A stretch of 64,000 nt of DNA from positions 23,498,001-23,562,000 of the forward strand of contig OZ024753.1 of the NCBI GenBank assembly GCA_964016885.1, read 5' to 3'. Position 1 is the first letter of the stretch; each line of letters opens with the position of its first letter. The DNA comes from Eledone cirrhosa (taxonomy: Eukaryota). Positions 1 through 64,000 of the stretch are shown here, one piece after another. The position numbers and the translations under genes were made by a program. Below the pieces are notes generated by a model. It ran no database searches. It saw only the letters and a list, made by a program, of their open reading frames with translations, and was not told the DNA's origin.

Positions 1-150
1 AAAAATGAAACGAAATTTCATTTCCCAATCTTAGTACGGCTGTTACTTAAATATAAGTATGTATACGTACATACATATATGTATACAGACGTACAATAGT
101 ATGTATATATATATATACATACATGCACACATATATATATGTACGTATGG
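1..150 (-). repeat. Fragment of retrozyme-like HHR repeat family 1 (same family as 4774-5285 and 19533-20323)
   Basis: 1-103 is the reverse complement of about 19942-20045. A further inverted piece lies at about 780-845. Confidence 0.8.
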
Positions 151-154
151 ATAT

Positions 155-766
155 GGTGGCTGCCAACTCGTTTTCGAGTACGGCCACTACTTTATCTCCA
201 TGTAGGAGAACCCCTACCGATGCGCTGAACAAGTGTGACTTTTTAGTCCATCCAGCGACTTGAAAACTCTGGTACAAACACTACACTTGTGACAATTATT
301 GACACATAGTGCTGGGCCCATGGTACCATGTGACGACAAGTACAGATAGATCTCCAGATATAAAGAAATGCCTGTGCTGTGAAGCTTTTATAGTGAGCAA
401 AGGCACTGCACAAAGCCAGTCCCACTCTCTTAACCAAGATGATATTTACCAAAAAGAAGAACAGGTCAACATCATTGGATACCATCAGAGTTGCAGGTGT
501 TATATCAGAGTTTTCCTTCTCCTAGAATTTTGCCTTGACAAGGCTAAGGGGTCATCTCTCCCGGTGATTTTGGATGGCCATTGACTCTTAAGAGCTCCTT
601 TGCCCTTTGACAGGTTTTGTTTTTAGTCCTGCAGAATGTCCAAAGTCACTCTCCTCACCAAGAAACGTTGGTGGGGTTGCCAGTTTAGTCGCCAACGACC
701 CGACCATGAGACAGGTTGTACTGGGATACATGTTTCCAGTAGCACCAACTGGTGACCTGACATACA
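155..766 (-). mobile_element. About 612-bp insertion with 8-bp target-site duplication; probable internally deleted RTE-like non-LTR element
   Basis: ATGGATAT flanks both sides (147-154 and 767-774). The minus strand encodes a terminal C2H2-like finger CSVCTRVFKSLDGLKSHTCSAHR-stop, followed by a 3' hairpin (ACTCG-AAAA-CGAGT), as in RTE-clade 3' ends. Confidence 0.5.
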
Positions 767-846
767 ATGGATATACATATATATATATATACATACGATT
801 GTACGTCTGTATACATATATGTATGTACGTATACATACTTATATAT

Positions 847-955
<109 letters not shown>

Positions 956-1885
956 CATATATATATATACATATATATGTATACTTATTTCCGACATTAT
1001 TTTCTCAGGACAACCCTCTAAATATATTTTTAGATGTAGATTAATAATCTTTAAATGACATTCTGAATAGTTATCCTCTTTACGATAGTTCTTCGAAAAA
1101 CATTACATTTTTCCTCTCTCTTTTTGTTATTCAAACATTCACACATCTTTCAACTAAAATAATGGATCTCACACAAAATAATATATAATTTTCTCTGTAT
1201 ATTTGGGAGTAAATCTTTCATCTAATTTAATGATTAACAAACAAAATTGGAGTTATCTTTCCTTTCTCAATCGTGCAAACATAAACATGATGTTTGATAA
1301 TCTGTATAGCTTTGCTAAATTAAAAATATTCTGAAAACATTTTCAATGCTAAACAAAATTTTTGAATCCACAAATTGTTCTACTCTCACAACTTGAACCA
1401 CCTATTTTAAGTAAAATACAAAATCAACTTCCTTCGTAACTCGTATTTGATATATAAACAACTAATACATACGCAATTTATTAATATATATATACATATT
1501 TATATACATATAACCTATCGTAATGTAATAAGATAAAAATACTTACAACCATAATTCTTCATATAATCTAATTGTTTATATATACAATATTATAACTCAT
1601 AATGTAGGTAAATAATTTTTTTCCCCAAAATTAACGTAAATGCTAGCTCTTCTTCCTTTCTCTTCTTTCCAACGCATACAATAACTTATCATAATTATTT
1701 AAATTTTCCATAGCGTCTAAAATAACATTTTTTTCAGCCCTTTTACCTAAACCTCATTTGCATACTCATCTTAATAATTTTAAATATCTGACTTTTCTTC
1801 TCTTACCCCTTCACTATCCAAGGATAACTTGAACCGTTAAGCTATATTCTCCTTGGTTATGTCAACATTTATGAAACACACTTCG

Positions 1886-1945
1886 TATTTTATCTGATGA
1901 TAGCGTACCAAAATTTGGTACCCTTGAAATATATATAATAGAATG
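1886..1945 (+). ncRNA. Minimal type I hammerhead ribozyme in a degenerate PLE pseudo-LTR
   Basis: Helix I TATTTTAT/ATAGAATG; CTGATGA 1894-1900; helix II GTACCA..TGGTAC with two mismatches at its base; GAAA 1926-1929; palindromic helix III ATATATAT; AUA cleavage site. Downstream sequence is homologous to 26620-26750. Confidence 0.65.
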
Positions 1946-2563
1946 GTTTTATAGAATGGTTTTATAAATATAGTTTCCATTTATTTAATATCATTGTATA
2001 TTATACTCCAGAAAACATGTAGAGTGCTCTGAATCAGTTATAAACATTTATATTTGTTGAATTACCAACAAATTGAATATCCCTTCTGCTTATGTATATA
2101 TATATATATACATATATATGTATATTTATATATTTATAATTGTTTCTTTTAGAATACGGAAACATAATATCTAAAAAATATACAAAAATATTTTTAAAAA
2201 AACATTTTATTTTATAATATTTATTCTCAAGAAATTTCCTATTTCAAGAATATTTTCGCTTATTTCTCGGTGGAATTCAAAGCTTTTCATATCTTACATA
2301 GATCCGATTTAGCTTTCTACTGATTCCAAATGAGAATATTCTCATAACAATTGGAATATATATTGTATTGTTAAGATGAATATCTTTTAAGTAGCTTTGT
2401 CGTATCTTTCACAATCGGTTTCTACCTGCTTTGACGTCCTTTCCTAATGGAACATTTAGAATAGCTTTTCCAGGAAAGGCATTAAGTTGTCCACTTCTAT
2501 CACCAAGAGAGGAAGAAGAATCAATTATATATATGTATATATAAACGTGTGTATGTGTATTTA

Positions 2564-3225
<662 letters not shown>

Positions 3226-3233
<8 letters not shown>

Positions 3234-3836
3234 ATAATTGGGGAGGGTCATATTTGTGTAATATTGCCAGAATTAATAACAGAATACACTCACTGTTTGG
3301 TTGGTTTTCGCTTTTCGCTTCTGTGTCATTTATATCGGTAATCTAATTTATTCGGTCCTCAATGTTGCCATTGACTGACCAACGGTCAAAAATAATACAG
3401 ATACAATATAGAACAAACACATATATATAGTTTATCAAAGTTCTTTCGTTGCACATCTGCAACATCTTTCTTTAGTCAGATTAAATAAAGAGGGCGTAGA
3501 AATACAATGCAACGGGAGGAATCTATAGCACCACTGACGATGTTGCAGATGTGCAACGAAAGAACTTTGATAAACTATATATATGTGTTTGTGTCTATAT
3601 TGTATCTGTATTATTTTTGACCGTTGGTCAGTCAATGGCAACATTGAGGACCGAATAAATTAGATTACCGATATAAAAGACACAGGAGCGAAAAGCGAAA
3701 ACCAACCAAACAGTGAGTGTGTTCTGTTATTAATTCTGGCAATATTACACAAATATGACCCTCCCCAAGTATAACAATATTTGTTTCGACACACGATTTC
3801 ATATAAAAAACCTCACAAAACTAATTCATCGCCGTT
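3226..3836 (+). mobile_element. Second short fold-back PLE insertion, related to 2663-3192
   Basis: About 3226-3477 is the inverse of 3479-3780 apart from a 49-nt deletion. Shares the terminal motif TGACCCTCCC..AAGTATAACAATAT..GTTTC.ACACACGATTTCA.ATAAA with the previous element. Confidence 0.8.
3530..3571 (+). ncRNA. Minimal type I hammerhead ribozyme (helix I weakened)
   Basis: CTGACGA 3534-3540; extra T; helix II GTTGCA/TGCAAC; GAAA 3558-3561; AG-aa-CT helix III; CUU site; helix I ACCA/TGAT has one mismatch. Confidence 0.65.
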
Positions 3837-3933
3837 ATATATATATATATATATATATTTATTTATTAAAATAACAGATTAAATTTAAGCAAATTTATTA
3901 TTATTACTATATATATATATATAAATTATTAAT

Positions 3934-4014
<81 letters not shown>

Positions 4015-4129
4015 ATATATACGCACATAAATACACATACACACATTTATATATACATATATATAATTGATTCTTCTTCCTCTATTGGTGATAGAAGTGG
4101 ACAATATATATATATATATACATATATAT

Positions 4130-4198
<69 letters not shown>

Positions 4199-4773
4199 TG
4201 TGTGTGTGTGTGTGTGCCTATATATATGAAAGAGTAAGTGATGGCTGCATTCTTTCCCTGCAAGTTAATAATACACTCTATTGGAATATAATACACGGTC
4301 TTTGTTAAAAAATACTTTATCCGCCAGTATTTATTAGCGTTGTAATTGTTTTCAATTGTGATCCAATGTTACCATTCCCCGTAGGGGCCGACAAAAGCAC
4401 AATCACTGAAATTCTATAAATACGACACACACACAAATACGACCAGCTGTAATATGGCGTTGTGTAAAATGGATATAAGACCATCCTATGAAATAGAAAT
4501 TCGCTTTGCTTCATTTTAAGGAAGCTTTCATTATATATATATATATCCTCTGTTGCCTTGTGGATTTTAACGATGGAAACTGCTGTAGAAATCTTTGATT
4601 CTTCGTGAAATATAATTTTCCCTGCTCCACTAACGACAACAAAAACACATTATATTATGTATTTCAATCACGTGTCACTCATTTATATACACTTCTATTT
4701 TGTATGTAATATTTATGGTAAACATTACACGCATTCTGTATCTTCATTGTAATGTTACGCACATTAACTCCCT

Positions 4774-5279
4774 CGAACATTATAATAAATATTCGGTAAA
4801 CCCATACGTACATATATATATGTGTGCATGTATGTATTCATATACATACTACTGTGCGTCTGTTCACATATATGTATGTACGTATACATACTTATATTTA
4901 GGTATCAGCCGTACTAAGTGTGAGAAATGAAATTTCGTTTCATTCTTTTCCATTTATCGTTTTCGGTATGCCCGGCCGACTAACTCACTCGATATGCAAA
5001 GTATATACTTTCAGGCGTTCAATCATCTGACAGAAAGGTATACGATGCTGACGATAGCTAATAAGCTTGAAACTAGTACATCGTTCCTGTGTCAGTGTTG
5101 AACAAAACGGCAACGATAGTTGCTAAACACTGTACGGCATAATTCGAGCTGTTTGTTTACAAACAAACCGAACATTATAATAAATGTTCGGTAAACCCAT
5201 ACGTACGCATATATATATGTGTGCATGTATGTATATATGTACATACTACTGTGCGTCTGTACACATATATGTATGTACG

Positions 5280-5285
<6 letters not shown>
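4774..5285 (+). mobile_element. Retrozyme-like HHR repeat family 1, about 1.3 tandem monomers (period 395 bp)
   Basis: CGAACATTATAATAAAT.TTCGGTAAACCCATACGTA recurs at 4774 and 5169; no credible coding frame; contains an HHR. Confidence 0.75.
5042..5084 (+). ncRNA. Minimal type I hammerhead ribozyme (family 1)
   Basis: Helix I ACGATG/CATCGT; CTGACGA 5048-5054; short helix II AGCT-aata-AGCT; GAAA 5069-5072; palindromic helix III ACTAGT; GUA site. Confidence 0.8.
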
Positions 5286-5322
<37 letters not shown>

Positions 5323-5324
<2 letters not shown>

Positions 5325-5600
5325 TTGTGTATAATGGTAGCTATGGTGCTTCAATAGGCGGTATGCCAAAATTAGCACTCAATATTTATACAGAGTAGAG
5401 GGTGGATAGTATAAAGAAACGAAAAATCACTGATGCATCTGGACTCACATATATTGCGTGTTACAATTGTTTCGCCGGCAGGTAGCTCGAGACATGATCA
5501 CTGTATGGATCATGTCTCGAGCTACCTGCCGGCGAAACAATTGTAACACGCAATAAACTGAGTCCAGATGCATCACTGATTTTTCGTCTTTTTATACTAT
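5323..5600 (-). mobile_element. Very short fold-back PLE insertion with tail; folds back inside HHR helix II
   Basis: 5407-5499 is the inverse of 5508-5600; tail 5323-5406. Both arms carry only the HHR 3' half, GAAA-CAATTG-TA. Confidence 0.65.
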
Positions 5601-5703
5601 ATATACATAACGAAGGAAATGTGGTAAGGAACCAGATGTACAATAACGCACCAAAGTACTCAATACTTAGGGTAGTAGAGTGGGTAATAGGAACGAGTAG
5701 GAT

Positions 5704-5796
5704 CCCGACGGCTGAGCTCAAGCCGTTTCGACGGTTAATTCTGGAGTATATGAACATTTTTATCCTCGTAAATGAATAACCGAACTTCTCAGGGGG
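5704..5796 (-). ncRNA. Type I hammerhead motif with C3-A8 mismatched core (CTGAGAA), probably impaired
   Basis: Minus strand reads CCCC-CTGAGAA-GTTCGGTTA...TTAACCGTC-GAAA-CGGC-ttgagctca-GCCG-TC-GGG; homologous to 23394-23487. Confidence 0.6.
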
Positions 5797-6884
5797 CAAT
5801 TCCATATATGGTAAAAGTGATTGTCACAAGGATTAGTCAAAAGTTTGTTGTTGAGACACATGATTCTATCATGGTATTTTGTGGAAGGTAGGGAACTTGC
5901 CAGTAGAAGAAAGAGGGAGGAGGAGTGGAGGAAACCCAGTCGTGCGTTGAAAGTGACAACTACAGCAGAACCCTAAGGATAAGAGGTCGAGAGAAGTATA
6001 CTAGAGAGGGGAGGGGGAGGAAGTCGAAACAATAAGTAAATCTATATGGAGTAAATATATAAAAAATATAAAAAATATAAAAAAACACAATTTCTGGTTA
6101 CTATTCCCCTTCCACAATCACCAAATCTCTCACTGGTACTGCTAAACTATAGAAAAGTTTAATAGGTGGGACGGAATACTAAATACGAGATTGTAGTGAA
6201 AGAATTTTATGAGTTAGTAGTAATCGGCCAAATTTATCTTACAATGACAGGTCAACAAGTAGGGAGCCAAAATACTAAAATAAAAAAAACTAATACGAAA
6301 TAATAATTCAGAGTTGCGAAACTAATACGAAATATTTATTCAGAATCCCGAAAATGAATACTAATACGATATATAAGAGTACTGCAAAAATACATAAATT
6401 CTAATACAAACTACATAAATGCTCGTACGATATATATGAAAAACTAATACGAAAAATTTAATACGAAAAATTAATTCAGAATCCCCCCCCCCCCCCAAAA
6501 AAAAATAAATACTGATATACGAAAAACTAAAGCAGAGATACCACTAAGAAATCTAGAAATCACGGAAATGGGGCAGCAATCAGATAAGAAAGCAAGTATC
6601 TGGGGTCTAGCACATCTGCTATAAAAAGCGGAATCGGCCAATTCTATCATAGAATAGTGGGGAGGGGTTGAGGCTACAGAGGACCGAAGGGCTGCCTCGG
6701 GGTGGGCGAGAATGTGAAAAGAACGACGACAAAGAGGAGATCTGGGGTGGAAGGACTATGAAGTGATGGGGGAAGATGGAAATATAGAGGAAACGATAAA
6801 AAATATATAAGAAAATCTTCCGTCTACCTTTGTAAGCAGGGATTACCCATTACAAAGTCGGCAAGTGGGGTGTTACAACCCTTG

Positions 6885-7520
6885 TCCCCCCCTCCCGGGT
6901 CATTATGGGGTTTGAGGGCGAGGTAAGTCCTACGCAATCTATGTTTGCATGCAGTTACCAGTTCGTTTTTCTTGTTTAGGAGTTGGTCCGTCGAAAACAG
7001 CATTTGTAATGTTCCTCCGAGCATAAGTTACATGGACGGCGTCCTCCCGTGTAAGAGTTGGCTCTGGACAGTAAGCTCCAAGTGATATTATAGGTTATAT
7101 TGTTATCTTTGAGGTTCCAGATGTGGTCCGAAAGTGTAGTGGCGTGACGCCGGGCCGGGTTTCGGAAAGTATGTCTGTGTTGGTATAGCCGGGTCTTGAA
7201 GTCACAAGCGGTTAATCCTATATAAGTTTGTTGGAGGAGTCCGTCCTCGCGTTGCACTGGTAGATCACATTACGATCTCTGCATCTGTTGTCGAGGGGGC
7301 AAATAGATCCATCAGGCCAGTTACACCTCCTGGTGGGCTCTCCACTGCTATCTAGGTTCTTTCTTCCATAGTGATTGAGTTTTTGTTGTTAGAAGAGACG
7401 ATGTTTTGTGCAAAGTTAGGTGTGGTGCCGTAGGAGAGTTTGGTGGTATATTTGTTGATTATGTTGTGGTAGCGGTGTTGTAGTGGGAAGTGTTTTTCGA
7501 TGAGCCTAAAGAAGATTTGC
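6885..7520 (-). pseudogene. Frameshifted GIY-YIG endonuclease C-terminus of a PLE ORF
   Basis: ORF pieces IFFRLIEKHFP..., YIGLTACDFKTRLYQHRHTF..., CNLCSEE and LLNKKNELVTACKHR lie in three frames and match the 21114-22286 protein. Confidence 0.9.
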
Positions 7521-8750
7521 GTAGGACTTACCTCGCCCTCAAACCCCATAATGACCCGGGGGGGGGGGGCTAGACAAGGGCTGTAACACCTCACTTGCCG
7601 ACTTTGTAATGGGTAACCCCTGCTTACAAATGTAGACGGAAGATTTTCTTATATATTTTTTATTGTTTTCTCTATATTTCCTTCTTCCCCCATCCTTTCC
7701 TACTCCTTCCACCCCAGATCTCCTTCTTTGTCGTCGTTCTTTTCACATTATCGCCTACCCCGAGGCAGCCCTTCGGTCCTCTGTAGCCTCAGTACCCCCC
7801 CCCCTATTATATGATAGAATTGGCCGATTCCCCTTTTTATAACAGATGTGCTAGACCCCAGATACTTGCTTTCTTATCTGATTGCTGCCCCATTTCCGTG
7901 ATTTCTAGATTTCTTAGTGGTATCTCTGATTTAGTTTCTCATATATCAGTATTTATTTTTTTTTTTTGGGGGGGGGGGGATTCTGAATTAATTTTTCGTA
8001 TTAAATTTTTCGTATTAGTTTTTCATATATATCGTACGAGTATTTATGTAGTTTGTATTAGAATTTATGTATTTTAGCAGTACTCTTACATATCGTATTA
8101 GTATTCATTTTCGGATTTCTGAATAAATATTTCGTATTAGTTTCGGAACTCTGAATTATTATTTCGTATTAGTTTTTTTTTATTTTAGTATTTGGCCCCC
8201 TACTTGTTGACCTGTCATTGTAAGATAGATTTGGCCGATTACTATTAACTCATAAAATTCCTTCACTACAATCTCGTATTTAGTATTCCGTCCCACCTAT
8301 TAAACTGTTCTATAGTTTAGCAGTACCAGTGAGAGATTTGATGATTGTGGAAGGAGAATAGTAACCAGAAATTGTGTTTTTTTATATTTTTTATATTTTT
8401 TATATTTTTCTATATATTTGCTCCATATAGATTTACTTATTGTTTCGACTTCCTCCCCCTCCCCTCTCTAGTATACTTCTCTCGACATCGTATCCTTAGG
8501 ATTCTGCTGTAGTTGTCACTTTCAACGCTCGACTGGGTTTCCTCCACTCCCTCTCCTTCTTTCTTCTACTGGCAAATTCAGCTACCCCTACCTTCCATAA
8601 AATGGCATGATGGAATCATGTATCTCAACAACAAACTTTTGACCAATCCTTGTGACAATCACTTTTACCATATATGGAATTACCCCCTGAGAAATTCGGC
8701 TATTCATTTACCAGGATAATAATGTTCATTTAGTCGGGGTCCTACTCATA

Positions 8751-9075
<325 letters not shown>

Positions 9076-9639
9076 GAAAAAAAGATGAAATCGAAAATGC
9101 AACTGGAGTCTTATATTTACTTTGTTCCTTTACCGGTTTCGCAGTTCTTCTGCTTTTCAGAAGTAGATTTGAGATGGAGGGTCTGTTGTTTTTATATATA
9201 TATTTATATATATCATCCTTATGTTTATCTATGCATACGTGCGAACGCACACACGCATATATGTATATTATATATATATATATGTGTGTCTGTATTATGT
9301 GTGGTGGGTATATGCACACAAAGGTAGGTGGACATTTGTGGGCGCGCGGAGGTGTCCTTATGTGTTTGTACGTATGTATACGCCCTTATGGGGCCGTGTG
9401 TGTATATATATATATCTACATATATATATACATATATATGTGTGTGTGTGTGTGTATACGTATGTATGTATTTGTATATATGTGGATGTGTATATATACG
9501 TAAGGGTAAGAATGTCTTTGTGCGTATGTATATGTATCTATATATGTGTTAGTGCACATACGTATGTGTGGACACACACATATATATATATATATATATT
9601 TATAGAGGTTTTGTTTTTATTTTGTCTATAATATACTTT

Positions 9640-10093
9640 TCCATTTTTTGTTTGTTTCATTTCATCTCAGCCACCGGGGTCCTGACTTATTCACTTAACT
9701 ATACTTTATTACACCAGGTATTGTGTACATTGCTTGAAGGCGGCCGACTGGACTAGCAACTGCTAATTTTTGGCCGCCTTCTCGTCTTGGGCATTTCTCT
9801 CTGCTTTTCAGCCCCTTGGATTGTGTCTATTATTATATTCCTTTGTTAAATTTCGGAAAACCTGATGATGTCACCGGATTCATACTGAACTGTTCATAGT
9901 ATAATAAACCTTTAAGTAATTACACCAGTCCAGCCTCCTGTTATTTTATAATAATTAACGCCGTACTCGCACCACCACCAACACAAACGAAGACGGGTGA
10001 GTTGCAATACGTCGAGTGCTCTCCGTAATATTACATCAAGGTTAACTATACGGAATGACCAGTTCTATCCAGTGGTGAGGCAACAAACCTAAA
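9640..10093 (+). mobile_element. Probable degenerate PLE 3' terminus (HHR 5' half + tail motif)
   Basis: CTGATGA-T-GTCACC at 9862 with no matching GAAA half; GTCGAGTGCT tail motif at 10011, as in other PLE tails in this window. Confidence 0.35.
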
Positions 10094-10169
10094 TACACAC
10101 GCACACGCACACACACACACACATACTCACATACATACACACACACATACACGCACACATACACACACT

Positions 10170-10215
<46 letters not shown>

Positions 10216-10470
10216 CACACACACACACCACACACACACACCACACACACACACACACATATATATATGAAGAGGTCTGAGCTGAAACACATTAGCCGCT
10301 ATGTAAGAAGCCGATGAATATCTTGTTTTTATCATTGTACATCCTTTGTATCTTTCTATCTCTGTATCTGTATGCAGATACAGTTACACACAGATATGTG
10401 TACGTCTCTCTCTCTCTCTCTATCTGAATGCAAATACACATACACACATATACACACACACATGTGTATG

Positions 10471-10525
<55 letters not shown>

Positions 10526-11470
10526 GTGCCCAGGTGCTCACGGCTCTCTGGCAGGCGGACCCGGCTGTCAGTGGAGAATCCACCTCGTCATTCTATAGAG
10601 GGCTGGTGGTTAGCAGGTGCGACGACGCCCTCGGAGAAGCCCTAGGCATGGAGGAAGACGAACTGGCCAACCTGTTCGGTAGGACATTCAGCCCGGGACC
10701 CATGGATAACCTCCAGAGGTCCCTGGCCTGGCAATGCTACAGAAGGGCTCTGCCCGTTCGAGAAAGGCTCTACAGACACGGGCGCCCGGGTAGGGACCCA
10801 TCGAAAAAGGTCTGTCCCAGATGCGTGTGCGACGAGGAAACCGTTGCACACGCATTGGTACACTGCTCGGGCATTGCCGATCTGTGGGGCTATGTCGAAC
10901 AACTACTGTCAAGGGTGGGACCGATCCGGTTGACCACCGAGTCTATTGTAACGATCAAGCCGCCTCCCCTCTTCAAAAACGAAGGAGAGGCGGTGTTTCT
11001 GTGCGTAATAGCCATGGCGAAAGAGGTTGTATGGTGGAGGCGTCTGAAAGGACTGAGGTCAGACACCTTTCTCTCTGGCCAACAACTGGTCCGTTTCTTC
11101 CGATATCATTTCGGAAGAAGGATCAGGATGTAGAGAGAGGTGCTGCACCCCAGCCGTTTCTATGAAAGATGGGTGAAAGTGGCGAGAATGGCCCGTGTGA
11201 ATGGGCCTTCACTCTACATCAGACTATAGGTGAGGAAGATGAAAGACCAAGGGAGCACCCCTTCTCTGTGCTCCTGAGGAGAAGGGTTGCACACTTTTTT
11301 CGGCGCCTCCTCTCTATTGAGGACTTTGTTATAAATTTTATTTTTTGTTATATTTTATTTTATTTTTATATATTGTTATTGCCTCCTCCTTATTGAGGAC
11401 GCCTTGTTTTGTAAACTCCCCCCATTGTACTTGTCCCACTTTTGATGCCCTGGTGGCAAATAAAAGAAAC
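10526..11470 (+). mobile_element. 5'-truncated Tx1/L1-clade LINE (C-terminal zf-RVT region + 3' UTR) inserted in (TATC)n
   Basis: LAWQCYRRALPVRERL..CPRC...ETVAHALVHC CCHC knuckle. A premature TAG at 11131 is followed in frame by REVLHPSRFYERW..., ending at 11229. AATAAA at the 3' end; TATCTATCTATCT on both flanks. Confidence 0.85.
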
Positions 11471-11867
11471 ATATCTATCTATCTCTGTATGTATATATAT
11501 ATATATATAAAGCAGAACATTGTATGTTTTTAAAGTAATTACTGACCTTGTCAGAACTTTGCTGTCGTTATAAATAGAATATGTTTATGAGTGCATTGAG
11601 CGTAGCCTAGAGGTGTAGATATGGTGTAGATAACATTTCTGTTTATAAAGTAAAACAAAGATGAGAAAGTGAGAACACTTTTGCCAACATTATGGCTGTA
11701 GGAGAATATCACACATTCAATTTGACTTTTACTAAATTATTCTTTCCTAACGCAGAAAACCACTTCTCGTTAAATTCTTGGGGCGATTACAGCCTTACCA
11801 TGTTTTTTTTGTATTTTGAATTATTAAAAGCTGTTGTGTCTATATCGGTACAGCATTTGTTTAAATA

Positions 11868-12131
11868 TAAAGAAAAATGATGTTTCTCTTTGTCGAATAA
11901 ATAAATGCACAATCAAGTCTAACAATCATTTTATTTAATGCAATAATTTAGTAAATTTCCTACAACGTCAATATTTTGAAGAGCGGATCTTTCCACGTCT
12001 GTTCATGTCCGTGGTCCAAAAAGAGTGAGTGAACCTGTGGCTGTGTCCGGGTGTATTTTTGCCTCCCTTCCCTGAAGGGTTGTTAAGGGGAGGCAACTGC
12101 TAGCTACCAAGCGACCATCTCAGCCACTACA
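11868..12131 (-). repeat. 3' LTR of the Gypsy element
   Basis: Direct repeat of 17032-17295; two substitutions seen by eye. Confidence 0.95.
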
Positions 12132-12629
12132 TTCACCTCGGAGCAGATTTTTTGTCGCAAAATCGTTAACAATGAAGCGAAGGTAGTTTACAAAATGTAG
12201 AAGAATGTATCAACAAATTAAAAATAAAAAAAAAAAATAAATAGGTTCATGTCTGCAAGCATTAACACAGAAAAAAAAAAAAAAAAAAAAAAAAAAACGT
12301 ACAGTAAAAGATGCAAAATGCATGAAAAGATAACACTCTTCGCAATAAAGGGGCCCCAGATGCGATAAACAAGAAAAAAAATGTTTTGCTAGGCAATGAA
12401 AATGCCATATGTAGCATAGTTATAAAAATGCACTAAAAAAAAAGGGACTGTGTCAGAATTGACAACAGTCGTAATGTTACGCAAAATATAATATATTGAC
12501 ACTGCCGTAGGCAGTCAAGAATCCAAAAGTAACAAAATGCAATGTACAACAAAAACAATTGGAAGGAAAAAAATAACAAAACAAAATAAAAAAAAAAAAA
12601 ATACAATTCAGTTTATATTACTGCATAGC

Positions 12630-15600
12630 TTACGGGGCCAATGCACCCTTCGCCCAGAACGGGTCGTAGTTCTGTGTGTTGATGGGGAGAGGGGAAGAAA
12701 TAGGCCTGTGTGGCAAAGAAAAAGAGGGGGGCATTTGAGTTTCAAGTGTCATTGTGTCATTGTCCAGGTTTGCTCGTTTGAGACGATCAACGGAAACCGT
12801 TTCCCTGGAACCCCGAATGTCCAGTGTGAAATGTTTGTCTGTGCGAGCAAGCACACGATAGGGTCCAGAGTACGGCCGTTGAAGAGGGGTCTCACGGCGT
12901 CGTCTCTAACGAACACATGGGTCCACAAGGCAATATCCCTTGGGACGGCAGTTTTTACAGTCTGCTTCCTAGTGCCCATCGGTGGTAGATCCTTGAAATA
13001 AGAGTGAAGCCGGGACACGTAGGAAGCGGGGTCCTGCGAAGTCAGGTCAAAAGGGGCCAGCATTTGCCCCGGTAACGCCAGAGGCGTACCATAAACTAAT
13101 TCGGCAGAGGAGAACCCAAGGTCCACCTTTACCGTCGACCGAATACCCAACAATACAATGGGTAGGTACTCGCTCCAACGTGAAGAGTCCATGGAAGCCC
13201 TTAAGGAGGCTTTGAGCTGCCTGTGGAATCTTTCCACCATTCCGTTTGAGGCTGGGTGGTAAGCCGTGGTTCTTATTCGAGTAGCCCCCAGGATTTGGGT
13301 TAGCTCTCGGAAGAGGTTAGACTCGAATTGACGACCACGATCCGTTGTTATGGTGGTTGGTACACCGAAACGAGCGATCCACGAAGATACGAGGGTACGG
13401 GCTGTGGTTTCGGCGGTGATATCTGTTATAGGGACGGCTTCAGGCCAACGCGAAAAACGGTCAACAATCGTCAAAAGATACGAAAAACCACGACTAACCG
13501 GCCACGGGCCGACGATGTCCACATGAATGTGACGAAATCTTGCATCGGGGCAGGTGAAGGTTCCGAGAGGAGCCTTAACATGTCTATGAACTTTCGATAC
13601 AGGAACGACACCAAGCAATGTCACGTCTCATACCAGGCCAGAAAAATCTGGCTGTTATGAGTTTTACTGAGGCTGATACTCCTGGGTGAGAAATGCCATG
13701 TAAAGCGAGAAACGCAGTTCGTCGATGTTCCACTGGGACTAGAGGTCGTGGTGAGTCCAACGAAACACCACACAGTATCTGTCCGTCAGCAGTTGAGATC
13801 GGAATGTATTTCAGTTTGCAATGTACAAACTCTGGCGATGTAACATCCAACGATTCGAGAGTGGGTTGGGCAGCTGCCATTCGATGTAAATCTATCTCCT
13901 CGGAAGACGAAATCGATGCGATCGGCAGGCGAGACAGCGCATCGGCCGCTGTATTCAAAGAACCCGGAATATGTTGAATGTCGTTCGTGAACTGTGAGAT
14001 GAAGTCCAGATGTCTCGTTTCTCTGGGCGAGTATTTGTCTGCCTTAGTTCGAAGAGCAAACGTCAAGGGTTTATGATCAGTGAAAATGGTGAATGTTCTA
14101 CCTTCAAGTACATGAGCAAAATGTTTCACTGATAAATAAATTGCTAATAGCTCCCTTCCAAAGGTGCTATAGCGAGTTTCTGCAGGCTTTAACTTCCTCG
14201 AAAAGAACTCGAGTGGTTGCTGTACCCCATCACCCTCCTGATGTAAGACTGCGCCCACGGCGCTATCCGAAGCATCAACAGAGAGCGATAGCTCGGCGTT
14301 GGGTACTGGTTGGGCGAGCAAAGACGCGTTCGCTAACGCCTTTTTTCACTTTTTTTAAATCATCAAGCTGCGTTTTATTTAAGGAAATGTCCATATTCTT
14401 ACGCCGGCAACCCTTAAAAATCTCTGTCAACGAGAACAGCAATTTGGAACAACCAGGTACGAATCGCCTATAAAAATTTACAAGGCCCAGGAATTGACGC
14501 AATTGACGCAGTGAACTTGGCGGAGGCAAATCCGATACTGCCTTAACCTTCTCAGGAAGAGGTCGAATACCATCGGCGTCAATCAGATGGCCTAAAAATG
14601 TTAGTGAAGTCGAGCCGAAAACACACTTGGAAGCATTAATTCGAACATTATATCTCTGTAAACGACGAAATACGAGATCCAGATGCTTTGAATGCTGCTG
14701 AGGGGAAGAACTAGCAATCAACACGTCGTCGATATACGTATACACAAAATCCAGGCCCCGAGTAATATCATCCATAAATCGTTGGAAGGTACTTGCGCGT
14801 TTCTAAGGCCGAAAGGCATAGTGAGGAACTCGAACGATCCGAAAGGAGTGACAATAGCAGTCTTTGGGATATCCTCCTCGTTAACCGGAATTTGATTATA
14901 AGCGCGGATCAAATCAAGCTTAGAAAAGATTCTGCAACCCTGCAATGACGACGCAAAATCCTGCAAATGCGGGATTGGATAACGGTCAGGCACAGTAATC
15001 GCGTTTAAGCGTCGGTAGTCACCTGTCGGTCTCCAATCCCCAGAAGATCTAGGTACCATATGTAGAGGCGATGCCCAAGGACTTGTGGAGCGCCGAATTA
15101 TTCCCAATTCCAGCATGTGGTCGAATTCAAGACGTGCAGCTATCAACTTCTCTGTAGACAATCTTCGAGGACGTGAGAAAACAGGTGGACCTGTAGTGGA
15201 TATGAAGTGTTCAATCGCATGATCCGGACTAGTTATTCGTAACTTTCCCTGCGTCAACTGAGGGAATGAATGTAGCAGGCTTTGATACTGGTTGCCCACT
15301 TCAGCCAAGAAAAAGGAAGGGCTGACGGTGGCGACGTCCGGCTCTGAACCCTCGAAAGAAAGGCCTGTTTCATCATCAACAAGGCGTTGTCTGCGAATGT
15401 CCACCAACAAGGAAAAATGGTGGAGAAAATCCGCTCCCAAAATGGCGTATGGCAAGTCGGCGATAGTAAACTTCCACCTCAAATCACGCCGCAAATTTTT
15501 TAACCGAAGAGGAAGCGAAATTTGCCCGTACGTTCGAATGGCCGTGTGGTTAACTGCTCGTAGATTTATATCTGCTTCGGCTGGGCTTTTTTTGAGATAA

Positions 15601-15743
15601 CTGACTGGCCAAATACTCAGCGACGCGCCAGTATCGACAAGGAAAAATTTTTTTGACCGCAGGTCGTATACGAAAAGATGGCGGTTCGGTCGGTTTTCCC
15701 AGAGTTCACTAGCCGCTCCTAGTGGCTCTGCTTTGCGTTTCCC
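12630..15743 (-). pseudogene. pol: Gypsy pol (protease, RT, RNase H, integrase) with about 4 frameshifts
   Basis: Protease FLVDTGA; [26 protein letters not shown] and YIDD; RNase H VDASD..ELLAIY..FTDHKPL; integrase [23 protein letters not shown]. Split across five ORFs. Confidence 0.95.
15700..15743 (-). promoter_or_regulatory. -1 programmed ribosomal frameshift signal (G GGA AAC + hairpin) at the gag/pol junction
   Basis: Heptamer at 15743-15737 in the gag frame, 6-nt spacer, then CAGAG-C-CACTAG-gagcgg-CTAGTG-aa-CTCTG. The -1 frame is open through to the protease DTG. Confidence 0.85.
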
Positions 15744-16489
15744 GATCTCTTGTAATCACAGGGCGTGCGACAACGTTGCGCCCTACTGCCGAAGTTAGAA
15801 TGGTACCAACACAACGAAGAATTATTGTTGCCTGCGTTGTAGTGCTGGCGATGAATAGAGGACGGCGGCGAACGATACCTCAAACGTTGAGAAGGCTCTC
15901 TGTGATGTACCGTCAAATCTTCTACCTTTTTGGTGAGAGCTTCAATCAACTCCAACAGTTTGCCGTCGGCCACAGAAGAACTGCGTGGAGGGACGCACGC
16001 TGAAGCCACATAAGGATTATGCTGATTGCTGTTCGAGTCCACCTCAAGTATCTTATCCGCGGACGCGGCAAGTTGCTCTAATGAATTCTTCTCTAAACTA
16101 TTGACCAATATTCTTTGCGCACTTGGTGGTAGGCGTGAGAAAAAAAGTTGCTTTATGAAGGGGGTGTCAATCCCCTGGGAGTCGCTCAACTCCCGCAAAT
16201 GTCGCAAATAGGAGCTCGGCTTCCTGTCACCCATTTGAGCATCGTCCAACAACTCCCGAAAACGGCTCTCTACCGACTTGGTATTTCGGCGAAGGATTTC
16301 TTTTTTTAATGAGCCGTAGGTAACGTCGGCGTCTAAATCCGTCACAACGTCCTTCACCGAGAATGCCAAGGAAACAGGTAGGCCATTGATCAGGACCTTC
16401 AGCTTATGCTGTTCCTTTGTCTTCGTCAATTCGAAGAAACATTCCAGCTGCGCAAACCACAACTTGATGTCGCCTGCGAAGGACGGCAA
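15719..16489 (-). CDS. gag: Gypsy gag
   Basis: [14 protein letters not shown]-terminus, [16 protein letters not shown], and C-terminal CWYH..FG..A..C..PC knuckle. The true start codon is uncertain (nearest ATG is out of frame). Confidence 0.9.
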
Positions 16490-17016
16490 AATGTTGACTC
16501 ATGGTGCCACGTATTTGATGACTTTTTGGTGTTGGTCAATAGTTAGCCAGGTGTTGCTGCTGATTGCTGGTAATTTTTTTCTTTAAAAAAAAATATTCTA
16601 AAGAAAATTTTAATAATAAAAAAAAATCATTTTCTATGAAAATTAATGGTAAGAAAATCCAAGATGGCTGATTTAAAAATGTGTCCGTGATGAAGCCGTC
16701 ATGAGGCACGATGCAGCCAATCAGATGGCTGGGATTGGAGAAGACAAGCTGAACGCGGGAAAACGAAATATCTCCATTTGTAATTTCCACAGAATGTTGG
16801 AAGCAAAATTCTATTTCCAGAGAAATCCTTTTTTTTTTTTTTTTTTTTTTTGTGTGTTGTATTTTTGTGTTTGTCTGTATGCGTGCTATAACAAATGGAA
16901 TATAATGAATTTTATGGACTTACGCTAAGTGATTCGGACATTCCAAATGTTAAGCCATTCCACATTGCCGTTAAAAAGAATTTCGGCCTCCAATAGGCTG
17001 CGTTTTCATTCTTTAT

Positions 17017-17030
17017 CGTCAGGGTCGCCA
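17017..17030 (-). promoter_or_regulatory. Primer-binding site, tRNA-Trp-like
   Basis: TGGCGACCCTGACG just inside the 5' LTR, versus the expected tRNA-Trp complement TGGTGACCCCGACG (2 mismatches). Confidence 0.7.
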
Positions 17031-17031
17031 A

Positions 17032-17295
17032 TAAAGAAAAATGATGTTTCTCTTTGTTGAATAAATAAATGCACAATCAAGTCTAACAATCATTTTATTT
17101 AATGCAATAATTTAGTAAATTTCCTACAACGTCAATATTTTGAGGAGCGGATCTTTCCACGTCTGTTCATGTCCGTGGTCCAAAAAGAGTGAGTGAACCT
17201 GTGGCTGTGTCCGGGTGTATTTTTGCCTCCCTTCCCTGAAGGGTTGTTAAGGGGAGGCAACTGCTAGCTACCAAGCGACCATCTCAGCCACTACA
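17032..17295 (-). repeat. 5' LTR of the Gypsy element
   Basis: Begins TGTAGTGG on the minus strand; direct repeat of 11868-12131. Confidence 0.95.
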
Positions 17296-18604
17296 AATAT
17301 ATTACGGTAGTTATTTTCATCGTTGTATGATATTATGAATACAAAAACTGACTGCGGTTGACTTTGCCCTTTTCCTTTGCCTTTTATCCCTGCCGAATTG
17401 TTTGATAAAATATCTATAAAACATATCTTCTGGTAATCCTGTCGTTGATTCAACCGAATTGAGTAACCTCTCCACAAAAGAAATGTTTTGCTGTGATGGA
17501 GAAACCTATAAATAACCTGACATAATAAAGCTGAATAAGTATTAAAAAATTTGAATTCCAAATAACCCCTTTCAAAGTAAACTTACGACTGCAACTTTTG
17601 ATAGGTTTCCGAACTGGCTTAGCCTTAATGTTTATATTGACAGCTAGGTACAGCAGGGCACAGCAGGGTACGGTTCAATTTTCTTTATAATTATAAATGT
17701 TTTCATAGAATGTACTTGAGTTCATACAATTAATATTAAAGTATTTTATCGTACCTTTCAGACTTGGTCACTAACATATCATCCCCCTATGGTGGTGATG
17801 CCACACTGAATCATTATATAATCTATATTACTAGCTGAATATAAACCACATCACATTTCATAAAATATCTCAAACAGCTACAACAGAAGAATATAGAAAC
17901 ATAATTGTAAAATTAGTTTTGAGTCAGTAGGATGATTTAATCAATTTAAACGTCTGTATAGAGCTAGTAACCCATGACAGACTAGGGGAAGTAGCGAGTA
18001 CTCCTTACAGTTGGTAAGCAGAAAGAGTCTATGAGACAAGTAATAAACAAAATTAAAAAGGAGAAAAGAAAAGAAAAGAAAAGAAAAAGAAAGGAAACAG
18101 AAAAAATAAAATAAAAATAAAAATTTAAGATATTGAAGGGGCCGATGGGAGGGTGGGGGTAGAGGAGGCACAAGAAAAAGAAAAGGAAAATAGTAAACAA
18201 GGGAAGTTGTAAAACAGATGTTTCTGTTGAATCTTTTCCTAGCTTTAATTTACTCAAACATTTTATATTTGGTGTTTTCCTGGTTATTCTTCCATTTAGT
18301 GGCAACATGTCCTTGCCTAGGTAGAAAGGGAAGTAAAGAGTCCTTTAACACCTGATGGAGTCGTAAAGGTGCCGTTTTGGAGGCATTTAAACATGGTGGA
18401 GCCGTTGCCTCTCTAGGTCTGCAAATGGCCAGTTTCTTTCAGAGAAGGAAGTAAAGTAAGAGAGAACTAAAGAAGAGATATAGAGGAATAATCGAGCCTA
18501 CTAATGGATTGATGTTCCATCTATATCTATTTCTCATTTCCATTCTCTCACTCTCTCTATCCCTCTCTGAAATATCAGACGAAGAGAGATCCGCCAGGTT
18601 TAAA

Positions 18605-18758
18605 GGTGACCCAGTAATAGACTGGTACTTTTTTATCGACCTCAAATGAATGAAAGGCAAAGTTGACGTCGGCGCGATTTGAAGTCAAAGAGCAGAGAGT
18701 CAAAACGAATATCACAAAGCATTGTATGGGACGCTCTAACGATTCTGTCCATTCGTAG
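18605..18758 (-). mobile_element. Degenerate tRNA-derived SINE
   Basis: Homologous to 31185-31360 (CTGGT..TTTT.ATCGAC...ATGAAAGGC.AA.TTGA...ATTTGAA.TCA); B-box-like sequence on the minus strand; resembles octopus SINEs as I recall them. Confidence 0.6.
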
Positions 18759-19209
18759 CTTTGTCAATATGATAATATAGATGTTATATTCTGATAGCTT
18801 GATCGTTGTTGTCGTTGTTTAGCCCAAAATCAGCTCTGATCGAGCATGTATTCCAATCAGCTGCCAGGTACACTGCAAGCAGACAAGATTCTCATTAGCC
18901 AAAATGTTCCTCTTTTTAAAATTTATACTTATATTTTCTAACACGATGTAGTTATAGTTAGCTGTTATTTCTAGCTAAATGAACTGACTCTCCAGCACTC
19001 CTTCATTCGTTTATCTGGTAAGGCTTTGGGAGATGTTGGCCTCAACTTTATGGATCAGTAACTACTTCAATGTGTTACTGAAGCTTTGACATTTTCATAC
19101 TGAAAAGGTCGACTGCAGAAGAAATACGTTTCTAGTAGACTTCATTAATTCACAAGATTTCAGTTTTGTTTTCGTTTTGCACTTTCCTATATCATGATTA
19201 GGTGATTGT

Positions 19210-19270
<61 letters not shown>

Positions 19271-19273
<3 letters not shown>

Positions 19274-19463
19274 CAAAGGAATTGTGGTAAGTAACCAGAT
19301 GGACCATAACGCACCAGAGTACTCAATACTTACGGTAGTAGAGTGGGAAATAGGAAAAAGTATGACCCCGACAGCAGAGCTGAAAGCCGTTTCGACGGCT
19401 ATTTCTGGACGGCTATTTCCGTCGAAACGGCTTGAGCTCTGCCGTTGGGGTCATACTTTTCCC
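19271..19463 (-). mobile_element. Minimal PLE insertion (tail + HHR 3' half, folded back), same family as 20341-23580
   Basis: 19271-19410 is the inverse of about 23443-23580; 19419-19463 is its inverted repeat; (TA)n on both sides. Confidence 0.85.
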
Positions 19464-19493
19464 TATATATATATGTATATATATATAAATATG

Positions 19494-19532
<39 letters not shown>

Positions 19533-19537
<5 letters not shown>

Positions 19538-19581
19538 TATGTATACGTACATACATATATGTATACAGACGTACAGTAGTA

Positions 19582-19678
<97 letters not shown>

Positions 19679-20323
19679 CATGCACACATATATATATGTA
19701 CGTATGGATTCACCGAACATTTATTATAATGCTCGCTGTGTTTGTAAACAAACATCCCGAATTAAGCCGCACAGTGTCTAGCAACTACCGTTGCTCATTC
19801 GTTCAACACTGACAAAGGAGCGCTGTACTTGTTTCAACCTTATTAGCTATCGTCACCAACGTATACCTTCCTGCCAGATGGTTGAACGTCTGAAAGTATA
19901 TACTTTCCTTAAGCATATTAACGGCTGAACAGCCTAGTTTGCATACTATTGTACGTCTGTATACATATATGTATGTACGTATACATACTTATATTTAAGT
20001 AACAGCCGTACTAAGAGTGAGAAATGAAATTTCGTTTCATTTTTTCCGTTTATCGTTTTCGGTACCTCGGCCGATTAACTGACTCGATATGCAACTTAGG
20101 CTGCTCAGCCGTTAATATGAATAAGGAAAGTATATACTTTCAGACATTCAACCATCTGGCAGGAATGTATCCGTTGCTGACGATAAATAATAAGCTTGGA
20201 ACTAGTACAGCGCTCCTTTGTCAGTGTTGAACAAATGAGCAACGATGGTTGCTAGACACTGTACGGCTTAATTCGGGATGTTTGTTTACAAACACACCGA
20301 GCATTATAATAAATGTTCGGTAA
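19533..20323. mobile_element. Retrozyme-like family 1: inverted pair of circularly permuted monomers (19533-19944 minus, 19941-20323 plus)
   Basis: Both arms are homologous to 4774-5285 but start at different points of the unit. The HHRs at 19821-19861 (-, GTGACGA) and 20172-20212 (+, GGAA) carry core mutations. Confidence 0.75.
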
Positions 20324-20352
20324 ATATATATATATATATAGGAACCAGTAAG

Positions 20353-20446
20353 ACCCCGACAGCTGAGCTCAAGCCGTTTCGACGGCTAATTCTGGACTAA
20401 ATGAAAATTTATCCTGGTATTTAAATAGCCGATCTTCTCAAGGGGT
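20353..20446 (-). ncRNA. Type I hammerhead ribozyme, U3:A8 core variant (inverted-arm copy)
   Basis: Reverse complement of 23394-23487. Confidence 0.75.
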
Positions 20447-21113
20447 AATTCCATATATGGTCAAAGTGATTGTCAAAAATCAGTAGTAATTCTGTGGTTG
20501 CAAATTAGTAGGGGAGTTGGTGGCTAAACCTGCCAGTAGGAGAAAGAGGGGAGGGGTGGAGTAGACCCAATCAAGCGTTGGTAGTGCCAGCTACAGCTGG
20601 GCATGAGGTCAAAGAAGATACAGGGGAGGGGGAGGAAGTTGGAACGGTAGGTAGAACAATGGAGGGTAGAAATATATAGGAAAGAAAAGAAAAAATACTG
20701 AGAGTGAAGAAAAGCAAATAAGTGTAAAGAAAAAAGTAAAGTAAATTAAATTCTACGACCTAGGTCTCAGGCTATTGTAAGGCTAGAATAAAATAAATAA
20801 AGAAAGAAAGAAGTAAAGAAATAAATAAATAAAGAAATAACGAAATAAGTAAAAGAACTAGGTGGGACGGAATAGGCAAGGACCCTTTTAAGAGGTATAA
20901 GTACGTAAATGATACGGTGACGGGTCAACAAAAGGGGCCAAAATACTAAAGAGACTACCACGAAATAAACAATAAAGGTTTCCATCCCGGGCCAGCAACG
21001 ACCCAGTGCAGCAAAGTGAACTTGTACGAGATAATAATTCTGAGTCCCGAGAAAAATATATACTAATGCTAACTCTAAAAGATCTAAAACAAGCTACATG
21101 AATTATTCCTAAT

Positions 21114-22286
21114 GGATTATTCCTAATAGCCAAACTCACTGATATGTTTCCTGCATTCGGTGGTGGATTGTACCGTGATGATGGGCTCCTTACCCTTAAA
21201 GGGTACAACCCCAGTAGTACAGATCGGGTCCGGAAACAATTAATCAGATTCTTCCGCGACTGGGGATTTAAAATAACCCTACAAACGTATCTGACCCGAA
21301 TAAACTTCCTGGACGTGACCCTCGACCTCGAAAACGACCTGTACTACCCATACAGGAAACCTAATGACAATCTGCACTACATCCACCGCCGATCAAACCA
21401 TCCTAGGAACATCACAAACAACCTGGTCAAAAACATCTCCCTCCGCATATCCCGTTTGTCAGCTAATGAGCGGATATTCGATGAACATGCGCCTTATTAC
21501 AACCAGGCCCTCAAGCGGAGTGGTTTCCGGGAGGAAATATCCTACTGTCCAGCTCCCATTAGCGGAACCAGCAGGAGACACCGCCGCTCACGCAATGTAA
21601 CATGGTTCAATCCTCCCCACAACGAAGAGGTGACAACTCCCATCGGGAAACTATTCTTTAGGCTCATTGAAAAACACTTCCCATTACAACACCGCTACCA
21701 CAACATAATTAACAAAAATACCATCAAACTCTCTTACAGCACTACACCAAACTTCGCACAAAACATCGTCTCCTCTAACAACAAAAAACTCAACCCCGAT
21801 GGCAGAAATAACCTAAATAGCAGTGGAGAACCGACCAGGAGGTGTAACTGCCCGGATAGATCTATTTGCCCACTCGACAATAGATGCAGAGACCGTAATG
21901 TGATCTACCAGTGCAACGTGAGGACGGATACCTCCAACAAAGCCTATATAGGACTTACCGCATGTGACTTCAAGACCCGGCTATACCAACATAGACATAC
22001 CTTCCGAAACCCGGCCCGGCGTCACGCCACTACACTTTCGGGCCACATATGGGACCTCAAGGACAACAACATCACCTATGATCTCACTTGGAGATTACTG
22101 TCCAGAGCCAATTCTTACACGGGAGGACGCCGTCCGTGCAATTTATGCTCGGAGGAAACTTTACAAATGCTGTTTTCGACGGACCAACTCCTAAACAAGA
22201 AAGATGAACTGGTCACTGCATGTAAACATAGATTGCGTAGGACTTACCTCGCCCTCAAACCCCATAATGACCCGGGGGGGGGGTAG
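21114..22286 (+). CDS. 5'-truncated PLE protein: RT motif C, thumb and GIY-YIG endonuclease (Naiad-like by motif; inference)
   Basis: GLYRDDGL, INFLDVTLDL, PYRKPND..YIH..SNHP, WFNPP, CNC..CPLD..C, VIYQC..YIGLT..FKTRL..H, CNLC.EE, LLNKKDEL..CKH. The frame is open but begins at the inversion junction. Confidence 0.93.
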   Translation, partial: GLFLIAKLTDMFPAFGGGLYRDDGLLTLKGYNPSSTDRVRKQLIRFFRDWGFKITLQTYLTRINFLDVTLDLENDLYYPYRKPNDNLHYIHRRSNHPRNITNNLVKNISLRISRLSANERIFDEHAPYYNQALKRSGFREEISYCPAPISGTSRRHRRSRNVTWFNPPHNEEVTTPIGKLFFRLIEKHFPLQHRYHNIINKNTIKLSYSTTPNFAQNIVSSNNKKLNPDGRNNLNSSGEPTRRCNCPDRSICPLDNRCRDRNVIYQCNVRTDTSNKAYIGLTACDFKTRLYQHRHTFRNPARRHATTLSGHIWDLKDNNITYDLTWRLLSRANSYTGGRRPCNLCSEETLQMLFSTDQLLNKKDELVTACKHRLRRTYLALKPHNDPGGG

Positions 22287-23393
22287 ACTAGGGCTATAAC
22301 ACCCCACTTGCCGATTTTGCAATGGGTAACCCCTGCTTGCCAAGGAAGACGTAAGATCTTCTTTGTATTCTTTTATCGCTTCCTTTATTTCCTTCCCCCC
22401 TCTCTCCTTAGTCCTTCTACCCCAGCTCTTCTCCTTTGTCGGCGTCTTTTCTCGCCCACCCGAGGCTGCCCTTTGGCCCCATGTAGCCTTAGTACCCCCC
22501 CCCCTCCCCTAGTCTATGATAGATTTGGCGGACTCCGCCCTTTATAGCAGTTGGCTTAGACCCCGGATACTTGGCCCCTTTTTCCGACCGCTCCCACTAT
22601 TCTCTGTGCCCTCTATATTTCTTAGTGGCACTTATGCCTTATTTTTTCGTTTCAGTATTTCTTGCTTCGCTTTTCTCCTGGGCGGTGTGGATTCTGAATT
22701 TATTTCTCCGTATTCTACCTTTATTTCGTACGAACTTTCATGTAGCTTGTTTTATATCTTTTAGAGTTAGCATTAGTATATATTTTTCTCGGGACTCAGA
22801 ATTATTATCTCGTACAAGTTCACTTTGCTGCACTGGGTCGTTGCTGGCCCGGGATGGAAACCTTTATTGTTTATTTCGTGGTAGTCTCTTTAGTATTTTG
22901 GCCCCTTTTGTTGACCCGTCACCGTATCATTTACGTACTTATACCTCTTAAAAGGGTCCTTGCCTATTCCGTCCCACCTAGTTCTTTTACTTATTTCGTT
23001 ATTTCTTTATTTATTTATTTCTTTACTTCTTTCTTTCTTTCTTTATTTTATTCTAGCCTTACAATAGCCTGAGACCTAGGTCGTAGAATTTAATTTACTT
23101 TACTTTTTTCTTTACACTTATTTGCTTTTCTTCACTCTCAGTATTTTTTCTTTTCTTTCCTATATATTTCTACCCCCCATTGTTCTACCTACCGTTCCGA
23201 CTTCCTCCCCCTCCCCTGTATCTTCTTTGACCTCATGCCCAGCTGTAGCTGGCACCACCAACGCTTGATTGGGTCTACTCCACCCCCTCCCCTCTTTCTC
23301 CTACTGGCAGGTTTAGCCACCATCTCCCCTACTAATTTGCAACCACAGAATTACTACTGATTTTTGACAATCACTTTGACCATATATGGAATT

Positions 23394-23487
23394 ACCCCTT
23401 GAGAAGATCGGCTATTTAAATACCAGGATAAATTTTCATTTAGTCCAGAATTAGCCGTCGAAACGGCTTGAGCTCAGCTGTCGGGGT
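23394..23487 (+). ncRNA. Type I hammerhead ribozyme, U3:A8 core variant
   Basis: Helix I ACCCC/GGGGT; core TTGAGAA 23399-23405; helix II GA(T)CGGCTA/TAGCCGTC with a large loop; GAAA 23460-23463; helix III ACGGC/GCTGT capped by palindrome TGAGCTCA; GUC site 23480-23482. Confidence 0.78.
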
Positions 23488-23578
23488 CTTACAGGTTCCT
23501 ATTACCCACTCTACTACCTCAAGTATTGAGTACTTTGGTGCGTTATGGTCCACCTGGTTCCTTACCACATTTCCTTCG

Positions 23579-23661
<83 letters not shown>

Positions 23662-23701
23662 CGTATATATACATATACATATATATACGTATATATATAA
23701 A

Positions 23702-23772
<71 letters not shown>

Positions 23773-24152
23773 GGAAGCAGAAAATTGCTTTTTGTGATCC
23801 AGTTCGTAAATACCTGGATAAAATCCTTCTCTTAATGCTTACCTGTGTTTTCTCTTTTATATATATATATATATACATACAAATATATATTATATATATA
23901 GAAATAATAAAATTTGAAGACTAAAATCCAAAGAGAGCTCGATAAGGATAAATATATATCAAATATATAAGAACCGTAGAGCAAATATTTATTAAAATAA
24001 CAGATTAAAGTTTAAGCAAAGAATCGCTGCTTTCACCCTTAACGGGATCTTCTGAAACTAACAAAGTCCATCTATTAGTTTCAGAAGATCCCGTTAAGGG
24101 TGAAAGCAGCGATTCTTTGCTTACACTTTAATCTGTTATTTTAATAAATAAA

Positions 24153-24212
<60 letters not shown>

Positions 24213-24434
24213 CAATTAAGTTAAAAATGTACATCCATATATGTATACTGAAATACTAGTATGCATATGAATACACACACGTATACATATGTAGATGTAC
24301 CAAGTCTTTCACTGGTTACTTTACTGTGAGTATCCAGCTATTCTGTATGTAAACACACAGACAAACCGGTTTTTAGAGTCATACTGATTTTTGAGGAAAC
24401 ACCTTTCCTCTATTCTGCAGAAAGCCAGACAAGG

Positions 24435-24479
24435 AATATTGAACTAGTTTCGTTGTTGTTACAACTCATCAGCAATATT
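24435..24479 (-). ncRNA. Minimal type I hammerhead ribozyme (inverted copy)
   Basis: Reverse complement of 24986-25030. Confidence 0.92.
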
Positions 24480-24985
24480 TACCTATCTACCGGCCTTTCT
24501 GGAGAATCGTAAAAGCACATATCGTTATATGCTTTTTCTATGAAAATTAGTAGTGGGCAGACTAATTTGCATAGAGTGTGAGTACGTACCGGTTCAACGG
24601 AGACGATAAAAACAAATAACGAAACGAAATTAAATTTCGTTTCGTTTGCAGTAAAGTAACCAGTAAAGTAGCCAGTAAAGTAACCAGTGAAAGACTTGGT
24701 ACATCTACATATGTATACGTGTGTGTATTCATATGCATACTAGTATTTCAGTATACATATATGGATGTACATTTTTAACTTAATTGTTTAAGCGTCAGTC
24801 ATACAAAAGTGAGTTGCAAACGAAACGAAATTTAATTTCGTTTCGTTATTTGTTTTTATCGTCTCCGTTGAACCGGTACGTACTCACACTCTATGCAAAT
24901 TAGTCTGCCCACTACTAATTTTCATAGAAAAAGCATATAACGATATGTGCTTTTACGATTCTCCAGAAAGGCCGGTAGATAGGTA

Positions 24986-25030
24986 AATATTGCTGATGAG
25001 TTGTAACAACAACGAAACTAGTTCAATATT
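24986..25030 (+). ncRNA. Minimal type I hammerhead ribozyme, monomer 1
   Basis: AATATTG-CTGATGA-GTTGT-aaca-ACAAC-GAAA-CTAG-TT-CAATATT: 7-bp helix I, canonical core, 5-bp helix II, palindromic ACTAGT helix III, GUU site after 25023. Confidence 0.95.
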
Positions 25031-25451
25031 CCTTGTCTGGCTTTCTGGAGAATAGAGGAAAGGTGCTTCCTCAAAAACCAGTATGACTCTAAAAACCGGT
25101 TTGTCTGTGTGTTTACATACAGAATAGCTGGATACTCACAGTAAAGTAACCAGTGAAAGACTTGGTACATCTACATATGTATACGTGAGTGTATTCATAT
25201 GCATACTAGTATTTCAGTATACATATATGGATGTACATTTTTAACTTAATTGTTTAAGCGTCAGTCATACAAAAGTGAGTTGCAAACGAAACGAAATTTA
25301 ATTTCGTTTCGTTATTTGTTTTTATCGTCTCCGTTGAACCGGTACGTACTCACACTCTATGCAAATTAGTCTGCCCACTACTAATTTTCATAGAAAAAGC
25401 ATATAACGATATGTGCTTTTACGATTCTCCAGAAAGGCCGGTAGATAGGTA

Positions 25452-25496
25452 AATATTGCTGATGAGTTGTAACAACAACGAAACTAGTTCAATATT
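25452..25496 (+). ncRNA. Minimal type I hammerhead ribozyme, monomer 2
   Basis: Identical to 24986-25030. Confidence 0.95.
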
Positions 25497-25917
25497 CCTT
25501 GTCTGGCTTTCTGGAGAATAGAGGAAAGGTGTTTCCTCAAAAACCAGTATGACTCTAAAAACCGGTTTGTCTGTGTGTTTACATACAGAATAGCTGGATA
25601 CTCACAGTAAAGTAACCAGTGAAAGACTTGGTACATCTACATATGTATACGTGTGTGTATTCATATGCATACTAGTATTTCAGTATACATATATGGATGT
25701 ACATTTTTAACTTAATTGTTTAAGCGTCAGTCATACAAAAGTGAGTTGCAAACGAAACGAAATTTAATTTCGTTTCGTTATTTGTTTTTATCGTCTCCGT
25801 TGAACCGGTACGTACTCACACTCTATGCAAATTAGTCTGCCCACTACTAATTTTCATAGAAAAAGCATATAACGATATGTGCTTTTACGATTCTCCAGAA
25901 AGGCCGGTAGATAGGTA

Positions 25918-25962
25918 AATATTGCTGATGAGTTGTAACAACAACGAAACTAGTTCAATATT
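25918..25962 (+). ncRNA. Minimal type I hammerhead ribozyme, monomer 3
   Basis: Identical to 24986-25030. Confidence 0.95.
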
Positions 25963-26250
25963 CCTTGTCTGGCTTTCTGGAGAATAGAGGAAAGGTGTTT
26001 CCTCAAAAACCAGTATGACTCTAAAAACCGGTTTGTCTGTGTGTTTACATACAGAATAGCTGGATACTCACAGTAAAGTAACCAGTGAAAGACTTGGTAC
26101 ATCTACATATGTATACGTGTGTGTATTCATATGCATACTAGTATTTCAGTATACATATATGGATGTACATTTTTAACTTAATTGTTTAAGCGTCAGTCAT
26201 ACAAAAGTGAGTTGCAAACGAAACGAAATTTAATTTCGTTTCGTTATTTG

Positions 26251-26310
<60 letters not shown>

Positions 26311-26348
26311 ATTAAATAAATGGAAAACTATATTTATAAAACCATATT

Positions 26349-26414
26349 TATTTCATTATATATATTTCGGGGATATCATATTAACAATATGCTATGCCTT
26401 CATCAGACAAAATA
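26349..26414 (-). ncRNA. Minimal type I hammerhead ribozyme (inverted arm)
   Basis: Reverse complement of 26557-26622. Confidence 0.7.
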
Positions 26415-26556
26415 CAATATAAACAGTTTTATAGATAAATATATTCAACATACCGTAATAAACATCAACTTCATTTGAAGAGGTTCACTCTAGCAGATGA
26501 AGTTGATGTTTATTACGGTATGTCGAATATATTTATCTATAAAACTGTTTATATTG

Positions 26557-26622
26557 TATTTTGTCTGATGAAGGCATAGCATATTGTTAATATGATATCC
26601 CCGAAATATATATAATGAAATA
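26557..26622 (+). ncRNA. Minimal type I hammerhead ribozyme
   Basis: Helix I TATTTTGT/ATGAAATA; CTGATGA 26565-26571; imperfect helix II (CATATT/AATATG); GAAA 26603-26606; ATATATAT helix III; AUA site. Confidence 0.7.
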
Positions 26623-26750
26623 AATATGGTTTTATAAATATAGTTTTCCATTTATTTAATATTGTAAATATACTCCAAGTATTTGTCGAGTGCTTTTATA
26701 TCAGTTATAAATATTTACTAGTTGTAACCCAACAATTTTAAATATAACTT

Positions 26751-26887
<137 letters not shown>

Positions 26888-26900
26888 CATATATATAAAC

Positions 26901-27256
26901 ACCACCTGCCGAATCTTTCAATTCATGATTTGGACACCATAGCCCACTCAAGTAGAGAGTTATTGTTTGCGGAGGCATATCAGGGTATAGGAGGTTTATC
27001 CGGGATTTCTTCGAAGAATTTGTCCAAAGACCTCTTAAACTTGATCGGGTCTGTTTCTATTTTAATGTGTTTTGGTTAATGTTAAAGCGAGCGGGGCCAA
27101 TTGAGATAAAATAATTGTGCTGTAATGTTGTTATGAGATACAAGTTTGATTTTTGTCGTCGGCGGATAGCACGGGGCCCAAACCTGAGATGTAGTCAAAT
27201 ATGATGCCAACGTCGTTTGGGCAATGCTGATGGAATATTTTTCACGTCCTGCAGAT
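26901..27256 (-). mobile_element. CR1-like LINE 3' fragment (degenerate RT C-terminus)
   Basis: With frameshifts, the minus strand reads [40 protein letters not shown]...NNSLLEW, the GP.LFN.LP...FK..LD.F...PD.P pattern of CR1-group ORF2 ends. Confidence 0.6.
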
Positions 27257-27591
27257 TATGTAGCGCTCACACGGGCCTTGGATAGTATACATCCATATAT
27301 ATATTTTATATATGCATTGTGTGTATATATATATGTATGTATATATATATATGTGTGTCTGTGTGTGGGGGGGGGGGGATCCTGAGATGAATGATCAAGG
27401 AAAATAGTGCTCAGTCGGTTACAAGAGAGCTTATTTAGTATAAACAAAGTTCCATACACTCAACATGTTATGTGCGACCATTGGTTCCAGTGTCCAGTTA
27501 TGGCCTCAACTGGAACCTGAAACCAATGTTTTTGCACATAATGTTAAGTGTATGAGACTTTGTTTATTCTCTCTCTCTCTATATATATATA

Positions 27592-27881
27592 TTTAAAGGT
27601 TAAACAAGGTTCAATGAATAAATCAAAGAATGTGTTTTACAATAGATTGGAAGCACTCAACAGTTTTGGTTTTCTGGAGTTATTAATATTAATTCAAAAT
27701 AAGATTCAGTCATGGTAGTCTACCATGACTGAATCTTAATCATGTACTATGTCAGGGTATGTCATGCATCATCTTATTTTATCTGATGAGGACGTACTGT
27801 TGAAGTTAACTCAGTACATCTGAAATATGTATAATAAAATATACTTGATCACAAGAATATCTATTTTGTTAATATTTTGAA

Positions 27882-27888
<7 letters not shown>
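27592..27888. mobile_element. Short fold-back PLE insertion; tail-bearing arm (-) lacks the HHR, opposite arm (+) keeps it
   Basis: Fold centre AAGATTCAGTCATGGTAG-t-CTACCATGACTGAATCTT; 27739-27874 is missing from the left arm; tail with GAGTGCT motif at 27652 (-). Confidence 0.7.
27775..27841 (+). ncRNA. Minimal type I hammerhead ribozyme
   Basis: Helix I TATTTTAT/ATAAAATA; CTGATGA 27783-27789; helix II GGACGTACTG/CAGTACATCT; GAAA 27822-27825; ATATGTAT helix III; AUA site. Confidence 0.8.
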
Positions 27889-27943
<55 letters not shown>

Positions 27944-28080
27944 CAGTGGTACCTTGAGATACGAGTGAACCAACATACGAATTTTTTGAGATACAAGCTA
28001 TCACTCGGCTAATTGTTGCTTGCCTTGTGATACGAGCTGAGTTTTGAGATACGAGCTACGAGCCAGCGGGTGCCTGAGAG

Positions 28081-28373
28081 GGGGTGCAGAATTAATTTCG
28101 CCACTGAATTAATTTCGTCCGGTGAACCCTAACCAAAGTTACTCCCGTCGTTTATATCCGTAAAGTGACTAAAGATTAAAACAAAAGTAATATATTTACG
28201 GTTAGGTTGAATTAACCCTAACCATAACCATAACCATAACCCTAAACAATAACCCTAACCGTAAATATATTACATTTGTTTTAGTCACTTTACGGATATA
28301 AACGACGGGAGTAGCTTTCGTTGGGGTTCACAGGGCGAAATTAATTCAGTGGCGAAATTAATTCAGTAACGCC
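28081..28373. mobile_element. Palindromic MITE nested in the Tigger 5' region, with central telomere-like repeats
   Basis: (C)CTGAGAG duplicated at 28073-28080 and 28373-28380; about 125-bp inverted arms; GG...CC termini; central AACCCT/AACCAT hexamers. Confidence 0.85.
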
Positions 28374-28472
28374 CTGAGAGTGGTCAGTCCACGTGGTAAC
28401 CTCGGCCTATTGTGTTACTGTTGTGATTTTAGTTGCTTTTGGTTTATTTCGATAACAATCTTAGTTTCAACC

Positions 28473-30185
28473 ATGAGTCCTGAGAAAGTGAGTGCCAAGT
28501 GGCGAGAAAAAGAAAAAGATGATGTCTATGGATATTAAGCACGAAATCGTAGAAAAACATGATCGTGGTGTGGGTGTTATTGACTTGGCAAAGGAGTACG
28601 ATCGTAGTACTTCTACAATAAGTACTATTTTGAAACAAAAGGATTCATTAAAGGCTATGACACCAACCAAGGGTGTTAAGATAATTTCTAAGCTCCGGAC
28701 CTCTGTCCATTAAGAGATGGAAAAGTTGCTGTTGGGGTGGTTGACCGAGAAGCAGCTCGCTGGAGATACCGTAACCGAGCCCATCATCTGTGAGAAGACA
28801 CGAGTTATTTATGGAGATTTGGTGCAGCAGACGGCGGGATCATCCTCGGACGAGGCATCGGAAGAGTCATTCAAAGCCAGTCGGGGATGGTTTGAAATTT
28901 TAAAAAGAGGACGACTGGCATTCACTCCGTCGTCAGGGATGGTGAGGCTGCAAGCTCAGATGTTAGGCAGCTGAAGAATTTACTTCATTTGTTGGTGAAC
29001 TGGTAGAAGCCGAAGGATACATCCCCCAGCAAGTCTTTAATTGTGACGAGACAGGGCTATTTTGGAAAAAGATGCCAAGGAGAACGTACATAACAGCAGA
29101 GGAGAAGAGCTTGCCAGGCCACAAACCTATGAAGGATAGGTTGACCCTTGCACTGTGTGCAAATGCGAATGGCGATTTAAAGATTAAACCGCTGCTCGGA
29201 AACCCCGGGGCCTTTAAGGGTCATAAGATTCTTAAAGAAAAACTGCAGGTTATGTGGAGGGCAAACCCAAAGGCATGGGTCACCAGGGAGTTTTTTGTGT
29301 AGTGGGTAAACCTGGTTTTAGGTCCTGCAGTCAAGAAGTATCTTTTAGATAATAACCTGCCCCTGAAAGCCCTACTCGTCCTTGACAATGCTCCCGCACA
29401 CCCACCAAATCTCGAGGATGACATCTTAGAAGAATTCAAGTTTATTAAGGTCTTGTACCTTCCAACCAACACCACCCCTATCCTTCAGCCCATGGACCAG
29501 CAGGTGATTTCGAATTTTAAAAAGCTCTTCACCAAGTATCTCTTCCGGCAGTGCTTTGAGGTTACGAAAAACACAAACCTCACCCTTCGAGAGTTCTGGA
29601 AAGAACATTACACTATCGTAGCCTGCCTCAAAATTATAGACATGGCCTGGCATGGTGTTACAAGGAGGACCTTAAACTCTGCATGGAAGAAGCTGTGGCC
29701 CGAGGTTGTGTCCGAAGGGACTTCGAAGGATTCGAACCCGAACACGAAGAGTTAGTGGAGGAGATCGTGTCCATCGGAAAATGCATGGGCCTGGAAGTGG
29801 ACGAAGGAGACGTCAACAACCTCGTAGAAGAGCACAATGAGGAATTGACAACGGAGGAATTAAAGGAGCATACAGAGATTTGGCAGGAAATTAATGAGGG
29901 GCCAGAGTCAGAGGAGGTAGTAATCCCTTCAAGTGAAATTAAGTAAATGTTGGGAATTTGGGAGAAACTTAATGATTTTATTGACAAAAATCATCCAGAA
30001 AATGTTGGAACAAGTCGTACGTCGGCACTGTTTAACGACATTTGCCTCACTCATTTCAGAAACATTTTAAAAGGGAGGAAGAAACCTCCTTGGACAGGTT
30101 TTTATTGAAATGCCCTCAAAGCGAAGGCGAGGAAAGTGTGGCCAAAAAGCCAAAAGTCAGTGAAGATGATGATGAGAGTAACTGA
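28473..30185 (+). pseudogene. Disrupted Tigger-type transposase (HTH-psq, CENP-B HTH, DDE_1)
   Basis: KKMMSMDIKHEIVEK..STISTILK; MEKLLLGW..FKASRGWF; VFNCDETGLFWKKMPRRTYI..KDRLT; LVLDNAPAHP; NTTPILQPMDQQVI. Multiple stops and frameshifts. Confidence 0.93.
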
Positions 30186-30826
30186 AGTACCATACGGTAC
30201 GAAAAGAAAAAAAGTAAAATAAAAATAGCAATTAAGTTTAGCGATTAAGTGTAGCAGTGTGTAAGTAAAATTTAGCAATAAAAAATAGGATTAACTGCGT
30301 AGTGAGTAAGTCAAGTTAAGAGATAGAGCGCAAAACGAAAAACATTTATAGCCTCCCCGTCATTCTCCTCCACCTCTGCCAATCTCCTCCACCACCGCCA
30401 GCTTTTTCGTCTCATCTTGAAGGTAAATACACTTAATAAATCCAGTTTATTTCTTTACATTCTCTCTTATTATGTTCTCATTATTTCATTATACTTTTTT
30501 TATTTTTTTTTTTATTTTATTTGCCACAAGGGCATCAAAAGTGGGACAAGTACAATTATACATTATTTGTTATTTATAAAGTATATTTTGCTTATTAAAA
30601 ACACGTAACATAAATAAATTGGTGTGGTTTTGGGGGGTCAGAACGGATTAATAGCATTTCAGTTAATTTCAATGGGGAAAATTGATTTGAGATACGAGTA
30701 AATTGAGTTACGTGCTCAGTGACAGAACGAATTAAACTCGTATATATATATATATTATTTCTGATTTTTGCGTTTCGCTTCGCTTTTCCTGCCCGCCGAA
30801 AATGCGATTCTCGCTGAATTTTTATT

Positions 30827-30863
<37 letters not shown>

Positions 30864-31184
30864 CCACCCAGGACCGTTGGATCACTTTCACTTCAAAATA
30901 TTTTTTGTCAATTTTGTTCAGTTAAACATAATTTTTATGTTTAAGTGAACATGTATATAATGTGAATTCAATAGGGTTAGCAGGCGAAACTCCTGAGTAA
31001 CAAGTTTCACTATTTAGCCCTAATAAAATGAATATATATATATTAGGAGCGCCGCATCGACATACGATGGTTGTAGGGCATTTTTGAAAACCTGACAGAG
31101 CCCATCTCCTGTCACAGTCTGAACATATCAAATTTCTTCCAGAGAAAGATAGAGAGTGAGAGAATGGGAGTATGAAAGAATAAT

Positions 31185-31360
31185 TGACTCCAATACTTCA
31201 CTGGTCATCTTTTTAATCGACTATGAATGGATGAAAGGCCAAATTGATCTCCACGGTATTTGAACTCAGATAGCAGAGCCCCCCACCCCCACCCCCCAAA
31301 AAATAAACCCATCGCAAAGCATTCTATCGGACGTTCTAACGAGTTTTCCAATTCACTGCC
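31185..31360 (-). mobile_element. Degenerate tRNA-derived SINE (same family as 18605-18758)
   Basis: Pairwise similarity to 18605-18758; TGAGTTCAAATACC B-box-like motif on the minus strand. Confidence 0.6.
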
Positions 31361-31435
31361 AGCATATAAGGATTTTCAGAAATGAACTGTATTGTGGAAT
31401 TATTTTTAAAAGTCTTCAAAAAAACACATACAATA

Positions 31436-31580
31436 GGTGCAGGCATAGTTTTGGTGTTAAGGAGTTTGCTTCGTAGTCACTACTAGGCCTCGGGTTCGTT
31501 CTACTCTGGCACAATGTGCCTCTCACTAATGGCATATAAATAAAATTTGATAGCCTTAAACTGTGCTAAATTCTGTCGCG
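31436..31580 (+). mobile_element. Possible highly degenerate tRNA-derived SINE of a second family
   Basis: A-box-like and B-box-like (GGGTTCGTTCT) segments followed by a (TATG)n tail; weak. Confidence 0.35.
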
Positions 31581-31614
31581 TATGTATGTATGTATGTATA
31601 GATATGTATGTATG

Positions 31615-32201
31615 TTCTTCTGGTTTTATAATTTCACAAATGTTTGCCAATAGAGAGAGAGTCGGTTTCTAACATAGACACAAGACTCTCTCATTGGAAT
31701 TTATACAACATCAACTAGGTAGATATGTCTGCATGTCTGCATGCATGTGTAGATATGGATGTTTTTAGTTGTATGTGTGCATGTGTATATGCTTTGTATC
31801 TGTACCTGTGTATATGCAGTTGTTTGGAATGTTTTACATATTTTTACTGTTCCATTAATGGATTGTACTTGCAATTTCCTAACTAGTTGTGTTCATTCTG
31901 TTCCTGTGAAGCCCAGCTTCTCAAGATTTATATTGAGGCAGTTACTAACATATCCCAGTGCCCCAATAATCACAGGTATAAATATGAAGGTATAGTCAGG
32001 TTGGAGTATCTGCAGATTTCTCATCAGTTCTGCATAAATATTCTCCTTTTCGCTAATCTTTGATAATATATTGGCATCTGCTGGGCAGCTAACTACCACT
32101 ATTGTGCATACCTTCTTTTCCCTGTCCCATATCATTATATCTGGTCTGTTATGCCTGCATTTTATTGGGTTTTTACTGGAACATTCCACCAGTACTCTTT
32201 C
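31615..32201 (-). mobile_element. 5'-truncated copy of the R4/Dong-like LINE (REL endonuclease + 3' UTR)
   Basis: KEYWWNVP..RHNRPDIMIWDREKKVCT..SCP..KENIY; homologous to 32224-32820; (TATG)n on both sides. Confidence 0.9.
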
Positions 32202-32223
32202 ATGTATGTATGTATTATGTATG

Positions 32224-35200
32224 TTCTTCTGATTTTATAATGTCACACAGTTTTACCAATAGAGAGAGAGTCGGTTTCTAACATAGACACAAGACTCTCT
32301 CATTGGAGTTTACACAGCATCAACTAGGTAGATAGGTATGTATACATGCATGTGTAGATATGGATGTTATTGTATGTGTGGATGTGGATGTTTTGAGTTG
32401 TATGTGTGCATGTGTATATGCTTTGTATCTGTACATGTGTATATGCCGTTATTAGATGCAACATTTTTGGAATGTTTTACATATTTTTACTGTTCCATTA
32501 ATGGATTGTACTTGTAATCTCCTAACTAATGTGTCCTTTCTGTTCCTGTGAAACCTAGCTTCTCAAGATTTGTATTGAGGCAGTTACTAACATATCCCAG
32601 TGCCCCAATAATCACAGGCATAAATCTGAAGGTGTAATCAGGGTGGAGTATCTGCAGATTTCTCATCAGTTCTGCATAAATATTCTCCTTTTCACTAATC
32701 TTTGATATTATATTGGCATCTGCTGGGCAGCTAATTTCCACTACTGTGCATACTTTCTTCTCCCTGTCCCATATCATAATATCTGGTCTGTTATGCCTGC
32801 ATTTTATTGGGGTTTTTACTGGTATATATTATGTACATGGATGTCTTCCACATTGTCGTAGCTTTTAATGTGTTTATTATCGGGGCTATCTTTTTTACGA
32901 ACTGCATTGTACAGTGTTTTGGCGACTACATCATGCCTCATAGGTAGATAGTACCGCGATGACATCTTTGGACAGCTGCTGATGACATGGGTGATATCCT
33001 CGATGTTAGTTCTGAAGAGTCTGCACTTGTTATCACATCTAGGTGTTTTGCCTGCATCCCTATCTATTTTGTGAATCAGGTATTTCGTGCTAATCTCCTG
33101 TTCCTGGATTGCAAAAGCGTATCCTTCAAACTGGGAGCCAATATAGCGGTTGTTGGTCCAAGATAGACTACTTTCCTTATCTATATTACTCTCACTCTGG
33201 AGCTTCCTGGCAACATATCCATGCATGATTTTTTGCTGATAGGCATGCAGTTTTTCATCCATGGATTCACTGCGATACTGCTGAGCGACATCTCTGGGTG
33301 TGAGTTTTTGATTATCACACAGGGAATATCTCTCAAGGAGTTCCTTATCTGTTTCATGCAGATAGACTTGCTCGAGAAACGGGCTCCTACGCTTCGAGGT
33401 TCGTAGATGTTGTCGGAGAGATATGATGCGACATTCAAATGTTCTCTGGACTGATGTTAGACCTCTGCCTCCCTGCTTACGTTTCAAGTAAAGGCGCTCT
33501 ATGTCACTGTTGATGTGGAAGTTTCCGGTGATGTTCAGTATTTTTCGAGTTCCAACATCAACGGCTCGGATTTCGTCTATCGTCCAATTGAGTATTCCAA
33601 ACGTTGGTGTTAGGATAGGCACAGCCAACACATTGTGAGCCACTGTTTTGTTTTGCGCAGAGAGTTCCGATGACCAGATCTTTCTTAATCGGGTGTAGTA
33701 TTCCCTGGTTACGCGTTCTTTATTACAGATACCATTATAGGATATGTTCTCATCTATCCCCAAGTATCTGTAGCAGTCTTCATCAGATATCGGTGAAACA
33801 GTTATGCCTTTGAGAACGTTGTAACTAGGTTAAGATTTTTCTTCATCCCATCCATGTTTTTGGCATAGAGTTTCAGATCGTCCACAAAGAAATTATGGGT
33901 TAGGTTCGTATTTCTGTCCTCCTGTGAGTCAATGATGTATCCCTCACATTTCCTGAGCAGAAAGGACAAGGGGTTTAATGACAAGATGAATAATATCACA
34001 GAGAGACTGTCCCCCTGAAATATACCCCTGCAATATTTTATTTTATCAGTGAAAATAGAGTCCTCCCTCTCTGTCTTTAATCAAAGGATAGTAGCCCAAG
34101 AAGTTGGAGAGCCTCTATCATCCAAGAGTGGGGAACAGAATCGAAAGCCTTCCTGTCATCCAGCCAGACTGTAGTCATATTCCTCCTAAGTTGTCCCACC
34201 TCCGACATCGCAGTTTTGTTGATTAGAAGTTGTTCAGCACATCCCCAAACCCCTTTCTTTCCAGCTACTTGTTCATCTGTGATGATGTTATTATTTTCAC
34301 AGTGATCTTGGAGGAATAAGTTCAGGCAGGCTGTATACATCTTATACATCAGGTTCTGGCATGCAATGGGTCGGTAGTTTTTTGCCAAGTGGGTGTCTTT
34401 GTTCTTGGGGAGCAGTAACGTGTGTGCTAATGTCAACCATTTTGGTATAAGTGTATCTCCCTTAAGAACTTGTTGGTAGAGGTCAGTAAGATACCTTCGA
34501 TAGAATATTAGTTTTTTGTACCAGTAGCCGACAATCATGTCTCTTCCTGGTGTTTTCTTATCTTGGAGTTTTCCTATCACAGTCTCAAGGGTACCCTCAC
34601 TTATTTCGTATGTTTTTGTTGTAGTATAGGAGCAATAGTTCTTTCGGATTTCTCTTAGCCACACTGTATCTTGGTTGAATTCTTCTTTTCACCCCATATT
34701 TTTCTCCAAAAGGAATCTATGTCTTTCTGGGATGGGGTGTGACACTTATTATTTTTCCCTTCATATCTCTATAGACTGATGTTTGGTTTCGTCTGAATCT
34801 TTTATTAAGCACTTTTCTCTCACCTACCTTCTTCAGGTATCGACGTTTTTCGCTAACAGCTCTCAATTCTTGTTTGAGAATGATCAGCTTATATTGGAGA
34901 GTTCTGGTTCTACTGTTACCAAACATCGTCTCTATTTTATTTTTCACTCTTTGTTTGTGAGGAGTGAGGTTTTTTTGTGTTTGTTTGCATGTAAGGAGCA
35001 TTGTCACATATCCTATGTTTTTTTCGTAGGTCAGCACGCTTTTTTTCTATTTTAGATATATATGATGGTATTTTTGGTGGTGTTTTGTTCTTGTTAATAT
35101 CTCTGCTATCACCAAGATAAATGCTTCACTGTCGTTGCTAAGGTATATAAACAGGCGTTGATTTGTAAACGTTGATTTATAAACAGGCGTTGATTCGTCA

Positions 35201-36112
35201 ATGACACGTAGTATTTCATTATTTAGTTTTTTATTCACCATTGTCATTTTAACACGTTCAGCAAGAGAGATATTTATACACGAGTTAATTTCTCTCTGGA
35301 AGATTTCGTTGAGGGAAATTTTCAATTGTTTATACTTTTGATTATCATTATCGATAGTATTTTCCAGAACAGTCGAGGTAGGCTCGGATGGTACACGTGG
35401 TGTCACATTTATTCGATTATTATTATTACCGATCGAGGTAGACTTAGATGGTACAGGTGGTATCAAGTTTCTTACAGGCATAGTTGTTTCAAGACGCTGT
35501 TCGACCTGGCTGCTAGGAAGTCTAGTAGCATGGCGACCTGTATCACGTGTTGTTGATAACATGTTTGTTGTTAGGGACTTACAATTAATAATATTTATCT
35601 TATTTTTACGTCAAAAAACGTCGCTTGTTGGCGTAATTGTTTCGCTGTGAAATAATTTAGTTCTGGGTGCCTTTCGTCCCAGTGTAGCTTCATTCTATTC
35701 ATATAGCCAATGGAGGGATTGTTCTTTGCCATTTTATAACAATTTAAATAAATCATTATTAAGTTCGCAACTCCAAGAGAAATGCGATTTATAATTTCGG
35801 TTTCTTCTGTAGCTACAACTGAATAAAGTTTGATTACCTTCTTGTTATTTGTCTTCGATACTTCCTTAATTATTTTGTTGATGTTGTGTTCAGCCATGAT
35901 GTTTGTAGCAAATCCTTGTAAAATGAATTATGTATTTAGTCGGATATCTCTACGAATTCGAATTAAAGGTGTCTTCAGAAGGGATAGTTAGAAGAATAAC
36001 CAGTTATTCAACCTGGCTGTAGTTGTGGCATTACTGTCGGAGATAGTATTCATCTTACATTTTATAAATAGTCTCCCACGCCAAAATATGCGACTGATCG
36101 CGTTGACTGTCT
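32224..36112 (-). mobile_element. Near full-length R4/Dong-clade non-LTR retrotransposon (single ORF, RT + CCHC + restriction-like endonuclease), disrupted
   Basis: GYMNRMKLHW..L.QQA; KTPGRD..YWYK; NYRPIAC; KAFDSVPHSW; GIFQGDSLS; HNFFVDDLKLY; RLYLKRKQGGRGL; AIQEQ; CRL...EDITHVISSC..RHD; NRPD..EISCP. Flanked by TATGTATG. Confidence 0.92.
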
Positions 36113-36339
36113 TATGTATGTATATAAAAATGTTATAATTTATATACACATGCAGTTTCGATTACCTGTTCCGTATATATATATATACATATATATATAT
36201 ATGTGTGTCTGTACATATATATCTAATATAGATAAATAAGGCGTAGTTCTAACCCTGTGTCAGGCGAGATAAAATTGTTCAAATACATTTCTACATTGAT
36301 AATCAATTCTCCTTCTATTCAGCATTTGTGTATGAGAGA

Positions 36340-36378
<39 letters not shown>

Positions 36379-36758
36379 GGGGAGATAAGCTGCATATTGG
36401 CGATAGATTTAAAAAGGTTTCAGGTAATAATATAGAGACACACACTAACTAAGAAATGAAAATTTGATGTTAGTCATATATTCCTTCAGAAAACAAAATT
36501 GAAATTTAACATATGGTATCTGGTGAGATAAATGCCAGCCATTGTATGGCTGCATATACCAGTGAGTGACTTTAGCTATAAAGGATATAGGTTCTATTGG
36601 ATTAGGTTGAAGAAAAAAACACTAAAGGAATGATTATAATTCGAATATGCTTCCTTAGTTATATTTTGTATAGATGTTTGATAAATAATTGTTTTAAATA
36701 ATGCAAGATAGTTTCCATTATCTCAGATATGATATCATATAGAAGTATATCTTACTGC

Positions 36759-39700
36759 CTACAATATTTCTCAACAATAATTCTCTACAATATTTCTCTA
36801 CAATATTTCTCTATAATATTTCTCTGCAATATTTCTCTATAATATTTCTCTACAATATTTCTTTACAATATTTCTCTACAATATTTCTCCACAATATTTC
36901 TCTACAATATTTCTCTACAATATTTCTCTACACTATTTCTCTATAATATTTCTCTTAATATTTCTCTATAATATTCCTCGACAATATTTCTCTCCAATAT
37001 TTCTCTATAATATTTATCTACAATATATCTCGACAATATTTCTCTATAATATTTCTCTACAATATTTCTCTATAATATTTCTCTATAATATTTCTCTACA
37101 ATATTTCTAAACAATATTTCTCTATACAATATTTCTCTACAATATTTCTCTATATTTCTCTACAATATTTCTCTATAATATTTCTCTACAATATTTCTCT
37201 ACAATATTTCACTGAAATATTTCTCTACAATATTTCTCTATAATATTTCTCTGTAATATATCTCTACAATATTTCTCTACAATATTTCTCTATAATATTT
37301 CTCTACAATATTTCTCTATAATATTTCTCTATAATATTTCTCTACAATATTTCTCTACGATATTTCTCTACAATATTTCTCTACAATATCTCTCTACAAT
37401 ATTTCTCTATAATATTTCTCTACAATATTTCTCTATAATATTTATCTACAATATTTATATATATTTCTCTACAATATTTCTCTACAATATTTCTCTATAA
37501 TATTTCTCTACAATATTTCTCTATAATATTTATCTACAATATTTATCTATATTTCTCTACAATATTTCCCTACAATATTTCTCTACAATATTTCTCTACA
37601 ATATTTCTCTATAATATTTATCTGTAATATTTCTCTACAATATTTCTCTACAATATTTCTCTATAATATTTCTTTACAATATTTCTCTATAATATTTCTC
37701 TACAATATTTCTCTATAATATTTCTCTATAATATTTCTCTACAATATTTCTCTATAATATTTCCCTACAATATTTCTGTATAATACTTCTCTATAATATT
37801 TCTCTACAATATTTCTCTACAATATTTCTCTATAATATTTCTCTACAATATTTCTCTATAATATTTCTCTATAATATATCTCGACAATATTTCTCTATAA
37901 TATTTCTCTACAATATTTCTCTATAATATTTCTCTATAATATTTCTCTACAATATTTCTAAACAATATTTCTCTATACAATATTTCTCTACAATATTTCT
38001 CTATATTTCTCTACAATATTTCTCTATAATATTTCTCTACAATATTTCTCTACAATATTTCACTGAAATATTTCTCTACAATATTTCTCTATAATATTTC
38101 TCTGTAATATATCTCTACAATATTTCTCTACAATATTTCTCTATAATATTTCTCTACAATATTTCTCTATAATATTTCTCTATAATATTTCTCTACAATA
38201 TTTCTCTACGATATTTCTCTACAATATTTCTCTACAATATCTCTCTACAATATTTCTCTATAATATTTCTCTACAATATTTCTCTATAATATTTATCTAC
38301 AATATTTATATATATTTCTCTACAATATTTCTCTACAATATTTCTCTATAATATTTCTCTACAATATTTCTCTATAATATTTATCTACAATATTTATCTA
38401 TATTTCTCTACAATATTTCCCTACAATATTTCTCTACAATATTTCTCTACAATATTTCTCTATAATATTTATCTGTAATATTTCTCTACAATATTTCTCT
38501 ACAATATTTCTCTATAATATTTCTTTACAATATTTCTCTATAATATTTCTCTACAATATTTCTCTATAATATTTCTCTATAATATTTCTCTACAATATTT
38601 CTCTATAATATTTCCCTACAATATTTCTGTATAATACTTCTCTATAATATTTCTCTACAATATTTCTCTACAATATTTCTCTACAATATTTCTCTCCAAT
38701 ATTTCTCTATAATATTTATCTACAATATATCTCTACAATATTTCTCTATAATAATTCTCTACAATATTTCTCTATAATATTTCCCTACAATATTTCTCTA
38801 CAGTATTTCTCTATAATAATCCTCTACAATATTTCTGTAAAATATTCCTCTACAATTTCTCTATAATATTTCTCTACAATATTTCTCTATAATATTTCTC
38901 TACAATATTTCTTTACAATATTTCTCTACAATATTTCTCCACAATATTTCTCTACAATATTTCTCTACAATATTTCTCTACACTATTTCTCTATAATATT
39001 TCTCTTAATATTTCTCTATAATATTCCTCGACAATATTTCTCTCCAATATTTCACTATAATATTTATCTACAATATATCTCGACAATATTTCTCTATAAT
39101 ATTTCTCTACAATATTTCTCTATAATATTTCTCTATAATATTTCTCTACAATATTTCTCTATAATATTTCTCTATACTATTTCTTTACAATATTTCTCTA
39201 AAATATTTCTCTATATTTCTCTACAATATTTCTCTATAATATTTCTCTACAATATTTCTCTACAATATTTTTCTGCAATATTTCTCTACAATATTTCTCT
39301 ATAATATTTCTCTGTAATATTTCTCGACAAAATTTCTCTACAATATTTCTCTATAATATTTCTCTACAAAATTTCTCTACAATATTTCTCTATAATATTT
39401 CTCTACAATATTTCTCTATAATATTTCTCTACAATATTTCTCTATAATATTTCTCTATAATATTTCTCTACAATATTTCTCTACAATATTTCTCTACAAT
39501 ATTTCTCTACAATATTTCTCTACAATATTTCTCTACATTATTTCTCTACAATTTTTCTCTATAATATGTATCTACAATATTTCTCTATAATATTTCTCTA
39601 TAATATTTCTCTACAATATTTCTCTACGATATTTCTCTACAATATTTCTCTACAATATCTCTCTACAATATTTCTCTATAATATTTCTCTACAATATTTC

Positions 39701-42700
39701 TGTACTATATTTCTCTCTAATATTTCTCTCGAGTATTTATCTATAATATTTCTTTATAATATTTCTCTACAATATTTCTCTACAATATTTCTCTACAATA
39801 TTTATCTATAATATTTCTCTACAATATTTATCTACAATATTTCTGTACAATATTTCTCTACAATATTTCTCGACAATATTTCTCTGCAATATTTCCTACA
39901 ATATTTCTCTACATTATTTGTCTACAATATTTCTGTACAATATTTCTTTCCAATATTTCTCTGTAATATTTATCTACAATATATCTCTACAATATTTCTC
40001 TACAATATTTCTCTACAATATTTCTCTACAATATTTCTCTATAATATTTCTCTACATTATTTCTCAGAATATTCCTCTACAATATTTCTCTATAATATTT
40101 CTCTACAATATTTCTCTATAATATTTCTCTATACTATTATTTACAATATTTCTCTACAATATTTTTCTATAATATTTCTTTACAATATTTCTCTATAATA
40201 TTTCTCTACAATATTTATCTATATTTCTCTACAATATTTCTCTACAATATTTCTCTACAATATTTCTCTACAATATTTCTCTACAATATTTCTCTACAAT
40301 ATTTCTATGCAATATTTCTCTACAATAGTTCTCTACATTATTTGTCTACAATATTTCTGTACAATATTTCTCTCCAATATTTCTCTATAATATTTATCTA
40401 CAATGTTTCTATATAATCTTTCTCTACAATATTTCTCTATAATATTCTCTACAATATTTATCTACAATATTTCTCTATAATATTTCTCTACATTATTTCT
40501 CTAGAATATTCCTCTACCATATTTCTCTATAATATTTCTCTACAATATTTCTCTATAATATTTCTCTATACTATTTCTTTACAATATTTCTCTACAATAT
40601 TTCTCTATTATATTTCCTACAATATTTCTCTACAATATTTATCTATATTTCTCTACAATATTTCTCTACAATATTTCTCTACAATATTTCTCTACAATAT
40701 TTCTCTGCAATATTTCTCTACAATATTTCTCTATAATATTTCTCTATAATATTTCTCTACAATATTTCTCTATAATATTTCTCTATAATATTTCTCTACA
40801 ATATTTCTCTATAATATTTCTCTACAATATTTCTGTATAATACTTCTCTATAATATTTCTCTACAATATTTCTCTACAATATTTCTCTACAATATTTCTC
40901 TCCAATATTTCTCTATAATATTTATCTACAATATATCTCTACAATATTTCTCTATAATAATTCTCTACAATATTTCTCTATAATATTTCCCTACAATATT
41001 TCTCTACAGTATTTCTCTATAATAATCCTCGACAATATTTCTCTGTAATATTTCTCGACAAAATTTCTCTACAATATTTCTCTATAATATTTTTCTACAA
41101 TATTTCTCTATAATATTTCTCTACAATATTTCTCTACAATATTTCTCTACAATATTTCTCTACAATATTTCTCTACAATATTTCTCTACATTATTTCTCT
41201 ACTATTTTTCTCTATAATATGTATCTACAATATTTCTCTATAATATTTCTCTATAATATTTCTCTACAATATTTCTCTACGATATTTCTCTACAATATTT
41301 CTCTACAATATCTCTCTACAATATTTCTCTATAATATTTCTCTACAATATTTCTGTACTATATTTCTCTCTAATATTTCTCTCGAGTATTTCTCTATAAT
41401 ATTTCTTTATAATATTTCTCTACAATATTTCTCTACAATATTTCTCTACAATATTTATCTATAATATTTCTCTACAATATTTATCTACAATATTTCTGTA
41501 CAATATTTCTCTACAATATTTCTCTACAATATTTCTCTACAATATTTCTCTATAATATTTATCTACAATATTTCTCTATAATATTTCTCTATAATATTTT
41601 TCTACAACATTTCTCTATAATATTTCTCTACAATATTTCTCTACAATATTTCTCTACAATATTTCTCTACAATATTTCTCTACAATATTTCTCTACATTA
41701 TTTCTCTACAATTTTTCTCTATAATATGTATCTACAATATTTCTCTATAATATTTCTCTATAATATTTCTCTACAATATTTCTCTACGATATTTCTCTAC
41801 AATATTTCTCTACAATATCTCTCTACAATATTTCTCTATAATATTTCTCTACAATATTTCTGTACTATATTTCTCTACAATATTTCTGTACTATATTTCT
41901 CTCTAATATTTCTTTCGAGTATTTCTCTATAATATTTCTTTCCAATATTTCTCTACAATATTTCTCTACAATATTTCTCTACAATATTTATCTATAATAT
42001 TTCTCTACAATATTTCTCTACAATATTTCTCTATAATATTTCTCTACATTATTTCTCAGAATATTCCTCTACAATATTTCTCTATAATATTTCTCTACAA
42101 TATTTCTCTATAATATTTCTCTATACTATTATTTACAATATTTCTCTACAATATTTTTCTATAATATTTCTTTACAATATTTCTCTACAATATTTCTCTA
42201 CAATATTTCTCTACAATATTTCTCTACAATATTTCTATGCAATATTTCTCTACAATATTTCTCTACATTATTTGTCTACAATATTTCTGTACAATATTTC
42301 TCTCCAATATTTCTCTATAATATTTATCTACAATATTTCTATATAATCTTTCTCTACAATATTTCTCTATAATATTCTCTACAATATTTATCTACAATAT
42401 TTCTCTATAATATTTCTCTACAATATTTCTCTATAATATTTCTCTATACTATTTCTTTGCAATATTTCTCTATAATATTTATCTACAATATTTCTCTATA
42501 ATATTTCTCTATAATATTTATCTACAATATATCTCGACAATATTTCTCTATAATATTTCTCTACAATATTTCTCTATAATATTTCTCTATAATATTTCTC
42601 TACAATATTTCTCTATAATATTTCTCTATACTATTTCTTTACAATATTTCTCTATAATATTTCTCTATATTTCTCTACAATATTTCTCTATAATATTTCT

Positions 42701-45700
42701 CTACAATATTTCTCTACAATATTTTTCTGCAATATTTCTCTACAATATTTCTCTATAATATTTCTCTGTAATATTTCTCGACAAAATTTCTCTACAATAT
42801 TTCTCTATAATATTTCTCTACAAAATTTCTCTACAATATTTCTCTATAATATTTCTCTACAATATTTCTCTATAATATTTCTCTACAATATTTCTCTATA
42901 ATATTTCTCTATAATATTTCTCTACAATATTTCTCTACAATATTTCTCTACAATATTTCTCTACAATATTTCTCTACAATATTTCTCTACATTATTTCTC
43001 TACAATTTTTCTCTATAATATGTATCTACAATATTTCTCTATAATATTTCTCTATAATATTTCTCTACAATATTTCTCTACGATATTTCTCTACAATATT
43101 TCTCTACAATATCTCTCTACAATATTTCTCTATAATATTTCTCTACAATATTTCTGTACTATATTTCTCTCTAATATTTCTCTCGAGTATTTCTCTATAA
43201 TATTTCTTTATAATATTTCTCTACAATATTTCTCTACAATATTTCTCTACAATATTTATCTATAATATTTCTCTACAATATTTATCTACAATATTTCTGT
43301 ACAATATTTCTCTACAATATTTCTCGACAATATTTCTCTGCAATATTTCTCTACAATATTTCTCTACATTATTTGTCTACAATATTTCTGTACAATATTT
43401 CTTTCCAATATTTCTCTGTAATATTTATCTACAATATATCTCTACAATATTTCTATACAATATTTCTCTACAATATTTCTCTACAATATTTCTCTATAAT
43501 ATTTCTCTACATTATTTCTCAGAATATTCCTCTACAAAATTTCTCTATAATATTTCTCTACAATATTACTCTATAATATTTCTCTATACTATTATTTACA
43601 ATATTTCTCTACAATATTTTCTATAATATTTCTTTACAATATTTCTCTATAATATTTCTCTACAATATTTATCTATATTTCTCTACAATATTTCTCTACA
43701 ATATTTCTCTACAATATTTCTCTACAATATTTCTCTACAATATTTCTCTACAATATTTCTATGCAATATTTCTCTACAATAGTTCTCTACATTATTTGTC
43801 TACAATATTTCTGTACAATATTTCTCTCCAATATTTCTCTATAATATTTATCTACAATATTTCTCTATAATATTTCTCTATAATATTTCTCTACAATATT
43901 TCTCTACGATATTTCTCTACAATATTTCTCTACAATATCTCTCTACAATATTTCTCTATAATATTTCTCTACAATATTTCTGTACTATATTTCTCTCTAA
44001 TATTTCTCTCGAGTATTTCTCTATAATATTTCTTTATAATATTTCTCTACAATATTTCTCTACAATATTTCTCTACAATATTTATCTATAATATTTCTCT
44101 ACAATATTTATCTACAATATTTCTGTACAATATTTCTCTACAATATTTCTCGACAATATTTCTCTGCAATATTTCTCTACAATATTTCTCTACATTATTT
44201 GTCTACAATATTTCTGTACAATATTTCTTTCCAATATTTCTCTGTAATATTTATCTACAATATATCTCTACAATATTTCTCTACAATATTTCTCTACAAT
44301 ATTTCTCTACAATATTTCTCTATAATATTTCTCTACATTATTTCTCAGAATATTCCTCTACAATATTTCTCTATAATATTTCTCTACAATATTTCTCTAT
44401 AATATTTCTCTATACTATTATTTACAATATTTCTCTACAATATTTTTCTATAATATTTCTTTACAATATTTCTCTATAATATTTCTCTACAATATTTATC
44501 TATATTTCTCTACAATATTTCTCTACAATATTTCTCTACAATATTTCTCTACAATATTTCTCTACAATATTTCTCTACAATATTTCTATGCAATATTTCT
44601 CTACAATAGTTCTCTACATTATTTGTCTACAATATTTCTGTACAATATTTCTCTACAATATTTCTCTATAATATTTCTCTATAATATTTCTCTACAATAT
44701 TTCTCTACGATATTTCTCTACAATATTTCTCTACAATATCTCTCTACAATATTTCTCTATAATATTTCTCTACAATATTTCTGTACTATATTTCTCTCTA
44801 ATATTTCTCTCGAGTATTTCTCTATAATATTTCTTTATAATATTTCTCTACAATATTTCTCTACAATATTTCTCTACAATATTTATCTATAATATTTCTC
44901 TACAATATTTATCTACAATATTTCTGTACAATATTTCTCTACAATATTTCTCGACAATATTTCTCTGCAATATTTCTCTACAATATTTCTCTACATTATT
45001 TGTCTACAATATTTCTGTACAATATTTCTTTCCAATATTTCTCTGTAATATTTATCTACAATATATCTCTACAATATTTCTCTACAATATTTCTCTACAA
45101 TATTTCTCTACAATATTTCTCTATAATATTTCTCTACATTATTTCTCAGAATATTCCTCTACAATATTTCTCTATAATATTTCTCTACAATATTTCTCTA
45201 TAATATTTCTCTATACTATTATTTACAATATTTCTCTACAATATTTTTCTATAATATTTCTTTACAATATTTCTCTATAATATTTCTCTACAATATTTAT
45301 CTATATTTCTCTACAATATTTCTCTACAATATTTCTCTACAATATTTCTCTACAATATTTCTCTACAATATTTCTCTACAATATTTCTATGCAATATTTC
45401 TCTACAATAGTTCTCTACATTATTTGTCTACAATATTTCTGTACAATATTTCTCTCCAATATTTCTCTATAATATTTATCTACAATGTTTCTATATAATC
45501 TTTCTCTACAATATTTCTCTATAATATTCTCTACAATATTTATCTACAATATTTCTCTATAATATTTCTCTACATTATTTCTCTAGAATATTCCTCTACC
45601 ATATTTCTCTATAATATTTCTCTACAATATTTCTCTATAATATTTCTCTATACTATTTCTTTACAATATTTCTCTACAATATTTCTCTATTATATTTCTC

Positions 45701-48700
45701 TACAATATTTCTCTACAATATTTATCTATATTTCTCTACAATATTTATCTACAATATTTCTCTACAATATTTCTCTACAATATTTCTCTGCAATATTTCT
45801 CTACAATATTTCTCTATAATATTTCTCTATAATATTTCTCTACAATATTTCTCTATAATATTTCTCTATAATATTTCTCTACAATATTTCTGTATAATAC
45901 TTCTCTATAATATTTCTCTACAATATTTCTCTACAATATTTCTCTACAATATTTCTCTCCAATATTTCTCTATAATATTTATCTACAATATATCTCTACA
46001 ATATTTCTCTATAATAATTCTCTACAATATTTCTCTATAATATTTCCCTACAATATTTCTCTACAGTATTTCTCTATAATAATCCTCGACAATATTTCTC
46101 TGTAATATTTCTCGACAAAATTTCTCTACAATATTTCTCTATAATATTTTTCTACAATATTTCTCTATAATATTTCTCTACAATATTTCTCTACAATATT
46201 TCTCTACAATATTTCTCTACAATATTTCTCTACAATATTTCTCTACATTATTTCTCTACTATTTTTCTCTATAATATGTATCTACAATATTTCTCTATAA
46301 TATTTCTCTATAATATTTCTCTACAATATTTCTCTACGATATTTCTCTACAATATTTCTCTACAATATCTCTCTACAATATTTCTCTATAATATTTCTCT
46401 ACAATATTTCTGTACTATATTTCTCTCTAATATTTCTCTCGAGTATTTCTCTATAATATTTCTTTATAATATTTCTCTACAATATTTCTCTACAATATTT
46501 CTCTACAATATTTATCTATAATATTTCTCTACAATATTTATCTACAATATTTCTGTACAATATTTCTCTACAATATTTCTCTACAATATTTCTCTACAAT
46601 ATTTCTCTATAATATTTATCTACAATATTTCTCTATAATATTTCTCTATAATATTTTTCTACAATATTTCTCTATAATATTTCTCTACAATATTTCTCTA
46701 CAATATTTCTCTACAATATTTCTCTACAATATTTCTCTACAATATTTCTCTACATTATTTCTCTACAATTTTTCTCTATAATATGTATCTACAATATTTC
46801 TCTATAATATTTCTCTATAATATTTCTCTACAATATTTCTCTACGATATTTCTCTACAATATTTCTCTACAATATCTCTCTACAATATTTCTCTATAATA
46901 TTTCTCTACAATATTTCTGTACTATATTTCTCTACAATATTTCTGTACTATATTTCTCTCTAATATTTCTCTCGAGTATTTCTCTATAATATTTCTTTCC
47001 AATATTTCTCTACAATATTTCTCTACAATATTTCTCTACACTATTTATCTATAATATTTCTCTACAATATTTCTCTACAATATTTCTCTATAATATTTCT
47101 CTACATTATTTCTCAGAATATTCCTCTACAATATTTCTCTATAATATTTCTCTACAATATTTCTCTATAATATTTCTCTATACTATTATTTACAATATTT
47201 CTCTACAATATTTTTCTATAATATTTCTTTACAATATTTCTCTACAATATTTCTCTACAATATTTCTCTACAATATTTCTCTACAATATTTCTATGCAAT
47301 ATTTCTCTACAATATTTCTCTACATTATTTGTCTACAATATTTCTGTACAATATTTCTCTCCAATATTTCTCTATAATATTTATCTACAATATTTCTATA
47401 TAATCTTTCTCTACAATATTTCTCTATAATATTCTCTACAATATTTATCTACAATATTTCTCTATAATATTTCTCTACAATATTTCTCTATAATATTTCT
47501 CTATACTATTTCTTTGCAATATTTCTCTATAATATTTATCTACAATATTTCTCTATAATATTTCTCTATAATATTTATCTACAATATATCTCGACAATAT
47601 TTCTCTATAATATTTCTCTACAATATTTCTCTATAATATTTCTCTATAATATTTCTCTACAATATTTCTCTATAATATTTCTCTATACTATTTCTTTACA
47701 ATATTTCTCTAAAATATTTCTCTATATTTCTCTACAATATTTCTCTATAATATTTCTCTACAATATTTCTCTACAATATTTTTCTGCAATATTTCTCTAC
47801 AATATTTCTCTATAATATTTCTCTGTAATATTTCTCGACAAAATTTCTCTACAATATTTCTCTATAATATTTCTCTACAAAATTTCTCTACAATATTTCT
47901 CTATAATATTTCTCTACAATATTTCTCTATAATATTTCTCTACAATATTTCTCTATAATATTTCTCTATAATATTTCTCTACAATATTTCTCTACAATAT
48001 TTCTCTACAATATTTCTCTACAATATTTCTCTACAATATTTCTCTACATTATTTCTCTACAATTTTTCTCTATAATATGTATCTACAATATTTCTCTATA
48101 ATATTTCTCTATAATATTTCTCTACAATATTTCTCTACGATATTTCTCTACAATATTTCTCTACAATATCTCTCTACAATATTTCTCTATAATATTTCTC
48201 TACAATATTTCTGTACTATATTTCTCTCTAATATTTCTCTCGAGTATTTCTCTATAATATTTCTTTATAATATTTCTCTACAATATTTCTCTACAATATT
48301 TCTCTACAATATTTATCTATAATATTTCTCTACAATATTTATCTACAATATTTCTGTACAATATTTCTCTACAATATTTCTCGACAATATTTCTCTGCAA
48401 TATTTCTCTACAATATTTCTCTACATTATTTGTCTACAATATTTCTGTACAATATTTCTTTCCAATATTTCTCTGTAATATTTATCTACAATATATCTCT
48501 ACAATATTTCTCTACAATATTTCTCTACAATATTTCTCTACAATATTTCTCTATAATATTTCTCTACATTATTTCTCAGAATATTCCTCTACAATATTTC
48601 TCTATAATATTTCTCTACAATATTTCTCTATAATATTTCTCTATACTATTATTTACAATATTTCTCTACAATATTTTTCTATAATATTTCTTTACAATAT

Positions 48701-51700
48701 TTCTCTATAATATTTCTCTACAATATTTATCTATATTTCTCTACAATATTTCTCTACAATATTTCTCTACAATATTTCTCTACAATATTTCTCTACAATA
48801 TTTCTCTACAATATTTCTATGCAATATTTCTCTACAATAGTTCTCTACATTATTTGTCTACAATATTTCTGTACAATATTTCTCTCCAATATTTCTCTAT
48901 AATATTTATCTACAATGTTTCTATATAATCTTTCTCTACAATATTTCTCTATAATATTCTCTACAATATTTATCTACAATATTTCTCTATAATATTTCTC
49001 TACATTATTTCTCTAGAATATTCCTCTACCATATTTCTCTATAATATTTCTCTACAATATTTCTCTATAATATTTCTCTATACTATTTCTTTACAATATT
49101 TCTCTACAATATTTCTCTATTATATTTCTCTACAATATTTCTCTACAATATTTATCTATATTTCTCTACAATATTTCTCTACAATATTTCTCTACAATAT
49201 TTCTCTACAATATTTCTCTGCAATATTTCTCTACAATATTTCTCTATAATATTTCTCTATAATATTTCTCTACAATATTTCTCTATAATATTTCTCTATA
49301 ATATTTCTCTACAATATTTCTCTATAATATTTCTCTACAATATTTCTGTATAATACTTCTCTATAATATTTCTCTACAATATTTCTCTACAATATTTCTC
49401 TACAATATTTCTCTCCAATATTTCTCTATAATATTTATCTACAATATATCTCTACAATATTTCTCTATAATAATTCTCTACAATATTTCTCTATAATATT
49501 TCCCTACAATATTTCTCTACAGTATTTCTCTATAATAATCCTCGACAATATTTCTCTGTAATATTTCTCGACAAAATTTCTCTACAATATTTCTCTATAA
49601 TATTTTTCTACAATATTTCTCTATAATATTTCTCTACAATATTTCTCTACAATATTTCTCTACAATATTTCTCTACAATATTTCTCTACAATATTTCTCT
49701 ACATTATTTCTCTACTATTTTTCTCTATAATATGTATATACAATATTTCTCTATAATATTTCTCTATAATATTTCTCTACAATATTTCTCTACGATATTT
49801 CTCTACAATATTTCTCTACAATATCTCTCTACAATATTTCTCTATAATATTTCTCTACAATATTTCTGTACTATATTTCTCTCTAATATTTCTCTCGAGT
49901 ATTTCTCTATAATATTTCTTTATAATATTTCTCTACAATATTTCTCTACAATATTTCTCTACAATATTTCTCTACATTATTTGTCTACAATATTTCTGTA
50001 CAATATTTCTCTCCAATATTTCTCTATAATATTTATCTACAATGTTTCTATATAATCTTTCTCTACAATATTTCTCTATAATATTCTCTACAATATTTAT
50101 CTACAATATTTCTCTATAATATTTCTCTACATTATTTCTCTAGAATATTCCTCTACCATATTTCTCTAGAATATTCCTATACCATATTTCTCTATAATAT
50201 TCTCTACAATATTTCTCTACAATATTTCTCTGCAATATTTCTCTACAATATTTCTCTACAATATTTCTCTACATTATTTCTCTACTATTTTTCTCTATAA
50301 TATGTATATACAATATTTCTCTATAATATTTCTATATAATATTTCTCTACAATATTTCTCTACGATATTTCTCTACAATATTTCTCTACAATATCTCTCT
50401 ACAATATTTCTCTATAATATTTCTCTACAATATTTCTGTACTATATTTCTCTCTAATATTTCTCTCGAGTATTTCTCTATAATATTTCTTTATAATATTT
50501 CTCTACAATATTTCTCTACAATATTTCTCTACAATATTTATCTATAATATTTCTCTACAATATTTATCTACAATATTTCTGTACAATATTTCTCTACAAT
50601 ATTTCTCTACAATATTTCTCTACAATATTTCTCTATAATATTTATCTACAATATTTCTCTATAATATTTCTCTATAATATTTTTCTACAATATTTCTCTA
50701 TAATATTTCTCTACAATATTTCTCTACAATATTTCTCTACAATATTTCTCTACAATATTTCTCTACAATATTTCTCTACATTATTTCTCTACAATTTTTC
50801 TCTATAATATGTATCTACAATATTTCTCTATAATATTTCTCTATAATATTTCTCTACAATATTTCTCTACGATATTTCTCTACAATATTTCTCTACAATA
50901 TCTCTCTACAATATTTCTCTATAATATTTCTCTACAATATTTCTGTACTATATTTCTCTACAATATTTCTGTACTATATTTCTCTCTAATATTTCTCTCG
51001 AGTATTTCTCTATAATATTTCTCTATAATATTTTTCTACAATATTTCTCTATAATATTTCTCTACAATATTTCTCTACAATATTTCTCTACAATATTTCT
51101 CTACAATATTTCTCTACAATATTTCTCTACATTATATCTCTACAATCTTTCTCTATAATATGTATCTACAATATTTCTCTATAATATTTCTCTATAATAT
51201 TTCTCTACACTATTTCTCTACGATATTTCTCTACAATATTTCTCTACAATATCTCTCTACAATATTTCTCTATAATATTTCTCTACAATATTTCTGTACT
51301 ATATTTCTCTACAATATTTCTGTACTATATTTCTCTCTAATATTTCTCTCGAGTATTTCTCTATAATATTTCTTTCCAATATTTCTCTACAATATTTCTC
51401 TACAATATTTCTCTACAATATTTCTCTATAATATTTCTCTACAATATTTCTCTACAATATTTCTCTATAATATTTCTCTACATTATTTCTCAGAATATTC
51501 CTCTACAATATTTCTCTATAATATTTCTCTACAATATTTCTCTATAATATTTCTCTATACTATTATTTACAATATTTCTCTACAATATTTTTCTATAATA
51601 TTTCTTTACAATATTTCTCTATAATATTTCTCTACAATATTTAACTATATTTCTCTACAATATTTCTCTACAATATTTCTCTACAATATTTCTCTACAAT

Positions 51701-54700
51701 ATTTCTCTACAATATTTCTCTACAATATTTCTATGCAATATTTCTCTACAATATTTCTCTACATTATTTGTCTACAATATTTCTGTACAATATTTCTCTC
51801 CAATATTTCTCTATAATATTTATCTACAATATTTCTATATAATCTTTCTCTACAATATTTCTCTATAATATTCTCTACAATATTTATCTACAATATTTCT
51901 CTATAATATTTCTCTACAATATTTCTCTATAATATTTCTCTATACTATTTCTTTGCAATATTTCTCTACAATATTTCTCTACAATATTTCTCTACAATAT
52001 TTATCTATAATATTTCTCTACAATATTTATCTACAATATTTCTGTACAATATTTCTCTACAATATTTCTCGACAATATTTCTCTGCAATATTTCTCTACA
52101 ATATTTCTCTACATTATTTGTCTACAATATTTCTGTACAATATTTCTTTCCAATATTTCTCTGTAATATTTATCTACAATATATCTCTACAATATTTCTC
52201 TACAATATTTCTCTACAATATTTCTCTACAATATTTCTCTATAATATTTCTCTACATTATTTCTCAGAATAATCCTCTACAATATTTCTCTATAATATTT
52301 CTCTACAATATTTCTCTATAATATTTCTCTATACTATTATTTACAATATTTCTCTACAATATTTTTCTATAATATTTCTTTACAATATTTCTCTATAATA
52401 TTTCTCTACAATATTTATCTATATTTCTCTACAATATTTCTCTACAATATTTCTCTACAATATTTCTCTACAATATTTCTCTACAATATTTCTCTACATT
52501 ATTTGTCTACAATATTTCTGTACAATATTTCTCTCCAATATTTCTCTATAATATTTATCTACAATGTTTCTATATAATCTTTCTCTACAATATTTCTCTA
52601 TAATATTCTCTACAATATTTATCTACAATATTTCTCTATAATATTTCTCTACATTATTTCTCTAGAATATTCCTCTACCATATTTCTCTAGAATATTCCT
52701 CTACCATATTTCTCTATAATATTCTCTACAATATTTCTCTACAATATTTCTCTACAATATTTCTCTACAATATTTCTCTACAATATTTCTCTACATTATT
52801 TCTCTACTATTTTTCTCTATAATATGTATATACAATATTTCTCTATAATATTTCTCTATAATATTTCTCTACAATATTTCTCTACGATATTTCTCTACAA
52901 TATTTCTCTACAATATCTCCCTACAATATTTCTCTATAATATTTCTCTACAATATTTCTGTACTATATTTCTCTCTAATATTTCTCTCGAGTATTTCTCT
53001 ATAATATTTCTTTATAATATTTCTCTACAATATTTCTCTACAATATTTCTCTACAATATTTATCTATAATATTTCTCTACAATATTTATCTACAATATTT
53101 CTGTACAATATTTCTCTACAATATTTCTCTACAATATTTCTCTACAATATTTCTCTATAATATTTATCTACAATATTTCTCTATAATATTTCTCTATAAT
53201 ATTTTTCTACAATATTTCTCTATAATATTTCTCTACAATATTTCTCTACAATATTTCTCTACAATATTTCTCTACAATATTTCTCTACAATATTTCTCTA
53301 CATTATTTCTCTACAATTTTTCTCTATAATATGTATCTACAATATTTCTCTATAATATTTCTCTATAATATTTCTCTACAATATTTCTCTACGATATTTC
53401 TCTACAATATTTCTCTACAATATCTCTCTACAATATTTCTCTATAATATTTCTCTACAATATTTCTGTACTATATTTCTCTACAATATTTCTGTACTATA
53501 TTTCTCTCTAATATTTCTCTCGAGTATTTCTCTATAATATTTCTTTCCAATATTTCTCTACAATATTTCTCTACAATATTTCTCTACAATATTTATCTAT
53601 AATATTTCTCTACAATATTTCTCTACAATATTTCTCTATAATATTTCTCTACATTTTTTCTCAGAATATTCCTCTACAATATTTCTCTATAATATTTCTC
53701 TACAATATTTCTCTATAATATTTCTCTATACTATTATTTACAATATTTCTCTACAATATTTTTCTATAATATTTCTTTACAATATTTCTCTACAATATTT
53801 CTCTACAATATTTCTCTACAATATTTCTCTACAATATTTCTATGCAATATTTCTCTACAATATTTCTCTACATTATTTGTCTACAATATTTCTGTACAAT
53901 ATTTCTCTCCAATATTTCTCTATAATATTTATCTACAATATTTCTATATAATCTTTCTCTACAATATTTCTCTATAATATTCTCTACAATATTTATCTAC
54001 AATATTTCTCTATAATATTTCTCTACAATATTTCTCTATAATATTTCTCTATACTATTTCTTTGCAATATTTCTCTACAATATTTCTCTACAATATTTCT
54101 CTACAATATTTATCTATAATATTTCTCTACAATATTTATCTACAATATTTCTGTACAATATTTCTCTACAATATTTCTCGACAATATTTCTCTGCAATAT
54201 TTCTCTACAATATTTCTCTACATTATTTGTCTACAATATTTCTGTACAATATTTCTTTCCAATATTTCTCTGTAATATTTATCTACAATATATCTCTACA
54301 ATATTTCTCTACAATATTTCTCTACAATATTTCTCTACAATATTTCTCTATAATATTTCTCTACATTATTTCTCAGAATATTCCTCTACAATATTTCTCT
54401 ATAATATTTCTCTACAATATTTCTCTATAATATTTCTCTATACTATTATTTACAATATTTCTCTACAATATTTTTCTATAATATTTCTTTCCAATATTTC
54501 TCTATAATATTTCTCTACAATATTTCTCTACAATATTTCTCTACAATATTTCTCTACAATATTTCTATGCAATATTTCTCTACAATATTTCTCTACATTA
54601 TTTGTCTACAATATTTCTGTACAATATTTCTCTCCAATATTTCTCTATAATATTTATCTACAATGTTTCTATATAATCTTTCTCTACAATATTTCTCTAT

Positions 54701-57700
54701 AATATTCTCTACAATATTTATCTACAATATTTCTCTATAATATTTCTCTACATTATTTCTCTAGAATATTCCTCTACCATATTTCTCTATAATATTTCTC
54801 TACAATATTTCTCTATAATATTTCTCTATACTATTTCTTTACAATATTTCTCTACAATATTTCTCTATTATATTTCTCTACAATATTTCTCTACAATATT
54901 TATCTATATTTCTCTACAATATTTCTCTACAATATTTCTGTACTATATTTCTCTCTAATATTTCTCTCGAGTATTTCTCTATAATATTTCTTTATAATAT
55001 TTCTCTACAATATTTCTCTACAATATTTCTCTACAATATTTATCTATAATATTTCTCTACAATATTTATCTACAATATTTCTGTACAATATTTCTCTACA
55101 ATATTTCTCTACAATATTTCTCTACAATATTTCTCTATAATATTTATCTACAATATTTCTCTATAATATTTCTCTATAATATTTTTCTACAATATTTCTC
55201 TATAATATTTCTCTACAATATTTCTCTACAATATTTCTCTACAATATTTCTCTACAATATTTCTCTACAATATTTCTCTACATTATTTCTCTACAATCTT
55301 TCTCTATAATATGTATCTACAATATTTCTCTATAATATTTCTCTATAATATTTCTCTACACTATTTCTCTACGATATTTCTCTACAATATTTCTCTACAA
55401 TATCTCTCTACAATATTTCTCTATAATATTTCTCTACAATATTTCTGTACTATATTTCTCTACAATATTTCTGTACTATATTTCTCTCTAATATTTCTCT
55501 CGTGTATTTCTCTATAATATTTCTTTCCAATATTTCTCTACAATATTTCTCTACAATATTTCTCTACAATATTTATCTATAATATTTCTCTACAATATTT
55601 CTCTACAATATTTCTCTATAATATTTCTCTACATTATTTCTCAGAATATTCCTCTACAATATTTCTCTATAATATTTCTCTACAATATTTCTCTATAATA
55701 TTTCTCTATACTATTATTTACAATATTTCTCTACAATATTTTTCTATAATATTTCTTTACAATATTTCTCTATAATATTTCTCTACAATATTTAACTATA
55801 TTTCTCTACAATATTTCTCTACAATATTTCTCTACAATATTTCTCTACAATTTTTCTCTACAATATTTCTCTATAATATTTATCTACAATATTTCTATAT
55901 AATCTTTCTCTACAATATTTCTCTATAATATTCTCTACAATATTTATCTACAATATTTCTCTATAATATTTCTCTACAATATTTCTCTATAATATTTCTC
56001 TATACTATTTCTTTGCAATATTTCTCTACAATATTTCTCTACAATATTTCTCTACAATATTTATCTATAATATTTCTCTACAATATTTATCTACAATATT
56101 TCTGTACAATATTTCTCTACAATATTTCTCGACAATATTTCTCTGCAATATTTCTCTACAATATTTCTCTACATTATTTGTCTACAATATTTCTGTACAA
56201 TATTTCTTTCCAATATTTCTCTGTAATATTTATCTACAATATATCTCTACAATATTTCTCTACAATATTTCTCTACAATATTTCTCTACAATATTTCTCT
56301 ATAATATTTCTCTACATTATTTCTCAGAATATTCCTCTACAATATTTCTCTATAATATTTCTCTACAATATTTCTCTATAATATTTCTCTATACTATTAT
56401 TTACAATATTTCTCTACAATATTTTTCTATAATATTTCTTTACAATATTTCTCTATAATATTTCTCTACAATATTTATCTATATTTCTCTACAATATTTC
56501 TCTACAATATTTCTCTACAATATTTCTCTACAATATTTCTCTACAATATTTCTCTACATTATTTGTCTACAATATTTCTGTACAATATTTCTCTCCAATA
56601 TTTCTCTATAATATTTATCTACAATGTTTCTATATAATCTTTCTCTACAATATTTCTCTATAATATTCTCTACAATATTTATCTACAATATTTCTCTATA
56701 ATATTTCTCTACATTATTTCTCTAGAATATTCCTCTACCATATTTCTCTATAATATTTCTCTACAATATTTCTCTATAATATTTCTCTATACTATTTCTT
56801 TACAATATTTCTCTACAATATTTCTCTATTATATTTCTCTACAATATTTCTCTACAATATTTATCTATATTTCTCTACAATATTTCTCTACAATATTTCT
56901 CTACAATATTTCTCTACAATATTTCTCTGCAATATTTCTCTACAATATTTCTCTATAATATTTCTCTATAATATTTCTCTACAATATTTCTCTATAATAT
57001 TTCTCTATAATATTTCTCTACAATATTTCTCTATAATATTTCTCTACAATATTTCTGTATAATACTTCTCTATAATATTTCTCTACAATATTTCTCTACA
57101 ATATTTCTCTACAATATTTCTCTCCAATATTTCTCTATAATATTTATCTACAATATATCTCTACAATATTTCTCTATAATAATTCTCTACAATATTTCTC
57201 TATAATATTTCCCTACAATATTTCTCTACAGTATTTCTCTATAATAATCCTCGACAATATTTCTCTGTAATATTTCTCGACAAAATTTCTCTACAATATT
57301 TCTCTATAATATTTTTCTACAATATTTCTCTATAATATTTCTCTACAATATTTCTCTATAATATTTCTCTATAATATTTCTCTACAATATTTCTCTATAA
57401 TATTTCTCTACAATATTTCTCTATAATATATCTTTACAATATTTTTCTATAATATTTCTCTATAATATTTCTGTACTATATTTCTCTCTAATATTTCTCT
57501 CGAGTATTTCTCTATAATATTTCTTTATAATATTTCTCTACAATATTTCTCTACAATATTTCTCTACAATATTTATCTATAATATTTCTCTACAATATTT
57601 ATCTACAATATTTCTGTACAATATTTCTCTACAATATTTCTCGACAATATTTCTCTGCAATATTTCTCTACAATATTTCTCTACATTATTTGTCTACAAT

Positions 57701-60700
57701 ATTTCTCTACAATATTTCTTTCCAATATTTCTCTGTAATATTTATCTACAATATATCTCTACAATATTTCTCTATAATATTTCTCTACAATATTTCTCTA
57801 CAATATTTCTCTATAATATTTCTCTACATTATTTCTCAGAATATTCCTCTACAATATTTCTCTATAATATTTCTCTACAATATTTCTCTATAATATTTCT
57901 CTATACTATTATTTACAATATTTCTCTACAATATTTTTCTATAATATTTCTTTACAATATTTCTCTATAATATTTCTCTACAATATTTAACTATATTTCT
58001 CTACAATATTTCTCTACAATATTTCTCTACAATATTTCTCTACAATATTTCTCTACAATATTTCTCTACAATATTTCTATGCAATATTTCTCTACAATAT
58101 TTCTCTACATTATTTGTCTACAATATTTCTGTACAATATTTCTCTCCAATATTTCTCTATAATATTTATCTACAATATTTCTATATAATCTTTCTCTACA
58201 ATATTTCTCTATAATATTCTCTACAATATTTATCTACAATATTTCTCTATAATATTTCTCTACAATATTTCTCTATAATATTTCTCTATACTATTTCTTT
58301 ACAATATTTCTCTACAATATTTCTCTATTATATTTCTCTACAATATTTCTCTACAATATTTATCTATATTTCTCTACAATATTTCTCTACAATATTTCTC
58401 TACAATATTTCTCTGCAATATTTCTCTACAATATTTCTCTATAATATTTCTCTGTAATATTTCTCTACAATATTTCTCTACAATATTTCTCTATAATATT
58501 TCTCTACAATATTTCTCTATAATATTTCTCTACATTATTTCTCTATAATATTTCTCTATAATATTTCTCTACAATATTTCTCTATAATATTTCTCTACAA
58601 TATTTCTGTATAATATTTCTCTATAATATTTCTCTACAATATTTCTCTCCAATATTTGTCTACAATATTTCTCTACCATATTTCTCTATAATATTTCTAT
58701 ATAATATTTCTCTATACTATTTCTTTACAATATTTCTCTACAATATTTCTCTATATTTCTCTACAATATTTCTCTATAATATTTCTCTACAGAATTTCTC
58801 TACAATATTTCACTGAAATATTTCTCTACAATATTTCTCTATAATATTTCTCTGTAATATTTCTCTACAATATTTCTCTACAATATTTCTCTATAATATT
58901 TCTCTACAATATTTCTCTATAATATTTCTCTACAATATTTCTCTATAATATTTCTCTATAATATTTCTCTACAATATTTCTCTATAATATTTCTCTATAA
59001 TATTTCTCTACAATATTTCTCTACGATATTTCTCTAAAACATTTCTCTACAATATTTCTCTACAATATTTCTCTATAATATTTCTCTACAATATTTCTCT
59101 ATAATATTTATCTACAATATTTTTCTATATTTGTCTACAATATTTCTCTATAATATTTCTCTACAATATTTCTCTACAATATTTCACTGAAATATTTCTC
59201 TACAATATTTCTCTATAATATTTCTCTGTAATATTTCTCTACAATATTTCTCTACAATATTTCTCTATAATATTTCTCTACAATATTTCTCTATAATATT
59301 TCTCTACAATATTTCTCTATAATATTTCTCTATAATATTTCTCTACAATATTTCTGTACGATATTTCTCTACAACATTTCTCTACAATATATCTCTACAA
59401 TATTTCTCTATAATATTTCTCTACAATATTTCTTTATAATATTTATCTACAATATTTATCTATAATTCTCTACAATATTTCTCTACAATATTTCTCTACA
59501 ATATTTCTCTACAATATTTCTCTGCAATATTTCTCTACAATATTTCTCTATAATATTTCTCTGTAATATTTCTCTACAATATTTCTCTACAATATTTCTC
59601 TATAATATTTATCTACAATATTTCTCTATAATATTTCTCTATAATATTTCTCTACAATATTTCTCTATAATATTTCTCTACAATATTTCTGTATAATATT
59701 TCTCTATAATATTTCTTACAATATTTCTCTACAATATTTCTGTACAATATTTCTCTCCAATATTTCTCTATAATATTTATCTACAATATATCTCTACAAT
59801 ATTTCTCTATAATATTTCTCTACAATATTTCTCTATAATATTTCTCTACAATATTTCTCTACAATATTTCTCTATAATAATCCTCTACAATATTTCTCTA
59901 AAATATTCCTATACAATATTTCTCTATAATATTTCCCTACAATATTTCTCTACAGTATTTCTCTATAATAATCCTCTACAATATTTCTCTAAAATATTCC
60001 TCTACAATATTTCTCTATAATATTTCTCTACAATATTTCTCTATAATATTTCTCTACAGTATTTCTTTACAATATTTCTCTACAATATTTCTCCACAATA
60101 TTTCTCTACAATATTTCTCTACAATATTTCTCTACACTATTTCTCTATAATATTTCTCTTAATATTTCTCTATAATATTCCTCGACAATATTTCTCTCCA
60201 ATATTTCACTATAATATTTATCTACAATATATCTCGACAATATTTCTCTGGAATATTTCTCTACAATATTTCTCTATAATATTTCTCTATAATATTTCTC
60301 TACAATATTTCTCTATAATATTTCTCTATAATATTTCTTTACAATATTTCTCTACAATATTTCTCTATATTTCTCGACAATATTTCTCTATAATATTTCT
60401 CTACAATATTTCTCTACAATATTTCTCTGCAATATTTCTCTACAATATTTCTCTAGAATATTTCTCTGTAATATTTCTCTACAAACTTTCTCTACAATAT
60501 TTCTCTATAATATTTCTCTACAATATTTCTCTATAATATTTCTCTACAATATTTCTCTATAATATCTCTCTATAATATTTCTCTACAATATTTCTCTATA
60601 ATATTTCTCTATAATATTTCTCTACAATATTTCTCTACAATATTTCTCTACAATATTTCTCTACAATATTTCTCTACAATATTTCTCTAAAATATTTCTC

Positions 60701-63700
60701 TACAATATTTCTCTATAATATTTATCTACAATATTTCTATATAATATTTCTCTATAATATTTCTCTACAATATTTTTCTATAATATTTTTCTACAATATT
60801 TCTCTATAATATGTCTCTACTACAATATTTTTCTATAATATTTCTCTATAATATTTCTGTACTATATTTCTCTCTAATATTTCTCTCGAGTATTTCTCTA
60901 TAATATTACTTTATAATATTTCTCTACAATATTTCTCTACAATATTTCTTTACAATATTTCTCTATAATATTTCTCTACAATATTTATCTACAATATTTC
61001 TGTACAATATTTCTCTACAATATTTCTCGACAATATTTCTCTGCAAAATAAAATACCAGTAATGCACTGTTTAATTGCTGGCCTTGTTCCTAAAGTAGAA
61101 ACAATTATTTCTCTACAATATTTCTCTAAAATATTTATAATATTTCTCTACAATATTCTCTACAATATTTTTCTACAATATTCACTATAATATTTCTCTA
61201 TAATTGTCTCTATAATATTTCTCTATAATATTTATCTATAATATTTCTCTGCAATATTTCTCGACAATATTTCTCTATAATATTTTTCTATAATATTTCT
61301 CTATAATTTTCTCTACAATATTTCTTTACAATATTTCTCTACAATATTTCTCCACAATATTTCTCTACAATATTTCTCTACAATATTTCTCTACACTATT
61401 TCTCTATAATATTTCTCTTAATACTTCTCTATAATATTCCTCGACAATATTTCTCTCCAATATTTCACTATAATATTTCTCTACAATATATCTCGACAAT
61501 ATTTCTCTGTAATATTTCTCTACAATATTTCTCTATAATATTTCTCTATAATATTTTTCTACAATATTTCTCTATAATATTTCTCTATACTATTTCTTTA
61601 CAATATTTCTCTACAATATTTCTCTATATTTCTCGACAATATTTCTCTATAATATTTCTCTACAAAATTTCTCTACAATATTTCTCTATAATATTTCTCT
61701 ACAATATTTCTCTATAATATTTCTCTACAATATTTCTCTATAATATTTCTCTATAATATTTCTCTACAATATTTCTCTATAATATTTCTCTATAATATTT
61801 CTCTACAATATTTCTCTACAATATTTCTCTACAATATTTCTCTACAATATTTCTCTACAATATTTCTCTAAAATATTTCTCTACAATATTTCTCTATAAT
61901 ATTTATCTACAATATTTCTCTATAATATTTCTCTATAATATTTCTCTACAATATTTTTCTATAATATTTTTCTACAATATTTCTCTATAATATATCTCTA
62001 CTACAATATTTTTCTATAATATTTCTCTATAATATTTCTGTACTATATTTCTCTCTAATATTTCTCTCGAGTATTTCTCTATAATATTACTTTATAATAT
62101 TTCTCTACAATATTTCTCTACAATATTTTTCTACAATATTTCTCTATAATATTTCTCTACAATATTTATCTACAATATTTCTGTACAATATTTCTCTACA
62201 ATATTTCTCGACAATATTTCTCTGCAAAATAAAATACCAGTAATGCACTGTTTAATTGCTGGCCTTGTGCCTAAAGTAGAAACAATTATTTCTCTACAAC
62301 ATTTCTCTAAAATATTTATAATATTTCTCTACAATATTCTCTACAATATTTTTCTACAATATTCTCTATAATATTTCTCTATAATTTTCTCTATAATATT
62401 TCTCTATAATATTTATCTATAATATTTCTCTGCAATATTTCTCGACAATATTTCTCTACAATATTTCCCTACAATATTTCTCTATAATATTTCTCTACAA
62501 TATTTCTCTACAAGATTTCTCTATAATATTTCTCTACAATATTCTCTATAATATTTCTTTACAATATTTCTCTACAATATTTCTCTATAATATTTCTCTA
62601 CAATATTCTCTATAATATTTCTCTACAATATTTCTCTACAATATTTCTCTACAATATTTCTCTGCAATATTTCTCTATATTTCTCGACAATATTTCTCTA
62701 TAATATTTCTCTACAATATTTCTCTACAATATTTCTCTGCAATATTTCTCTACAATATTTCTCTAGAATATTTCTCTGTAATATTTCTCTACAAACTTTC
62801 TCTACAATATTTCTCTATAATATTTCTCTACAATATTTCTCTATAATATTTCTCTACAATATTTCTCTATAATATCTCTCTATAATATTTCTCTACAATA
62901 TTTCTCTATAATATTTCTCTATAATATTTCTCTACAATATTTCTCTACAATATTTCTCTACAATATTTCTCTACAATATTTCTCTACAATATTTCTCTAC
63001 AATATTTCTCTAAAATATTTCTCTACAATATTTCTCTATAATATTTATCTACAATATTTCTCTATAATATTTCTCTATAATATTTCTCTACAATATTTTT
63101 CTATAATATTTTTCTACAATATTTCTCTATAATATGTCTCTACTACAATATTTTCTATAATATTTCTCTATAATATTTCTGTACTATATTTGTCTCTAAT
63201 ATTTCTCTCGAGTATTTCTCTATAATATTACTTTATAATATTTCTCTACAATATTTCTCTACAATATTTCTTTACAATATTTCTCTATAATATTTCTCTA
63301 CAATATTTATCTACAATATTTCTGTACAATATTTCTCTACAATATTTCTCGACAATATTTCTCTGCAAAATAAAATACCAGTAATGCACTGTTTAATTGC
63401 TGGCCTTGTGCCTAAAGTAGAAACAATTATTTCTCTACAATATTTCTCTAAAATATTTATAATATTTCTCTACAATATTCTCTACAATATTTTTCTACAA
63501 TATTCACTATAATATTTCTCTATAATTGTCTCTATAATATTTCTCTATAATATTTATCTATAATATTTCTCTGCAATATTTCTCGACAATATTTCTCTAT
63601 AATATTTTTCTATAATATTTCTCTATAATTTTCTCTACAATATTTCTTTACAATATTTCTCTACAATATTTCTCCACAATATTTCTCTACAATATTTCTC

Positions 63701-64000
63701 TACAATATTTCTCTACACTATTTCTCTATAATATTTCTCTTAATACTTCTCTATAATATTCCTCGACAATATTTCTCTCCAATATTTCACTATGATATTT
63801 ATCTACAATATATCTCGACAATATTTCTCTGTAATATTTCTCTACAATATTTCTCTATAATATTTCTCTATAATATTTTTCTACAATATTTCTCTATAAT
63901 ATTTCTCTATACTATTTATTTACAATATTTCTCTACAATATTTCTCTATATTTCTCGACAATATTTCTCTATAATATTTCTCTACAATATTTCTCTACAA
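36759..64000. repeat. 13-bp satellite array, consensus CTAYAATATTTCT, about 2,100 monomers, running off the window
   Basis: Continuous tandem AATATTTCTCTAC/AATATTTCTCTAT units; rare variants recur at fixed long spacings. Confidence 0.99.
61045..63431 (+). repeat. Three copies of an about 65-bp non-satellite insert (SINE 3'-end-like) at 61045, 62226 and 63367
   Basis: AAAATAAAATACCAGTAATGCACTGTTTAATTGCTGGCCTTGT(G/T)CCTAAAGTAGAAACAATTATT; spacings 1181 and 1141 bp. Confidence 0.85.

Follow-up and report, generated by a model that had tools for sequence, protein, structure and literature searches.

A dispersed family of 466-bp hammerhead ribozyme repeats in Eledone cirrhosa, inserted into (TA)n tracts with the paired ends of Penelope-like elements

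The window is a stretch of 64,000 nt of the Eledone cirrhosa genome (GCA_964016885.1, contig OZ024753.1, positions 23,498,001 to 23,562,000 of the forward strand), and its positions 24154-26306 hold a two-armed insertion in a (TA)n microsatellite. The inverted arm (24211-24650, minus strand, 440 nt) corresponds to unit positions 26-465, where position 1 is window 24790, and differs from unit stretch 25281-25720 at 2 positions. It is 5'-truncated, and beyond its 3' end, at site A, the left (TA)n tract of the target begins to be read (24154-24211). The direct arm (24673-26255, plus strand) opens with a 5'-truncated piece that corresponds to unit 350-466, continues with full units at 24790-25255, 25256-25721 and 25722-26187 and closes with a tail, and it is followed by the right (TA)n tract (26255-26306). 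Both truncated 5' ends meet at a joint of short 12-nt repeats made of unit sequence (24651-24672). TRF reports a 466-bp period, 3.4 copies and 99% identity at 24673-26257, and 2 positions vary among the three full periods. The initial annotation, which described about 3.4 near-identical units plus an inverted copy, set in (TA)n and free of open reading frames, is confirmed on all of these points; the longest stop-free frame in the array is 60 aa and the longest ATG frame 50 aa. The array has a low GC content of 35%.

Site A (unit 462-466; 25251-25255 on the plus strand in the first full unit) occurs in each unit and is one of two positions at which 3' ends fall across the family. The tail (26188-26255, plus strand) covers the 68-70 nt from A to a second site, B, where it ends, and contains a 13-bp hairpin (26217-26245). 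Both sites are putative starts of reverse transcription (RT).

Each unit carries one canonical type I hammerhead motif, at 24975-25046, 25441-25512 and 25907-25978 in the direct arm (plus strand) and at 24419-24490 in the inverted arm (minus strand). The CTGATGA cores lie at 24993, 25459 and 25925 on the plus strand and at 24472 on the minus strand, and the predicted cuts in the direct arm follow 25023, 25489 and 25955. In the first unit the cut triplet GUU occupies 25021-25023, in agreement with the position given by the initial annotation. GUU is a weaker cleavage triplet than GUC. The motif has a 6-bp helix I with a bulge, a 4-5-bp helix II and a 2-bp helix III closed by a palindromic loop, with ACUAGU at helix III. 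By the definition in PMC4209133, the minimal hammerhead of metazoan Penelope-like elements (PLEs) lacks helix III and has a helix II of 7-8 bp and a helix I of 4-5 bp, so that the annotated "intact minimal hammerhead per unit" stands as to one motif per unit and is corrected from minimal to canonical type I. A minimal PLE-type hammerhead was rejected on the helix lengths given above.

In the Rfam comparison that had been proposed as a check, no match reaches the gathering score, and the best match below it, Hammerhead_HH9, is found in 4 of 4 copies (38.6 bits vs 52, E 1e-7). A complete type I hammerhead is present in at least two consecutive units at an Rfam score below the gathering threshold. 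The long imperfect stem said to extend helix I is real, as 24950-25060 folds at -37.5 kcal/mol (z -4.7) and 0 of 200 shuffles fold as well. When the monomer is folded as a circle, helix III is absent although both other helices, I and II, are present, a predicted structure that would fit activity in the dimer only. Covariation was scored on 11 distinct sequences from the GUU subfamily, the GUC subfamily and the 429-bp sister family described below; core conservation inside the GUU subfamily was left out because 26 loci had been picked by exact core match. Paired positions are maintained in 96% of cells, against at most 50% in slid controls, and 8 of the 19 named pairs change on both sides; the 11 sequences are related, so the figure is not a probability.

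Several other elements occupy the window. Those at 20338-23580 and 5607-8752 are 5'-truncated coding PLE insertions of Hydra type, each with an inverted arm and a single terminal tail. The array has the same layout of inverted arm, tail and (TA)n, as had been noted from the sequence at first reading. Hammerhead-like motifs at 1894, 2946, 3534, 26406/26565 and 27783, in short inverted elements in (TA)n, are probably ends of other PLE families. Frames resembling those of an LTR retrotransposon (RT, RNase H and integrase) lie in several pieces at 12749-16498 on the minus strand, and a 13-bp tandem repeat with more than 2,100 copies extends from 36759 to the window end at 64000.

The 466-bp repeat is widespread in the 3.0-Gb genome. 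Exact 33-nt ribozyme cores number 5,142 and cores with another cut triplet 2,517, the two sets overlapping slightly (5 of the first 100 rows), which gives about 7,500 cores. The genome-wide copy search suggested in the initial annotation therefore yields a dispersed family in place of the one-off local duplication that it had named as a refuting outcome, and the 84 loci parsed share no longer element of which the unit could be the terminal repeat. The forward-strand counts of ends, 740 at A and 1,099 at B (the latter in clean (TA)n), are not comparable with each other, since overlapping matches inflate the reverse counts and the pattern used for A fails to catch the principal GUC spelling. The approximately 1,100 forward B ends suggest roughly 2,000 insertions. 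Copies are dispersed and non-coding, range from dimers to multimers of tandem units, and lack LTR, PBS and PPT; unselected loci (n = 27) have a median of 2.2 units (range 0.7-22.9).

The 84 parsed insertions belong to the GUU subfamily and remained after five loci repeating the same insertions were dropped. They comprise 39 selected for similarity to the unit in the window, 26 first places on one chromosome and 19 selected for similarity to a long-array unit, and the choice of these 19 by haplotype means that the long class is over-sampled and young. Outside this pool are 17 further insertions, 12 GUC-subfamily loci and 30 sister-family loci. The GUC subfamily (L120, L157-L186) has a 469-bp unit in which helix II carries a compensatory change, and ends at A and B as in the GUU subfamily. 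An older sister family (window 4783-5300, 1-150 and 19464-20330; L127-L156), with a 429-bp unit in L136, has a covarying hammerhead (GUA/GUU), paired ends, a 57-nt tail and 4,131 first-look candidates.

The 3' ends of arms fall at site A (unit 462-466) or site B (unit 68-70), 70 nt apart and away from the ribozyme cut, and are followed by (TA)n; the 5' ends are scattered. Both ends are at A or B in 52 of the 84 insertions, and these are 51 A+B, 1 A+A and 0 B+B (p 1e-14 against independent choice). The rest comprise 6 insertions with one other end and 26 that appear one-armed, 7 of which retain a stub with the complementary end. Position lists from one chromosome arm, partly covering the same loci, give 31 A+B among 34, and among the 3 exceptions the B+B case and one A+A case each consist of two distinct insertions. 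The GUC subfamily and the 429-bp sister family repeat the paired-end layout. None of 31 subfamily-defining sites lies within unit positions 451-78, and the tail is the part best kept between subfamilies (67/70); such conservation would suit a region bound by protein. PLEs are known for an inverted arm and for a tail at a single end (PMC8557442), and the tail has been traced in vitro to two internal RT starts from which both DNA strands are extended (PMC11167929). The pairing of A with B matches these two starts and is the Penelope "tail" signature.

The genome also encodes candidate enzymes. Dozens of intact 821-aa open frames carry DKT, YRDDG, CxCx5C and GIY-YIG-like motifs, which mark the Hydra clade of PLEs, a clade that targets (TA)n (PMC8557442). 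These motifs, together with the Atlas neighbours, point to Hydra-type PLE proteins, which Pfam and PDB searches do not recognise as PLE. The (TA)n target is common to the 466-bp family and the coding PLEs of the host. No look-alike of the A-B region was found among 20 PLE 3' regions and 8 longer PLE loci, a small part of 32,499 candidate places in the genome; the best PLE 3' region scores 37 against it, and the sister family 52.

The window array is one insertion of a young, genome-wide, non-coding hammerhead repeat family with two fixed 3' ends. That the family is a retrozyme moved by PLEs is highly likely. The fuller reading, to which we give a probability of roughly 0.6, is that of a non-LTR retrozyme, or non-autonomous PLE, moved by a Hydra-clade enzyme that copies a predicted circular 466-nt RNA. 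Multimeric transcripts would cleave themselves as double hammerheads in which ACUAGU pairs with the next unit, and the monomers would be ligated to circles that, with a 2-bp helix III, would cleave no more. A PLE protein dimer may bind the conserved A-B region and nick both (TA)n strands, with one cDNA primed at A and one at B. Each cDNA would then circle the template a variable number of times before the two 5' ends are joined. Part of the events would start from multimeric RNA, and part of the arrays would grow later in DNA.

The nature of the template is constrained by the cut site (unit 234/235), which is crossed by 128 of 144 arms, at least twice by 59 of them, with one indel in 354 crossings. 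The 5' ends do not pile up there (3 within 230-240 vs 3.4 expected). Because RT does not start at the ribozyme cut and the crossings are clean, the RNA that was copied is either circular or a multimer left uncut. Circular monomers were probably the main template, and evidence for a monomer stage comes from long identical arrays, from the lack of fixed differences between arms and from rare variants fixed throughout an insertion. As read from the assembly, L048+49 carries arms of 6.9 and 13 units, and its 9,054 bases contain 0 variants; L195 has 4.3 + 3.7 units with 0 variants, and up to 20 identical units occur across both arms of some insertions. Fixed arm differences number 0 in 4,113 positions at 9 loci with at least two units in both arms, vs 41 in 9,979 at 30 short loci. 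Nineteen rare variants are fixed in every unit of both arms, at 12 of 49 eligible loci, and DNA-level expansion can also fix a variant in all units. Each insertion nearly always holds a single haplotype across both arms, the exceptions being L033 and L063, where the arms differ.

A somewhat unlikely account is that the two-start PLE integration used mostly an uncleaved linear multimer, and that unequal exchange or slippage in DNA restored the length lost to 5' truncation; the ribozyme would then trim RNA or act later, and circles would be by-products or absent. It draws on L055, L080 and L199, three loci at which a variant occupies the same rank in both arms, so that heterogeneous multimeric RNA was read there; these cases speak for a single RNA, or a single source locus, as the origin of both arms. 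If sources were as variable as present loci, many rank-matched variants would be expected, yet only 2 rank-specific variants are common to both arms, vs 81 unshared and the 19 fixed throughout (a third matched row, L031+32, is a majority-letter effect and is not counted). The same account gains from clear DNA-level expansion, indicated by periodic variants in one arm only at seven loci (L031+32, the left arm of L050+51, L074, L077+78, L189+90, L191+92 and L193+94). Against it, no locus is periodic in both arms, and L048+49 would need either a 13-unit identical parent, of which there is none among 39 scored of 225 candidates, where L048+49 itself is the longest array of its haplotype, or two mutation-free expansions. 

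Several points count against the circular-template reading. The lengths of the two arms show a weak correlation (rho 0.35, p 0.18 in 16 unselected insertions; 0.34, p 0.014 in 52), and array length is not significantly related to variant density. The weaker GUU triplet of the window units, the differing arms of L033 and L063, the over-sampling of long arrays and the lack of an A-B look-alike among the 20 PLE 3' regions belong here too. So do two published results: of 9 Xenopus dimers, 8 failed to cleave (bioRxiv 10.64898/2026.07.22.740005), and an anole PLE used unprocessed RNA in vitro and did not need its own ribozyme (PMC11167929). Unprocessed RNA as the main in vitro substrate also speaks for the uncleaved multimer, as does local amplification, the model of the 2026 preprint (bioRxiv 10.64898/2026.07.22.740005). 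The rolling-circle copying proposed in the initial annotation is accordingly upheld in part: identical multi-unit arrays in both arms favour it, and some loci contradict a template made of monomers only. That the insertions are a genomic record of rolling-circle target-primed RT, with up to about 20 identical units per event, is a proposition with roughly even odds.

It is very improbable that linear self-cleaved monomers were the template and that multimers arose as the enzyme jumped from end to end at the cut site, given the absent pile-up of 5' ends, the nearly intact crossings and the single haplotype of most insertions. At L088 (2764-3550) one arm switches haplotype between 235 and 303, beside the cut site, from the GUU to the GUC variant, as such jumps would allow. 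At L007 (1197-1500) a pair of 3' ends lies at unit 233, a single base away from the predicted cut, and the two face each other across one (TA)n tract, which would also suit such jumps; ends at 233 were found at no other locus and never in the GUC subfamily. Together with the covarying helices, these two loci are at most indirect hints of transcript self-cleavage.

Equally hard to credit is a unit that is the pseudo-LTR of a coding PLE after 5' truncation, or a local or satellite duplication without an RNA stage of its own, for although PLE terminal repeats do carry hammerheads (PMC4209133), head-to-tail units here reach 31 without an ORF, every two-armed locus has both outer ends at fixed sites in (TA)n, and the 26 one-armed loci share no internal sequence behind the unit, in a comparison that covers about 115 of roughly 2,000 insertions. 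The unit adjoins a PLE frame at 1 of the 84 loci, L038 (also L207), where it directly adjoins the interior of a broken Hydra-type frame, with no (TA)n in between. This join speaks for such an origin, and from its letters a template switch and a nested insertion with deletion would fit equally.

The class, its link to PLEs and the rolling-circle model are already in print (PMC4209133, PMC7229834, bioRxiv 10.64898/2026.07.22.740005), and what is new is the genomic evidence. Circles were proposed as the template of PLE copies longer than one unit (PMC4209133), and cleavage and circles were shown for other animal retrozymes, with PLEs named as likely movers and rolling-circle copying by a PLE enzyme proposed in the Discussion (PMC7229834). 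A PLE origin has since been argued from co-occurrence and trees, with local amplification favoured (bioRxiv 10.64898/2026.07.22.740005). The 466-bp family resembles the non-LTR retrozymes of coral, mussel and axolotl (PMC7229834) and of vertebrates (bioRxiv 10.64898/2026.07.22.740005) in its tandem non-coding units, each with a single canonical type I hammerhead, and in its low GC, thousands of copies and co-occurrence with PLEs. Its unit is not at the long end for such elements, as had been supposed, since 466 nt lies inside the 51-972 bp range in the preprint. Cleavage and circles of those retrozymes were shown by experiment, whereas the present family is known from sequence; unlike the available text of those papers, the present analysis resolves the anatomy of the insertions, with paired starts, inverted arms, (TA)n and one haplotype. 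In the literature surveyed, with subscription journals largely outside it, no paper parses retrozyme insertion ends likewise, and supplements may contain insertion analyses.

With the Hydra clade (PMC8557442) and Poseidon of anole (PMC11167929), the family shares (TA)n targeting, hammerheads and an inverted 5'-truncated arm, together with a tail confined to one end, RT starts inside the element, which are putative here, and extension of both DNA strands. It differs from them, as they are described in those sources, in having no ORF, a tail of 68-70 nt vs 30-40, many more head-to-tail units and a ribozyme that is canonical, not minimal. Non-autonomous Chlamys PLEs such as MRC1 (PMC8557442) are likewise non-coding dependants of PLEs with multicopy head-to-tail insertions. 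As described there, their 3' ends are similar to those of the autonomous partners, and their clade lacks canonical hammerheads, in contrast to the 466-bp family, for which no partner was found by sequence among 20 PLE 3' regions.

Proposals on PLE movement of animal retrozymes, and on whether their arrays are written from circles at integration or grown later in DNA, date back to 2014-2020; the case made in 2026 relied, within the text available, on co-occurrence and trees. The 466-bp family supplies mechanistic genomic evidence for that movement and a defined substrate for the question of circles or DNA growth: a 466-nt unit, two starts, a (TA)n target and intact host enzymes. It is a good and unusually clear test system for a known idea. 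If true, the rolling-circle reading would explain the birth of animal retrozyme arrays, the inverted arms of Penelope and the origin of new satellite arrays. In runs X4 and X6, labelled as other organisms, about one unit plus 30 bases is present on one or two contigs with a single variant, as tandem DNA and circular RNA would give alike.

The family also shows the seeds of satellite arrays at several ages. At L191+L192, L031+L032, L189+L190 and L193+L194, one arm has 15-31 units with higher-order patterns, and these loci are young satellite arrays seeded by the 466-bp element.
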